DNA of 64,000 nucleotides, from positions 448,001 to 512,000 of the forward strand of contig CAXXOA010000002.1 of the NCBI GenBank assembly GCA_963666275.2. The letters run 5' to 3'. Shown here one piece after another: positions 1-64,000 of this stretch. The first letter of the stretch is position 1; each line of letters begins with the position of its first letter. The stretch is from Oceanispirochaeta sp. (GTDB taxonomy: Bacteria > Spirochaetota > Spirochaetia > DSM-2461). A program made the translations under genes and the position numbers. The notes below the pieces were generated by a model, which was given only the letters and a program-made list of their open reading frames with translations, made no database searches and was not told where the DNA came from.

Positions 1-709
1 GAATTCAGACTCCCTCCTTGTTTATCACGGTCATCAGTTCTCTCATATCCTGCGGAAATTCGAAACTTTATGTAAATTTGCCATTCAGTACGTCGCGTAT
101 CCCCTGGGAATTATGAACTATTCCAAATCACCGGACAGCCGGAAAAAACTGAAAACAGAACTGAGAGCCTATGAAGCTTCCCGACAGCTGGGACTGATAT
201 CCATCATTGGTCATACACACCGGCCGCTGTTTGAATCGCTTTCCAAAAAAGATTCTCTCAAATACAGGATTGATACCCTGATCCGGCGCTACCGGTCGGG
301 TTCACAGCAGGAGCAGATCAGGATAAGAAGCGAAATACGGCAGTGTCAGGAGGAGCTGAATCTAATGAAAGACAACAGTGAATTCCATATCAGCGAGCTC
401 TACAGTTCAGAAACCCTTCTGCCCTGTCTTTTCAATTCTGGCTGCGCGATAGGCAAACGGGGAATCACATCCCTGGAAATACACGAAGATGAAATTCAGC
501 TGATCTACTGGTACGATCAGTCAAAAATCTCCACAGCAACGGCACCGATCGGATACAACTATCATGAAATTCCCGGATCAACGCTGAGACGGGTCATTCT
601 CAACAGAGAGAGGCTGGACTACATTCAGGATAAAATCCGGCTTATGAATCCTCAGCCTTCTCTTTTCTGGCAAGATACATCTTTACCATTTCAGCCGCTT
701 CCAGACTGA
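1..709 (+). CDS. Calcineurin-like metallophosphoesterase, 5'-truncated by the window edge
   Basis: The frame is open from base 2 (NSDSLLVYHGHQF...), upstream of the ATG at 113. It has the metallophosphoesterase motifs LLVYHGHQ, IIGHTH and FNSG. The 3' end overlaps uvrC tail-to-tail by 68 nt. Confidence 0.7.
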   Translation, partial: NSDSLLVYHGHQFSHILRKFETLCKFAIQYVAYPLGIMNYSKSPDSRKKLKTELRAYEASRQLGLISIIGHTHRPLFESLSKKDSLKYRIDTLIRRYRSGSQQEQIRIRSEIRQCQEELNLMKDNSEFHISELYSSETLLPCLFNSGCAIGKRGITSLEIHEDEIQLIYWYDQSKISTATAPIGYNYHEIPGSTLRRVILNRERLDYIQDKIRLMNPQPSLFWQDTSLPFQPLPD

Positions 710-2459
710 TACCCGCAGATCCGGCTATTTCATCCACACCCGCAGCATAGAGTTTTTCCATGGAACCGAATGCCGTCAAAATTTTTTTGCTTCTGCTGGG
801 GCCAATTCCCGGAATATTCTCGAGAGATGAGAGGGTCAGTGTCTTTTTCCGCCGTTTCTGGTTATGGCTTGTCGCAAACCTGTGGGTTTCATCCCGGACA
901 TGCTGGAGGATACGGAGCGCCCGGTCTCCTTCGGGCAGATCGATAGGATCTTTTTCTCCCGGAAGAAATATCAGCTCCTCTCTTTTGGCAAGCCCTGCCA
1001 GAGGAATATCAAGCCCCAGGGCGTTCAGAACCTTCCAGGCAGCATTTACCTGACCTTTTCCACCGTCGATGAGAATAAGATCCGGTTTCTCCTTTCCTTC
1101 ATTCATAATCCGTGTATACCGCCGGGCAACTGCCTCGCTGATAGCTTTATAGTCGTCAATGTCTCCATCCAGAGAGCGGATATTGAAGTGCCTGTAGTTT
1201 TTTCTATCCGGATTGCCATCTTTAAATGAGATAAGAGAAGCAACGGTGAAATGCCCGTCCAGCTGGGCAATGTCAAAGCCTTCTATCCGGCGGGGGAGCT
1301 TCCTCAGACCCAGAAGGGTTTTCAGATCCTCCAGTGCCGGCTTGTTCCCCAGGTCCTGAAGTTTCCGTGCCAGATCCATCCTGGCATTTTCCACAGCCAT
1401 ATTCAGAACGGCCTGATCTTTTTTAGACTCGGGAAGCTCCAGCCTGAGATTTTCGGCTCCTGGAACCTCGCTCCTCAGATACTGCTGAATCAGGCTTCTG
1501 TCCTCCAGAGAAACAAAGACTGTTTCTGGGAAATCCCTGTCGGGAGAGGAGTAGTATCGGAGAAGGAACTCCTGGATCGCTTCGGGCGTGGAACCATAGT
1601 ACTCATTCCGGAAAGTCTCTTTGCCGAGAAGCTTTCCCGAGCGCATCTGAATAACGGCAAAAGCATAGTAGTCTCCCGAAACATCCGCACCGATATAGTC
1701 TCTGCTCTCCTGCTGAAAGTCCTCCACTTTCTGCTCTGTCTGCAATTTCTGAAGACTCAGCATGTTGTCCCTGATCTCTGCGGCTCTCTCAAACTCCAGA
1801 GCTTCAGAAGCCGCTTTCATCTCTTTCATCAGTTCCTTTTCCAGACCGACAGTTTTTCCGGACAGGAGATTCTTCGCCTTGTTTATACTTTTTCTATACT
1901 CTTCCCGGGAGACAAATCCGCAGCAGGGAGCCTCACATTTTCCCATATGATAATAGAGACAGGGTCTTTCCCTCTTTTTCAGGATCCGGCATTTCCGGAT
2001 GGGAAAGAGGGAATATATCAGTTCCACCGTGGCATCCAGGACTTTCACATCCGGATAGGGTCCGTAATACCTGGACCCGTCTTCCATAATATTTCTTGTT
2101 TTAAAGATCCGTGGAAAATCTTCATTGGTCACACGGATGACCGGATAACTTTTCCCGTCCTTCAGGTTTATGTTGTACCGGGGATTCCATTTTTTAATAA
2201 GGTTGTTTTCAAGAAGCAGCGCCTCATATTCGGATCCGGTGACGATATATTCGATATGATGGATTTTTTTCACAAGAGTTCTGGTTTTTACATCTTTCAC
2301 TCCGGAAAAATAGGACCTTACCCTGTTTTTAAGGCGGACCGCTTTCCCTATATAGATGATCTTTTTCCCTTCATCTTTCATAAGGTAGACACCCGGAGAA
2401 AGGGGAAAGTCTTTTATTTGATTAACAAGTCTCTCAACTCTATCTTTATTGTTTTCCAT
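642..2459 (-). CDS. uvrC: Excinuclease ABC subunit C
   Basis: GIY-YIG N-terminus (PGVYLM..IIYIGKA), UVR domain (LEFERAAEIRD), RNase H-like domain (RIEGFDIA, LIDGGKGQ, RDETHRFA) and C-terminal HhH (IPGIG). Confidence 0.97.
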   Translation of the reverse strand: MENNKDRVERLVNQIKDFPLSPGVYLMKDEGKKIIYIGKAVRLKNRVRSYFSGVKDVKTRTLVKKIHHIEYIVTGSEYEALLLENNLIKKWNPRYNINLKDGKSYPVIRVTNEDFPRIFKTRNIMEDGSRYYGPYPDVKVLDATVELIYSLFPIRKCRILKKRERPCLYYHMGKCEAPCCGFVSREEYRKSINKAKNLLSGKTVGLEKELMKEMKAASEALEFERAAEIRDNMLSLQKLQTEQKVEDFQQESRDYIGADVSGDYYAFAVIQMRSGKLLGKETFRNEYYGSTPEAIQEFLLRYYSSPDRDFPETVFVSLEDRSLIQQYLRSEVPGAENLRLELPESKKDQAVLNMAVENARMDLARKLQDLGNKPALEDLKTLLGLRKLPRRIEGFDIAQLDGHFTVASLISFKDGNPDRKNYRHFNIRSLDGDIDDYKAISEAVARRYTRIMNEGKEKPDLILIDGGKGQVNAAWKVLNALGLDIPLAGLAKREELIFLPGEKDPIDLPEGDRALRILQHVRDETHRFATSHNQKRRKKTLTLSSLENIPGIGPSRSKKILTAFGSMEKLYAAGVDEIAGSAGISLEAAEMVKMYLARKEKAEDS

Positions 2460-2490
2460 AAATCTCCGATATTATACGTAATCAGTAACC

Positions 2491-3969
2491 ATGAAAAAAG
2501 ATACAACTACCCTGATTTTAATGCTATTTCTCCTCTTTGCCTCCATTCCAGCCTTTTCAGAAACCATTTCCATCGGGAATGAAGACGAATGGCGCGGGGC
2601 GAATCTGAACAATCTGAAAACATCTGCCGGACGCGGAGGCTTTCAGGATCTTGTTATTAACACGACAGAACTGAATGTTTCCGGGACAACAGACCTCCTC
2701 CTCTCTTTCAACGCTCCGGCGGCTCAGGATAAAACAGGTCTCTATACCATACTGGAAAATCCCGATTATAACGGTGACTTTAAAAAAACAGGTTCCTCCA
2801 GTGCGGCTTTCTTCAATAACAAGAAAATGGTTCTTGAGCCTCAGGAAGGATCGAGACTGGCTCCCCATACAAACTGGGAGGATTTTACCATTGAATTCTG
2901 GCTGTATCCGGCCAACCCCAAAGAGGGAGAACAGATCCTGCAATGGAAAGGACTGGGACGCCTGGATTCCCAGATTTTTTCCCAGACAATCAACTGTCAT
3001 TTCCTGAACAGAAAAATGGTCTGGAGTTTTGATAACTTCTTTCAGCTGCCGGGAAGCCCTTTTTCCCATTATGAAATTTCAGGACCACCTCTTCTCCCCC
3101 GTCAGTGGCATCATCATATGCTCCGCTATGAGAGCAGTACCGGAATGCTGGAATATCTGATTGACGGACTGCCCGCCGCCATCATTTATACAACATCCAG
3201 CGGGAATGAATCCCATACGGTCTATACTCCCCGGATCGGAGAAGAACCGGGAAATCTGGTGATCGGAGAGAGCCTCACCGGTTTCATGGATGAATTCAGG
3301 ATAGATACCACCTTTATAAGTAACAGGTCTCTCAACCGGTATTACAAGCCCGGTTACGGCATTTCCAGAATCATAGACCTGAACTATCCGGATTCCAGGA
3401 TCAGCAGCCTGACTCCCGTCCTTTCAGAGCCTGGAAGTTCCAAGGTGTTTCCCTACTTTTTTACAACCAATAACCTTCTGGAAGCAGAAGAGATCCTAAG
3501 ATCCTTTTCAGGAGAGTCCTCTATACTGGATAAGGATTCCCCCTGGACGGGGTTTGAAGAGCTGGATAACCCGGCAAAGGGGCGGTATCTGCTTATATCA
3601 TTTCTTCTCTATCCGGATCTGAAGCTGGATCAGACTCCCCGTCTGTCATCCATAAATATTGAATATGAACCTTCCCTTCCTCCGCTTCCTCCCACATACA
3701 TTACTGTAGAACGGCTGGAAACCGGTTCTGTATCTCTGAAATGGAACAGATCCCCCTCTCCCGAAGTAAAAGGCTATCTTGTCTTTTTCGGTGAAAAACC
3801 GGGAGAGTATATATACCCCGGCAGCCCCATGGATGCGGGAAGGGAAAATTCCATTGAAATCCATGGACTTTCTCCGTTTAAGCAGTTTTTTTTCTCCGTT
3901 AAGGCTTATAATGAAGGAGAAATTCCCCAATATAGTGATTTCTCTGAAGAGATATCTATTCGTCCCTAA
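2491..3969 (+). CDS. Exported LamG/concanavalin A-like lectin domain protein with C-terminal fibronectin type III domain
   Basis: Signal peptide, LamG-like motifs (FTIEFWLYP, QWHH..YLIDG, GFMDEFRI) and FN3-like C-terminus (VSLKWN..VKGYLV..FSVKAYN). Confidence 0.7.
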   Translation: MKKDTTTLILMLFLLFASIPAFSETISIGNEDEWRGANLNNLKTSAGRGGFQDLVINTTELNVSGTTDLLLSFNAPAAQDKTGLYTILENPDYNGDFKKTGSSSAAFFNNKKMVLEPQEGSRLAPHTNWEDFTIEFWLYPANPKEGEQILQWKGLGRLDSQIFSQTINCHFLNRKMVWSFDNFFQLPGSPFSHYEISGPPLLPRQWHHHMLRYESSTGMLEYLIDGLPAAIIYTTSSGNESHTVYTPRIGEEPGNLVIGESLTGFMDEFRIDTTFISNRSLNRYYKPGYGISRIIDLNYPDSRISSLTPVLSEPGSSKVFPYFFTTNNLLEAEEILRSFSGESSILDKDSPWTGFEELDNPAKGRYLLISFLLYPDLKLDQTPRLSSINIEYEPSLPPLPPTYITVERLETGSVSLKWNRSPSPEVKGYLVFFGEKPGEYIYPGSPMDAGRENSIEIHGLSPFKQFFFSVKAYNEGEIPQYSDFSEEISIRP

Positions 3970-3980
3970 GGAAAATATAT

Positions 3981-6296
3981 ATGCCTGATCAGAAAAGCCA
4001 GTACAACAAAGCTGTTTCCGCCTATCTTCTTGAGGATTATCCTCTGGCTAAAAAACTGACCGAAAAACTCATTGCTGATTACGGTGACAAACCGGTTTAT
4101 AATATCCTTCTCGGAAATATTTACCAGGCCCAGGAAGATCTGGAAAGCTCTGTTAAATCCTACAAAAAAGCCCTGGAGCAATCTCCGGATAATCCGGAAG
4201 CCTACAACAACATAGGAGTTGTCTACAAAAAGAGCGGAGAGTTTCAGAAAGCCCTGACCGCATTCCAGCAGGCCAGGGAACTGTCTCCGGACAGGGCAGA
4301 TATCTGTTACAATCTGGGGAATCTTTACAAACAGTTTGAAGATTATGAAAATGCGGAAATATGGTACCAGAAATCTATCGAGATAGATCCCTCCTATATT
4401 AATGCCTATAACAACCTGGGAACTATCTTTGAAAAGAACAAGGATATCGATAAAGCTCAGGAAATCTATAAACAGGCTCTGTCTATTGATAAGAATAATG
4501 CAACCCTTCTCTATAATCTGGGAATCTCCTACGAAGAGAAGGGGGATTTTGCAGAAGCCCAGTCATCCTATGAAAAATCCTTGAAGTTCCGTCCCGGCTG
4601 GACTCCCAGTCTCAATAACCTGGGATCTGTGCTTCACAACCAGGGAAAGGAAAATGAGGCTGAGAAGCAGTTCAATCAGTTATTGAAAAAGGACCCTGAG
4701 AATGTCCATGCCATGACGGGCATAGGATCTATCTATGCTTCAAAGGGAGATAATAACAGGGCGCGTCAGTTCTTTAAAAAGGCCCTGTCAGTCGATCCCT
4801 CCTACAAATCGGCAACGATCAACCTTAAAAATATCTATGTTAAAGAGAATTCTTTTCAGGAAGCTCTGGAGGAATTGAACAGACAGGCCACATTTCACCC
4901 TAAAGACATGGATATTCAGTATCAGATCGGGAGCATTCTTAAAAAGCTGGAAAGGAAGAAAGAAGCTGAACAGGTTTTTAACAGAATCCTAGACCGGGAT
5001 CAGGACAATATAAACGTCTATAAGGAACTGGCTCAGATCTATGCGGATATGGAAAGGCCTGAACGGCTCAGATCCTGTCTGATTGAGATTCAGAAAAGGG
5101 ATCCCCAGGACAGGGAAATTCTGAAAATACTCTCTGAAACCTATCTCAAGAGAGACAGGCTGGAAGAGGCCGAGCTCTACATTGATCAGTATCTGGAAAC
5201 CTATCCGGATGATCGGGGGGCCCTGAAAATCAAAGCCCAGATCCTTCAGAAATCTTCCGATCCCGAAGGGGCCTCTGAAATTTACAGCAGGATAGGCAAT
5301 GATCCCGAGCTGAACTCTGATCCTGCCATGCTGACCGATATGGCCGAAGCGTTCTTTAAATCCGGCAACAGAGAGAAAGCTGTCGCGAAACTGGAGCAGC
5401 TAGTCAATCTCCACGGCTCCATGAGTACAGGCGATAATATCGATGATCTTGCCAATACCCTGGATCTCTATGAAAAAACGGTTTCCTCTTTTGAACAGGG
5501 AGAGGGAAGCCAATGGCAGAATAATCTTGAAAAAATGCGTCATATCACTCTGAGGGACAGGCAGAATCAGAAAAATGAATCCGCCATGGATGAATCCTCT
5601 ATAAGTCAGATCCCTGTGGAATCCGAAGATGCCATAAGCCTGCTGGATATATCGGCCATGGAGCCTGTAATCCGGATCAATGAAGAAGAAGATACCCTTT
5701 TTCTGGAAGAGGAAACGGAAATTTTCAATGAACAGTTCATAGAATTGGAAGATCAGGAAGATGAGGAGGAAGAACCGGAAGAGGCAGTTCCGGAACCGGT
5801 CGCTCCCCAGCAGGAGCCGCCCTATTATCCTCCCGCGCCCCCTCAGGATGTCTATCCGGAAACCCAGTATTTTCCGCCGGAGGAAATGCCCCCCTCTCAG
5901 CCGCTGCCACCTGAAACGCCACCGGTAGAAGATGAGGAGAAAAAAGACGGGGAAAAACTCAATATTGCGGGAATGATCAACTATCTTTTTGAACTGTCTC
6001 ACGACCTTCCTCAGGAGAAGAAAGAGATCCTCATAGAAAAGTCTATTCCTCTTAAAATGGCCTCTGTGGTTAAACGACTTTCCAATGGAGCCCATTTTAA
6101 AGACAAGGTTTCCCGATACGATAGAAGGAACAGAAACAGGAAGGACTACAAACTGAGTGAAAAGAAACTGGGAGACTCCATGCATGCTTTCCAGGACCTG
6201 GCCAATATGCATCCGGATTCTCTGATAAGTTCAACGTTCAAAAGAAAAATGGATGATCTGATCTCCAAGCTCAAACCCTATATGAAAGAGGATTAG
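3981..6296 (+). CDS. TPR repeat protein with acidic/proline-rich linker
   Basis: Many TPR units (AYNNIGVVY, YNLGNLY, AYNNLGTIF, LYNLGISY, LNNLGSVL), then an E/P-rich low-complexity region and a C-terminal helical domain. Confidence 0.85.
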   Translation: MPDQKSQYNKAVSAYLLEDYPLAKKLTEKLIADYGDKPVYNILLGNIYQAQEDLESSVKSYKKALEQSPDNPEAYNNIGVVYKKSGEFQKALTAFQQARELSPDRADICYNLGNLYKQFEDYENAEIWYQKSIEIDPSYINAYNNLGTIFEKNKDIDKAQEIYKQALSIDKNNATLLYNLGISYEEKGDFAEAQSSYEKSLKFRPGWTPSLNNLGSVLHNQGKENEAEKQFNQLLKKDPENVHAMTGIGSIYASKGDNNRARQFFKKALSVDPSYKSATINLKNIYVKENSFQEALEELNRQATFHPKDMDIQYQIGSILKKLERKKEAEQVFNRILDRDQDNINVYKELAQIYADMERPERLRSCLIEIQKRDPQDREILKILSETYLKRDRLEEAELYIDQYLETYPDDRGALKIKAQILQKSSDPEGASEIYSRIGNDPELNSDPAMLTDMAEAFFKSGNREKAVAKLEQLVNLHGSMSTGDNIDDLANTLDLYEKTVSSFEQGEGSQWQNNLEKMRHITLRDRQNQKNESAMDESSISQIPVESEDAISLLDISAMEPVIRINEEEDTLFLEEETEIFNEQFIELEDQEDEEEEPEEAVPEPVAPQQEPPYYPPAPPQDVYPETQYFPPEEMPPSQPLPPETPPVEDEEKKDGEKLNIAGMINYLFELSHDLPQEKKEILIEKSIPLKMASVVKRLSNGAHFKDKVSRYDRRNRNRKDYKLSEKKLGDSMHAFQDLANMHPDSLISSTFKRKMDDLISKLKPYMKED

Positions 6297-6298
6297 GT

Positions 6299-6904
6299 CT
6301 AATCCTTTTCCCTGAGCACGACTCCCCCGCTGGATAAATCCCGGATAAGGGTGGTGCACTCTTCCATATGCCGGTCGGGAATCGAAAATTCCATCGTCAC
6401 ATCCGTTTCGAAATCCTCATTGACAATGATCCCTTCCGAAGAAAGTAAGGTTTTTTTAATCTGCTCATACAGAGAATAAGGACAGACCAGGGAGCACTCC
6501 GTCCGTGAGATCTTTTCAAGAGGTTCCACAGTTTCAAGGACATCCCGGGCTGCTCTGGTATAGGCGCTGACAAGGCCTCCGGTTCCCAGTTTGATCCCTC
6601 CGAAGTAACGTATGACCAGTATAAGAATATTCGTCATTCCGCTGCCTTTTAAAACTTCAAGCACCGGTTTGCCTGCTGTACCGTGGGGCTCGCCGTCATC
6701 ACTCATACCGAATACAGAACGGGCATCTCCTATGATATAGGCCCATACGACATGGCGGCTCTGAGGATGGGCATTCCTGGTTTCTTTTAAAAGGCCTCTG
6801 ACCTGTTCTGCATCATCCACAGGCAGGCAGAGGCTTATAAAACGAGATTTTTTTTCCTGAAACTCAGATTCCCCCGGACCCGAGGGGATTAATACTTTTT
6901 CCAT
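6299..6904 (-). CDS. yigZ: YigZ/IMPACT family protein
   Basis: Motifs EKKSRF, SDDGEPHGTAG and RYFGGIKLGTGGLVSAY. Confidence 0.92.
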   Translation of the reverse strand: MEKVLIPSGPGESEFQEKKSRFISLCLPVDDAEQVRGLLKETRNAHPQSRHVVWAYIIGDARSVFGMSDDGEPHGTAGKPVLEVLKGSGMTNILILVIRYFGGIKLGTGGLVSAYTRAARDVLETVEPLEKISRTECSLVCPYSLYEQIKKTLLSSEGIIVNEDFETDVTMEFSIPDRHMEECTTLIRDLSSGGVVLREKD

Positions 6905-7085
6905 TTATTTTTTTTCCTATATATAGGATTCAATGCTATAATAAAAATTCTACTACATTCAATTTTTTATCTCATCACAATCATTAAAAACTATTTCAAA
7001 CATTGAGTTTATTAAGAATTTATAGTATTATACAAAATTCACAATAAAATAAGATTATGACTCATATAATAGCAAGGAGCTATAG

Positions 7086-8510
7086 TTGATAAAAAAAGAT
7101 TTTCCCAAAATACATTATTACGACCAGGATTTTGTCGATATCTATAACCGTTCCTGGGCATGGATACAGGACTTCTGGCTCAAGGGGAATACAGAATTAA
7201 ATGTAAAGAACAGTTTCTTTAATTATAACGAATATGAAACCATTAATTTGTTCGAAACCTCTGTATCCACTTTCTTCATGGTATACAACAACAATAAATA
7301 TCCCGTGGCACCTATGCTGGATAACTTTTATGCACTGCAGGAGGAAAACGGAGCAATACGCCTTGAATACAATCTGAAAGAAGGGAAACCTGTCTTTACT
7401 CCCGGCAACCCCGAGGGTGTTTCTCCTCCTCTTCTCGCATGGGTTGAGTATAATCTCTACCATAAAGTAGGACAGAAAAAACGGATCAAAGAGATCATGC
7501 CCTATCTGGAACGCTACTATTCCTGGCTGGATGTCACATTCAAGGATCAGGATACGGGCCTCTATGCCGTTCCTCTCGAAGGGACCATGATGGAAAATGC
7601 CCCCCGTGAAGGCATGTATTATCCCATAGACTTCAATTCCCAGCAGGCGCTGAACTCTCTTTACATGTCAGCTCTGGGAGATATCCTCAACGATAAGGAA
7701 CTCAGTTTTAAATATAAAAAACAGTACTTTTCCCTGAAAACCAGAATCAACAGTATGATGTGGAATGAAGAGGAACATATCTACTATGACCTGGATAAGG
7801 ATCTGCAGCAGATAAAAGTCAAAACAGCGGCGGCATTCTGGCCTCTTCTGGCAGAAATTCCCAATGAAGCCCGGGCGGAAGATATTATAGAACTGCTGAA
7901 AGACCCCGATCATTTTGGCACTGATAACCCTTTTCCCTCTCTTTCTGCCAGTGAAGCAGCCTTTGATAAAAAAGGAAACGGCTACTGCGGTTCGGTATTT
8001 CCCTTTCTGACCTTTATGATCATCAAAGGTCTTGAAAAATATGCCCGATACGATTTTGCCCGAGAGTGTGCGATCAGACATCTCTACTATGTTCTTGATA
8101 CATTTCATCCCGACGGTAACAAGAAGGGAACCCTCTGGGAAGCCTATGCACCTCTCAACGAGGGACCGGCCCAATGGAACGATGAGGAAAGGGAGAACAA
8201 GTCTCTCTACCTTCCCTATGCCGCACTTTCCACCATAACCCTCATGATCGAAAACGTTGTGGGTCTGTACATCTCCCTTCCCCGTAAAACTGTCGACTGG
8301 ATCGTTCCGACACTGGAACTTATGGGTATTGAAGATCTATCGCTGAAGCGGAATATGATCACTATTCTGAGTAACAAAAGCGGGAGAGGATGGGAAATCC
8401 GTCTGGAGTCTGAAAAACTCTACTATTTCACCATTGATATCCTGGGAGAGAAGAAGAAAACCCTTCCCATCCCCTCCGGAAAATGCTCCATGCTTATCGA
8501 CAAACTCTAG
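7086..8510 (+). CDS. MGH1/GH63-like (alpha/alpha)6 glycoside hydrolase (trehalase-like)
   Basis: TTG start after AAGGAG. Motifs PPLLAW, MENAPR, IDFNSQQA, MWNEE..YYD, GYCGSVFP and LWEAY resemble the GH63/GH37 clan. Confidence 0.7.
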   Translation: MIKKDFPKIHYYDQDFVDIYNRSWAWIQDFWLKGNTELNVKNSFFNYNEYETINLFETSVSTFFMVYNNNKYPVAPMLDNFYALQEENGAIRLEYNLKEGKPVFTPGNPEGVSPPLLAWVEYNLYHKVGQKKRIKEIMPYLERYYSWLDVTFKDQDTGLYAVPLEGTMMENAPREGMYYPIDFNSQQALNSLYMSALGDILNDKELSFKYKKQYFSLKTRINSMMWNEEEHIYYDLDKDLQQIKVKTAAAFWPLLAEIPNEARAEDIIELLKDPDHFGTDNPFPSLSASEAAFDKKGNGYCGSVFPFLTFMIIKGLEKYARYDFARECAIRHLYYVLDTFHPDGNKKGTLWEAYAPLNEGPAQWNDEERENKSLYLPYAALSTITLMIENVVGLYISLPRKTVDWIVPTLELMGIEDLSLKRNMITILSNKSGRGWEIRLESEKLYYFTIDILGEKKKTLPIPSGKCSMLIDKL

Positions 8511-8524
8511 GAACAGTCAAATAG

Positions 8525-8553
8525 AAAAAAAGCAGCCTCCGGGCTGCTTTTTT
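8525..8553. terminator. Bidirectional intrinsic terminator between the GH63-like gene and recR
   Basis: A7-GCAGCC-tccg-GGCTGC-T6 between convergent genes. Confidence 0.85.
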
Positions 8554-9151
8554 AATCTTCAGTTCTAAATACCATTCGTCCTCTCAAAGCTCGTGAGATG
8601 CTCATTTTGTCGGCATATTCCATATCCCCGCCCACAGGCAGACCGGAAGCAATTCTGGATACAACGATATCTCGATCCTTCAGAATATGCCGGATATAGA
8701 GGGCAGTCGAATCCCCTTCCAGTGTCGGATTCGTGGCCAGAATAAGCTCTTTGATTCCCAGGGCCTCTATCCTTTTCAATAACTTGTCAAATCCCAGTTC
8801 TTCCGGTCCTATTCCATCCAGAGGGGCCAGGACTCCATGCAGAACATGATAGTATCCTTTAAAATCACCTGTGCTTTCAATCATCTGCACATCCTGTGAT
8901 TCCTCTACGACACACAGAGATGTGGTATCCCGGGAGGGAGAGGAGCAGATGGAACACAGGTCCTCCTCTGTAAAATTACCGCACTCTCTGCATTTGTGAA
9001 TTCTCTCTTTCAGCTCCGCAATCGACTGGGAAAGTTTACGATTATAATCTTCATCCCCTTTCAACAGAGAGTAGGCCATCCTGGCGGCACTTTTCTTTCC
9101 AATCCCCGGCAGCCGCGATAAAAGGGATATGAGATTATCCAGTGTATTCAT
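8552..9151 (-). CDS. recR: Recombination mediator RecR
   Basis: LPGIGKKSA HhH, C4 zinc finger (CRECGN..CSIC) and Toprim (ATNPTLEGDSTA). Confidence 0.97.
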   Translation of the reverse strand: MNTLDNLISLLSRLPGIGKKSAARMAYSLLKGDEDYNRKLSQSIAELKERIHKCRECGNFTEEDLCSICSSPSRDTTSLCVVEESQDVQMIESTGDFKGYYHVLHGVLAPLDGIGPEELGFDKLLKRIEALGIKELILATNPTLEGDSTALYIRHILKDRDIVVSRIASGLPVGGDMEYADKMSISRALRGRMVFRTED

Positions 9152-9472
9152 CTACACTCCGGGAAATCCGGGGGGAATAGGCATTCCGGTTACATCTGAC
9201 ATTTCATCGCGAATTTTCTCTTTTATTTTTCCATAGGCAGCAGTACAGGCGGAAACAATGAGTTCTTCCAGCATTTTGACATCCCGGGGATCAACGGCCA
9301 CAGGATCAATGGCAATACCTGTGATCTCCATCTGGCCATTCATAGTAACTTTTACAAGATCACCGCCGGCACCGCCTTCTGCGGATATACCTTTCAGTCT
9401 CTCCTGCATATCACCCATTTTACCCTGGATATCCTGAAGGTTTTTCATAAATTCCATAGGATTGAAGTCCAT
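9152..9472 (-). CDS. ybaB: YbaB/EbfC nucleoid-associated protein
   Basis: Motif GGAGGDLVKVTMNG..LEELIVSA, in the canonical position between dnaX and recR. Confidence 0.93.
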   Translation of the reverse strand: MDFNPMEFMKNLQDIQGKMGDMQERLKGISAEGGAGGDLVKVTMNGQMEITGIAIDPVAVDPRDVKMLEELIVSACTAAYGKIKEKIRDEMSDVTGMPIPPGFPGV

Positions 9473-9525
9473 TGAATGCTCCTTATATTTCCCTGATTCA
9501 TCCGGTAAAATTCCGGAGAGTTGGC

Positions 9526-10035
9526 TCAGGGCTTTTTAATAATTGTTCCACGGAAAACAGACCGGACAAGTTCAACCTGTTCTTCCAGCTGCTTTTCTTC
9601 ATGGGATTCATTTTTCTTTACTGCTGCCGTAAACAAGACCTGCCAGCCCAGCTCTTTAAGGATAATTTTTTCTATAGTACGAAACTCTTTTTTCACAAGA
9701 GACCCCGCAAAAGGGCTGTCAAAAAGGAGAGTGATATTACTCTCTTCTTTCTTCCATTTTACAGCTTTTTCAAGTCCCGCAGCGATTGAAATGCTTTCCC
9801 GCCTCAGAACTGTCAGAATTTTCTGTTTCAGTTCTTCCACATCTGTTTCAGGGACAACGGATGCTGCAGCCGTTTCAGAAGCTTTTTCTTCCGGGACGGG
9901 TATCTCCGGTTTCACTTCCACCTCTGCCGGTGGTTCCGGTTCTTTCATCACCGGTGAGGCTTTGGCGGGCTGATGTCCCATTTCCTGAATTTTTTTATCA
10001 AACGCCTGAGACAGGGGTGTCTCAGGCGGATTCAG
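9526..10035 (-). CDS. dnaX: C-terminal (tau-specific) segment of DnaX, in the -1 frame relative to the dnaX 5' part
   Basis: The frame is open from the A12 run (KLNPPETPLSQAFDKKIQEMGHQ...). It encodes a P/E-rich linker and ends VELVRSVFRGTII, resembling the C-terminal F-x-G motif of tau proteins. Confidence 0.75.
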   Translation of the reverse strand: MNPPETPLSQAFDKKIQEMGHQPAKASPVMKEPEPPAEVEVKPEIPVPEEKASETAAASVVPETDVEELKQKILTVLRRESISIAAGLEKAVKWKKEESNITLLFDSPFAGSLVKKEFRTIEKIILKELGWQVLFTAAVKKNESHEEKQLEEQVELVRSVFRGTIIKKP

Positions 10036-11225
10036 TTTTTTTTTTTTACCTCTTGCTGCACAGCAGACACCTGGGGGCCTGCAGCTCCCAGCTGTTCTTT
10101 CATCCTGCCGAGTTCGCCAAGAAGTTCTTTTGAATCTATATGATACCTTATAGAAGAGAGCCTGCTTAAAAGAAGCTCCAGCTCAAACCGCGGATTGATG
10201 GAGTACCGGATATCCCGGAATAACTGTAGAACCTCTTCCAGAGCCCATTCCACCTGATAGGCATTCAGATTCTCCAGAACGGAAGATTCAAATCTGTCAG
10301 GAGTATATCCCAGAAGGGATTCTTTTTTGACTCCGTGAAAAATAAATAGAATATTTCTGAAATACTCGGCCAGATCTATTATAAACTGCTCGATTGAAAC
10401 GCCGCTGCTGATGATCTCATCAAAATTCTCCAGAGCTTCTTCCGGTTTTTCCTCTACAAGAAGTTTCATAAGACTGTTGAGCTGATCCAGACCGATAAGA
10501 CCTAGCTTTTCCTGGATCTTATCCAGAGAAATATAGCCATCCGAAAAGGAGGCGATCTGGTCATAAAGGGTATAGGCATCACGGACAGATCCTGTTGATT
10601 CCCTGGCTATCCAGTAGAGGGCATCATCATCAAACTTGATTTCAAGCTCTTTACAGACGTTTTCCAGAAGCCTTTTGATCTCATTGATATCAATCAGTCT
10701 GAAATTGAACTGCTGACACCGGGACCGGATGGTGGCGGGAACCTTGTGTATTTCCGTGGTGGCAAATATAAAAATGATATAGGGAGGCGGTTCCTCTATG
10801 GTTTTCAGCAGCGCATTAAAAGCACTGTTGGAAAGCATGTGAACCTCATCAATTATATAAATCTTATACTTGGAACTGTTCGGGCTGAAAAGGACTTCAT
10901 CCTTGATCTCCCTTATATCGTTGACACCGGTATTGGAGGCTCCATCTATTTCTATTACATCCAATGAGTTTCCACGGGCAATTTCCCTGCAGTTGGGACA
11001 GACACCGCAGGGTGTAATTGTCGGTCCCTCTACACAGTTAAGGGAACGCGCCAGGATCCTGGCTGAGGATGTCTTTCCTACACCCCTGGGACCGGAAAAG
11101 AGATAGGCATGGGCAATCCTGCCGTTTTCGATAGAATTTTTCAGTGTTGCGACAACAAAATCCTGACCAGTAAGTTCTATCAGAGACTGGGGTCTTTTTC
11201 GGGATGCGGTTACTTCGTAATCCAT
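10032..11225 (-). CDS. dnaX: DNA polymerase III gamma/tau subunit, N-terminal AAA+ and collar domains (gamma-sized product, 397 aa)
   Basis: HAYLFSGPRGVGKTS, C4 zinc module, IIDEVHML, NALLKTIEEPP and SRC motifs. The frame stops at AAC TGA right after the A12 run. Confidence 0.97.
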   Translation of the reverse strand: MDYEVTASRKRPQSLIELTGQDFVVATLKNSIENGRIAHAYLFSGPRGVGKTSSARILARSLNCVEGPTITPCGVCPNCREIARGNSLDVIEIDGASNTGVNDIREIKDEVLFSPNSSKYKIYIIDEVHMLSNSAFNALLKTIEEPPPYIIFIFATTEIHKVPATIRSRCQQFNFRLIDINEIKRLLENVCKELEIKFDDDALYWIARESTGSVRDAYTLYDQIASFSDGYISLDKIQEKLGLIGLDQLNSLMKLLVEEKPEEALENFDEIISSGVSIEQFIIDLAEYFRNILFIFHGVKKESLLGYTPDRFESSVLENLNAYQVEWALEEVLQLFRDIRYSINPRFELELLLSRLSSIRYHIDSKELLGELGRMKEQLGAAGPQVSAVQQEVKKKN

Positions 11226-11284
11226 AGATCTGCAGTATACAGGAAAGAGGGGGGAGTCATCAAGATTTGATTATAAATGAAAAT

Positions 11285-11407
11285 CCCCTCAGCTCCACCC
11301 AAGTAACCTATGGCACATCAAACAATCGCTTACGGCTGCTATCTTCCGATCCTGACCGGGTTGGGCGACGTTCAATTGCATAGAACCTGGATATCAACAC
11401 TGAAGGG
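11285..11407 (-). ncRNA. ffs: Signal recognition particle RNA (small bacterial SRP/4.5S)
   Basis: The minus strand has the conserved helix-8 core CCGGTCAGGATCGGAAGATAGCAGCCG, and the termini pair (CCCTTCAG...CTGAGGGG). It lies directly upstream of dnaX-ybaB-recR. Ends are approximate. Confidence 0.9.
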
Positions 11408-11412
11408 AAAAA

Positions 11413-11501
<89 letters not shown>

Positions 11502-11557
11502 AAAAAAAATATTACTGTTACACCGGGATATCCGGTTTCCCATAAAAAAGCAGGGAA

Positions 11558-11631
11558 TATGCCCAAGAGGATTCGAACCTCTGACCCTCAGTTCCGCAAA
11601 CTGATGCTCTATCCATCTGAGCTATGGGCAC
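11558..11631 (-). tRNA. tRNA-Arg(GCG)
   Basis: GTGCCCATAGCTCAGATGGATAGAGC, anticodon arm TCAGT-TTGCGGA-ACTGA, GGTTCGAATCC, TGGGCAT-A. Confidence 0.95.
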
Positions 11632-11636
11632 GTGTA

Positions 11637-11723
11637 CGGAGAGGGAGGGATTTGAACCCTCGGTACGGTTACCCGTACAACACCTTAGCAGGGTGCCACC
11701 TTCGGCCACTCGGTCACCTCTCC
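11637..11723 (-). tRNA. tRNA-Ser(GCT)
   Basis: Anticodon arm GCACC-CTGCTAA-GGTGT, long variable arm, GGTTCAAATCC. Confidence 0.96.
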
Positions 11724-11769
11724 TGGTTGTGTCCGCTCCCAACAGGAATTCCTGTTTTTAACGAACTTA

Positions 11770-11854
11770 CGGAGAGGGTGGGATTCGAACCCACGGTAGG
11801 TCTCCCTACGCTGGTTTTCAAGACCAGATCCTTCGACCGCTCGGACACCTCTCC
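11770..11854 (-). tRNA. tRNA-Ser(TGA)
   Basis: Anticodon arm CTGGT-CTTGAAA-ACCAG, long variable arm, GGTTCGAATCC. Confidence 0.96.
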
Positions 11855-11867
11855 TAAACCGTACGTA

Positions 11868-11896
11868 AAAATATCGTAACAGCAGATATTTGTCAA
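11868..11896 (-). promoter_or_regulatory. Sigma-70 promoter of the tRNA/SRP operon
   Basis: TTGACA-N17-TATTTT on the minus strand, 13 nt before tRNA-Ser(TGA). Confidence 0.7.
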
Positions 11897-11966
11897 GACA
11901 TGGAAAATACAATTCCTTCTAAGCCATAATTGCAGGAAATAATAGGGAATAAAACGAAATAATTTA

Positions 11967-11994
11967 TTGCTTCACAATTTTTTATTGTTATAAT
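11967..11994 (+). promoter_or_regulatory. Sigma-70 extended -10 promoter for the DUF4954 gene (leaderless candidate)
   Basis: TTGCTT-N16-TATAAT with TGn extension, 6 nt before ATG 12001, and no SD. Confidence 0.6.
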
Positions 11995-12000
11995 AGCCCT

Positions 12001-14151
12001 ATGAATATTATTGAAAAGAAGCCGCTTGATAAAATCGGATACAATTTTATAGATCCCTCCTATATTCCCCGGGGAGAAGACGAATATTATCTCCGGAAAA
12101 CACAGCAGGATCCGGACAAAATATACAGGAAACTGACAGAACAGGAAATTCAGACCCTGGAGGACAATGGGAATACTGCAGATGCCTGGGAGACCATGCT
12201 TGTTACGGAGAATTTCAATCCTCAGCTTGTGAGAAATAACTCCTTTTACGGCAAAATCCGCATGGGTGACCTGGAAAGCGTCTATTTGAGTTTCCATGAT
12301 ATAAGGCAGCCCGTTGGAATATACAACTCCACCATAATATCCTGTGATTTAGGTTCAAATGTCTCTATCAGGAACATTAAGCTCCTTTCCCATTATATAA
12401 TCAGGAATGAAGCCATCCTCCAGAATGTGGATGAGATGGTCACCACCAGTTATGCAAAATTCGGTAATGGTATTATCAAAGAGGGAGAAAAAGAGGAAAT
12501 TCGCATCTGGATAGAAACAGCGAACGAAAATGGAGGCCGCAGTATAATCCCTTTCAACAGCATGCGCAGCGGTGATGCCTGGCTGTGGTCCCGTTTCAGA
12601 GGCCGTAGGGATCTAATGAATGCCTTCAGGGAAATGACCCAGAAAGAAGAGGATAACCGGAGAGGCTTTTACGGCACCATAGGTTCCAGGGCCATTATAA
12701 AGCACTGCCGAATACTGAAAGATGTCCATGTCGGGAGCGATGCCTATATAAAAGGGGCCAATAAATTAAAAAACCTGACAATCAACAGTAATTCAGAATC
12801 CCCCACGCAGATCGGAGAGGGCGTTGAGCTTGTAAACGGTATAATAGGCTTCGGTTGCCGCATATTCTACGGGGTAAAAGCTGTTCGCTTTATTTTGGAC
12901 GACTATTCCAATCTCAAATACGGCGCCCGCCTGATTAACTCCTTTCTGGGAAGCAATTCCACCATTTCCTGCTGCGAAGTTCTGAACTCTCTTATCTTTC
13001 CCGGGCATGAACAGCACCACAACAGTTCTTTTCTCTGTGCAGCCACAGTTCAGGGCCAGAGCAATCTGGCTTCGGGAGCGACAATCGGTTCCAATCACAA
13101 CTCCAGGGGCAATGATGGTGAAATAATAGCAGGAAGAGGTTTCTGGCCAGGTTTGAATACAAGCCTGAAGCATAACTGCCTCTTCAGTTCCTTCAATCTT
13201 CTTGTAAAAGGGTCCTATCCTTCGGAGATTTACAATCCCCTGCCCTTTTCCCTCCTTTCCACTACAGAAGAAACACTCAATATATTTCCAGCCTACTGGT
13301 TCGGCTACAATATGTACGCTCTGGCAAGAAATTCCTGGAAATACTGCGAGAGAGACAAAAGGAAAGACAAACATCAGCACCTAGAGTTTCACTATCTGGC
13401 TCCTGATACCGTGAATGAAATGTTTCAGGCCCGAACCATACTGGAAGAATTGGTCTCTCAATCCGGTTTGTATCCGGACAGCTCTCCATCTATGTTCCTC
13501 TCAGAAGGCAGGGTTCCAGAGCTTTATGCGGATCATTTTGAAAACGGGCGCAGACAGGTACGGATATTAAAGCCTTCACAGGCCTATAATCTTTATGGAG
13601 ACTTTATTCTCTACTATGGTGTCATGAACATTGTCGATTATCTGTCCAATTCAGGTCAGGACAGCAATGCGTTACTGCCTCTGCTGCACCAGTCCGGTTC
13701 ACCCCGATCAGAATGGATGAATGTGGGAGGTCAGCTTATTCCCCGGGAAGATATCAGCAGGCTGTTAGATGATATTGAATCTGGAACTATTCAGAGCTGG
13801 AAGGAAGTCCATGATTTTTACAGCATACAGTCGGAGGATTATAGCCGGAGAAAACTCATACATGCCTGTAAATCTTTAAAAGAGATTTTGAATCTCAGGA
13901 AAGCTGATGAAATTCTGGATCACTGGGATTCCATATCCGCAAAAGCAATAAAAGTTCAGCAATACATTTCCGAGAATACCAGAACATCCAGAGAGAAGGA
14001 CTATACAAATTTTTTCAGGATGATGACCTATACAGATACGGATGAAAGAGACTCCGTTCTTGGGAAACTGGAAGACAACAGTTTCATCCGTATTATGGAT
14101 CAGGAAACCAGGGATTTTAAGGAAAAAATTCAGCTGATCAGCCGGAAATGA
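12001..14151 (+). CDS. DUF4954 family protein (beta-helix-like repeats)
   Basis: 716 aa. Motifs RKLTEQEIQTLEDNGN, NENGGRSI, HHNSSFL and GATIGSNHNSR recall DUF4954. Confidence 0.7.
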   Translation: MNIIEKKPLDKIGYNFIDPSYIPRGEDEYYLRKTQQDPDKIYRKLTEQEIQTLEDNGNTADAWETMLVTENFNPQLVRNNSFYGKIRMGDLESVYLSFHDIRQPVGIYNSTIISCDLGSNVSIRNIKLLSHYIIRNEAILQNVDEMVTTSYAKFGNGIIKEGEKEEIRIWIETANENGGRSIIPFNSMRSGDAWLWSRFRGRRDLMNAFREMTQKEEDNRRGFYGTIGSRAIIKHCRILKDVHVGSDAYIKGANKLKNLTINSNSESPTQIGEGVELVNGIIGFGCRIFYGVKAVRFILDDYSNLKYGARLINSFLGSNSTISCCEVLNSLIFPGHEQHHNSSFLCAATVQGQSNLASGATIGSNHNSRGNDGEIIAGRGFWPGLNTSLKHNCLFSSFNLLVKGSYPSEIYNPLPFSLLSTTEETLNIFPAYWFGYNMYALARNSWKYCERDKRKDKHQHLEFHYLAPDTVNEMFQARTILEELVSQSGLYPDSSPSMFLSEGRVPELYADHFENGRRQVRILKPSQAYNLYGDFILYYGVMNIVDYLSNSGQDSNALLPLLHQSGSPRSEWMNVGGQLIPREDISRLLDDIESGTIQSWKEVHDFYSIQSEDYSRRKLIHACKSLKEILNLRKADEILDHWDSISAKAIKVQQYISENTRTSREKDYTNFFRMMTYTDTDERDSVLGKLEDNSFIRIMDQETRDFKEKIQLISRK

Positions 14152-15031
14152 TATCAAAAATCCGATCAAGATCATCTGCAGAAAAATAGGAGATCTCAAT
14201 TTTACCCTTTTTGAGATTTCCTTTTACCTGTACTTTCGTACCGAATCTATCGATGAATTTCTGCTCAATATTGAGAAGATCAGGTTCTTTATTCTTCAGA
14301 ACCTGTTTTTTTTCGGGTTTTTCAATGACTTTTTTTCCCTTATTGAGGTCTTCCACCATTCTTTCAGCTTCTCTTACCGTAAGGCCGTCATTTTTAATTC
14401 TTGAATGGAGAATTTTCTGATCTGCCGGATTTACACAGGCGAGGATAGCTCTGGCATGTCCCGAAGAAATTGTACCATCAGAAACAGATTCCTGAATATC
14501 CGCGGGAAGATTGAGGAGTCTCAGGCTGTTGGCAATAGTGGAGCGTTTCTTTCCCACCTTATCAGCCACTTCCTGCTGATTGAAACCCATGGCATCCATA
14601 ATATGGCGATAGGCCATGGCTTCTTCAATAGGAGAAAGATCCTCTCTCTGAATGTTTTCTATAAGAGCTATTTCCAGTTTTTCTTCTTCACTGAAGTCCC
14701 TTATGATAGCTGGTATGGAATCCATCCCTGCTATCCCGGACGCTCTGAATCTCCTCTCACCAGCTATAATAATGTAATGAGAGGCTCTCTGCTCTACAAT
14801 AATGGGCTGAATAACACCTTTGGACCTGATGGATTCAGCCAGCTCACGCAGTGATTCTTCAGAAAATATTTTTCTGGGCTGATCCGGATTTGTGAGGATA
14901 TCATCAAGGGGCAGCATCTGAATGGCATCCTGTATTTCAGGAGAAATACTCTGTTCATCAAAATTATCATCCAGACTTAAAAGGGCATCCAGACCCATAT
15001 TACCTAAAGCTTTTTTCTTAGACACGTTCAA
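14138..15031 (-). CDS. parB: Chromosome partitioning protein ParB/Spo0J
   Basis: NPDQPRK, IIAGERRFRA, ENIQREDL and an HTH (KKRSTIANSLRLL). Confidence 0.96.
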   Translation of the reverse strand: MNVSKKKALGNMGLDALLSLDDNFDEQSISPEIQDAIQMLPLDDILTNPDQPRKIFSEESLRELAESIRSKGVIQPIIVEQRASHYIIIAGERRFRASGIAGMDSIPAIIRDFSEEEKLEIALIENIQREDLSPIEEAMAYRHIMDAMGFNQQEVADKVGKKRSTIANSLRLLNLPADIQESVSDGTISSGHARAILACVNPADQKILHSRIKNDGLTVREAERMVEDLNKGKKVIEKPEKKQVLKNKEPDLLNIEQKFIDRFGTKVQVKGNLKKGKIEISYFSADDLDRIFDIISG

Positions 15032-15791
15032 GAACCTCGCGAGTTAATTTCTGATAGCATTTTGCCCCTATGCAATTCGGATCATAGAGATTGATGGGAA
15101 CACCATGGGAAGGAGCTTCAGATAATCGGATATTACGGGGAATAACAGTAGGGAAAAGGATCTCCGTATTCTGTTTGAATGAATCTCTCACACTTTTAAT
15201 CACTTCTTTCCCCAGATTCGTCCGGGAATCGTACATGGTAAAAATTATACCGCCGATTTTAAGATGAGGATTAAGATTCTTCTGTACCCTTTTTATTGTC
15301 ATGGAATACATGTATTTCAGACCTTCCAGAGCAAAATATTCACACTGGAGCGGTATTATTACATAATCGGAAGCTGTAAATCCATTGATGGTCAGAACAC
15401 CGAGAGAAGGAGGACAGTCAATCAGTATGTAGTCAAACTGACTTTTGACTGTCTCCAGAGTCTTCCCCAGCACATTGAGTGAATCTTTCTTATCCCCTTT
15501 ATTCAGCTCTACTGTTGCTCCTGAAAGATTCAGATTGGAGGAAACAATAAATAAACCTTCCTGAGGTGTTTTTCTAATTGTTTTTTCCAGGGAAATCTGG
15601 CCCATGATTGCTTCATATATGCCTTCATCGTTGCTGGAAATACCTAGACTGCTGGAGAGATTTCCCTGAGGATCAAAATCTACAAGGAGAACTTTTTTCC
15701 CCATTTCAGCCATATATGCACCAATATTAACCGTCGTTGTTGTTTTACCGACGCCGCCTTTCTGATTGGCAAAAACGATTACTTTGCTCAT
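15018..15791 (-). CDS. parA: Chromosome partitioning ATPase ParA/Soj
   Basis: NQKGGVGKTTT, DFDPQGN, IDCPPSLG and IPRNIRLSEAPSHG. Start reassigned to ATG 15791 (MSKVIVF), which follows GTGACA-N17-TATAAT. Confidence 0.96.
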   Translation of the reverse strand: MSKVIVFANQKGGVGKTTTTVNIGAYMAEMGKKVLLVDFDPQGNLSSSLGISSNDEGIYEAIMGQISLEKTIRKTPQEGLFIVSSNLNLSGATVELNKGDKKDSLNVLGKTLETVKSQFDYILIDCPPSLGVLTINGFTASDYVIIPLQCEYFALEGLKYMYSMTIKRVQKNLNPHLKIGGIIFTMYDSRTNLGKEVIKSVRDSFKQNTEILFPTVIPRNIRLSEAPSHGVPINLYDPNCIGAKCYQKLTREVLERV

Positions 15792-15927
15792 AGGCTGAAT
15801 TATATCCGAACACGTATTTCTTGTCACTTCAATTGATTAATGTTGACCAAGATCTTTAATTTATTTATTTTGAAATAATAATTTTATCAGGATTTAAAAA
15901 TTCTGCTTAAACTTCCAGGAGATTTTT

Positions 15928-16152
15928 ATGATTAAAGAACAGGTAGAGAAAGCACTGGATGAAGTAAGACCTTCATTGCAGGCTGACGGTGGGGATATAG
16001 AACTTGTCGAAGTAAAAGAAGACGGTACTGTAATGGTTAAACTCAAAGGCGCCTGCAGCGGCTGTCCAATGTCCCAGATGACTCTTAAACAGGGTGTTGA
16101 AGCCTATTTGAAAAAACAGATTCCAGAAGTTTCCTCTGTTGAATCCGTCTAG
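15928..16152 (+). CDS. NifU/Nfu-type Fe-S cluster scaffold domain protein
   Basis: [27 protein letters not shown]. Confidence 0.93.
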
Positions 16153-16225
16153 TTAATTATTTTTAAGGCACTATGTTCCGATAATGAAATAAGCTTGATT
16201 TTTTTAAATAATGCTTTAAATTTCT

Positions 16226-16256
16226 AGTTAAAGTCCGATATTCTCGGACTTTAACT
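16226..16256. repeat. Perfect 13-bp inverted repeat upstream of the adenosine deaminase gene
   Basis: AGTTAAAGTCCGA-tattc-TCGGACTTTAACT. Confidence 0.85.
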
Positions 16257-16272
16257 GAAACAAGGAACTAAA

Positions 16273-17352
16273 ATGAGTGCATCAAACAATCTTAGTTTCT
16301 CTAAATCCTTATTAGATAAAGATTTATTATATAATTTCCCTAAAATTGAATTACATAGACATCTTGAGGGAACCTTTGACCTTCCTACTTTATTTGAAAT
16401 TGCCAGAAAGAATGAGCTTGATACACCCGGAGACTTTGAATCATTTAAAGCCTACTGTCAGTTTCCCCTGCATCATAAACCTGATTTTCTTCTCTTTCTG
16501 GATAAATTCCATAACAACTGGTATAAATCCCTGGATGATGTATACGAAATTGTCTACAACTCAGTTAAAAAGATTAAGAAAGAGGGACTTTTTTATATTG
16601 AACTCAGATTTTCCCCTGAACATTTCGCTCTGGTGAATAATTTTGACAGAATAGAAGTTACAAAGATCATTCTCAGGGCAGCACAAAAAGCGGCAAAAGA
16701 GACAGATCTTCTGATTAAATATCTGATAACTTTCAACAGAAGTAAGCAGACACAGGAAGAGATGTTCGAATTATATAAAAAAATTCTGGATGGAGATTTT
16801 CCTGAAATTCTGGGAGTAGATCTGGCTGGAGATGAAACAAACTATCCTCCTGAATTATTCAGCGGTTTTTTTACCGAAGTTAACAGGATAGGTCTACATA
16901 AAATTGATATTCATGCCGGTGAGATCTGTGATTCTCAACAGATATGGACTGCAATCAATGATCTCCATGCGGATAGAATTGGTCACGGAATATCTTCCTT
17001 TTATGATAAAGTTCTACAGAAGGAACTCATTGATAGGCAGATAAGCCTGGCACAGTGTCTCATTTCCAATTACCAGACAAATGCCTGGGCAGACTCGCAA
17101 AATCATCCCATCGGATACAATTTTAGAAATAATATCCCTGTCTCAATCAATTCAGATGATCCTACTATTCAAAATGCAGATCTTGTAGAAGATTATTATA
17201 AAGTAGTAGAGTATTTAAATTTTTCATTTGAAGATCTGGTTCAGATCAATAGCAATACGATTGATTATTCCTTCCTGAATTCTTATGAAAAAGAAACAAT
17301 GAAGAATAGCTATAAAGAGGAAGTTGATAGGTTCATCAGAAAGAACTCCTGA
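16273..17352 (+). CDS. add: Adenosine/adenine deaminase (amidohydrolase TIM-barrel)
   Basis: PKIELHRHLEG, YIELRFSP, GVDLAGDE, HAGE, RIGHG and INSDDP. Confidence 0.85.
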   Translation: MSASNNLSFSKSLLDKDLLYNFPKIELHRHLEGTFDLPTLFEIARKNELDTPGDFESFKAYCQFPLHHKPDFLLFLDKFHNNWYKSLDDVYEIVYNSVKKIKKEGLFYIELRFSPEHFALVNNFDRIEVTKIILRAAQKAAKETDLLIKYLITFNRSKQTQEEMFELYKKILDGDFPEILGVDLAGDETNYPPELFSGFFTEVNRIGLHKIDIHAGEICDSQQIWTAINDLHADRIGHGISSFYDKVLQKELIDRQISLAQCLISNYQTNAWADSQNHPIGYNFRNNIPVSINSDDPTIQNADLVEDYYKVVEYLNFSFEDLVQINSNTIDYSFLNSYEKETMKNSYKEEVDRFIRKNS

Positions 17353-17353
17353 T

Positions 17354-17481
17354 TTATCCACAACTTATCCTTTTTTTTCTTTTAAAATATCTTTTCAGCA
17401 ATTCTATTATTATTCAGGATTTATTTCCTCAAAAGCAGATACAAATCTATCAGATTGGATTTTATCCACAGGTTATCCTCA
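17354..17481 (+). promoter_or_regulatory. Satellite DnaA-box cluster (left)
   Basis: Perfect TTATCCACA at 17354 and 17462, each followed 2 nt later by a degenerate box (TTATCCTTT 17365, TTATCCTCA 17473). Confidence 0.7.
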
Positions 17482-17499
17482 TTGGAAAGGATAAAAGAA

Positions 17500-17515
17500 T
17501 GTTTCACGTGAAACA
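17500..17515. promoter_or_regulatory. parS: parS site 1
   Basis: Perfect palindrome TGTTTCACGTGAAACA. Confidence 0.95.
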
Positions 17516-17533
17516 TTTTAATATTCCTGAGAT

Positions 17534-17560
17534 AAAAAAAACTGCCTGTTAAACAGACAG
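17534..17560 (-). terminator. Intrinsic terminator for gyrB-gyrA, lying between the two parS sites
   Basis: Minus strand CTGTCTGT-tta-ACAGGCAG-T8. Confidence 0.7.
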
Positions 17561-17570
17561 CTTTTCTGAT

Positions 17571-17586
17571 TGTTTCACGTGAAACA
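17571..17586. promoter_or_regulatory. parS: parS site 2
   Basis: Perfect palindrome TGTTTCACGTGAAACA, 4 nt past the gyrA stop codon. Confidence 0.95.
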
Positions 17587-17590
17587 TTCT

Positions 17591-20044
17591 CTATTCTTCC
17601 AGTGGGGTGTCGTCCTCATCTTCTTCCTGAGTGACTGCAACACCGATAACTGAGTCACTATCATTAAGATTGACAATTCTCACTCCAAAAGCATTCCTTC
17701 CAATCACTGAAATGTTCTCAATTTTCAGCTTGATAGCTTTCCCAAGCGAAGTTATGGAAATGATGGAATCACTTTCATTAACAGACAGGGCTGCAATAAG
17801 CTTTCCCGATTTTTCATTAATGTTGTAGGCTTTCTGTCCCTGTGTTCCCCTTCCGTGTGGATGGAAATCATCAAAGTTGGTTCTTTTACCGTATCCATAC
17901 TCAGAAAGAAGGAATAACTGCTGATCTTCCGTTACAGAAGCCACACCAACAAGGATATCATCATCGGACAATTTTATTCCCCGAACACCATGAGAATTTC
18001 TTCCCATGCAGCGAACACTATTCTCACTTACCCTCAGACCTTTCCCATTCCTTGTAATTAACATCACATCGCTGTTGCCGTCTGTAAGTTTTGCAGAAAT
18101 AAGATGATCGTCTTCATCTAGATTTATAGCTATAATTCCCCTGGTTTTGGCATTTCTGAAATCATGGGTGGTAACTCTTTTTACAACACCCATTTTGGTT
18201 GCCATGAAAAGGAAAGTTTCCTCATTGAAATCCTCAAGAGGGGCCATGGCTGTGATTTCTTCATCCGGAGCAAATTCAAACATGGTTTTAAGATGTTTTC
18301 CTCTGGATGCTCTGGAACCTTCGGGTATCTCATAGACTTTCAACCAGTAGGCTTTGCCTTCACTTGTCACAAAAAGAATATAACTATGTGTGGAGGCTAT
18401 AAAGATATGCTCTATAAAGTCGCCGTCTTTAAGGGTAGCCGAAGAGGATCCCTTTCCACCTCTTCCCTGCTCTTTATATGCCGATACAGGAATCCTTTTA
18501 ATAAAACCTCTGTTGGAGATAAGGACGACCATTTCTTCTTTTTCAATAAGATCTTCGATATTCATAGATCCTATTTCTTCCGGTCGAATTTCTGTTCTTC
18601 TCTCATCTCCGTACTTTTCGGATAGTTCTATCGTTTCTTCTTTGACAACACCCAGAATCTTCTCTTCATGGGCAAGAAGATCTTCCAGATAGTCGATATA
18701 CTTCAGTATTTCCTGAAGTTCATCCAGAATTTTCTGAGTTTCAAGACTGGTAAGCTTCTGAAGTCGCATATCCAGAATAGCCTGAGCCTGGACTTCGGAA
18801 AAATCGAATCTTTCCATCAGGTTTGCTCTGGCCATATTCACATTGCTGGATTTTTTTATTATCTCAACAACTTCATCAATATTCTCAAGAGCTATTTTCA
18901 AACCTTCCAGAATATGGGCTCTGGCTTTTGCCTTTTTCAACTCATATTCTGAACGTCTTCGGATAACAATCTGTCTGTGCTTGATAAAATGGTGCAAAAG
19001 CATCTTCAAGTTGCACAGTTTAGGCATTCCATTTATAAGAGCCAGATTATTTACATTGAAGTTGACCTGGAGATTTGTATGAGCAAAGAGAAGATTCAGT
19101 ACAACCTTGGGTGAAACTGATCTTTTCAGTTCCATCACAATCCGCATACCATTTCTGTCTGACTCATCCCTTAAATCGGAAATACCTTCAATTTTTTTAT
19201 CTTTTATAAGTTCAGCAATGCGGATAATGAGATTTGCCTTATTAACCATATAAGGAAGTTCTGTAACTATTATCGCATCTTTTTCAGCTGTCATCTCTTC
19301 CAGATAATATTTGGCTCGAACAGTTATTTTTCCCCGTCCTGTTTCAGCTGCCTGTCGGATTCCGGTTTTACCGAATATCACACCTGCCGTTGGGAAATCG
19401 GGCCCTTTTATATACTCAAGAAGTTCTTCTGTAGTGATTTCAGGATTATCAATCATGGCATTGATGGCATGACAGGTTTCTTTCAGGTTGTGTGGAGGCA
19501 TATTGGTTGCCATACCTACGGCAATACCACTGGCTCCATTTACAAGCAGCATGGGAAAGGCTGTAGGTAGGACCAGAGGTTCCTTCATGGAATCGTCGTA
19601 GTTAGGGCCGAAATCGATGGTATCTTTTTTGATATCCATCAGAATAGCTTCTGCTATTTTTGCCAGCCTCGCCTCGGTGTAACGCATAGCTGCCGGGGGA
19701 TCGCCGTCGACAGAACCGAAGTTTCCCTGTCCCTGAACAACAGGAACTCGTAAGGAGAAGTCCTGTGCCAGACGTACAAGAGCATCATAGATAGACTGAT
19801 CTCCATGAGGATGGAATTTACCGAGTACATCACCCACAATACGACCACATTTTTTATATGGCCTGTCATTTCTCAATCCCATCTCACTCATAGAATATAA
19901 AATTCTTCTATGAACCGGCTTTAAACCATCCCTTACATCAGGCAGAGCCCTGCTGACAATAACTGACATGGCATAATTCAGATAGGATTCTTTTACTTCA
20001 TCTTCAATGGCAATTGGGATTATCTTTCCGGATTGATCCTGCAC
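17591..20044 (-). CDS. gyrA: DNA gyrase subunit A
   Basis: [28 protein letters not shown] active site and GyrA box QGRGGKG. GTG start. Confidence 0.98.
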
Positions 20045-20062
20045 AATAAACTCCTAGAAAAC

Positions 20063-21979
<1,917 letters not shown>

Positions 21980-22094
21980 CTAAAAATTTGTTATTTGATA
22001 AGATAAATCAGTATATATTTGTGAGTTAAAAAAGTAAAGACAGTCACTCTCTTGTCATAAAAATCAATATTTCATAATATAGCTCCCATCCTGT

Positions 22095-22331
22095 TGTGAA
22101 TAATTTGTGGATAAAATATTTTATTTTCTTATTAGGATAGAAAATACTGACATAATTATTTATATAAATTTGATTTATTTTTCCACAGGGTTGTTAATAA
22201 AAAATATAATTACATATATCATAAAGATTTATTTACCATTTTTGAAGTATTAAGAATAAATGGCAATATTTTTTCAATTAGGTTCTTTTATCATTTATAC
22301 TATAGTATCAAGTATTTTAGAGTGTGGATAA
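22095..22331. promoter_or_regulatory. DnaA-box cluster in the AT-rich gyrB/dnaA divergent spacer (dnaA promoter / upstream half of a bipartite oriC)
   Basis: TGTGAATAA 22095, TGTGGATAA 22106, TTTTCCACA 22179, TGTTAATAA 22192 and TGTGGATAA 22323. Confidence 0.85.
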
Positions 22332-22357
22332 ACTGTTAACTGGAGACTATTTAATTC

Positions 22358-23719
22358 ATGAGCAAATACGATTACAGCATCTTCTGGGAAGAGACTATAA
22401 AACAGTTACGGGAAGAAAATGAAATTTCTGTACAGGAATTCAATATGTACTTTCAGAATATTCATTATGTGGATTCTACAAGCACTTCCATAGTTCTCAG
22501 TCTTCCCTCCAGATTTATTCAATCTCAGATAAAACAGCGCTACTCGAGTATTATTGAAGAAAGGCTGCTTGAGCTTTCCGGACTCAACCTTACGCTGGAT
22601 TTCAAAATTGAGAGTAAAAAGGTAAAAGAGTCAGAACCTAAAACTTCCGGTACAGTTCCGGAAACAGAAAATATAGAAGAAATACGGAAATCCCATCCCC
22701 AGCTAAGAAATGATTACAGTTTCAATACCTTTGTTGTGGGAAACAATAACTCCTTCGCTGCTAATGCTTCTAAAGCTATAGCCGAAAATCCGGGCTCTAA
22801 ATACAATCCCTGTCTTATATACGGGGGCGTTGGATTGGGTAAAACACATCTTATGCAGTCCATTGGTAATTATATTCATTACCATGATCCTTCCATGAAA
22901 GTTGTCTATATCCCTGCTGAAACATTTATTAATGATTTTATTGAATCTATAAATACAAAGAAGCAGACGAATTTCAAGAACAAATACAGAAATGTAGATG
23001 TTCTCCTTATAGATGATATTCATGACCTTCAGGACAAGAAGGGAACCCAGGAAGAGTTATTTCATACATTCAATGCTCTCTATGATGCCAATAAGCAGAT
23101 GGTCTTTACCTGTGACCGACCGCCTTCTGAGCTCAAAAACTTTGCAGACCGGCTGAAAAACAGGTTTGTAAGAGGACTGAACGTAGACCTTCATCCACCA
23201 AATTACGAAACCCGCTATGCCATTCTCCGTAAGAAGCTGGAAGATAAAGATGTCAGTATCTCAGATGAAATTCTGGAACTTATTAGTAAAAATATAAAAA
23301 CCAATATCAGAGATCTTGAAGCGGCCCTTACAAGTATTGTGGCCTATGCTGAACTGGTACAGAAAGAAATTACTCCGGAAATTGCCAATCAGCAACTGAA
23401 ACAGTTTTTCTCCTCACCCATTCAATCCAATATTACGATTGATAAAATTCAGAAACAGGTTTCTGACTACTTTAATGTGACTCTCAGTGACCTTAAAGGA
23501 AAGAAGAGAACAAAGCAGATTACCTTTCCCAGACAGATAGCCATGTATATCATCCGTGAAATTACTGATTTCTCGACTACAGAGATAGGATTGGAGTTCG
23601 GAGGAAGAGATCATACGACTGTTATGCACTCCTGCCAGAGAATAGAAGACAGAATGAAAACTGATTCTACCATTGAACCGACGATTCAGGAATTAATCCG
23701 TTCCATTAAAGAGACCTGA
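22358..23719 (+). CDS. dnaA: Chromosomal replication initiator DnaA
   Basis: YNPCLIYGGVGLGKTHL, LLIDDI, QEELFHTFN and domain IV (RQIAMY..IGLEFGGRDHTTVMH). Confidence 0.99.
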   Translation: MSKYDYSIFWEETIKQLREENEISVQEFNMYFQNIHYVDSTSTSIVLSLPSRFIQSQIKQRYSSIIEERLLELSGLNLTLDFKIESKKVKESEPKTSGTVPETENIEEIRKSHPQLRNDYSFNTFVVGNNNSFAANASKAIAENPGSKYNPCLIYGGVGLGKTHLMQSIGNYIHYHDPSMKVVYIPAETFINDFIESINTKKQTNFKNKYRNVDVLLIDDIHDLQDKKGTQEELFHTFNALYDANKQMVFTCDRPPSELKNFADRLKNRFVRGLNVDLHPPNYETRYAILRKKLEDKDVSISDEILELISKNIKTNIRDLEAALTSIVAYAELVQKEITPEIANQQLKQFFSSPIQSNITIDKIQKQVSDYFNVTLSDLKGKKRTKQITFPRQIAMYIIREITDFSTTEIGLEFGGRDHTTVMHSCQRIEDRMKTDSTIEPTIQELIRSIKET

Positions 23720-24054
23720 CAATCTGTGGATAATTCCCTTATAACTGACCGGTTATGGGCAATTATCCACAGAGGGACTCTATAAATTTGTTTTTTACTT
23801 TAACTTGTGGATAAACAGGTTGTATTTATCATCAGGATGTTAACAGGCTTAAATAGCTATAAAATAATGATATAAAAGGCTTTTCCACATATTAGAAGCC
23901 TCTACTATTACTATTACTGCATTAATTTATAAAGAATTGTAATAGAAGGAATTTATTCACTTGTGTAAAAGTTAATTTGTTCATAAAAATTAGGCTGTAC
24001 AACTGATAATTTATTTTTTATTATTTTAAGATACATATCACAGGGGACAAAAAA
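23720..24054. other. oriC: Replication origin oriC (dnaA-dnaN spacer) with DnaA boxes, DnaA-trios and AT-rich unwinding region
   Basis: TGTGGATAA 23725, TTATCCACA 23763, TGTGGATAA 23806 and TTTTCCACA 23881, then GCCT-CTA CTA TTA CTA TTA CTG (23902-23919) and an AT-rich tract. Confidence 0.85.
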
Positions 24055-25161
24055 ATGAGATTTATCTGCGATAAAAGCGTAATTGTTAAAGAAATATCTA
24101 TCGCTCAGGAAATCATTTCATCCAGAAATGCTCTTTCCATTCTTTCTAATGTACTTCTTGAAGCTGACAATGATTCTTTGGTTATTAAAGCGACAGATCT
24201 GAAGGTGGGATTTGAAACCAGAATTCCTGCCGTTGTAGAAGTCTCAGGCAGTACAACAGTATTTTGTGATAAATTCCTTGGAATACTGCGGTCTCTTCCG
24301 GATGGTGAGATTACCTTTGAACAGAATGAAAATGAAAGACTTAGTATTAAACCTTTGAATAAAAAGATCATGTTTGAGCTTAACTGCATTTCTGCAGAAA
24401 AATTTCCTGAACTTCAGAGCATAAATGATGAAAGCTATTTTGAAATTTCCCAGGAAATGTTCAACAACATGATAGCCCAGACCATCTTTTCCATTTCCGT
24501 TGATGAGGCTAGATACTTCATGAACGGTGTCTATATGGAGAAAAGTGAAGATTCTCTTCTCATGGTGGCAACAGACGGCAGAAGGCTTTCCTACATAGGT
24601 GTAAAACCCGACACTGAGATTCAGGACTTTAACGGGATCATAATTCCTCCGAAAATTCTGAATCTCATCAAAAAATTATCATCAGGAGAGGGAAATCTTT
24701 CTCTGTCGGTTACTGATAAGACCATTTTTGTGAAATTTGATAACCAGAAGATCTCATCTACACTGATTGAAGGACAGTTCCCTAATTTCAACAGGGTTAT
24801 TCCGGATTCCCAGGATTACAATGTTGTCCTATCCCGGTCATCTGTGAATGAGGCTTTGAAACGTGTTTCTCTTCTGGCTGAACAGAAATCGAAACGGATC
24901 TATATGACTTTTTCTGAAGGAAATCTCAATCTGAAATCCGAAGAGAGTGAAATCGGTATGGCAGATGAGGATATTCCCTGTGACTATACGGGAGAGGAAA
25001 TTCGTCTTGCTGTGAACTACATCTATCTGATGGATCCTCTCAAGGTGATCAAAGAGGACAATCTCCTTATCCAGTTTACAGAACCCAACAGGGCCGTCAC
25101 AATGAAATGCGAACCCGAAGGGGACTATTTTCATATTATCATGCCCATGCAGATGGACTGA
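24055..25161 (+). CDS. dnaN: DNA polymerase III beta sliding clamp
   Basis: ILSNVLL..IKATDL, MVATDGRRLS, LIEGQFPNFNRVIP and IIMPM. Follows dnaA. Confidence 0.98.
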   Translation: MRFICDKSVIVKEISIAQEIISSRNALSILSNVLLEADNDSLVIKATDLKVGFETRIPAVVEVSGSTTVFCDKFLGILRSLPDGEITFEQNENERLSIKPLNKKIMFELNCISAEKFPELQSINDESYFEISQEMFNNMIAQTIFSISVDEARYFMNGVYMEKSEDSLLMVATDGRRLSYIGVKPDTEIQDFNGIIIPPKILNLIKKLSSGEGNLSLSVTDKTIFVKFDNQKISSTLIEGQFPNFNRVIPDSQDYNVVLSRSSVNEALKRVSLLAEQKSKRIYMTFSEGNLNLKSEESEIGMADEDIPCDYTGEEIRLAVNYIYLMDPLKVIKEDNLLIQFTEPNRAVTMKCEPEGDYFHIIMPMQMD

Positions 25162-25164
25162 TAG

Positions 25165-26250
25165 TTGGGTTTTGAGTCTGTAAAATTCCGCTCTTTCAGG
25201 AATCTGGAAGAGCAGGAGTTAGATCTTTCTCACAAAATAATCTATTTAGTTGGAAAAAACGGTCAGGGAAAGACAAATTTCCTCGAACTGATCTATTACC
25301 TGTGCTATGCCTCATCATTCCGAACCAAAAATGAGAAAATTCTGATCAGTGACAGATCGGAAAATTTTCATCTTGCTGCCAAGTTCAAAAAGAAAGAAGA
25401 TTTTATTCCCGATACAATAGATATTTACCTTGATCCGCATCAGAAAAAAATAAAACTCAACGGTAAAAATGTTACAGATAGAAAAGATATTGTCAGTAAT
25501 TTTCCCTGTGTCGTCTTCTGTCATAACGATCTGTATTTTGTTAATGGAAGTCCAGATAAGAAAAGGGTTTATATGGATCAGTGTATTAGTTTGAATGATC
25601 CTCTTTTTATCAATCATCTGAGGAATTATAAAAAAATACTGAAAGAGAGAAATATCCTCCTGAAGACAAAGCAGAAAAGAATGCTTGAAGTCTATACAGA
25701 AAGGTTGATAGAAACCGGTTCTCCCATCATGAAGAAACGGGGAGAACTTATTAATTTTCTCAATAAAAATTTTAACACCATCTATCAGAGCATTACTGGA
25801 CTGGATATTGAATTGACTCTTCAGTACAAAAGTTCCTGGAAACTCAAAGAGAAAAATGAAATTCTGGAGGAAATCCGGAAAAAGGAAGAGAAAGAGCTGA
25901 TTTACGGCCTTACTCTTTCGGGACCCCATAGGGATTCTTTTTCAATTATCTACAGAAATTCTGATTATTTGAATTATGCTTCCACCGGACAGTTGAGGAT
26001 AATCTCTCTTATTCTGAGAATTCTTCAATCTCAATACTATAGAATGTCCACTGGAAGGATGCCTGTATTGCTGGTAGATGATGTTCTCCTGGAGCTGGAT
26101 CAGGAGAAAAGAGTGAAAATGATGAACTATTTTCCTGAATATGAACAAATTTTTTATACTTTCCTGACAGATGATATGATCAGTTCATCCTCTGATTCCA
26201 TCTGTTATACTGTAGAAAATGGCCATTTTGGAGTAAAACAACATGGATAA
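25165..26250 (+). CDS. recF: DNA replication/repair protein RecF
   Basis: FRNL, GKNGQGKTNFLE, GPHRD, ASTGQ and LLVDDVLLELD. TTG start. Confidence 0.95.
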   Translation: MGFESVKFRSFRNLEEQELDLSHKIIYLVGKNGQGKTNFLELIYYLCYASSFRTKNEKILISDRSENFHLAAKFKKKEDFIPDTIDIYLDPHQKKIKLNGKNVTDRKDIVSNFPCVVFCHNDLYFVNGSPDKKRVYMDQCISLNDPLFINHLRNYKKILKERNILLKTKQKRMLEVYTERLIETGSPIMKKRGELINFLNKNFNTIYQSITGLDIELTLQYKSSWKLKEKNEILEEIRKKEEKELIYGLTLSGPHRDSFSIIYRNSDYLNYASTGQLRIISLILRILQSQYYRMSTGRMPVLLVDDVLLELDQEKRVKMMNYFPEYEQIFYTFLTDDMISSSSDSICYTVENGHFGVKQHG

Positions 26251-26689
26251 AGCTGAAGATATCATTTCTGAAATTTTCGGTTCAAAACTGGATGGGAGAC
26301 TGACTGAAATTCCACATGTTTTAAAAAACTGGAAGAAAATTCTGATAGATGAGCGCTTAGCGGATCACTGTAAATTTGAGGACGTTACTGAAAATCAGCT
26401 TGTCGTCTCTTTTGATCATCAGGGCTGGATACAGGTTTTCAAAATGCAGCAGAGACAGATTCTGTCCAATTTTAACAGATATTTTAAAGGTGATAGTAAA
26501 ATCACTTCTGTCAGAATGCTTATGAGAGCCGATATTGAATCCTATCGGAGCAGCGGGAAAAACAGGAAGGTGAGAGAAATTTCGAAAGAAGAAAGGGAGT
26601 ATTCTGCCCCTGCCAGTATTGAATCGATTCAGGATAGCGATTTGCGGCAAGGCCTTGAAAATCTCAGGAAAAAACTACAAGGCAAATAA
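26243..26689 (+). CDS. dciA: DUF721/DciA family helicase-loading factor
   Basis: Directly after recF, with the DUF721 pattern WKKI..LADH..LVVSFDHQGWIQ. Confidence 0.75.
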   Translation: MDKAEDIISEIFGSKLDGRLTEIPHVLKNWKKILIDERLADHCKFEDVTENQLVVSFDHQGWIQVFKMQQRQILSNFNRYFKGDSKITSVRMLMRADIESYRSSGKNRKVREISKEEREYSAPASIESIQDSDLRQGLENLRKKLQGK

Positions 26690-26696
26690 TTGAGAG

Positions 26697-26725
26697 TTGA
26701 CATACTTTACTCTTATCCGTATATT
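26697..26725 (+). promoter_or_regulatory. Sigma-70 promoter of the rpmH operon
   Basis: TTGACA-N17-TATATT, with AGGAG SD downstream. Confidence 0.7.
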
Positions 26726-26767
26726 AAGCACACTAAAAAGAATTGACTACATTTAGGAGTTATATAT

Positions 26768-26923
26768 ATGAAAAGGACTTATCAGCCCAGTAAAACCAAA
26801 AGAAATAGAAAATTCGGATTCAGAGCAAGAATGAAAACCAAATCAGGTAGAGCAGTACTTGCAAGAAGAAGAAGAAAAGGCAGAAAAAAATTGTCTATCA
26901 CAGATGAAAAGAAGCCTTACTAA
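26768..26923 (+). CDS. rpmH: 50S ribosomal protein L34 (not in the ORF track, 51 aa)
   Basis: Translated by hand: [51 protein letters not shown]. Confidence 0.97.
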
Positions 26924-27242
26924 AAAAGAAATTCTTAGGAAAAAAACTGATCTAAAAAAAATCTTTGCTTCCGCTAGTATTGCAAAATGCAGGGGGGCAA
27001 AGATTTTATTTTTGCAAAATTCATTACCATATAACAGATTTGCTGTGGCCCTGGTCAGAAAATATGGTAATTCGATCGAGAGAAATTATTCGAAAAGAAT
27101 TTTAAGAGAAATTTACCGGTTGGAAAAAGAACAGCTTAAAAGTTCTTTTGATATTGTTATCGTTCTGTATCCCGGTGATTATTCGTATTGGAACAGATAT
27201 GATCAGTTTAAGAAACTGGTCAAAAGAGCGAATCTTGTTTAG
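26904..27242 (+). CDS. rnpA: Ribonuclease P protein component
   Basis: [28 protein letters not shown] (RNR-like motif). Start reassigned to ATG 26904, overlapping rpmH. Confidence 0.92.
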
Positions 27243-27468
27243 AATCATTAATTGGATTATAAATAAACTCTTAATATTTCTAGTATTAATTTATAAAAAG
27301 ATAATATCACCCTGGTTACCAAGATCATGCAGGTTTTATCCAACCTGTTCATCATACGCATTGGATGCTTTAAAAAAATATGGACCCTGGAAGGGGATAT
27401 ATCTGTCATTTAAACGTATTATCCGATGTCATCCTGGGAATCCCGGTGGATATGACCCTCTACCATGA
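27199..27468 (+). CDS. yidD: Membrane protein insertion efficiency factor YidD
   Basis: ISPWLPRSCRFYPTCSSYA..RIIRCHPGNPGGYDPLP. Start uncertain. Confidence 0.92.
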   Translation: MISLRNWSKERILFRIINWIINKLLIFLVLIYKKIISPWLPRSCRFYPTCSSYALDALKKYGPWKGIYLSFKRIIRCHPGNPGGYDPLP

Positions 27469-27487
27469 CTAATTTTTGGGAGTTGAA

Positions 27488-29224
27488 ATGGATAAGAATA
27501 CATTTCTTGCTATTCTATTATCGGTAATTGTTATTTCTGTAGGTTTTTTTGTCCAAACAACCTTTTTTATGCCAGAAGAAGGAATTCCTGAAGCTGCAGT
27601 TACAGAAGAGAGTAATGTTGTTCAAGAAGAGTCTTCCATAGAAGATCAAACGGCACTTTCTTCCACTGAAGAAGTGGCACTGATTGATGAAGGTCTTGAA
27701 GAAAGCAATTACAAATCTGAAATAATTGAAGTAGAAACTGATAAGTTTATTGTTCGATTCAATACAGATGGTGCAGTTATCACATCCATGAAGCTGAAAG
27801 ATCACATGGATGGAGATTCGGAAGTTGATATGATTCTGAATCAGGATACTGGCCTGGGTTCTTTCGGAATGGCTTTCGGACAGAATTTCGATACCTATCT
27901 TAATGATACATTTCAGTATATTCCTGATGAGAGCAATGGAACCTACAGCTTTGTCAGGGATTTCAGAATAAGAATGGCAGATGGTTCCGTCAGCAATCCT
28001 TTCAGAGTCGAGAAAAAATTCATATTCTTTCCTGATGAATACCTTTTTGAAGTCAGAATCAATATTATCAATTCTGAGAATGTTGTACTTCCTATAAATA
28101 GCAACAACCAGGCCTATACCCTTTCAGTGGGTCCCCAGATCGGACCCGAGTTCACAAAGCTTGACGGCAGAAATGAATATAGAAAATATTACTCCCTTTC
28201 CGGAGACAAAAGAACCAACCATAAACTGAAAGATAATTTCGAAGAGGTTACCGAACAGGTTAAATGGGGGGGAATCATAGGTAAATATTTTACGATTCTG
28301 GGAGTCCCGGGTTCCGGTGTTTCCAAACTGGCATGGTCCAACTCAGCTGTTGCAGGGATGGATGAGTCCTCCCGGATGTTTTTTGTCCGTTCCGAGATTA
28401 GTAAGGCCAAGACTGAAGATGTCTACCGTTTTTACGTAGGCCCTAAAAATATTAAAAGCCTGGCTTCCTATAACAACTCCATGGATAATCCTTTCGGCTT
28501 TTCAGACATGTATATGGACAAGGCTGTAGATTCCTCATCCTGGTTGGGTTGGCTGGAATTTATCCTCAAATTCATCCTGGAAACATTTTACAAGCTTATA
28601 CCGAACTACGGTGTAGCTATTATTCTGCTTACAATTCTGATTAAGCTTTTACTTTTTCCGATCACACACAAGAGTTATGAGTCCACAGGTAAAATGCAGA
28701 GCATTCAGCCTAAAGTAAAAGAAATTCAGACTACATATAAAAATGACCCCAATAAAATGAATAAGGAGATGGCTGACCTCTATAAAAAAGAGGGAGTTAA
28801 TCCTATGGGCGGTTGTCTGCCGCTTATGGCGCAGATGCCAATTTTTATTGCTTTATATGGTCTTTTGAATAAGTATTTTGATCTAAGGGGTGCCGTATTT
28901 ATCAAGGGATGGATAACAGACCTTTCAGCACCTGAGTCTATATGGAATTTTGGGAATTTCACTTTGCCGATTCTCGGCTGGAATGACCTGAGACTGCTTC
29001 CCATGCTTTATCTGGGAACTCAGCTTCTTATGACGAAGTTTACTCAGGCACCATCCGGTGGCGGACAAAATGCCATGCAGACAAAAATGCTTACTCTCGG
29101 TATGCCTATTATGTTCTTCTTTATCCTGTATGATATGCCTTCAGGTCTTTTATTATACTGGACTGTTACCAATGTTCTTACGGCTGTACAGCAGGCGTTT
29201 ATTAACAGGAAGAATAAAAAATAG
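27488..29224 (+). CDS. yidC: Membrane protein insertase YidC
   Basis: N-terminal TM, large periplasmic domain, NYGVAIILLT, GVNPMGGCLP, WITDLSAP and PSGLLLYW. GGAG SD before ATG 27488. Confidence 0.97.
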   Translation: MDKNTFLAILLSVIVISVGFFVQTTFFMPEEGIPEAAVTEESNVVQEESSIEDQTALSSTEEVALIDEGLEESNYKSEIIEVETDKFIVRFNTDGAVITSMKLKDHMDGDSEVDMILNQDTGLGSFGMAFGQNFDTYLNDTFQYIPDESNGTYSFVRDFRIRMADGSVSNPFRVEKKFIFFPDEYLFEVRINIINSENVVLPINSNNQAYTLSVGPQIGPEFTKLDGRNEYRKYYSLSGDKRTNHKLKDNFEEVTEQVKWGGIIGKYFTILGVPGSGVSKLAWSNSAVAGMDESSRMFFVRSEISKAKTEDVYRFYVGPKNIKSLASYNNSMDNPFGFSDMYMDKAVDSSSWLGWLEFILKFILETFYKLIPNYGVAIILLTILIKLLLFPITHKSYESTGKMQSIQPKVKEIQTTYKNDPNKMNKEMADLYKKEGVNPMGGCLPLMAQMPIFIALYGLLNKYFDLRGAVFIKGWITDLSAPESIWNFGNFTLPILGWNDLRLLPMLYLGTQLLMTKFTQAPSGGGQNAMQTKMLTLGMPIMFFFILYDMPSGLLLYWTVTNVLTAVQQAFINRKNKK

Positions 29225-29280
29225 GTCTTATACCCGGGTAGGCTCCTGATTTAGTAATTTCGTTAACCAGGAGATATTTT

Positions 29281-29961
29281 ATGGTAAAAGAATATGAAGG
29301 AAAAACAGAAAGGGAGGCAATTGAAAAAGCAGCAGCTGATCTTGGTCTTGAGCAGGATCAATTTGATGTTGAAATTGTAGAATCAGAACAGCATGGTTTC
29401 TTTTTCAAGAGAGGTATTGTAAAGATTCGCGTCCATCTCAACGATGGACAGGATAAAAGTTCTGTTTCTGAGAAAAAATCAATTGCACCCTCCGGGGATA
29501 TTGAAACAAGTTTAATTGCTTTTCTTGAAAAGGTTATTGAACTGATGGGTTATCCCGGGGAAGTTAGCATCAGCTTCAGAAATGAAGATAAAGTAGGTTT
29601 GGATATTAAATCCTCCCATTCAGCCATACTTATTGGAAAAAAAGGGAAGAATCTTGATGCTCTTCAGATGCTTGTAAATGTTTACGCCAGTAAAATGGGC
29701 GGAAATGACTATACAGGTAAAATTATTATTGATACGGAAAATTACAGGCAGAGACGGGAGGAAAATCTTATCCGTCTGGCAAATAAGACTGCTGACCAGG
29801 TTTGCAAGTCAAAGTCTTCCAAACTTCTGGAACCAATGAATCCTTTCGAAAGGAGACTGGTACATATGGCTTTAAATGAGAAAGATGAAGTCATTACAAA
29901 AAGTGAAGGGGAAGGACTGTATAAACAGGTAAGAATTATTTACAAGGGAAGCAATCAGTAA
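29281..29961 (+). CDS. jag: Jag/EloR/KhpB RNA-binding protein (Jag_N, KH, R3H)
   Basis: EGKTEREAI, KH motif LIGKKGKNLDALQ and R3H motif MNPFERRLVH. Confidence 0.94.
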   Translation: MVKEYEGKTEREAIEKAAADLGLEQDQFDVEIVESEQHGFFFKRGIVKIRVHLNDGQDKSSVSEKKSIAPSGDIETSLIAFLEKVIELMGYPGEVSISFRNEDKVGLDIKSSHSAILIGKKGKNLDALQMLVNVYASKMGGNDYTGKIIIDTENYRQRREENLIRLANKTADQVCKSKSSKLLEPMNPFERRLVHMALNEKDEVITKSEGEGLYKQVRIIYKGSNQ

Positions 29962-29977
29962 ATATAATAATGACTTT

Positions 29978-30014
29978 AAAAAAAAGGGTTAACCATTCCG
30001 GTTAACCCTTTTTT
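29978..30014. terminator. Bidirectional terminator between jag and thrC
   Basis: A8-GGGTTAACC-attcc-GGTTAACCC-T6. Confidence 0.88.
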
Positions 30015-30015
30015 A

Positions 30016-31320
30016 TTATGAAAACATCCTATGGAGTGTCTGTTTCAGATCATCCAGAGTATTTCCAATAAGTGATGATACTTTCTCTTTATCTTTTACT
30101 TCCAGAAGGGACTCAGGAAGCACAGGATCGTGTCCAACTGCTTTCTTGAATACTTCCCTGAATTTACCGGGATGAGCCGTAGAAAGGACAGTAACATTGG
30201 AATTCGGGTTGTTTTCAAGGTATGTCCTGGCAGCTTTGATTCCAACTGCAGTGTGTGGGCATATTTCATATTTATAATCGGTATAGATCTGCTTCATTGT
30301 ATTAAGTGTCATTTCATCATCGATAAAAAATCCCTGAATATCAGCCCTCATTTTATCAATATCATTGCTGTATAGGGTCTGCATCCGCTCAAAATTACTG
30401 GGAGAACCCACATCCATAGCATTGGAATAGGTCTGAACGGAGGGACGGGGAGTATAAATTCCGGATTCCAGATATTGGGGAATAACATCATTTCTATTTG
30501 TGGAAGCCAGGAAAGTTCTGATAGGGAGGCCCCACTTTTTGGCATATAGTCCGGCAGTGAGATTCCCGAAATTTCCACTGGGTACGCAGAAGACAGGATC
30601 AGATATATTCTGACTTTTTAACTGTGAATAGGCCCATATATAGTAGAAGGACTGGGGAATCAGGCGTCCAAGATTGATAGAATTGGCAGAGGTAAGATTG
30701 ATATTTTTCAATTCCCTGTCCTGAAAAGCCTCTTTGACCATTTTCTGACAGTCATCAAAGGAACCTTCCACCTCAAGGGCATGGATATTTTTTCCCAGAG
30801 TTGTCATCTGCTTCTCCTGCAGAGGACTTATCCTTCCTTTTGGATAGAGTATGACAACATCAATATTTTCCTTGCCGAAAAAAGCCTTGGCAACAGCACT
30901 TCCCGTATCTCCGGACGTAGCGGTCAATATAACAGCTCTTTCAGAGTTTGTTTTCAGAAAATATTCCATTGACGCAGCCAGAAAAGAGGCACCGAAATCT
31001 TTAAAGGCCGAACTGGGACCGTGAAAAAGTTCGAGGATCTGAAGATTATCCTGAAGTTGTTTCATCACTGGGACAAAATGGAAGGCGTTTTGAACGAGAT
31101 TTTCAGAATCCTTCTCAGAAATTTCATCGCTTAGAAGGGTATAGATAAGGGAGGACGCTATTTTATTAAAAGGGGTATCTGCCGTAAAGCTTGAAAAAAG
31201 GTCTTTCATATCAGGAAATTCTGTAGGATAGAAAAGTCCGCCATCCGGGGCTAACCCCTGAAACAGGGCCTCCTGGAATGACATCCTGATCGATTTATCT
31301 CTGGTACTGGCAAATTGCAT
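30016..31320 (-). CDS. thrC: Threonine synthase
   Basis: GLAPDGGL, LELFHGPSSAFKDFG (PLP lysine), ATSGDTGSAVA, SANSINLGRL and PSGNFGN. Confidence 0.96.
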   Translation of the reverse strand: MQFASTRDKSIRMSFQEALFQGLAPDGGLFYPTEFPDMKDLFSSFTADTPFNKIASSLIYTLLSDEISEKDSENLVQNAFHFVPVMKQLQDNLQILELFHGPSSAFKDFGASFLAASMEYFLKTNSERAVILTATSGDTGSAVAKAFFGKENIDVVILYPKGRISPLQEKQMTTLGKNIHALEVEGSFDDCQKMVKEAFQDRELKNINLTSANSINLGRLIPQSFYYIWAYSQLKSQNISDPVFCVPSGNFGNLTAGLYAKKWGLPIRTFLASTNRNDVIPQYLESGIYTPRPSVQTYSNAMDVGSPSNFERMQTLYSNDIDKMRADIQGFFIDDEMTLNTMKQIYTDYKYEICPHTAVGIKAARTYLENNPNSNVTVLSTAHPGKFREVFKKAVGHDPVLPESLLEVKDKEKVSSLIGNTLDDLKQTLHRMFS

Positions 31321-31362
31321 TATGACTCCTCTGGATTACTGTGATGTATTTAAAAAATACAT

Positions 31363-32742
31363 TTATCCAATAAATTTTTTATGAATTTCATTTAAAGCCC
31401 GTTTTTTGTCTTTTTCATGTATGACAAAAGAAATATTTCGTTCCGAAGAACCCTGGGCTATAGCGAGAATATTTACATCAGCTTCAGCAACAGCACTGAA
31501 AAGCTTTCCGGAGATCCCGACAGTACCGATCATATTTTCTCCAATCACAGCAATGATCACCAGATCGTTGACGATTTCAATATTCTGAATTTTTCTGGAT
31601 TCCATATTTTCAGCAAGATTCTTATGCAGTTTCTCACTGGCTGCCTGAACTTCCTCGGTTCTGCAGAGAATAGATATACTATGCTCGGAAGATGCCTGAG
31701 TGATCATAATGATGTTCACACCGGCTTCAGCCAGGGAGTTAAAGATCAGAGAGGCCACTCCTGGAATACCGACCATGCCGCCACCCTCTATATTTATAAG
31801 TGATACTTTATCAATGGATGCCAGACCGGTAATAATACTGTCTCTGTTACTGCTTTCCCCGGAGATAATTGTTCCTTCAGCTGCCGGATTGAGTGTATTT
31901 TTGATATAGACAGGAATTTTTTTATCAATGGTCGGTATGAGAGTATAGGGGTGAATGACTTCCGCACCGAAGTAGGATAATTCCATAGCTTCCTGAATGC
32001 TCAGTCTGGGGATTACATAGGCATTCTCAACTATCCTCGGATCTGCTGTTAAAACACCGTCAACATCGGTCCATATCTCTACTTCGGAAGCATCAAGAGC
32101 GGCTCCGATGATACTGGCTGTATAATCGCTTCCGTTTCTTCCCAGAGTTGTGGTTCTGTTATTCCTATCAGATCCGATAAATCCTGTGATTATACCAATG
32201 GAATTTCCGATTAGCTCTATGCGTTCTTTTATAAGTTTATAAGTGGTTTCAAAAATAACATTTCCCTTGCCAAACTGACTATCCGTTTTAATTATTGAAC
32301 GGGCGTCGATATACTCAGATCTGATACTGATGGAATTCATATAGCTGGCAACCTGAAAACAGTTCATTCTTTCGCCGAAACTCATAATGATATCTTTTGT
32401 TTTCAGAGAACACTCTCTAACCAGTTCCACACCATGAAGGATATCTTTTAATTCATTCAGCATCTGGTCAATCCCGCTTTTCAGTTGTTCAGGTACAGAA
32501 TTATTAAAAAGTTCTTCCATACAATTATAATGAATATTCCGGATTTCCCGTATATCCTGCAGATAGGCGGAATTACCGGATTCCGCTTTTTCGGCAGCAT
32601 CAATCAGGAGATTTGTGACCCCCTTCATAGCAGATAAAATGACAGTAACAGGCTGATTTTCAACAGCTGTAATTATACTGACGGTTTGCTGTATTCTTTT
32701 TGAATCGGCCAGTGAACTGCCGCCGAATTTCATAACTTTCAT
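31363..32742 (-). CDS. Monofunctional aspartate kinase with two ACT domains (ThrA-type kinase half)
   Basis: VMKFGGSS, TTLGRNGSDY, WTDVDG and ELSYFGA, with ACT motifs QASSEHSIS and QGSSERNIS. No dehydrogenase domain. Confidence 0.93.
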   Translation of the reverse strand: MKVMKFGGSSLADSKRIQQTVSIITAVENQPVTVILSAMKGVTNLLIDAAEKAESGNSAYLQDIREIRNIHYNCMEELFNNSVPEQLKSGIDQMLNELKDILHGVELVRECSLKTKDIIMSFGERMNCFQVASYMNSISIRSEYIDARSIIKTDSQFGKGNVIFETTYKLIKERIELIGNSIGIITGFIGSDRNNRTTTLGRNGSDYTASIIGAALDASEVEIWTDVDGVLTADPRIVENAYVIPRLSIQEAMELSYFGAEVIHPYTLIPTIDKKIPVYIKNTLNPAAEGTIISGESSNRDSIITGLASIDKVSLINIEGGGMVGIPGVASLIFNSLAEAGVNIIMITQASSEHSISILCRTEEVQAASEKLHKNLAENMESRKIQNIEIVNDLVIIAVIGENMIGTVGISGKLFSAVAEADVNILAIAQGSSERNISFVIHEKDKKRALNEIHKKFIG

Positions 32743-32860
32743 TTCTGGTTTAAATCCTTTAAAGGGGTTTCAGTTTTTATATCTTTTTTTTTCAAAATTT
32801 TCCATACCCTGCAATGTTATAGAGCCTATATTCCTATTTGTTGAACAACCTGATTCTTTA

Positions 32861-32889
32861 TTGACACAACATGATGCAATCTATAGATT
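32861..32889 (+). promoter_or_regulatory. Sigma-70 promoter of murA (leaderless candidate)
   Basis: TTGACA-N17-TAGATT-N6-ATG. Confidence 0.65.
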
Positions 32890-32895
32890 TTTAGG

Positions 32896-34173
32896 ATGCA
32901 CAAATATGAAATCGAAGGTGGCTTTCCCATTAAAGGGAAGATAAAAGCCAGTGGTAATAAAAATGCCGCTCTGCCCTGTATAGCGGCTGTACTCCTCACT
33001 GATGAGGTGGTTGAATTAAGCAATATACCTGAAATTGAAGATGTTCGGGTTATGATTGAAATTCTGGAATATCTTGGGTGTTCTGTCAAAAAAACCGGAG
33101 CCAACAGATTCCGGTTCAAAATGAATGATATCAAAAATGAGGTTCCCTATACACTGGCTTCCGCCGTAAGGGCTTCCATTCTGTTTGCCGGCCCTCTCCT
33201 TGCCAGAACCGGTAAGGTTATTCTTCCGCCTCCCGGGGGAGATGTTATAGGCAGAAGGCGACTGGATACGCATTTTATGGCCCTTACTTCTCTGGGCGGC
33301 AGGGTAGAGGTAGACGGCCAGTTTACAATTACGGCAAATAAACTTGTCGGTGTTGACCTTTTTCTGGACGAAGCTTCGGTTACAGCCACGGAGAATGCCA
33401 TAATGGCAGCAGTTCTGGCAGAAGGTATGACAGTTATACAGAATGCCGCATCTGAACCGCATGTTCAGGATCTCTGTAACATGCTCAATAGCATGGGTGC
33501 AAAGATTACAGGTATCGGTTCCAACATTCTCTATATCGAAGGCGTTAAAACCCTGAAGGGGACTGAATTTACCATTGGTTCAGATTTTATGGAAGTGGGA
33601 TCCTATATTGGTCTTGCTGCTGTTACCAGAGGAGAACTGGAGATTGAGGATGCGAATCCGGAAAATCTCAGGATGTGCAAAATAGCTTTTGGCAAAATGG
33701 GAATTCACTGGAAAACTGAGGGGAATACAATCCATATACCACCCAACCAGAATTTGAAGGTTGTAAGTGATATGGGTGGAATGATTCCTCAAATAGATGA
33801 TGCCCCCTGGCCCGGTTTTCCACCGGATCTGACAAGTATTATTACTGTTGTGGCAACTCAGGTAGAGGGAACAATACTTATCCATGAGAAAATGTTTGAA
33901 TCCCGCATGTTTTTTGTTGATAAACTCATTTCCATGGGAGCTGGAATTATACTCTGTGATCCTCATAGAGCTGTTGTGACGGGACCGAGAATCCTTACAG
34001 GATCTGATCTAGTCTCTCCGGATGTTAGGGCCGGTATGGCAATGGTGATCGCCGCTATGTGCGCCAGAGGAAAAAGTACAATCCATAATGTCTATCAGAT
34101 TGAAAGGGGTTATGAATCTCTTTCTGAGAAACTGAATAGCCTTGGTGCAAATATTAAGAGAATAAAAGAGTAG
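32896..34173 (+). CDS. murA: UDP-N-acetylglucosamine 1-carboxyvinyltransferase
   Basis: GNKNAALP, RASILFAGPLLAR, PGGDVIGRR (Asp at the Cys115-equivalent position), PWPGFPPD, DVRAG and IERGYE. Confidence 0.96.
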   Translation: MHKYEIEGGFPIKGKIKASGNKNAALPCIAAVLLTDEVVELSNIPEIEDVRVMIEILEYLGCSVKKTGANRFRFKMNDIKNEVPYTLASAVRASILFAGPLLARTGKVILPPPGGDVIGRRRLDTHFMALTSLGGRVEVDGQFTITANKLVGVDLFLDEASVTATENAIMAAVLAEGMTVIQNAASEPHVQDLCNMLNSMGAKITGIGSNILYIEGVKTLKGTEFTIGSDFMEVGSYIGLAAVTRGELEIEDANPENLRMCKIAFGKMGIHWKTEGNTIHIPPNQNLKVVSDMGGMIPQIDDAPWPGFPPDLTSIITVVATQVEGTILIHEKMFESRMFFVDKLISMGAGIILCDPHRAVVTGPRILTGSDLVSPDVRAGMAMVIAAMCARGKSTIHNVYQIERGYESLSEKLNSLGANIKRIKE

Positions 34174-34182
34174 GTTTTTTAC

Positions 34183-34408
34183 TTTTCAACAGGTTATCCA
34201 CAAGGAAAATCTTAATAACTTGGCAATCTGAGAGGTTTGCTAAGCTTTTTAATATTTTCCTTTTTTTATGTTAAATATATATACTAAAATAAAATAAAAT
34301 AACTAAAAGTAAATATAAAGAATTTATTTGCAGAATTACAATAATGTAATTAATACTTTGAGGAGAGTTTCATACAATCTTTCCACAGTTATGCACAAGT
34401 TATACACA
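34183..34408 (+). promoter_or_regulatory. Satellite DnaA-box cluster (right)
   Basis: TTTTCAACA 34183 and TTATCCACA 34194; CTTTCCACA 34379, TTATGCACA 34389 and TTATACACA 34400; very AT-rich between the two groups. Confidence 0.7.
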
Positions 34409-35023
34409 GGGTATCTCCAGTAAATATCCCTCTCGATAAATGACCCTTATATTCAATACATCAGGATAAAGAAGAGGGACACTATCTTTTAATTTCTTTT
34501 TCAGTCTTGAGATATAGACGAAAAGAGTTTTTTCATAATTTTCAGATTCTATTCCTATAAACCCGGAAATACTTTTGTACGGGCAAAGGGTATTTCTATT
34601 TGTGTACAGAAAGAATAGAATTCCTTTCTCCTTCTGAGTGAGAGCTATAGATTTTCCATCGATTCGGACAGAATTGGATAAAAACTCCAGCGGGGGAAAT
34701 GTTGAAGAGACTCTCTGCCAACTCAAGGCTTTGTCTAAGCGGTGAATTAACTCTCTCTCTGTCCATGGAGCCTTTAAATAGTCAAAAGATCCGAGGAGAA
34801 AAGCTTCTTCCAGATATTCAGGTTCACCGAATGAAAGTACTCTCATATTCTGAAATAGATCTGCCCGGAATATGAACATTTCTACAGGAATCACTATGAC
34901 GGGAAATCGGTTGTCTTCGATGAGAGTCTCTGAAAAAGAACAGATATTATATATTGCGGGATGATTGCATTTGACTGCGAATCGAATATGATCCGGAAGG
35001 GAAATACATAAAACGGCTTGCAT
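34400..35023 (-). CDS. OmpR/PhoB-type winged-helix protein with degenerate receiver-like N-terminus
   Basis: AFLLGSFDYLKAPW receiver remnant, plus wHTH motifs IALTQKEKGIL..VYISRLKKKL..IYREGY. Confidence 0.7.
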   Translation of the reverse strand: MQAVLCISLPDHIRFAVKCNHPAIYNICSFSETLIEDNRFPVIVIPVEMFIFRADLFQNMRVLSFGEPEYLEEAFLLGSFDYLKAPWTERELIHRLDKALSWQRVSSTFPPLEFLSNSVRIDGKSIALTQKEKGILFFLYTNRNTLCPYKSISGFIGIESENYEKTLFVYISRLKKKLKDSVPLLYPDVLNIRVIYREGYLLEIPCV

Positions 35024-35052
35024 AAAAAAAACCGGGCTTCATAAACCCGGTT
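35024..35052 (-). terminator. Intrinsic terminator after the STAS gene, abutting the next start codon
   Basis: Minus strand AACCGGGTTT-atg-AAGCCCGG-T8, then ATG. Confidence 0.7.
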
Positions 35053-35059
35053 GAAAGAA

Positions 35060-35614
35060 CTAACCCAAAAATACCTGACCGGTATTATCAATAGCCAGAA
35101 TTGTTTTACATTCACTGCATCGGAATCTTCCGGGCTTTGTGGCCTTCAGTTTTTTTGAACAGATTGGACAGCGGAAAATCTTTGGAAATATATCACTGGA
35201 TTTTGTTTCCCCTTCACTTTCAAAAAATGCAACAGCTTCATCAAGATTATCTTTAATATTGAAGAACTGTGAAAAACCGAGAAGCTGGAATACTTCGTAA
35301 ACTTTCGGCTGAATTTCCAGAAGTACGAGATTTCCTCCTCTGGGTTTTACTGTTTTAAGAAAAGCTGTGAAAGACCCTATTCCTGTACTGGAGACATAAT
35401 TGAGACTCCCGCAGTGAAAAATTAAGCGGGTAAAACCAGCTTCAATTGCTTTATTAACCCTTTTCTGAAAAAGGTTAGAGTTGTAGGTGTCGATATAACC
35501 CGTTAAATATAAAACCAGACAACCTTTTACAGAATCGATTTTCTGCAGTCTAATTTTTAGACTGTCATCTTTTTCTATATCAAATCCAGGTACGATCTCA
35601 TTGTTCCCACTCAT
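35060..35614 (-). CDS. Anti-sigma factor antagonist (STAS domain) with C-terminal zinc ribbon
   Basis: GYIDTYN, LNYVSSTGIG (phospho-Ser motif) and VYEVFQLLGF, plus CPIC..CSEC. Confidence 0.88.
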   Translation of the reverse strand: MSGNNEIVPGFDIEKDDSLKIRLQKIDSVKGCLVLYLTGYIDTYNSNLFQKRVNKAIEAGFTRLIFHCGSLNYVSSTGIGSFTAFLKTVKPRGGNLVLLEIQPKVYEVFQLLGFSQFFNIKDNLDEAVAFFESEGETKSSDIFPKIFRCPICSKKLKATKPGRFRCSECKTILAIDNTGQVFLG

Positions 35615-35667
35615 ATAATTTCACCTTTAAATTTTACGTAACTTGCTTATTAGAATATACATCCTCT

Positions 35668-35696
35668 ATTCTATTAATCTGCCAATGATTTGTCAA
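35668..35696 (-). promoter_or_regulatory. Sigma-70 promoter of the STAS gene
   Basis: TTGACA-N17-TAGAAT. Confidence 0.7.
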
Positions 35697-35805
35697 ATAA
35701 ATAAAAATAGTAATTTTTTATTATACGAAAAATAACTAGAATCCTTGATCTACCCAGATTGGGGAGTTAACATGTATAATACAAAAAACTTACCTGGAGA
35801 TATCC

Positions 35806-36282
35806 ATGAAAAAAATTCTTGTGATTTCAATTTTCTTCTTAACGGTATCCCTCTATTCCCAGGATTCAATACTTTCCAATCTGGATAATTTTTCTTTTAT
35901 TCCTACAGTGAAAAGCTTGAATTTAGCATCAGCTCAAGAACTGAATTCCTATATTGATAGCAGACTCTGGGTTGTTCTGGACGGCTCATTATCCTCTATT
36001 ACAAGACTTTCGGGAAGGGATGAAGAGTATCTGATTGAAACATCTCTCGTACAGGGAGAATGGCAGGATCTGGAACGGGTTGTAAAATATAACTGCCGTG
36101 CAATTTTTCAGGGGGATTACTGGATGGATATCATACCTGACAGAGTACCGAGAGATCCTTCGGATGATATGATTCTATTGAATACCCATGTCCTGATTCT
36201 GGGACAGCTGGTGAGTTATGAGCAATCTGACGGAATGAACATTCCCTATATTCTGGTTGATCAGATCCGGAAAATTCCCTGA
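35806..36282 (+). CDS. Exported hypothetical protein
   Basis: GGAG SD, N-terminal signal peptide, 158 aa, no family recognised. Confidence 0.75.
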   Translation: MKKILVISIFFLTVSLYSQDSILSNLDNFSFIPTVKSLNLASAQELNSYIDSRLWVVLDGSLSSITRLSGRDEEYLIETSLVQGEWQDLERVVKYNCRAIFQGDYWMDIIPDRVPRDPSDDMILLNTHVLILGQLVSYEQSDGMNIPYILVDQIRKIP

Positions 36283-36325
36283 TATCCCTAAACTGGGAAA
36301 TCTTTTCTTAAAAAGAACGGTATTA

Positions 36326-37426
36326 TCAGTAGAAGAGAATATGCCTGTCCTCAATCTCTTTATCCAGACCTGAGCGTATAGAGGCTCTTATTATAGTAGA
36401 TTTCAGCTCCCGAATATTTCCCGGCCAATGATAGTCCAGCAGAATATCCATAGCAGAAAGGGATATCCGTTTCTGAATTTTCTGATTTTTCAGAAAGTAG
36501 GTGCATAAGTGCGGAATATCCTCTTTTCTCTTCCTCAGGGGAGGAATATGGATCATCAAAGTATTGATACGATGGTAGAGATCTTCCCTGAATGTCCGTT
36601 CTTGTACCATCTGTTTGAGATTTCTGGAAGTGGCCGTGACAATCCTTGTATTCAATTGGATGATTTTATCAGAACCGAGAGGAGTCACTGTCTTTGTTTC
36701 CAGGACTCTGAGAAGCTTTGCCTGCATATTCAGAGACATTTCCCCGATTTCATCAAGGAAAAGGGTTCCACAATGGGCCTTCTGAAATAATCCGCTTCGG
36801 TTGATTGAATCGGTAAAGGCTCCTTTTGCCGTTCCGAAGAGTTCTGACTCCAGAAGATTTTCCGGGATGGCAGAACAGTTTTTTGCAATGAATTCTCCGG
36901 TATTCATATGACTCTCATGGAGAGCCATGGCTACAAGTTCCTTACCTGTACCTGATTCTCCCTGGATAGTAACAGACTCTTCTGTGGGACCGTACTGCTC
37001 GATTTCCTTCAGTATATCGCTGATCACCTGGGAGGAGCCAATAATTTTTGTATTTAATATACCGGATTGGTCAATGATATGATTCTTGTAGTAGTGGTAG
37101 TGCTGAATAATGTAGGTATAAACATCTTTGAATATGTAATCGGGAGTAAAGTATTTGGCAGATCTCTGGACCATTGGAAGAATGAGGGATATTTCATCTT
37201 CTGCTGCGCCCAGTATGATTATTTTTTCCAGGGAAGACCGTATCTTCTCTGATAAATTGGAAATCCTGGAAACTTCAGTGATTATGAAGTCTGCTGTTAT
37301 CCTGTTGTAATCATCCAGGGAAAAAACATCGTTCCTGATGATCTTTATTGTATCAGGCAAGAGAGTGCGAAATTGCTGAAATTTTTCTTTTCCTAAAGAA
37401 ATATATAACGTCATTTTTCCTTCCAA
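36326..37426 (-). CDS. Sigma-54 interaction (bEBP-type AAA+) domain protein lacking a C-terminal HTH
   Basis: GESGTGKELVA, ESELFG..KGAFTDS, GTLFLDEIGEM, FREDLYHR and WPGNIREL. Ends soon after the AAA+ lid. Confidence 0.88.
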   Translation of the reverse strand: MEGKMTLYISLGKEKFQQFRTLLPDTIKIIRNDVFSLDDYNRITADFIITEVSRISNLSEKIRSSLEKIIILGAAEDEISLILPMVQRSAKYFTPDYIFKDVYTYIIQHYHYYKNHIIDQSGILNTKIIGSSQVISDILKEIEQYGPTEESVTIQGESGTGKELVAMALHESHMNTGEFIAKNCSAIPENLLESELFGTAKGAFTDSINRSGLFQKAHCGTLFLDEIGEMSLNMQAKLLRVLETKTVTPLGSDKIIQLNTRIVTATSRNLKQMVQERTFREDLYHRINTLMIHIPPLRKRKEDIPHLCTYFLKNQKIQKRISLSAMDILLDYHWPGNIRELKSTIIRASIRSGLDKEIEDRHILFY

Positions 37427-37470
37427 TAAAAAAAGAGATTAACGCTATTGTAACCTATATATGGAGATAA

Positions 37471-37917
37471 TCAATCAATAATATTCATGTATTCATGAAT
37501 TTCTTTCCAATCTATCTTTAAAATCCTGGAAAGGTAGGCCCCTAATTTTGTTCTGAGAAAAGGAATGGAACAAATAAAACCGATCAGAGAACTTAATATA
37601 CCGGGCATTATCAGTATGAATGAAACAGCCAGACTCCCCGGGAGGGATAAATAGTGATCCAGAACCATAATATTGGATTTCAGATCCTCGTGTATCTGCT
37701 GCTGAATCTTTCTGATGATTCTTCTGGAAAGGAAAAACCCGAAAAAACTGAGTGCCATGAGGATGGCAAGGAAAAGATAATTCCCTATCAAGTAGGCCAG
37801 ATTCAGAATGAGAATGCAGTCCAGAACGGGTATAAATGAAACCAGGAGAAGAAAATACAGAAAATTTCTTGTAAATTCAGGTTGCAGTATATTTATGAGT
37901 ACTTTCAAATTCAGCAT
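37471..37917 (-). CDS. fxsA: FxsA family membrane protein
   Basis: Hydrophobic helices with the FxsA-like motif ILIMPGILSSLIG..IPFLR. Confidence 0.65.
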   Translation of the reverse strand: MLNLKVLINILQPEFTRNFLYFLLLVSFIPVLDCILILNLAYLIGNYLFLAILMALSFFGFFLSRRIIRKIQQQIHEDLKSNIMVLDHYLSLPGSLAVSFILIMPGILSSLIGFICSIPFLRTKLGAYLSRILKIDWKEIHEYMNIID

Positions 37918-37970
37918 GGGATGGATAGTACCATTATTTACTGGTTACAGCAATAATCCTGTATAATGGA

Positions 37971-38705
37971 TTATCTGGCCCGGCTTTTGATCTTTTCGAC
38001 TGTCAGAAGGAGAAAAAACAGAATATACCGTAAAAGTCTCCAGGGAAGAATCAATGAAAAGAACCCCTCCAGGAACATCTTCATTCCCTTCATATCTTTA
38101 GGCTTCTCTTTTTTTCCCGAAAAAATTTCAAAACAGCTTCTTCCCCACATGATAATACCCGGATTGAAGGCCTTGCTGTTTTTATAGAGCCATAGATTAT
38201 TGCCACTCAAACCTCTTCCTGTAAGGAGAAGGGTGGGAGAAGATTTTTTTATGGCAGTGATAACATTTTTCTCTTCCTGCCTGGTAAAAGAACCGGCGTA
38301 GCGACCTACGATCTGAAGACCGGGAAATGAGGTTTTGAGGTTTTTTTCAGACTGGAGAATATTCTTTTTTCTTGAACCGAGAATATAGATGGATTTCTGG
38401 TACTTTTCCAGAACTCCCAAAAGTCGGATCACAAAAGTGAATGGGTTATGAACTACCGGTTTTTCTCTTTTCAGCCAGGATGCCGCAAAGCGGACAGAGG
38501 TTGTGATAGGGATATTGAGTTCGGATTTTGCAAAACAGCTCTTCAGTTCCCTGTTAAACTGAGCCCTCATAATATCTCTGAAAGAGATAAAACAGATCTG
38601 AGAGCTGTTGCTGCTTTCAGAAAGAGAAAGGATTTTCTGTTCAATCTGATCTTCACTGAGATTATCAATAGGTATATTGAGAATCATAATCCTGTTTTGT
38701 GTCAC
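37971..38705 (-). CDS. WecB/TagA/CpsF family glycosyltransferase-like protein
   Basis: ILNIPIDNL, SIYILGS, FPGLQIVGRYAGSF and IKKSSPTLLLTG. Several canonical motifs are degenerate. Confidence 0.75.
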   Translation of the reverse strand: MTQNRIMILNIPIDNLSEDQIEQKILSLSESSNSSQICFISFRDIMRAQFNRELKSCFAKSELNIPITTSVRFAASWLKREKPVVHNPFTFVIRLLGVLEKYQKSIYILGSRKKNILQSEKNLKTSFPGLQIVGRYAGSFTRQEEKNVITAIKKSSPTLLLTGRGLSGNNLWLYKNSKAFNPGIIMWGRSCFEIFSGKKEKPKDMKGMKMFLEGFFSLILPWRLLRYILFFLLLTVEKIKSRAR

Positions 38706-39437
38706 TTAGAATAACTCCATAATTGTTATGACTGATGATAAGGCAAAGAGGCAGGCTGTCTCCGCACGGAGAACATTGTTCCCCAGATAGAGAGGCTGAA
38801 ACCCTTTCTGCTGCAGAAGGCGGATTTCTTTATCAGATAACCCTCCTTCCGGTCCAATCAGTATTTTTACTGTGTCCAGATCTTTTTGCAATAGTTCTGA
38901 CAAGGTATTTTGCTCAATGTAATCCTGATGACAGAAAAAGCCGCACTGCCTATCCTGAACCGGTGAGATCTCAGAGAGCAGTAGAGGATCAGACAGAACT
39001 GTATTGATAGTGGAACCGCTCTGCTGCTCCGCTTCCCGTACAATTTTTTCCAGACGGGCCTTTTTATGGGAAAAATCCTCATTACTGCGATACTGAATAA
39101 GAGAGTGATCACTGAAAAGGGGAGTAATTCTCGAAACACCCGTTTCTGTTGCCTGACGGACAATGCCATCGAGTTTCTTGCCTTTTGGAAAACAGCAGTA
39201 AAGTTCAAGACTGTAAGACCTTGCTACAGTTTCCTTCTCCTCAGAAATAGAGAGGGTGCAGGAGCTGGTGGAGATCTCAGTGATTTTTGCATCGTAAGAT
39301 GACCCTTTACTGTCCTTTACAGGAATTGTCTGGCCTGTGGAATGGCGTCTCACATGACAGAGGTAATGAAAATCTCTTCCTGTCAGTTCTATTGTGTCTC
39401 CGGAATGACAGGGTTTATCTATGACAAACTGCTTCAA
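38706..39437 (-). CDS. rsmE: 16S rRNA m3U1498 methyltransferase
   Basis: HYLCHVRR, QATETGV, IGPEGGLS and LGNNVLRAETA. Confidence 0.94.
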   Translation of the reverse strand: MKQFVIDKPCHSGDTIELTGRDFHYLCHVRRHSTGQTIPVKDSKGSSYDAKITEISTSSCTLSISEEKETVARSYSLELYCCFPKGKKLDGIVRQATETGVSRITPLFSDHSLIQYRSNEDFSHKKARLEKIVREAEQQSGSTINTVLSDPLLLSEISPVQDRQCGFFCHQDYIEQNTLSELLQKDLDTVKILIGPEGGLSDKEIRLLQQKGFQPLYLGNNVLRAETACLFALSSVITIMELF

Positions 39438-39841
39438 TCCTGCTCCCCGAGAATCGTTACCTGAACCTTTCTTGATCGTGGGCCATCGTATTCACAAAAA
39501 TAAATCCCCTGCCATGTTCCCAGGGTAAGCTGACCCTTATTAATGGGGATCATCAGATGAAATCCTGTAAAAGTCGCTTTGATATGAGCTGCTGAATTTC
39601 CTTCAAAATGCTGATAGTTATCATCAAAAGGGACTATTTTATTTATCTCTTTCATCATATCAGCTTTGACATCAGGATCGGCATTTTCATTTATTGTGAG
39701 ACCGGCAGTGGTATGGGGACAGTAGATGAGACAGGCACCCTCCTGAACCCCTTTTTCTTTCACAATTTTTTTAACATCAGAAGAGATATCAATCATCTCA
39801 GCTGCTGTATGTGAATTCACAGATATCAGATCAATTGCCAT
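39434..39841 (-). CDS. yjbQ: YjbQ/UPF0047 family protein
   Basis: PHTTAGLTINENADPDV, HFEGNSAAHIK and LGTWQGIYFCEYDGPRSR. TGATG overlap with the ctpA stop. Confidence 0.93.
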   Translation of the reverse strand: MAIDLISVNSHTAAEMIDISSDVKKIVKEKGVQEGACLIYCPHTTAGLTINENADPDVKADMMKEINKIVPFDDNYQHFEGNSAAHIKATFTGFHLMIPINKGQLTLGTWQGIYFCEYDGPRSRKVQVTILGEQD

Positions 39842-41241
39842 CAAATTTCTCCTTCAATAAGAGACATGATTTTCTGAAGGGGTTTATCGTATTCCAGGTC
39901 AAAAACAGGGGGATCATCAAGACGTCTGTTGGCTTCATTTCTTATCATAATCCTCAGGAACTGCTCACTGATCTCAATACCCTCATCTCGAAGAGAAGCG
40001 ATAAAGGCAGTAATATCCTGTTGTGAGGGGTTATTTTTCTCGTTTATGAAACTTCCTATCCTGTTTGACTCTATGAGTGTTTTGTAATCTTCAATATCGC
40101 TGTCTGATAGTTCATCGTCTTTGACAAAAATATCAGGATCAATCCCTGTTTTGTCAATGTTCACACCGCTGGGGGTATAATATCTGGCCATAGTGAGTTT
40201 AATGGCACTGTTACCAAGCATGAGCATCTGCTGAACTGAACCCTTGCCGTAGGTTGTATCTCCCACAACAACAGCTCTTCCCCGGTCTTTCATCACTCCT
40301 GTAAGAATTTCAGAAGCCGAAGCAGATCCATTGTCTATAATCAGATAAATATCTGTTGTATCCGGTATTATTTTTCCGGATTCAGCCCTGTAAACTTCAT
40401 TTTCTCCGGGAATTCTTGAACGGGTACTGACAATGGTTCCATTATCAAAAAACTGATCGGCGATTTCCACGACAGAGTTGAGAAGGCCACCCGGATTGTT
40501 TCTGACATCGATAATCAGAGAACTTACATCATTCCTTTCAAAATCATTAAGAGCTTCCTCCACCCTTAAAGCGGTATAGGGAGTAAACTGAATTATTCTC
40601 AGATAACCGGTCTGATCATCGATGTAGTCCCATTTTACTGTGGGAATTTCAATATTGTCTCTTGTGAGATCAACATTGAAGGTGATATCGCTGCCCCTGA
40701 GAATTGTAACTTCCACATCTGTGCCGGCAGTTCCTCTCAGAAGATTTGAAACTTCATCAGTTGTAAAATCTTTTGCTGATTCTCCATTGATCTTATAGAT
40801 ATAATCTCCCGCATGAATTCCCGCTCTGTATGCGGGTGTGCCTTCGATGGGAGCTACCACTTTTACATAGGGACGTCTGCCATTCGGATTTTCTTCATCG
40901 AAAAAATCCTTGGAGATATAGAGTCCAACTCCTCCGAACTGTCCCGAAGTGGTATCGGTCAGAGACTGGAGCTCACTCTCTTCAAGATAGGTGGAGTAGG
41001 GATCATCGAGGCTGTCAAAAAGGCCACGCATCGCCCCTTCGAAAAGCGTCTGAGGCGGAATTTCATCCACATAATTTCTTAATATCAGATAATAGGCTGT
41101 TTCAAACATCCTGAGATAATTCTCTGTAGACGCTCCCGAGGACTGAGCCGAAACGGAAGGAGCAAGTAAAATTACACCCAGCGAAAGAAGAAGGGAGAAT
41201 GTTAAGGATATCCATAATACCCTTTCAGTTTTTCTTTTCAT
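39841..41241 (-). CDS. ctpA: Carboxyl-terminal processing protease (S41, PDZ)
   Basis: LDDPYS, FGGVG PDZ, DVRNNPGGLL, SASASEI and TYGKGSVQ. Confidence 0.95.
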   Translation of the reverse strand: MKRKTERVLWISLTFSLLLSLGVILLAPSVSAQSSGASTENYLRMFETAYYLILRNYVDEIPPQTLFEGAMRGLFDSLDDPYSTYLEESELQSLTDTTSGQFGGVGLYISKDFFDEENPNGRRPYVKVVAPIEGTPAYRAGIHAGDYIYKINGESAKDFTTDEVSNLLRGTAGTDVEVTILRGSDITFNVDLTRDNIEIPTVKWDYIDDQTGYLRIIQFTPYTALRVEEALNDFERNDVSSLIIDVRNNPGGLLNSVVEIADQFFDNGTIVSTRSRIPGENEVYRAESGKIIPDTTDIYLIIDNGSASASEILTGVMKDRGRAVVVGDTTYGKGSVQQMLMLGNSAIKLTMARYYTPSGVNIDKTGIDPDIFVKDDELSDSDIEDYKTLIESNRIGSFINEKNNPSQQDITAFIASLRDEGIEISEQFLRIMIRNEANRRLDDPPVFDLEYDKPLQKIMSLIEGEI

Positions 41242-41447
41242 ACGTTCAATATCCTTTGAAAGGTAATTGTATGGTCAGACTTTTCTTTGTCAACACCTTT
41301 ACTTGACCAGCAATTCAATCAGTTTTAAACTGAAGATCATATTTATATAGTAATAGAATGCCCTATAATTAACAAAAAAACAGGTCTTGAATAAAACTTT
41401 TTACAGACCTTCAGGTATTAGTATTATTGTTAGCAGGAGTGATGTTC

Positions 41448-42590
41448 ATGCAGGTTATTGCTGTGGCCAGTGGAAAAGGTGGAGTTGGTAAATCTCTTCT
41501 TGCTGCAAATATGGCTATCGGTCTCGCCAAAAATAACAAGAAAGTCATATTGGCTGATCTTGATCTCGGAGGATCCAATCTGCACCTGATTATAGGTCAG
41601 AAGCCCACTGTTAACGGTCTGGGATCCTTTATTAATAATCCAAAGCAGAAAATTGAAAATATTATTCAGCCGACGGAATTTGAAAATCTGATGTTTATTT
41701 CCGGAGAGGGTGAAATCCCCGGTGCCGCCAATATTCCGGCAGGGCAGAAGAAAAAACTGATAAATAATCTTCTAAAACAGGATGCGGATTATCTCATTCT
41801 GGATCTGGGAGCCGGTACTTCCAATATTACACTGGATTTTTTCCTGGTTGCCGGATGCGGAACGATTGTGACCACTCCGACTCTTACAGCCACTCTGAAT
41901 GCCTATCTTTTCGTTAAAAGTGTTCTTTTTCGGCTGATCTATACCTCCTTTGACCGAAAATCTCCCGCTATTGCCTATCTGGAACAGCTGAGAAAAGATG
42001 GAATCTCACTTCAGAAGGTATACCTTTCAAGTCTGGAGGATAAACTGAGGGAGCTGGATCCGGAAGGAGCGGATGTTTTTCTGGAAAGGAAAAAACACTT
42101 TCAGCCCAAGCTGGTCATGAATATGCTGGAAAATCCTGAGGATATGCAGAAATCTGACAGGTTGATCCAGTCTGTCAGAGATTATCTGGAAATTAATATG
42201 GAATTCCTGGGAGTCATGTACAGAGATGAACTTCAGAAGACAGCCTTGAACTCAAGACTCCCTCTGATCGTCTACAAACCCAGATCTGTTCTTTCCCAGG
42301 GGATTTACCGCATTTGTGATAAAATTCTCGAAATGCATCTGGAAGAGTCTGTTGATATCTCCCGGCTGGAGGCGGAATACTCCTATCAGGCAGCTGAGAT
42401 GGAGGCAGAAACAGATTTCAATGATAGGATACAGTCAATGGAAGAGTTACTGCACAGCGGGGTATTAACCCAGGGAGATCTGATTGAAACGATCAGGATG
42501 CAGCAGTATGAAATACAGAAATTAAAAAAAGAAAACCGGTTTATTAAATCAAAACTGGTAAAAGCAGCGGAAGCAGGTTTTCAAGTTTAA
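41448..42590 (+). CDS. MinD/FlhG-like P-loop ATPase with C-terminal coiled-coil extension
   Basis: VASGKGGVGKS, ADLDLGGSNLH and LDLGAG. AGGAG SD favours ATG 41448. Confidence 0.85.
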   Translation: MQVIAVASGKGGVGKSLLAANMAIGLAKNNKKVILADLDLGGSNLHLIIGQKPTVNGLGSFINNPKQKIENIIQPTEFENLMFISGEGEIPGAANIPAGQKKKLINNLLKQDADYLILDLGAGTSNITLDFFLVAGCGTIVTTPTLTATLNAYLFVKSVLFRLIYTSFDRKSPAIAYLEQLRKDGISLQKVYLSSLEDKLRELDPEGADVFLERKKHFQPKLVMNMLENPEDMQKSDRLIQSVRDYLEINMEFLGVMYRDELQKTALNSRLPLIVYKPRSVLSQGIYRICDKILEMHLEESVDISRLEAEYSYQAAEMEAETDFNDRIQSMEELLHSGVLTQGDLIETIRMQQYEIQKLKKENRFIKSKLVKAAEAGFQV

Positions 42591-42599
42591 AAAACAGTT

Positions 42600-45464
42600 A
42601 TGAGTCAGGATTTCAAAGGGAATATAAGCATAGAAATTGATGAGAGAGCTCTCTCTGTCAGATTACGTTTCAAACCGGATGATAAAGGGGAGAAGCATAA
42701 TCTTGATTCCGTCCGGAAACTCCTTCAGGAGAATAAAATCCATTATGGAATTTCTGACATAGCTCTGAAGGATGCGGTGGAAAGCTTTTCCGACGCCATG
42801 GAGGAGGAAGTTTCCGATCCTGTCGCCGAGGGGGATGAGCCCAATTCCGGCGAGGGTGAGGTCTATGATTTTTCACCTCTGTCCTATCCTCCCCGGCTTA
42901 AACCGGTGGCAGATAAAATTCTCTCACTGAATAAATCTCCCCAGGTCTTTGATATTATCAAAACTACAGTCAAAAAGGACAGAAGAGTCAAAGACAGGGG
43001 ACTTTTCAAGGGTGGAAAAGAGAAGATCATCACAGTTGAAGAGACTGTGGAAAAAAAAGTTCCTATACAGGTTTCCTCAGAAGTAAAGAATATCGGCTAT
43101 TTCAGAAAAGATGATCTGATCTGTACTCTCCGTTCCTCCAGCGGAGATTATACAAAGGGGAAGGATGTTTACGGCAATGTGATTGAGCCGCTTCCGTTGG
43201 CCACAGGAAAATTTCATCCCGGAAGTTTTGTACGAAAAGTTAAAAGTGAATATTTTGCGGATGCAGACGGTTTTGTCAGAGTAGGTGAAAACTGGCTCGA
43301 TCTTTTTCCCTTCGCTGTACACATGTGGGATGTCCGCATCAGCGATGATAAAGCGGACTGTCTCCTGACGATTGATCCGGGACACAAAGTCTCGCCCCAG
43401 CCTAAACTGAATGAAATTAAATCAAAAATACAGACCCTGGGATTTTCTCTGGATCAGTTGATCCATGACAGCCAGATTCTCAGATATATTAAAGAAGGAT
43501 GTACAGGGGACTCTCCCAGGACTTTCAGCCTGACAAACGATGAAGACGGGGAATTCAATATTGAAATAAATTCTCTGGCCACGGAAGCCTATCTGGAATT
43601 GAGAAAAGGGACCGGAAAGGGCAGCAAACTTGATCTTAAAAAGATATGGAGTAAAATCCTTTCACTGAATATTAAAAAATTTGAAGAGGATAGAGTTAAA
43701 CTGGCAATCCTTAGTTTTAACAGTTCCAACGAAATAGAAACATCCATTCTCCTGGCCAAAGGAGAGATTCCCGAAAGAGGGAATGACAGGGAAGTGATCG
43801 TTGATACAGAATATCTGCCTGAAAATGAAAAAAATGCCATTCTGGAAAGAATGGAGCATATGAAGAAAGTACCGGAATCCTTTCAGGAATTTCCGGTTGA
43901 TAAGATAGAAAAGATGGCTCTTGTGAAAAAAGGAGCTCAGATTTTTCACCTGGGAAAGATAAATGAAGGAAAAAAAGGCATGGATGTATTCGGGAATTCA
44001 ATTCCCGGTATAGACGGCAATGATCCGGTTATCCGTCATTTTGAAAATATAATAATCCAGGAAGGAAAAGCCCTCGCCGGAATTGACGGAATTCTTGATT
44101 ATTCCAGCAAAGACTCGGTGCATTCTATCAGAATCCGAAAGCATAAGGATGCCCAGGTTCTCGTAACAGTTTCAGAAAACTATATGAAAGCTTCAATATC
44201 TGTTATTCCCCCGGAAGGAAGCGGCGGGCTTCCCTCAAAAGAAACTCTGGTACGGGCTCTGGAGGAGAAAGGCGTTGTAAAAGGAATTTCCGACGACACT
44301 CTCAATTCGATTCTGGAGATGACGGGAAGGGAGGAACTGGTTACGGATGTTACTGTGGCTCAGAGTCTTATTCCCTATAAAGGTTCCAAAGCCATAAAAT
44401 TTATCATTGATGTAGATCCTGATAAAAAGAATACCCTCCCCGTTGAAGTCGGGGATACTATTGCTGAGGTGTATTCTTCTGCCGATGATGATTCTGTTGG
44501 TGTTAATATCCTGGGAGACAGAATATTTGAAGAAAAAGAGGAATTGCACTGCGATGCCAATATCAAGGAAGAAAACCGGGAAAATGGAGTTTTTCTTGTC
44601 GCCATTGAGAAGGGACTGCTGGCAATCGAAGACAATACGCTTCAGATAAGGAATAAACAGGTCATAAAAGGGGATCTGACACGAAATATCGGTAATATCC
44701 AGTTTCCGGGAACAGTGGAGATCATTGGCTCCGTTCTTTCTGGCGTCTACGTCAATGCGGGGAATGATTTAAAAGTCCGTGATGTCGTGGAAGCCTCTCT
44801 TTTAAGTTCCAACGGATCAATCCTCATCGGCAAGGGGATCAAAGGAGACAGAAAAGCGGTTGTCCGTTCAAACAAGAATATCAATCTCGGTTTTGCTGAA
44901 AATGCCAATCTAATGTCTGTCGGGAATATCTCCTATAAAAAAGCTTTCATGAACTGTCAGATAAAATGCAATGGGAAAATTCTATCCCAGGGAAAAGAGA
45001 CTAGAATCATAGGGGGAGCCATAAAAGTTAAAAACGGGCTTTCTGCCGGATCGATCGGGTCAGAACGGGGCGTTCCCACTATGATTTCCTTCGGGCAGGA
45101 CTATCTTGTGGAAGATCAGATTAATGTAATGACCAAGGAAATTGAACAGATAAACAGTCAGCTGAAATCTCTGGAAGAAATGATGAGTCTTGCAGAGGAG
45201 AAAAAGCAGAAAAATAAGCTGCTTGCCATGAGAAAAAAGAAAATTCAGCTTCTGAAGGTTCAGGAAAAAATCGTAGTTAAGAATTTTCTTATGAAAGATA
45301 AATTTGAAGTGCATTTTAATTCGGAAATCCGTGTAACCGGAACTATATTTGCCGGAACAGTATTTGAAAGTCATAATAGAAAGATGGAGGTTAAAGAGAA
45401 TTTAACTTCTGCAGTGATTTCCTTTGATAGTGAAACCGGAAAAATCATCACGAAAAAAATATAA
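42600..45464 (+). CDS. FapA/DUF342 family protein with repeated N-terminal modules
   Basis: Repeated DUF342-like motifs (IHYGI / VVKGI, GKDVYGNVI, GMDVFGNSI, GVNILG), then GNIQFPGTVEIIGSV and a beta-helix-like C-terminus with a coiled coil. Confidence 0.75.
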   Translation: MSQDFKGNISIEIDERALSVRLRFKPDDKGEKHNLDSVRKLLQENKIHYGISDIALKDAVESFSDAMEEEVSDPVAEGDEPNSGEGEVYDFSPLSYPPRLKPVADKILSLNKSPQVFDIIKTTVKKDRRVKDRGLFKGGKEKIITVEETVEKKVPIQVSSEVKNIGYFRKDDLICTLRSSSGDYTKGKDVYGNVIEPLPLATGKFHPGSFVRKVKSEYFADADGFVRVGENWLDLFPFAVHMWDVRISDDKADCLLTIDPGHKVSPQPKLNEIKSKIQTLGFSLDQLIHDSQILRYIKEGCTGDSPRTFSLTNDEDGEFNIEINSLATEAYLELRKGTGKGSKLDLKKIWSKILSLNIKKFEEDRVKLAILSFNSSNEIETSILLAKGEIPERGNDREVIVDTEYLPENEKNAILERMEHMKKVPESFQEFPVDKIEKMALVKKGAQIFHLGKINEGKKGMDVFGNSIPGIDGNDPVIRHFENIIIQEGKALAGIDGILDYSSKDSVHSIRIRKHKDAQVLVTVSENYMKASISVIPPEGSGGLPSKETLVRALEEKGVVKGISDDTLNSILEMTGREELVTDVTVAQSLIPYKGSKAIKFIIDVDPDKKNTLPVEVGDTIAEVYSSADDDSVGVNILGDRIFEEKEELHCDANIKEENRENGVFLVAIEKGLLAIEDNTLQIRNKQVIKGDLTRNIGNIQFPGTVEIIGSVLSGVYVNAGNDLKVRDVVEASLLSSNGSILIGKGIKGDRKAVVRSNKNINLGFAENANLMSVGNISYKKAFMNCQIKCNGKILSQGKETRIIGGAIKVKNGLSAGSIGSERGVPTMISFGQDYLVEDQINVMTKEIEQINSQLKSLEEMMSLAEEKKQKNKLLAMRKKKIQLLKVQEKIVVKNFLMKDKFEVHFNSEIRVTGTIFAGTVFESHNRKMEVKENLTSAVISFDSETGKIITKKI

Positions 45465-45476
45465 AGAGAGGCTTTA

Positions 45477-46421
45477 ATGCTTTATTTTCAATTTCCCGCC
45501 TGGCTCACACCTGAAATTATTCCGGGGCTGCCGGTCCGGTGGTACGGCCTTATGTACCTTTTTGCGTTTGCAACAGCCTATCTCCTCTTTCGCTGGCAGG
45601 TAAAAAAAGAGGAACTGGACTATTCTGATGATGATATTTCCAATCTTTTTTTCTGGCTGATCCTGGGGCTGATCCTGGGAGCCCGTATCCTTTCGACACT
45701 GGTCTATGATACAAGCGGAATCTACTGGAGAAAACCCTGGCTTATATTCTGGCCCTTTTCCAATGGCCGTTTTGTGGGTCTTCAGGGTATGTCCTATCAC
45801 GGAGGGCTGTTAGGAGCCATTATCGCGGGGATTCTGGTCTGCCGGAAATACGGTTGGAATATCTTCCGTATTGCCGATAGACTGACCGCAGGAATTCCCC
45901 TGGGCTATACCTTCGGAAGGCTGGGGAATTTTATAAACGGAGAACTTTACGGCAGGGTGACAAGCTCTCCTCTGGGTATTGTGTTTCCCTATGCGGAACG
46001 ATTTCCCTCCAGGCTGGAATGGGTGCAGAAGATGGCGGGAGAAATCGGAATGGATATTTCCGGACTGGCCGCTGTTAATCTTCCGCGCCATCCCTCACAG
46101 CTCTATGAGGCTTTTTCGGAAGGAATTCTTCTCTGGTTAATCCTGTGGTTTATCGTAAGAAGGGTGAAGCGTTTTGAAGGAGCGGTTTCCGGTATGTATC
46201 TCATAGGATACGGAATTTTCCGTTTTATTGTGGAGTATTTCAGGGAACCTGATGAAGGACTGGATTTTCCCCTTCAGTGGGGGGGCGATTCTCCCAATTA
46301 TCTGATGTCTTCTCTTTTTAATTTTACCACAGGACAGATATTCTGTTTTATTATGATCCTGACGGGTCTTCTGATTCTACTTGTCGCCAGGCAGTACAGC
46401 CGGAAAGGAAAAAATGTCTGA
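45477..46421 (+). CDS. lgt: Prolipoprotein diacylglyceryl transferase
   Basis: VRWYGLMY, GMSYHGGL, GRLGNFINGELYGR, RHPSQLYE and RFIVEYFREPD. Confidence 0.97.
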   Translation: MLYFQFPAWLTPEIIPGLPVRWYGLMYLFAFATAYLLFRWQVKKEELDYSDDDISNLFFWLILGLILGARILSTLVYDTSGIYWRKPWLIFWPFSNGRFVGLQGMSYHGGLLGAIIAGILVCRKYGWNIFRIADRLTAGIPLGYTFGRLGNFINGELYGRVTSSPLGIVFPYAERFPSRLEWVQKMAGEIGMDISGLAAVNLPRHPSQLYEAFSEGILLWLILWFIVRRVKRFEGAVSGMYLIGYGIFRFIVEYFREPDEGLDFPLQWGGDSPNYLMSSLFNFTTGQIFCFIMILTGLLILLVARQYSRKGKNV

Positions 46422-47580
46422 TTTCATAAAGGCTCTCTTTATTCTGATCTTTCTTTCTGTCTCGACACTTGTTTCTGCCTATCAGGTAAGATTCACACCC
46501 ACAGCGGGTTCGGTTGATATTCCTGTGGGCTGGAGTCTTCTTGACAGTTCCGATCCGGGGAGGATCTCTTTTTCCAATCCCGATTCATCGATCATATTCC
46601 AGGTTAGCGCCTATCCGGGGGATCTTTACCGGAATGACAGGGAAATGATGGAAAGCCATCTGCAGGAACTGGATATTTTGGAGTCGGATTTTTCCCGTTT
46701 TCTCTATCAGGACCGTTCTGTCAGTCTGGCTGAGTGTGCTTTCAACTCTTCCGGTTCTGTCATTCACGGGTGGTTCCTTTTTATTGACCGGGACGATTTT
46801 GACTACTACCTGACAGTGATTACTCCCGACAGTTTCTATCAGGAGTCTTTCCCCTGGATGATCTCCTGTCTTGACAGTTTTTCTCCCGATCAGGACGGGC
46901 GGGAGAATCCGGGCCCTGTGAGTACCATGTTTTCCGCCGGCGAGGATTCAGTGGAAACATTATCTGTGGATATCTCCGGAAAGAGGATCCCCTTCTCTTT
47001 CCACACTCTGAATAATCAGGCCGTGCAGCTGCTGATTGAGCGGGAGGCTGCCATTCTGAGTACCTATACGGATCCGGGGGAGTTCGCTGAAGCATGGAAA
47101 AGACACTATCAGCTCATATACAGAGCCTCTCAGTCGGATCTGGAACCTCTCTCCCTGAGTCTTCAGAATCTTCTGAAAGCGCAGAATCCGGTAGAGAAAT
47201 CTGAAACCCTTCTCTCCTGGCTGCAGGATTTCACTTATGGGAGCAGTGACAGCTTTTCAGATCTTCTCTCTCCCCTGAGTGTTCTCCAGTCCCGTACGGG
47301 AGACTGTGATGCCCTGGCTCTCCTTTATAATATTCTGCTTCAGGACATGGACATCCCCGCACTCCTTATGGTTTCCTATGTTTACAGCCACTCCATGGGA
47401 GCTGTGGCAGTGGAAAAGGACGGCGCCGGTTTTGAATATGACGGATCAAAATACATAGTGGCGGAGATGACAAAAAAAGTTGACCTGGGTCTGATAAGCC
47501 AGGATATGGCTGCCATTGAAAACTGGGTGATAATTTCTCCCTCGGAGCCTGAATACCATAGTATTTCGATCATACAATAG
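46414..47580 (+). CDS. Exported protein with transglutaminase-like (Cys-His-acid) C-terminal domain
   Basis: Signal peptide from ATG 46414 (MSDFIK); motifs TGDCDALALL, HSMGAV and YIVAEMT. Confidence 0.65.
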   Translation: MSDFIKALFILIFLSVSTLVSAYQVRFTPTAGSVDIPVGWSLLDSSDPGRISFSNPDSSIIFQVSAYPGDLYRNDREMMESHLQELDILESDFSRFLYQDRSVSLAECAFNSSGSVIHGWFLFIDRDDFDYYLTVITPDSFYQESFPWMISCLDSFSPDQDGRENPGPVSTMFSAGEDSVETLSVDISGKRIPFSFHTLNNQAVQLLIEREAAILSTYTDPGEFAEAWKRHYQLIYRASQSDLEPLSLSLQNLLKAQNPVEKSETLLSWLQDFTYGSSDSFSDLLSPLSVLQSRTGDCDALALLYNILLQDMDIPALLMVSYVYSHSMGAVAVEKDGAGFEYDGSKYIVAEMTKKVDLGLISQDMAAIENWVIISPSEPEYHSISIIQ

Positions 47581-47708
47581 TTATTTATGAATACATTGTG
47601 TCTAAAAAATCATACACACGGGAAAATTCGGCAAATGGAGAATTTTCCGGAGTTGATTAAATAGCTGTATGAAAAGGGATTAGTTAAATATTCTTTAAAA
47701 TTTTAAAC

Positions 47709-47725
47709 CTGGTATGGTAATTGCA
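47709..47725 (+). promoter_or_regulatory. Sigma-54 (-24/-12) promoter
   Basis: CTGGTATGGTAATTGCA has GG-N10-GC spacing and matches YTGGCACG-N4-TTGCW closely. It lies 46 nt before ATG 47772. Confidence 0.65.
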
Positions 47726-47771
47726 TTAATTGTTAGCAGTATATTAAAATTCTGTATTCAGGTGTTTAATT

Positions 47772-48380
47772 ATGGTTATTACCAGTGTCAATTCAAAGAG
47801 TTACCTTTTTCATAGTATTCAGAAAGAACTTGTAAGAAAGGCTATTCATCTCATGATTGCCTTTGTTCCGACTCTGGCGTCATGGAATCACATGCTGACT
47901 GTTTCACTTCTGATCTGCGGTATCCTGAGTTACACCTATTCCGAATACCTCCGCAGCAGGGGAAAATATGTATTCCTGATATCTGATCTGACATCCTTTG
48001 CCTCAAGGGACAGAGATAAGGGACATTTTGTCCTTGGTCCGATTACACTGGGAATGGGAGCCCTTCTGGCTCTACTCCTCTATCCCCATCCTTCTGCTTC
48101 TATTGCTATATACGCTCTGGCTTTCGGAGACGGCCTTTCCAGTCTGGCTGGAAAGATTTTCGGTGACAGGAAAATTCCTTTTACAGGTGGAAAAACTTTT
48201 GCCGGTTCCTTTACCTGTTTTGCCGCAGTATTCCTTATGACTCTTCATCTTACCGGGGATTTTACAAAAGCTTTTTTCATTGCCCTTGTAGCGACTTTGC
48301 TGGAAGCCATTCCTTCAAGAGATCTCGATAATATTATTATTCCTGTAGGAACCGGTTATTTCGCTACTCTTTTAGGCTGA
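47772..48380 (+). CDS. CTP-dependent polyprenol/phytol/diacylglycerol kinase family membrane protein
   Basis: ELVRKAIH, LAFGDGLSSLAGKIFG, GKTFAGS and DLDNIIIP. Confidence 0.85.
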   Translation: MVITSVNSKSYLFHSIQKELVRKAIHLMIAFVPTLASWNHMLTVSLLICGILSYTYSEYLRSRGKYVFLISDLTSFASRDRDKGHFVLGPITLGMGALLALLLYPHPSASIAIYALAFGDGLSSLAGKIFGDRKIPFTGGKTFAGSFTCFAAVFLMTLHLTGDFTKAFFIALVATLLEAIPSRDLDNIIIPVGTGYFATLLG

Positions 48381-48381
48381 T

Positions 48382-49206
48382 TTAAGACCAGAGGAAGAGT
48401 TTCTGACTTGTCCTCAGATAAAAAAATGTTCCAAGAACGAGAAGTATCATCCCCGGTACATAGAGGGGAAAGTAGATAAAAAATACCATTTCAAAACCTG
48501 TCAGCATAAGAACAGCAAAAAACATGATCCTGTAGAGTTCGTTTCGGGAATGTTTTACAGCTGTGGAAAAGTAGTTCAGTACAGTTAGTATTTCCAGTGT
48601 CAGACAGAAAAAAGCCAGGCTTTTCTCCTCCCCGACCCTGTAGATCAGGGCAGATGTGAGTATGGTTGTGTTAAAAGGGAGAATGATGGAAATGGTAAAG
48701 GATACCAGAGTATTTATCAGGAGTATCATCCCGAATTTCTGAATCTGAATTCCTGTCACGAAAAGAGATGCCGCAAAGAAGGAAGACAGTCCGAAAAGCC
48801 TGCCGAAATAGGTAATTCTTGTAATTATTTCCTTATCCAGCTGATGAAAGGGGAGTGACCCCTCCGGAATAAGAGGAAAAATCCTCATGAGTGAGAGAGA
48901 GAAGGAAAAGATAAACAGGTACAGGAATGCCAGCTGGGCAGAGGGATTTTTCCGGATCTGTCGATAAACAAAAATTCCGAATACAAGAGAGTAGGTTCCC
49001 AAACCCATCAGGGATACCCAGGCCTTCAGTGTCTCTCCTGAGCGCTGAATTCTATAGAGCATCCACCAGAGCTGATGATTGGATATGGTAAAGCTTTTAG
49101 CTGAGGTCGGCTGGTATCTGAAATAGTAGAAAACGCCCAATAACACAAAGGCGATGGAGATGGATAAAAAAAGGCGAACCAGGTATTTTCTAAAAAGGAG
49201 TATCAT
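48382..49206 (-). CDS. Multi-pass membrane hypothetical protein
   Basis: About 7-8 hydrophobic helices. Start reassigned to ATG 49206, which follows TTGACG-N17-TTTAAT. Confidence 0.7.
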   Translation of the reverse strand: MILLFRKYLVRLFLSISIAFVLLGVFYYFRYQPTSAKSFTISNHQLWWMLYRIQRSGETLKAWVSLMGLGTYSLVFGIFVYRQIRKNPSAQLAFLYLFIFSFSLSLMRIFPLIPEGSLPFHQLDKEIITRITYFGRLFGLSSFFAASLFVTGIQIQKFGMILLINTLVSFTISIILPFNTTILTSALIYRVGEEKSLAFFCLTLEILTVLNYFSTAVKHSRNELYRIMFFAVLMLTGFEMVFFIYFPLYVPGMILLVLGTFFYLRTSQKLFLWS

Positions 49207-49302
49207 AGCTCTATTAAAAACCAAATCGGGCAAAACGTCAAAATATCAAAAAATAATTACAGTATATTTCCAGTTGTTCGATAATGTAATAGAGGTAAAA
49301 CG

Positions 49303-49995
49303 ATGAAAAAAAGACTCACAATTATGATATTCCTCTCTTTTTTAGTGACAGCTGCTCTTTGTGCTGGAGATAAAGCGGAGTTCGTAAATTTAGGTTTTTC
49401 ACCGGACGGTCGATATTTCCTTTTCGGACAGTATGGGTATATGAGCGAACAGTCCCTCAGCTATGCAGACCTTTTTCTGGTGGATGTTCAGAAAAATATT
49501 TTTGTATCCGGCGGCGTTCTGAAAGGGGAATACACAAACTCCCTGGAACCGGGGCAGTCCGCAGACGGGGCTCTCTATAAACTGCTTGAATCTGCTCTGA
49601 CGCTGAAAAACAGATACGGAATTGATTTTCTAGAAAAAGGACGGCCCCTCTATATCCGTATAGATGAATCGGAAGAATCGCTGGATACACTGGATTTCAG
49701 GGATTTTGAAACTTCCAGCCATTACGGTATGACTCTGAATAAAAATATAGTCACCGACGGAGAAGGAATCCCGGAAAAATCCTCTTTCTATATAGATCTG
49801 GATTACACGGGGAATTCCGGAAATACCGTATCCTTTAAAATAGGTCATCCCGATTATATGAGGAAAGGTATTGGGGATTACAGAATCGAAAGAGTTCTGA
49901 CAGATCCTCTGGGAGACTCCATTGTGATTATCCTGGCCAAAACCGACAGGGATCTTAATGTCCGCTATATGGTGGAGACCCTTAAAATCCGCTGA
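49303..49995 (+). CDS. DUF2259 family exported protein
   Basis: Signal peptide, then AGDKAEFVNLGFSPDGRYFLFGQYG..YADLFLVDV. Confidence 0.75.
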   Translation: MKKRLTIMIFLSFLVTAALCAGDKAEFVNLGFSPDGRYFLFGQYGYMSEQSLSYADLFLVDVQKNIFVSGGVLKGEYTNSLEPGQSADGALYKLLESALTLKNRYGIDFLEKGRPLYIRIDESEESLDTLDFRDFETSSHYGMTLNKNIVTDGEGIPEKSSFYIDLDYTGNSGNTVSFKIGHPDYMRKGIGDYRIERVLTDPLGDSIVIILAKTDRDLNVRYMVETLKIR

Positions 49996-50020
49996 CCGAT
50001 CCGTAAAAAACAATCGATGA

Positions 50021-50049
50021 CCATCCTCACACTGGAGGATGGTTTTTTT
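50021..50049 (+). terminator. Intrinsic terminator after the DUF2259 gene
   Basis: CCATCCTC-acactg-GAGGATGG-T7. Confidence 0.8.
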
Positions 50050-50170
50050 CTGTCCGAATTCAACGTGTTTTTAGCCTTCATATCTTGAGTTAATACCTAT
50101 ATTGGATATAATTATCCTTCCGAGACAGAAAATTGCCTCAAATTCCAAGAACAATTAATCAGGAGAGCTT

Positions 50171-51895
50171 ATGCGCATCAGTCAGCTGTTTTATCAGACT
50201 TTGAAAGAAGTACCCAGGGAAGCTCAGATCCCAAGTCATCAGCTGATGTTCCGTGCCGGAATGATCCAGCAGCTGGCCAGCGGAATCTATAATTATCTTC
50301 CCCTGGCCTATAAAAGTATTCGCAAGCTGGAAACTATAATCAGAGAAGAGCTGGAGAAAAAGGGCTGTCAGGAGGTCCTGCTTCCCTATGTACAGCCTTC
50401 TGAATTATGGGAGGAAAGCGGACGCTGGGGGTACTATGGCCCTGAACTGCTCCGGTTTAAAGATAGAAAAGGCGGAGATTTCTGTCTGGGACCGACCCAT
50501 GAAGAGGTTATCACAGACATGGTCAGAAAAAATCTGAAATCCTACAGGCAGCTTCCCTGGAATATCTTTCAGATTCAGACAAAATTCAGGGATGAAGTGC
50601 GTCCCCGATTCGGTCTGATGAGAGGCCGGGAATTTATTATGAAAGACGGTTACAGTTTTGATGTGGACGAGGAAGCTTCCAAAGTCACCTATCAGAAAAT
50701 GTACGATGCCTATACGGCGATTTTTTCCCGCTGTGGTCTTACATTCCGGGCAGTTGATGCTGCTACCGGTAATATCGGCGGGGATATGAGCCATGAGTTT
50801 CAGGTCCTGGCCCAGTCAGGTGAGGATCTCATTCTCAGCTGCGATACATGCAGCTACGCCGCCAATGTGGAAAAGGCTGTGACAAAGCGTTCCGAAGGAA
50901 CCAGGGACTCGTCCCTGTTTGAAGAGCCTGAAGAAGTACATACTCCCGGATGTAAAACCATCGAGGAGATTTCAGATTTTCTGAAGATGGATGCTTCCCG
51001 GTTTATCAAGAGTATTGTTTATATCATTGATGAGGAACCTGTTCTGATTCTTATCCGGGGGGATCTGGATATCAATGAATCCAAGGTTCAGACCATTATG
51101 GGAGCCAACAGTGTAGAGTTGGCTGATGACGCTACCGTCCTTGAAATTACAGGGGCCGGAACCGGATTTGCCGGGCCGGTGGGGCTGAAAAAGAAAGTGA
51201 AAATTCTGGCAGATTTTTCTGTGACTTCTGGTGAGAATTTTGTTTCCGGCGCCAATAAGGATGATTATCATCTTAAAAATGTGAATTACGGAAAAGATTA
51301 TACTCCTGATATGCTGGGAGATATTACCTTCGCTGCCGCCGGAGAGAGCTGTCCCCATTGCGATGGAAAGCTTGAAGAGCATCGTGGCATTGAGGTTGGA
51401 CAGGTATTCTATCTGGGGACAAAATACTCCAAAACCATGAACTGCTCCTATCTCGATAAAGACGGTAAGGATCAGCTTGCTGTTATGGGCTGCTACGGTA
51501 TCGGTGTCGGCAGGACTGTGGCTGCAGCGATTGAGCAGAATCATGACGATGACGGGATTATCTGGCCGGCGGCTCTGGCTCCTTTTGAAGCAGTGGTCCT
51601 TCCTCTGCAGATGAATAAGGAAGAGGTTGTTCAGGCGGGAGACACCATTTATGAGGAACTGAAAGCCCAAGGTGTTGATACCGCTCTGGATGACAGGGAG
51701 GAAAGAGCCGGATTTAAATTCAAGGATGCCGACCTGATAGGATACCCCCTGCAGATTGTTGTGGGAGCCCGATCTCTGGAAAACGGAGAAGTGGAAGTGA
51801 AAATCCGGAAAACCGGCGAGAAAATGAACCTCTCTCTGGATAAAGTGGCTTCTTTTGTCAAAGAGTATATTGACGGGGAGAAAGCCATTTCCTGA
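50171..51895 (+). CDS. proS: Proline--tRNA ligase (bacterial type with INS editing domain)
   Basis: SHQLMFRAG, LGPTHEE, FRDEVRPRFGLMRGREF, GANK, GCYGIGVGR and the anticodon-binding domain. Confidence 0.98.
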   Translation: MRISQLFYQTLKEVPREAQIPSHQLMFRAGMIQQLASGIYNYLPLAYKSIRKLETIIREELEKKGCQEVLLPYVQPSELWEESGRWGYYGPELLRFKDRKGGDFCLGPTHEEVITDMVRKNLKSYRQLPWNIFQIQTKFRDEVRPRFGLMRGREFIMKDGYSFDVDEEASKVTYQKMYDAYTAIFSRCGLTFRAVDAATGNIGGDMSHEFQVLAQSGEDLILSCDTCSYAANVEKAVTKRSEGTRDSSLFEEPEEVHTPGCKTIEEISDFLKMDASRFIKSIVYIIDEEPVLILIRGDLDINESKVQTIMGANSVELADDATVLEITGAGTGFAGPVGLKKKVKILADFSVTSGENFVSGANKDDYHLKNVNYGKDYTPDMLGDITFAAAGESCPHCDGKLEEHRGIEVGQVFYLGTKYSKTMNCSYLDKDGKDQLAVMGCYGIGVGRTVAAAIEQNHDDDGIIWPAALAPFEAVVLPLQMNKEEVVQAGDTIYEELKAQGVDTALDDREERAGFKFKDADLIGYPLQIVVGARSLENGEVEVKIRKTGEKMNLSLDKVASFVKEYIDGEKAIS

Positions 51896-51925
51896 ATGAC
51901 AGGATCGCAACGGACAAAATAGACG

Positions 51926-51966
51926 AAGGGTGGTAGAACGAAAGGTTCTTCTGCCCTTTTTTTTTT
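51926..51966 (+). terminator. Intrinsic terminator after proS
   Basis: AAGGGTGG-t-AGAAC-gaaag-GTTCT-t-CTGCCCTT followed by a long T run. Confidence 0.7.
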
Positions 51967-51992
51967 ACTCATCAGGATATATATTGTTAAGC

Positions 51993-52649
51993 ATGAAAGG
52001 ATACTGTTTATTTTTTACACTCCTGTTTCTGCTGGGGACCTCTACCGCTCTTTTCAGCCTTGAACTCGAGTATCAGGGTATTGATGGTGAAGTGGGCTTC
52101 CTGTGGAAGCATAATGAGGGATATGACAGTCAGAAGGGTGATAGCGGACCGGATCTTTTCACTTTTTTTCCCGGAGTCTCAGTGTTCTTTACCCTGGACG
52201 AACACTGGTTTTTCAAACCTGGAGTCTTTATGTACACCGAGACTCTGCAGTATCTTCCCGACAGGGATTATACCATTCCTGTTGATCAGGCGAATATAGA
52301 CTCCATGTCGGTTCTTGCCATGACGATTCAGCCTGCAGCCGGGTATCGGTGGACAGTTAAGGAAAGGCATACTTTCGGTGTCCAGACCGGTCTGGGGTTC
52401 AATTTTCAAATTCCCCTCTGGGGGCCGGGCAGTGATGACAGGGGTAAGATGTTTTCCTCTCTTATGAGAGAGTGGTTTTATATAAACCCCGGATTCTGGT
52501 ATTACAATCCCCTCACAGAACGCTTTGCCTTCACTTTCCGTACAGAAGTGGGGCTTCCTGTCTATAACACTTTTATAGACCGAAATCTTCCTTTTTCCGA
52601 CGGCCTGACTGTTCTGGGTATGGTAGGTATCCGGGTTATTGTGCAATAA
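51993..52649 (+). CDS. Exported protein, probable outer-membrane beta-barrel
   Basis: Signal peptide from ATG 51993, then alternating aromatic/amphipathic strands ending VLGMVGIRVIVQ. Confidence 0.6.
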   Translation: MKGYCLFFTLLFLLGTSTALFSLELEYQGIDGEVGFLWKHNEGYDSQKGDSGPDLFTFFPGVSVFFTLDEHWFFKPGVFMYTETLQYLPDRDYTIPVDQANIDSMSVLAMTIQPAAGYRWTVKERHTFGVQTGLGFNFQIPLWGPGSDDRGKMFSSLMREWFYINPGFWYYNPLTERFAFTFRTEVGLPVYNTFIDRNLPFSDGLTVLGMVGIRVIVQ

Positions 52650-52664
52650 CCCGGCAAGGATCTA

Positions 52665-53918
52665 TCAGATATACTCTTTCGTGTCCCTGTGAAACCGGCA
52701 ATCATCCTCTCTACTCATGATAAGTGATAGAAAGGCCGCATTGGCCGTATCCAGAACACCTGCAAACAGAACCAGAACCGGCAGTACCGGAAGTATCAGA
52801 ATATACCCCTCTGTAAGCCCTCTGCCGTAGAAACTGCAGGACAGGATAAGTGCTGTATAAAGGGCTGTATAGGAGTGGGAGAAAAGCAGGAATGAGACAC
52901 ATACGGAGACTCCCATAACCCAGAAAACCTGAAAGGCAGTCAATTCAAGGCTGGAGTAGGATTTCAGTATGGTGAGCAATGCCACATTTGTGACCATGGC
53001 GGTCCCGGCTTTGGCGAAAAGGGTCAGAAAAGGAAGGGATAAGCCGGACATCTTCCGTTTAATTCCGCTGTTCTCCTTAAGGGTTCTCAGCAGGATCTGG
53101 GCGTTTATGAAATTGTCCCCTGTAAAAAGAGAACTGATCAGGGGTGCCGTAAAAGCCCGCATCTCAGAAAAGGGCCTTTTCCCTGTCAGAAGGAAGTAGA
53201 CGAGAGGATAGACTACAAAAAGAAGAAAGGCTGTGGATATCCCGATTATACGGAATAATCCTGTATAGGAGCTGAAGTCCTCTATTCCTGTCAGATGGGC
53301 CGTGGCAATGGCAGATACCGGAATGATCAGGATGAAAAAAGCATTTGTGAAAAAGGCATTCATTTTATAAAAGAGACGCCCGAAAGAGTCAAAAAGGTTG
53401 TAGACAGGTTCTGCTTCTTCTTTGTCCTTGAAAAGCTGTGTTCCCAGAAAGAAGGCAAAAATCAGGGCCGGAAGGATAAAGTCTCCGGAATTCTGAAATA
53501 TTTCAAAGAGGTTCACAGGAAGAATGGATCTGAGGATCTCACTGGTTCCCATGTTGTTCAGGCCATTCTGGTAGGGGAAAGGCGACATCCAGCCGTTTGT
53601 TTCGGTGATTATGGGAATACGGCTCATGGGCATAAGCATAGACAGTCCCGTGCTGACTATGACCTGGATAAGGGCTGCCGAGAGGGCCAGAATGATCAGT
53701 TTCAAAGAGCTTTTAATCAGCAGTCTTTCCCGTCTCAGCTGGCAGACTGAAATTGAGAGTGTGAAAAAAAGCAGAGGGAATATGATATACCTACCAAACC
53801 GGAGTCCGAATTCTCCCAGGGAAAAGAGTATATTGTACTGGATTGTACCGGGTTGAGAAATCAATCCCAGTAAAATGCCTGTTATTCCTGCAAGGGTATA
53901 TTTTAACCACAACTTCAT
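52665..53918 (-). CDS. Dicarboxylate/amino acid:cation symporter (DAACS) family-like transporter
   Basis: MKLWLKY..GILLG, IIFPLLFFTL, ILPVNLF and ILPALIFAFFLG. GGAGG SD before ATG 53918. Confidence 0.75.
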   Translation of the reverse strand: MKLWLKYTLAGITGILLGLISQPGTIQYNILFSLGEFGLRFGRYIIFPLLFFTLSISVCQLRRERLLIKSSLKLIILALSAALIQVIVSTGLSMLMPMSRIPIITETNGWMSPFPYQNGLNNMGTSEILRSILPVNLFEIFQNSGDFILPALIFAFFLGTQLFKDKEEAEPVYNLFDSFGRLFYKMNAFFTNAFFILIIPVSAIATAHLTGIEDFSSYTGLFRIIGISTAFLLFVVYPLVYFLLTGKRPFSEMRAFTAPLISSLFTGDNFINAQILLRTLKENSGIKRKMSGLSLPFLTLFAKAGTAMVTNVALLTILKSYSSLELTAFQVFWVMGVSVCVSFLLFSHSYTALYTALILSCSFYGRGLTEGYILILPVLPVLVLFAGVLDTANAAFLSLIMSREDDCRFHRDTKEYI

Positions 53919-53945
53919 GAGAGCCTCCAATTCAGGGGTAATGAA

Positions 53946-54608
53946 TTATTTTCTTTTTATTATTGGAAGAGACTGAAATATTCCTTTCTTTTCAGAAAAT
54001 TTCAACCATTCGCCATTTGCCCTGGGATCAGAATTGTCCAGAACATTCAGGATAAAATCACCGAAGTCATCCATCTCGGTAATCTGAGTCAGAAATCCGC
54101 ATTTGTAAATCCCGGGCATCCGGGAAAGAAGGACGGCATCCGCAAACGCATGAAATCCCCCCCGGATCAGATTGCTCACGGGAAAAATGCCTTCAGAATC
54201 TCTATCGGGCTCGGCAAAGGCCAGAGTTCCCTTTTCTTCAGAGACAAAGTAGTCCACAAGCTCTTTTATCAGGTAGAGAGAACCATGGATGAAGGTATTG
54301 ATCGCTTCATCCATACTTTCTATGGATGACTCTGACAGAGAGGAGGGTATCTTGGGTTCGGGATGCACCACCAGGACCGTATCGATCCTTCCGAAAGATC
54401 TGACAGCTTCCCGTATTACAGTTTTGGACGAGATGAGAGATCCCCTGTTCCAGGGAATAACGCGGAGATTCCTGTTACTGGATTCTTTCAGTTTATCCTG
54501 TGAGGTCATTACGGGGGCGATAACCCTGTTCCCCTTGTTGAGGCTCAATTCAATGAGCTTCCTGCCAAGGAGAGTTTCGCTGCCGATAATGAGAACGATT
54601 TTATCCAT
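53946..54608 (-). CDS. Short-chain dehydrogenase/reductase-like protein (degenerate)
   Basis: KIVLIIGSETLLG and FGRIDTVL Rossmann pattern. No YxxxK motif. Confidence 0.65.
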   Translation of the reverse strand: MDKIVLIIGSETLLGRKLIELSLNKGNRVIAPVMTSQDKLKESSNRNLRVIPWNRGSLISSKTVIREAVRSFGRIDTVLVVHPEPKIPSSLSESSIESMDEAINTFIHGSLYLIKELVDYFVSEEKGTLAFAEPDRDSEGIFPVSNLIRGGFHAFADAVLLSRMPGIYKCGFLTQITEMDDFGDFILNVLDNSDPRANGEWLKFSEKKGIFQSLPIIKRK

Positions 54609-54651
54609 ATGATGCTATAGTAGCCTCTTGGGGCGACCGGGTCAACAAGGA

Positions 54652-57600
54652 TTATCCATTCTCTTTTTCCAGATACGCAAGGATTTTTTTGACCTTATAT
54701 TCCGATTCAGCCAGGGCATTCTGCAGATCTGTCATGAAGACTTCGAATTTTTCAAGGGAATTCTGAAATTCCATATCTGTCCGGGGACCATTGAATTTCA
54801 GAGCCAGGATAATCGAAAACCACCAGACCGCTTCCTCCATCATTTCCTTGTTGTACCACAGGACATTCCTGTATTCATTGATACCGAACCAGTCGTAAAA
54901 ATCCCTGTCTTTCAGAAGAGATATAAAGAAGGCTCTGAAATCTCCCGCTGTATCTGACTTGAGCCAGTTTCTGTAGATATCGTAGAAATGAACCATATTG
55001 AAAAGCAGAGTGTCATGAAGCTCCGTCATTTTCAGAGCCTGAAACGACGGTATGATGATAGCCTCCATACGGATCCGGTTGCGGATATTGGCCTTGTTTA
55101 TCCTGGGACGGTTCATGTTCCGCATGATCTTTCTGATCCGATTGAGATCACTGGAAAGCATGGTGATCAGATCATCCATCCGGGGGGTATCAATGATCCC
55201 GGTTACCAGAAAATCCCGGATCATATTCATTGCCGGCTCATAGTCGGAGAATTTGATTGCCCTGTCCAGGTCTTTCACGCCCCTGTTGCCCACCCGGAGA
55301 AGGAGTTTTTCAAGAGACTTCTTTTCATCATCTTTCCTCTGGATTACCGGATAGTAGACGCGGGATTCATAGCCTTTCAGAACCAGAGGGAGTTCTGATC
55401 GAATCAGGTCCCGGTTTCTGAAGATATACCAGAGTTTTTCCTTCTGGTTATACATAATGGTATAATCGTCAGGATCCAGTCCCAGGATTTCCTGCATGTT
55501 TAGACTCCGCGTACCCATACGGTCTCCGAACTCGTTATTGATTGCTTTCGGAACACTCTGCCATATGGTTCCTTCTGTTTTGCGGAAGGAATTATTATAG
55601 AAAACCAGAGCGGTGCCCCTGTAACTTGTATTGATAAAGGCATACACATCTTCATTGACTTCGCTGTTTTCCATAAAGTCAAAAAGATGAAATCCCTTTG
55701 CTCCGGCAAAGACGGAACGTTTTTTCATGAGGGGAACAATTTCCCTGTAATGCCTTTTTACAAGCTCCTTGTCGGGAGATTCGTTCCAGTAGGCTTTTTT
55801 ATACTCCATACCGTATTTTTCTTCAAAGCCCTCAAACTGTCCGTGACCTATCATGGGGAGCCCCGGGAGTGTCATCATCAGGGTACAGACCCCGAAATAC
55901 TTCTCTTCTTTTCCGAACTGGGCAACCGCCGTATCTTCATCAGGGTTGTTCATGAAATTGACGAACCTTTTCAGGATTTTAGGATCATAATCCAGAGTCT
56001 CTTTCATGATTTTCCGGAATTCCCTGTTATCCTCTTTTTTCAAAAGATTCATAAAGGCGGAATTGTAAACCCTATGCATGCCCAGGTTTCGGACAAAGTA
56101 TCCCTCCATCATCCAGAATGCTTCTGCCAGAAGGAGTGTATCGGGCATTTCCACGGCAATCCTGTCGACCACTTCTCTCCAGAATTCCACGGGGATCTTA
56201 TCCATAATATCCTGTTTATTCATACTGAATTCCGAGCGGGAGGGTATCGCTCCGCCATGACCCGGTTCGGGGAACCAGAGTCTCTGGATATGCTTCCTGG
56301 CCAGTGTCATGGCCGCATCAAAACGGATGATGGGAAAGTGCCGGGCCACGTGGAGGATCTGCTGAAAAACCTCCTCCCTGATATGGGGTTCCAGAAAATT
56401 GATCTGGGCCGTATCGTTCCAGGGCATGGTTGTCCCATCGTTTCCATGGTAGACATAGCTGATTTCTCCGCTCCGGTTATCCACTCTCTTGAAAACCACA
56501 GCCGCATCGGAACGGTTGTAATATCCGTCTTCAATATAGAGGCTTATCCTGTCATCCTGAGAGAGATTGGGGCCGTTGAATGTGTATCCCGGATAGGGGA
56601 TATCGGGACGGCTGAGAAAATAGTCGGGATGCTCAGTGACCCAGTCGGAATCAAGGCCTGTGTGATTGGGAACCATATCGCTGGCCAGCCGGATCCCTTT
56701 GGTGAAACAACGGGATTTCAGGTTTTCCAGTGCCTCCCAGCCTCCCAGGACTCCTGATATATCATAGCGGTTCAGGGAATAGGCTGATGCCTCTGCTTCG
56801 GGGTTTCCGCAAATCCTTTTGATGGTTTTGGAGGCAGGGCTCCTTTCCCAGAGACCAATCAGCCAGAGACCTGTGATACCCCTTTCTGCCAGTTCATCCA
56901 GTTCTTCATCGGGAATACTGTCCAGAGTTTCTATGGGTGTTCCGTATTTTTTCGAAAGCTGATCCAGCCAGACATAGGCATTTTTAGCAAGGAGGATAAG
57001 ATTGGGCATCCAGTCCGAGTCCTGGCTGAATTTGGCTGAATCCTCTTCCAGGCTTGCGAAATCTATCCCTTCCACCGGACCGGGACCTCCACCGAAAAAA
57101 CGGGGCATGTTCTCTTCTGTATGGAAATCCACAGCCTGCAGAAGAAACTCTGTATCCAGCTCCAGAAAGGCATTCCATGTATTCATTATAAAAAGGATCT
57201 GATCCTTTAAAGATCCGGGAAACCTCCTGGAAGGCTCCAGCAGTTTTTCCACAAGATCGAATTTTTCATATTCCCTTGCTCCCGTCAGGTTGATATGGCT
57301 GTTCAGATTGTGAAGGATTGTTTTTCTCAGGGGAAGTGAGAGTCCCTCATCGGGAAAAAGGGTTTTCAGGGTTCTGCAGGCGGGATTCTGATTGGTCAGA
57401 TAGAGGAGTGCCCCGTCGATGACGCGGGTGTCCAGTTTCTGAATTTCTCTGAGCTTTCCGGCGGAAACCTGTTCCGTTTCCTTCAGAATCCTGTCCGGAA
57501 ATTCTTTTACAAGGGAACGGAGGTAGGTATCCCACTCCTCCTGCTGGCCCGATTCGGTTATGCCGGAGATGGAGTAATCCCGACCGGAGGTTTTACCGAT

Positions 57601-57840
57601 GTGGGCAAAATACTGCTGAATGAGCCTTCTGTAGAGCATGTTGAGAACAGAAAGCAGATAGATATCACAGGCTTTTATGGTTTCCGGAGGATTCAGGGAA
57701 CTGTTTGATCTGGAGGAAAGCTCTCTGGTCTGAGAGATACTTTCCAGCAGAAACCAGCCGTCCTCATTCATCTGGGACGGCTGGATCTGCATTTTCTCGC
57801 GGACGGTTTTTTCCAGGTAGATATAATTCAGTTGTTCCAT
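54652..57840 (-). CDS. Large alpha-amylase family (GH13) glycoside hydrolase
   Basis: DMVPNHTG, IRFDAAMTL (nucleophile), LLAEAFW (acid/base) and FMNNPDE. Confidence 0.9.
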   Translation of the reverse strand: MEQLNYIYLEKTVREKMQIQPSQMNEDGWFLLESISQTRELSSRSNSSLNPPETIKACDIYLLSVLNMLYRRLIQQYFAHIGKTSGRDYSISGITESGQQEEWDTYLRSLVKEFPDRILKETEQVSAGKLREIQKLDTRVIDGALLYLTNQNPACRTLKTLFPDEGLSLPLRKTILHNLNSHINLTGAREYEKFDLVEKLLEPSRRFPGSLKDQILFIMNTWNAFLELDTEFLLQAVDFHTEENMPRFFGGGPGPVEGIDFASLEEDSAKFSQDSDWMPNLILLAKNAYVWLDQLSKKYGTPIETLDSIPDEELDELAERGITGLWLIGLWERSPASKTIKRICGNPEAEASAYSLNRYDISGVLGGWEALENLKSRCFTKGIRLASDMVPNHTGLDSDWVTEHPDYFLSRPDIPYPGYTFNGPNLSQDDRISLYIEDGYYNRSDAAVVFKRVDNRSGEISYVYHGNDGTTMPWNDTAQINFLEPHIREEVFQQILHVARHFPIIRFDAAMTLARKHIQRLWFPEPGHGGAIPSRSEFSMNKQDIMDKIPVEFWREVVDRIAVEMPDTLLLAEAFWMMEGYFVRNLGMHRVYNSAFMNLLKKEDNREFRKIMKETLDYDPKILKRFVNFMNNPDEDTAVAQFGKEEKYFGVCTLMMTLPGLPMIGHGQFEGFEEKYGMEYKKAYWNESPDKELVKRHYREIVPLMKKRSVFAGAKGFHLFDFMENSEVNEDVYAFINTSYRGTALVFYNNSFRKTEGTIWQSVPKAINNEFGDRMGTRSLNMQEILGLDPDDYTIMYNQKEKLWYIFRNRDLIRSELPLVLKGYESRVYYPVIQRKDDEKKSLEKLLLRVGNRGVKDLDRAIKFSDYEPAMNMIRDFLVTGIIDTPRMDDLITMLSSDLNRIRKIMRNMNRPRINKANIRNRIRMEAIIIPSFQALKMTELHDTLLFNMVHFYDIYRNWLKSDTAGDFRAFFISLLKDRDFYDWFGINEYRNVLWYNKEMMEEAVWWFSIILALKFNGPRTDMEFQNSLEKFEVFMTDLQNALAESEYKVKKILAYLEKENG

Positions 57841-57880
57841 AGTGGCCCTCCGGAGAATTGTTACAGTTATCAGTTTTTCA

Positions 57881-59131
57881 TTATAGCTTGGAAAAATCTA
57901 ATGTTGCAAAGTAATCTTCTATCGTTTCTCTCCGTCGTATTTCTGTGACGCTGCCGTCTTCATGAAGAAGAAGTTCCGCATGTCTGAGTTTCCCGTTGTA
58001 GTTAAAACCCATAGCATAACCATGGGCTCCCGTATCATGGATGACAATAAAATCATCCCCCTCTATTCTGGGGAGGGGACGGTCAATGGCAAATTTATCA
58101 TTGTTCTCGCACAAGGATCCTGATACGTCATAGATGTGATCCACCGGCGCATTCTCCTTGCCGGGAATGGTTATATGATGATAGGCTCCGTACATTCCCG
58201 GACGCATCAGATCCGCCATACAGGCATCCACACCGATATAATGCTTATAGGTATCTTTTTTATGGATCGCTTTGGTGACAAGATAGCCGTAGGGGCCGGT
58301 TACCATCCGTCCGCACTCCATATAAATCTTCAGGTTCTGATTTTCAGGAGACCCTATGGTCTTTTCATAGTACTCCTTAATGCCTCTGGATACATATTCC
58401 AGATCGACAGGACTTTCCTCCACTCTGTAGGGAATTCCGATTCCTCCGCCCAGATTGATAAATTCAAATTCGATCCCCAGGTCTTCCTGAAGCTCTTTAA
58501 CCAGATCCAGCAGCATCCGGCCGGTTTCGATAAAGTAGTCGGGATTCAGTTCGTTTGAAGCAACCATTGTATGAAGTCCGAATCGTTTCACTCCGTACTC
58601 CATGGCTTTTCTGTAACCCTCTTTCAGCTGTTCTCTTGTGAAACCGTACTTGGCTTCTTCAGGAGAACCGATAATGGTGTTTCCTTTTTTAAGAGGCCCC
58701 GGGTTGTAGCGGAAGCAGAGAAGCTCGGGGAGCCCCGGTCCGCTGTGAAGAAAATCCACATGGGTAATGTCATCAAGATTAATGACTGCACCCAGCTCAA
58801 GGGCTTTTGCATACTCTTCCATGGGAGTGTCATTGGAGGTAAACATGATCTCTTCTCCCTTCATTCCCGCTTTTTCCGCCAGCAGAAGCTCTGGAAGAGA
58901 AGAGCAGTCGGCCCCCATTCCCAGAGAGTGCAGCATTTTCATTATATAGGGATTGGGAAGTGCTTTTACGGCAAAATAGTTCCGGAATCCGCCGGGAGCC
59001 CAGTCAAAGGCTTTCAGAAAGTAGGCGGCATTCTCTTTTATTGCTTTCTCATCATAAATATGGAAAGGAGTGGGATGTCCTTTCTCTATGGTTTTCAGTT
59101 CATCCCTGGTAAAGGGTATTGTTCTGTTCAT
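57881..59131 (-). CDS. lysA: Diaminopimelate decarboxylase
   Basis: TPFHIYDE, YFAVKALPNP (PLP lysine), INLGGGIG, ECGR, GSLCENND and GAHGYAMGFNYN. Confidence 0.95.
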   Translation of the reverse strand: MNRTIPFTRDELKTIEKGHPTPFHIYDEKAIKENAAYFLKAFDWAPGGFRNYFAVKALPNPYIMKMLHSLGMGADCSSLPELLLAEKAGMKGEEIMFTSNDTPMEEYAKALELGAVINLDDITHVDFLHSGPGLPELLCFRYNPGPLKKGNTIIGSPEEAKYGFTREQLKEGYRKAMEYGVKRFGLHTMVASNELNPDYFIETGRMLLDLVKELQEDLGIEFEFINLGGGIGIPYRVEESPVDLEYVSRGIKEYYEKTIGSPENQNLKIYMECGRMVTGPYGYLVTKAIHKKDTYKHYIGVDACMADLMRPGMYGAYHHITIPGKENAPVDHIYDVSGSLCENNDKFAIDRPLPRIEGDDFIVIHDTGAHGYAMGFNYNGKLRHAELLLHEDGSVTEIRRRETIEDYFATLDFSKL

Positions 59132-59147
59132 ATACTATCTCCTGCAG

Positions 59148-59336
59148 TTAATTTTCTTTTTTCAATAGATTCCTGCACCAATCCCGAAAGACCGGCTCGG
59201 AAACCCTCTTCAGATGGTCATAGTCTTTTTCTTCGAGGTTTTCCAGTGTACTCCGGACGAGTTTCAATACATCTTCTTCATAACCGCACTCACGCGCTCG
59301 TAAATGGATATAATCGATACTTTCCTGCTTTGTCAT
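59148..59336 (-). CDS. Small hypothetical protein (62 aa) upstream of lysA
   Basis: Fills the gap co-directionally, 16 nt before the lysA start, with a charged helical composition. Confidence 0.6.
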   Translation of the reverse strand: MTKQESIDYIHLRARECGYEEDVLKLVRSTLENLEEKDYDHLKRVSEPVFRDWCRNLLKKEN

Positions 59337-59498
59337 TTCTTAACTCTTGGTGATAAGATTTTAAGTATTCTAGGATAAAACAGGGACCTTTGGGAATAGA
59401 GGAATTCCCTCATCAGGAAGTCTCTTTCCCTATTCTTTCACTGTCTGTTCGGTTACAATACTCCCATTAACCTATATTTGAACCATAAAGGAATACGT

Positions 59499-60479
59499 AT
59501 GATCAGAAGGTTCCTCCTATTTATACCTATCCTGCTCCTGCCCCTTCTGGCGGGCTGTACCAGAGCTCTTTATCCTGTATTTATTGACGGACAGGTCGGA
59601 TATATAGACAGAAAAGGGAATCCCGTAGTCGAGCCTGTTTATGAAAAAGGCGACTCATTTTCCGAGGGACTTGCCATTGTTTCAAGTCAGGGAAAGCTGG
59701 GATTTATAAACCACAAAGGGGAGCTTGTCATTGATCATCAGTTTGATCAGGCGGCTCCGTTTCATGAAGGTTTCGCTCTTGTCGTTGTTGACGGCAGGGT
59801 GGGTTACATCAATAAGAAGGGAGAGTTTCTCATTGAACCCACATTTGTAAGAGGGGGGAATTTCTCCGGAAAAAGAGCATCAGTTCATACCGATGAGGGG
59901 GTCACCTACCTCATAGATAATAAGGGAGAAACCATCCGGGAGGTCTCTTTCGAATATCTGGGAGAATTCCGGGAGGGGCTGGCCCTTTTTATCCGCCAGG
60001 GATTCTGCGGATTTATCGATGAGAACGGTATTGCTGTCATTGAACCCCAGTACGAATACGCGGGACCCTTTTCCGATGGATTGGCTTTGATCGTGCAGAA
60101 TGGAAAAGGCGGATACATAAACAAAAGCGGTGAGATCGTTATAGAGCCTGCCTACTCCTTTTCAGGGGATTTCTCCAATGGAAGGGCCCTTTTTGTAGAA
60201 GATGAAAAGGCCGGATATATCGATAAAACCGGAAAAACAGTTATATCGCCCCGGTATGCCTTTGCGGGTAATTTCTCTGAAAAGCTTGCGAAGGTTCAGA
60301 TCGGTGATCAGATGGGATTTATAAACACTTCCGGCGAAGTTGTTATTGAACCTGCCTATGATTATGGAGAGGATTTTCAGAACGGACTGGCCATGATGGT
60401 TAAAGGGGATTCCCTCGTCTATATTGATAAAAAGGGACGTGTTGTCTGGTCTGGAGTTCAGCCGGTACAGGAGGATTAA
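59499..60479 (+). CDS. WG-repeat (KWG Leptospira-type) lipoprotein
   Basis: Lipobox LLAG-C and nine G(Y/F)I(D/N)xxG-type repeats with FSEGLA-like spacers. Confidence 0.88.
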   Translation: MIRRFLLFIPILLLPLLAGCTRALYPVFIDGQVGYIDRKGNPVVEPVYEKGDSFSEGLAIVSSQGKLGFINHKGELVIDHQFDQAAPFHEGFALVVVDGRVGYINKKGEFLIEPTFVRGGNFSGKRASVHTDEGVTYLIDNKGETIREVSFEYLGEFREGLALFIRQGFCGFIDENGIAVIEPQYEYAGPFSDGLALIVQNGKGGYINKSGEIVIEPAYSFSGDFSNGRALFVEDEKAGYIDKTGKTVISPRYAFAGNFSEKLAKVQIGDQMGFINTSGEVVIEPAYDYGEDFQNGLAMMVKGDSLVYIDKKGRVVWSGVQPVQED

Positions 60480-61484
60480 ATGGATAAACTGACTATTCGG
60501 AAACCTGATGATCTGCATCTGCATCTCAGACAGGGTGAGCCCCTAGCCGCGTATGTGCAGGAAACCGCCGCGGCATTTAAAAGGGCACTTGTTATGCCTA
60601 ACACGATTCCCCCTGTCAGCAATGTCGCTATTCTTGAAACCTATAGGAAAGAAATTGAACAGGCCGCTGAGGGATTTGTTCCTCTGATGGCTTTTAAAAT
60701 CCTTCCCGGTATGACCGGGGAGGATGTGGTAAAACTCAAATCCGCCGGTGTTCTTATTGGAAAGTACTATCCTGCAGGAGCTACAACAAATGCCGAAGAC
60801 GGTGTTTCCTCCCCTGACCAGATCAGAGATGTTCTGGCGGCTATGGAACAGGAAGGAATTGTTCTGAGTGTTCACGGAGAGGATCCGGAAGCTCCGGTTC
60901 TGGACCGGGAGGTTCGCTTCTTTCCCCAGCTAGAGCAGATCCTGGGGGATTATCCCCGCTTGAAAGTTGTTTTTGAGCATATTTCCTGCCGTGAAAGCCT
61001 GGATTTCCTCAATACCATGCCCGACCGTCTTGCGGGAACAGTCACGGTTCATCATCTCCTGTATACATTGGAAGATATGATGGGAGGAAGTTTCAACCCC
61101 CACCTGTTCTGTAAACCCGTTGTGAAATCCGGGAAGGACAGAGAGGCGCTGGTCGCGGCGGTCATGTCCGGACATCATCGGCTCTTCTTCGGTTCCGACA
61201 GCGCTCCTCACCCCAGGGAGAGAAAAGAGGCCTCGTCTGTGAGCGCCGGAGTTTTCTCTTCTCCTGTGGTTATGCCTCTGCTTGCGGAGCTTTTTGAAAA
61301 ACAGGGTGCCCTGGATAAGCTGGAGCCTTTTATCAGTATTCTCGGGGCCCGGTTTTACGGTCTTCCCTTGAATGAGGAAAAACTGACTCTTGTGAAAGAG
61401 GCCTGGAAGGTTCCTGAACTGATAGGAGGGGCTGTCCCTCTTCTGGCGGGAAAAGAGCTCTCCTGGAGGGTTCTCCCTTCCTGA
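60480..61484 (+). CDS. pyrC: Dihydroorotase (homodimeric type)
   Basis: PDDLHLHLRQG, VMPN, KYYPAGATTN, FEHIS, FCKPVVK and GSDSAPH. Confidence 0.95.
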   Translation: MDKLTIRKPDDLHLHLRQGEPLAAYVQETAAAFKRALVMPNTIPPVSNVAILETYRKEIEQAAEGFVPLMAFKILPGMTGEDVVKLKSAGVLIGKYYPAGATTNAEDGVSSPDQIRDVLAAMEQEGIVLSVHGEDPEAPVLDREVRFFPQLEQILGDYPRLKVVFEHISCRESLDFLNTMPDRLAGTVTVHHLLYTLEDMMGGSFNPHLFCKPVVKSGKDREALVAAVMSGHHRLFFGSDSAPHPRERKEASSVSAGVFSSPVVMPLLAELFEKQGALDKLEPFISILGARFYGLPLNEEKLTLVKEAWKVPELIGGAVPLLAGKELSWRVLPS

Positions 61485-61508
61485 GGTTTCCATTAAAATG
61501 GGGAAATT

Positions 61509-62255
61509 ATGATTATCATACCAGCAATAGATTTACTGGACGGCAAATGTGTCCGTCTGTTGAAAGGGGACTATAACTCTGTCAGTTCCTACGAAAATGA
61601 TCCGGCTGTCATGGCCGAACAGTTTCAGAATATGGGAGTCAAACGGCTTCATCTGGTTGATCTGGATGCCGCCAGAGGCCAGGGGAAGAATAACCGGCTA
61701 CAGATTCGGGCAATCCGGAAAGTCTTTAATGGACTTATCGAGGTCGGCGGAGGAGTCAGGACCGAAGAGGATATCCGGGAACTCCTGGATGCCGGTGTGG
61801 ACCGTCTTATTGTCGGGACTGTCCTGGCAAAGGATCCGGATCTTGTGGAAAGCTGGATCCGGAAATTCGGACCAGTATTCATAGCCGGGATCGATGCTCT
61901 TGACGGGGAAGTGAAAGTCTCCGGATGGGAGAAGGGAACAGCTCTGGGTGATGAAGATCTGGCTGTGAAATGCCGTCAGATCGGAATAAAAAATATTATC
62001 TATACCAATATAGCCAAAGACGGAACCCTGGAGGGACCTGATCTGGAACGGACCAGCAGGATTGCAGAAGTTTCCGGGCTGGCTGTGACCCTTTCAGGGG
62101 GGATCAGCAGCCAGGACGATGTGGACAGGGTCTGCCGGGACGGTAATGCAGGCATCAAAGGGATCATAACGGGAAAAGCCGTATACGAAGGCCGGATAGA
62201 CATCGGGTCTGCGGTGGAATCCTACCAGAAAGTGAACGAGGAGATTGACTGGTGA
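61509..62255 (+). CDS. hisA: ProFAR isomerase HisA
   Basis: IIPAIDLLDGKCVRL, LHLVDLDAA, VGGGVR, TNIAKDGTLEGPD and SGGISS. Confidence 0.96.
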   Translation: MIIIPAIDLLDGKCVRLLKGDYNSVSSYENDPAVMAEQFQNMGVKRLHLVDLDAARGQGKNNRLQIRAIRKVFNGLIEVGGGVRTEEDIRELLDAGVDRLIVGTVLAKDPDLVESWIRKFGPVFIAGIDALDGEVKVSGWEKGTALGDEDLAVKCRQIGIKNIIYTNIAKDGTLEGPDLERTSRIAEVSGLAVTLSGGISSQDDVDRVCRDGNAGIKGIITGKAVYEGRIDIGSAVESYQKVNEEIDW

Positions 62256-62830
62256 GCGAAGGTGTAAATCTTCCGCTGATAGTGGAAATTGAAGGGGCCT
62301 CAGTAACGGGAGCCCTGATGAACGATAAAAGTTATTCCAAGAGCATTGAGAACAAGGTCCTCTGGGTGAGCCATCCGGAAACAGGACGAATCCTTCCCTA
62401 TAAGGGAGATCCCCGGTTTCTCAGGCTGGAAAAGGCGGAGAATTTCTATAAAGCTCTGCTTCCCGGAGGTTCGGAAGAAAAGGCCTATGATTTTGTCGTC
62501 GATGAACGGGATGTGGAAATTCATGAGGGAGTTGCCACAGCTTCGGATGGAGGAGAAGACAACAGTATCCTTGCCGATCTGACCGCGACCATTGCGGAAA
62601 GGCATCAGCAGATGCCCGAGGGATCCTATACAACCCATCTCTTTCAGAAAGGGCCGGATAAAATCCGGAAGAAAGCGGGTGAGGAAGCCATCGAACTTGT
62701 ACTGGCCCGGTCTAAAGAGGACCTTATCTATGAGTCTGCTGATCTCATATATCACCTCATGGTTCTTCTGGAATCAGAGGGACTGAAAATACAGGATGTT
62801 CTTCTGGAACTGAAAAAACGGCACAGCTGA
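62252..62830 (+). CDS. hisE: Phosphoribosyl-ATP pyrophosphatase with degenerate HisI-like N-terminal domain
   Basis: GSYTTHLF..IRKKAGEEAIE..ESADLIYHLMVLL. GTGA overlap with hisA. Confidence 0.9.
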   Translation: MSEGVNLPLIVEIEGASVTGALMNDKSYSKSIENKVLWVSHPETGRILPYKGDPRFLRLEKAENFYKALLPGGSEEKAYDFVVDERDVEIHEGVATASDGGEDNSILADLTATIAERHQQMPEGSYTTHLFQKGPDKIRKKAGEEAIELVLARSKEDLIYESADLIYHLMVLLESEGLKIQDVLLELKKRHS

Positions 62831-62841
62831 TTGATCTGAAT

Positions 62842-62875
62842 AAAAAAAATACCGCCCTTGAGGCGGTATTTTTTT
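62842..62875. terminator. Bidirectional terminator between hisE and the GltD-like gene
   Basis: A8-TACCGCC-cttga-GGCGGTA-T7. Confidence 0.9.
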
Positions 62876-62887
62876 GGCTCTCTCTGA

Positions 62888-64000
62888 TTACTTCTCTTCC
62901 AGGGCTCTGTTGATAGCCTCTGCGGCCCTGCGTCCGTCTCCCATGGCCAGGATGACCGTGGCGGCTCCCTGGGAGATATCTCCCCCCGCATAGACCATGT
63001 CCAGTGAGGTCTTCTGGTTTTCATCGACCTTGACAGTTCCCCATTCGGTAAACTCCAGCCCCGGGGTTGTCTGTTTGATCAGAGGATTCGAGGCGTTTCC
63101 GATGGCGGGTATGCACACATCCACGGGAATCTCGAACTCACTACCTTCAACGGCTACAGGACGCCTTCTGCCCGAAGCGTCGGGTTCTCCCAGTTCGTAT
63201 TTCAGGCACTCGATGGCCCGTACCCGGCCCTCGTCATCGCCCAGGATCCGCACAGGGTTGGTGAGCATATTAAAAATCACGCCCTCTTCCCGGGCATGAT
63301 GCACCTCTTCCACACGGGCGGGCATCTCTTTCTCGGTCCGGCGGTAGATGATATGAACCTCTTCGGCTCCCAGACGGACCGCTGTTCTGGCTGCATCCAT
63401 GGCCACATTGCCCCCGCCGAAAACGGCCACACGGGTCCCCTTGTAGATGGGGGTTTCCGAATTGCTGTCATCGTAGGCTTTCATCAGGTTCGACCGGGTC
63501 AGGTATTCGTTGGCCGAAAAGACCCCCACCAGGTTCTCGCCCTCAATGTGCATAAACTTGGGTAGTCCCGCTCCCGAGGATATATAGACCGCATCATAGC
63601 CGTCCTTCTCCATCAGGTCTTTCAGTTTTCTGGTCCGGCCCACCAGGAAGTTGGTTTCGATCTCAACGCCCATCTCCCTGAGGCCCTGAACCTCCAGGTC
63701 CACAATCTCCTTGGGCAGACGGAATTCGGGGATTCCGTAAACTGTTACGCCGCCGGGTTTGTGGAAGGCCTCGAAAATGGTGACCCCGTGGCCGGCCTTT
63801 CTCAGGTCCGCCGCGGCGGTCAGTCCAGAAGGCCCGCTGCCGATAATGGCCACTTTCTTTCCTGTTTCGCACGCAATCTGTACGGAAGGCTTTTCGCCGT
63901 TCTCCCGCTCCCGGTCCGCCAGGAACCGTTCGATCCGGCCGATGGCCACCGACTTTTCCGGATCCTTAAGGATCTTGCCCAGGGTGCACTGTTCCATGCA
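62888..64000 (-). CDS. NADPH-dependent glutamate synthase small-subunit-like oxidoreductase (GltD/SudA/NfnB family), 5' part outside the window
   Basis: IGRIERF, IIGSGPSGL, YGIPEFRLPK, GGGNVAMDAAR, YRRT and AGGDI..GAATVILAMGDG. Confidence 0.92.
   Translation of the reverse strand, partial: CMEQCTLGKILKDPEKSVAIGRIERFLADRERENGEKPSVQIACETGKKVAIIGSGPSGLTAAADLRKAGHGVTIFEAFHKPGGVTVYGIPEFRLPKEIVDLEVQGLREMGVEIETNFLVGRTRKLKDLMEKDGYDAVYISSGAGLPKFMHIEGENLVGVFSANEYLTRSNLMKAYDDSNSETPIYKGTRVAVFGGGNVAMDAARTAVRLGAEEVHIIYRRTEKEMPARVEEVHHAREEGVIFNMLTNPVRILGDDEGRVRAIECLKYELGEPDASGRRRPVAVEGSEFEIPVDVCIPAIGNASNPLIKQTTPGLEFTEWGTVKVDENQKTSLDMVYAGGDISQGAATVILAMGDGRRAAEAINRALEEK

Follow-up and report, generated by a model that had tools for sequence, protein, structure and literature searches.

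A conserved poly-A recoding site divides dnaX of an Oceanispirochaeta genome and of other Spirochaetia into gamma- and tau-frame parts

In this work we analysed a window of 64,000 nucleotides (the whole stretch of DNA that was studied) from Oceanispirochaeta sp., in which dnaX changes reading frame at 12 consecutive As. Judged by comparison with its relatives, the recoding site is real and conserved; it lies in a core replication gene and has a two-ORF dnaX layout that has been known since 2013. The elements that are conserved are a run of at least nine As and stops in both of the frames that do not lead to tau, and at the level of sequence this combination is the signature of slippage of the Thermus type. 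We consider it reasonably probable that the 566-aa tau is made mostly by RNA polymerase slipping on the A run, as in Thermus but with the default product reversed.

The positions of the features are collected in Table 1. The A12 run, the 397-aa ORF, the GAGG element, the hairpin and the extension of the -1 frame to 9526, all described in an earlier sequence-only reading of this DNA, were found again on recheck. Gamma is, as proposed there, the default product, as plain reading of the zero frame stops at 397 aa, and tau does need recoding, as its C-terminal part sits in the -1 frame: one A added to the run gives a 566-aa DnaX fusion with the tau C-terminal domain. The first ORF matches NCBIfam PRK06647.1 over positions 1–382 of 568 (654.5 bits, for a cutoff of 623) and is above the cutoff for TIGR02397 also. 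The best named relatives in a scan of genome contigs belong to the Spirochaetales (58–65% identity), and the gene order (SRP RNA, dnaX, ybaB/ebfC, recR) is typical. The third frame, absent from the sequence-only reading, is likewise shut, the stops in the two non-tau frames being 1 nt and 11 nt past the run; after loss of one A or gain of two, this third-frame stop would end a gamma-like product of 400–401 aa. The warning given earlier, that automated annotation would call two genes or a pseudogene, was well placed, as the split is real and conserved and the locus is neither of these; such genes are likely annotated as a truncated dnaX followed by a hypothetical protein. Directly upstream of dnaX, positions 11294–11854 hold the SRP RNA and tRNA genes for Ser GGA, Arg GCG, Ser GCT and Ser TGA; for tRNA-Arg, GCG and TCG are present in the genome and ACG is absent.

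Table 1. Features of the dnaX locus and its downstream neighbours (positions in the window)
Feature	Position	Strand	Remarks
dnaX zero-frame ORF	10032..11225	-	397 codons; AAA+ ATPase, lid and domain III; gamma-like product
GAGG SD-like element	10049..10052	-	no stronger than the encoded residues predict
A12 run, recoding site	10036..10047	-	A10–13 at the same place in 11/11 genus genomes; followed by a single C and the zero-frame stop
A_AAA_AAC heptamer, zero frame	10035..10041	-	possible -1 ribosomal shift site; final base not conserved
Zero-frame stop TGA, ending gamma	10032..10034	-	1 nt past the run
Third-frame stop TGA	10022..10024	-	its T is a wobble base of the tau frame
11-bp hairpin	10003..10028	-	6 nt past the heptamer, 7 nt past the run; lineage-restricted
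-1 frame tail	9526..10035	-	169 codons; variable linker and tau C-terminal KH-like domain; frame open from the run to the stop at 9526..9528
ybaB/ebfC, downstream neighbour	9152..9472	-	Pfam PF02575
recR, downstream neighbour	8552..9151	-	Pfam RecR domains

Among the 11 genomes of the genus, nine are split in the -1 direction at runs of A10–13, one is split in the +1 direction at A10 (genome G006, locus L009), and one is continuous with A10 (genome G009, locus L008); eight of the 11 runs have at least 11 As. An uninterrupted dnaX in relatives, which the sequence-only reading named as grounds for refutation, is not what the genus presents, ten of its 11 members being split at an A10–13 run. The comparison with related spirochaetes that it proposed bore out the A run and, in nine of 11 genus genomes, the -1 offset, but not conservation of the hairpin across the genus. 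The +1 case could be a one-base homopolymer miscall, as A11 would make it like its sister L010; G006 is not an indel-rich assembly, because no frame change was found among 147 of its orthologous genes (400 kb of its 4.0 Mb) by a detector that found 115 when 147 deletions were planted.

The class was surveyed with 99 Spirochaetia loci, 93 of them usable once one half-gene, one duplicate and 4 truncated loci had been removed; they include 7 of the 80 loci from the scan of genome contigs, which returned mostly non-spirochaetes. A run of at least nine As within codons 370–440 is present in 44 of the 93 loci and in none of 450 N-terminal and 79 tail control windows, fractions that are neither prevalences, as the survey was non-random (20 regions were picked for a short open frame), nor probabilities, as kin are not independent. 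These 44 runs are mostly A10 (27 loci), the others being A9 (4), A11 (6), A12 (6) and A13 (1); 21 of the loci, from five families, need a -1 shift, one needs +1 and 22 are in frame. All 22 informative splits occur at runs of at least nine As and none at a run of 6–8 As. Locus L127, a candidate split without a run, was set aside as uninformative, its linker containing an N gap. On a quick tree of 98 rows (including 1 Leptospira locus), used only to count changes and with a midpoint root that falls at one mis-extracted long row (L130), the split(-1) state changes 8 times, at least 5 of these changes being forced by well-supported branches. A scan of metagenomes by alignment gave 80 loci, 5 of them too short; 18 of the 75 usable ones carry a run of at least nine As, and of these 10 are split(-1), 8 are in frame and none needs +1, several of the metagenome loci being identical or nearly so to genome loci or to each other. 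Metagenome contigs gave 0 matches to a degenerate DNA pattern specific to the genus, and in the other classes of the phylum none of 129 matches had an open frame of 385–425 aa, frame length being the sole criterion. Six loci of family f10 (L022, L146, L147, L149, L154 and L155) have an in-frame A9–10 run later in the gene, at about codon 415, with little linker before the C-terminal domain and a +1-frame stop 1 nt past the run. Two further dnaX matches, G049:C12:377-1511 and G032:C132:4891-6037, are broken in the conserved N-terminal part (near residues 146–152 and 254–266), probably as a result of assembly errors.

The A12 tract exceeds chance: it is the sole 12-base A/T run in this 5.27-Mb genome, and the single longer run, an A14, falls outside the called ORFs. 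Measured against a within-gene codon shuffle of 3878 ORFs, coding A runs are rarer than expected, at ratios of 0.27 for length 9, 0.12 for length 10 and 0.07 for length 11. The genome has tRNA-Lys genes for both anticodons, UUU (two copies) and CUU (one). Among its few coding runs of at least 10 As is an A10 at G000:C3:30066-30075 (minus strand), well within an ORF of about 29389–30397, which is a possible second slippage site.

Both non-tau frames are shut within 30 nt past the run in 42 of the 44 class loci, compared with 22.9% of null positions in the same tails, and in 13 of the 18 metagenome loci, a lower share that, like the lack of +1 cases there, counts against slippage. The stops of the two kinds of genes were also counted separately: 20 of 22 in-frame genes have a +1-frame stop within 15 nt (null 26%), in a frame out of reach of -1 shifting, and 16 of 21 split(-1) genes have a third-frame stop at that distance (null 33%). 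In the genus, the third-frame stop owes its T to a wobble position that is T in all 11 genes though the codon to which it belongs is Pro, Val or Ala, while only 3 of 123 four-fold columns are invariant; among the 13 columns where a T would create a stop, this one is the only all-T column. Conservation of this stop is not explained by a pure -1 ribosomal shift, because such a shift never enters that frame.

The tail matches PRK06647.1 at positions 465–563 of 568 (E 2.4e-4) and an HMM built from 66 continuous spirochaete DnaX tails (E 7.6e-25), and divergence over the last 108 tail codons of the 11 genus genes is 0.37/0.23/0.61 by codon position, a coding pattern. These comparisons show a tau-type part under coding constraint. 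A structure model from 71 tails has a mean pLDDT of 72, its last 27 residues being poor; in a fold search with this model, chain E of 5FKU (E. coli replicase), which we take to be tau, ranked first and the tau C-terminal domain 2AYA third (E 0.011 and 0.029, both weak), with DnaA domain I between them and nothing at E ≤ 0.001. Pfam gave no tau family for this genome's own tail, Pfam DnaX_C matches 16 of the 71 aligned tails at E ≤ 0.1, and a PDB sequence search with the 71-tail alignment matched DnaA domain I and not tau. A second copy of the tail was sought in the genome and none was found. The recoded tails of loci L113–L117 (family f33; genomes G174, G133, G149, G114 and G164) have only 54–99 codons and do not match the tail HMM, and they end in the Phe-x-Gly-type terminal motif of the longer tails, whose Phe and Gly are shared by all 71 of these longer tails; it may be this motif, and not the KH-like domain, that spirochaete tau cannot do without. 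Five loci from small genomes (L121, L122, L124, L131 and L132, families f3 and f13) encode a continuous short DnaX of 432–499 aa with no match to the tail HMM, and they were rejected as splits for that reason.

The hairpin is real and beyond chance in this genome: it has a perfect 11-bp stem and a 4-nt loop, with a folding energy of -27 kcal/mol (z = -5.0; 0/200 shuffles as stable), and its stability is matched by none of 2000 synonymous recodings, so that it is not a by-product of the peptide. It is, however, not general. Among the 11 genus members, hairpins are strong in L001, L007 and L008, borderline in L002 and absent in seven; the strong stems of L007 (0.0005) and L008 (0.0075) differ from that of this genome and the borderline one of L002 (0.055) is a weakened copy of it, while in L005 and L032 the downstream region is essentially unstructured. 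Hairpins at p < 0.01 in 3 of 11 members are nevertheless above the chance prediction. In the class, 4 of the 21 split loci are in the top decile for downstream structure in a 45-nt window. A search for upstream stem-loop conservation in the genus was negative, with 2 of 11 members in the top decile, as are 8 of the 21 split loci, mostly from family f33. The GAGG element, noted earlier just 5' of the run, does not stand out by itself: SD-like pairing beats that of linker windows in 10 of 11 genus genes, but compared with synonymous recodings of the same residues its mean percentile is 0.39 in the genus and 0.43 in this gene, and we rejected it as an independent signal because the encoded G/E/D residues account for it. 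The G/E-rich residues could themselves be selected for SD-like pairing. The heptamer is variable too, the A6 in the 21 split(-1) loci being followed by C in 10, G in 2 and T in 1, with A7 only in 8. Of the features listed in the sequence-only reading, the A run is conserved, and the hairpin and the SD-like element find no support as general ones. On the opposite (+) strand, positions 10003–10047 read as a hairpin followed after 7 nt by T12 and score as a terminator-like site; it is possible that this site stops antisense transcription, although the gap before the T run is atypical.

We propose that RNA polymerase would slip on the A12 run and add one A, giving a tau-frame transcript. Slippage would lead to a mixed mRNA pool, in which transcripts with +1 (or +4, or -2) As would give tau and all other A lengths would stop within 11 nt, yielding near-identical gamma proteins of about 397–401 aa. 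Across the Spirochaetia, a change in run length or phase would flip the default form, with both forms still made, and the hairpin of this genome would be an optional, lineage-restricted extra that may contribute to -1 shifting by the ribosome. An effect of the hairpin on the polymerase at the run is impossible, as its sequence has still to be transcribed when the run is copied. For bacterial RNA polymerase, 9 As or Ts are enough for efficient slippage (Atkins 2016, PMC5009743), and slippage is favoured because the runs sit at this threshold of at least nine, whereas a ribosomal heptamer needs only A6; because both non-tau frames are closed, matching the description of Thermus; because the genus keeps the wobble T of the third-frame stop unchanged; because three registers occur, with a 21:1 bias that fits the addition of As in diminishing proportion in Thermus; because the hairpin, the SD-like element and the end of the heptamer show no clear conservation; and because this genome avoids coding runs of at least nine As and, like Thermus, has both Lys tRNAs. 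That the ribosome is the main route to tau, by hairpin-stimulated -1 frameshifting at A_AAA_AAC or by sliding on poly-A, is a real possibility, if not a probable one. The spacing of 6 nt between heptamer and hairpin is typical of -1 shifting, and the stability of the stem was described above; the -1 direction is needed by 21 of the 22 split genomes and by 10 of the 10 split metagenome loci, and one-direction clusters are a sign of ribosomal shifting according to Antonov 2013 (PMC3711429). Ribosomes slide into several frames on at least 11 As in E. coli extracts (Koutmou 2015, PMC4363877), a threshold that A12 and eight of the 11 genus runs reach, and such sliding would likewise favour stops in both frames; in addition, a reversed dnaX with E. 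coli-like stimulators is described in Chlorobium (Atkins 2016, PMC5009743). Against a ribosomal route, the hairpin is missing from seven of the 11 genus members, which nevertheless require that shift or retain the run, the SD-like pairing does not exceed what the amino acids predict, just 2 of the 21 split loci have A_AAA_AAG, the heptamer most prone to shifting (A_AAA_AAC is weaker in E. coli; PMC5009743), no informative split lies on 6–8 As, the commonest run length in the class, 10 As, falls short of the threshold for sliding, and the conserved third-frame stop is left unexplained by a pure -1 shift. Slippage and ribosomal shifting can coexist. A wider reading would see a class-wide poly-A switch in dnaX whose default has repeatedly switched from one form to the other, tau or gamma (the genus alone contains the three registers: nine -1, one +1 and one in frame), to which this lineage has added a ribosomal -1 hairpin, so that two recoding mechanisms meet at one site intermediate between the Thermus and the E. 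coli solutions; we regard this combination as rather unlikely.

A homopolymer assembly error hiding a continuous dnaX is barely conceivable. Homopolymers are error-prone, and the run length, which the sequence-only reading wanted checked in raw reads, could be compared with Logan contigs of runs X1 and X2, which span 9400–10716/10718 and agree on A12 base for base, with 0 differing letters and 0 gaps; this is weak support, as these are contigs and not raw reads, of a depth of about 12 and from one sample that is possibly the source of the stretch, and in runs X3 and X4 the site is outside coverage. Conservation is decisive: the split is judged real because ten of 11 genus genomes are broken at the same run, nine in the same direction, and the same split is found in four other families and in 10 of the 75 usable metagenome loci. 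By these comparisons the split is not an assembly error, a reading that is already largely refuted. Run length might instead change in DNA replication by slipped-strand mispairing, so that cells would differ in frame and the assembly would record one state. Run length (10 to 13) and register do vary within the genus, but the contigs hold no length variant (though contigs drop rare variants), cells locked in the gamma-only state would be without tau, and the registers track the tree (they are clustered, with 0/500 shuffles as low), which makes this explanation extremely improbable. It is also very unlikely that the tail is made separately from its own start codon, or is dispensable. A 151-aa ORF does begin at an ATG at 9981, a good SD-like site (-9.0 kcal/mol) accompanies a GTG located 40 codons into the tail, and the short DnaX of some small-genome spirochaetes has no tail match. 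The 22 split loci, however, share no internal start codon with an SD, tau-frame conservation already holds for the residues right past the run, ahead of any start, in-frame relatives, including the genus member L008, carry the same sequence fused, and the run with its double stop would be purposeless. A dispensable tail also fits poorly with E. coli, where tau alone is reportedly essential.

The closest published case, which the sequence-only reading left unmentioned, is the set of 17 two-ORF dnaX genes from 12 genera, with a -1 offset at the DNA level, described by Antonov et al. 2013 (PMC3711429); 12 of the 17 have poly-A runs, nine of them with 10 As, and slippage was predicted. The genome set of that study held 10 spirochaetes, and the accessible part of its text names only Chlorobi. 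As in those genes, the zero-frame ORF ends here at gamma size with the tau part in the -1 frame, so that recoding is needed, and the poly-A run is conserved in position and direction (-1 at A9–13 in 9 of 11 genus and 21 of 44 class loci). The present case differs by its spirochaete host (one is possibly among the 12 genera), its longer A12 and its perfect hairpin, and by close relatives with an in-frame and possibly a +1 register. In Thermus thermophilus, dnaX slips on A9, with As added in diminishing proportion and stops in both non-zero frames (PMC5009743, PMC1088944). The spirochaete gene resembles it in a run of at least nine As where the gamma part ends and in stops close by in both of the non-tau frames, two lysine tRNAs are likewise encoded in the genome, and the 22 in-frame spirochaete loci have the Thermus layout; unlike here, in Thermus the unslipped product is tau and slippage was shown by experiment, whereas here the unslipped product is gamma and slippage is predicted. 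With the -1 frameshift site of E. coli dnaX it shares an A-rich slippery heptamer, a downstream stem-loop, an upstream purine-rich stretch and the gamma/tau pair; it differs in the heptamer (A_AAA_AAC and not A_AAA_AAG), in the run (A12 and not A6) and in polarity, as in E. coli tau is read in the zero frame and gamma made by the shift, and conservation of the stimulators finds no clear support in the relatives studied here. In Blochmannia vafer and B. floridanus, dnaX is also out of frame at a poly-A tract, where slippage was proposed to restore tau (Williams and Wernegreen 2010, PMC3017870). In that eroding, AT-rich kind of endosymbiont the ribosomal shift site lies upstream of the break, while the present break is itself the gamma/tau switch and occurs in a 5.3-Mb genome of 48% GC that otherwise avoids such runs. 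The dnaX of Borrelia seems to be without a frameshift element in the accessible part of a preprint (10.1101/2022.10.17.512582). A literature search outside most subscription journals found no description of this dnaX site in spirochaetes, and the accessible parts of PMC4066793 and 10.1101/2025.10.02.679949 hold nothing specific to it.

Our observations extend gamma/tau recoding of dnaX to the Spirochaetia, allowing that a spirochaete may already be in the set of Antonov 2013. What is added is the comparative evidence on the mechanism and the switching of polarity within one class, possibly within one genus. The conserved third-frame stop provides an argument from sequence alone that helps to tell polymerase slippage from -1 ribosomal shifting, a question that Antonov 2013 (PMC3711429), in the part accessible, left as a prediction, and sister genomes that differ in register and hairpin form a ready natural test series. 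A role of gamma is supported in E. coli (PMC4756838), and a two-product switch that is kept repeatedly, in either polarity, argues for selection on gamma far from the Proteobacteria.
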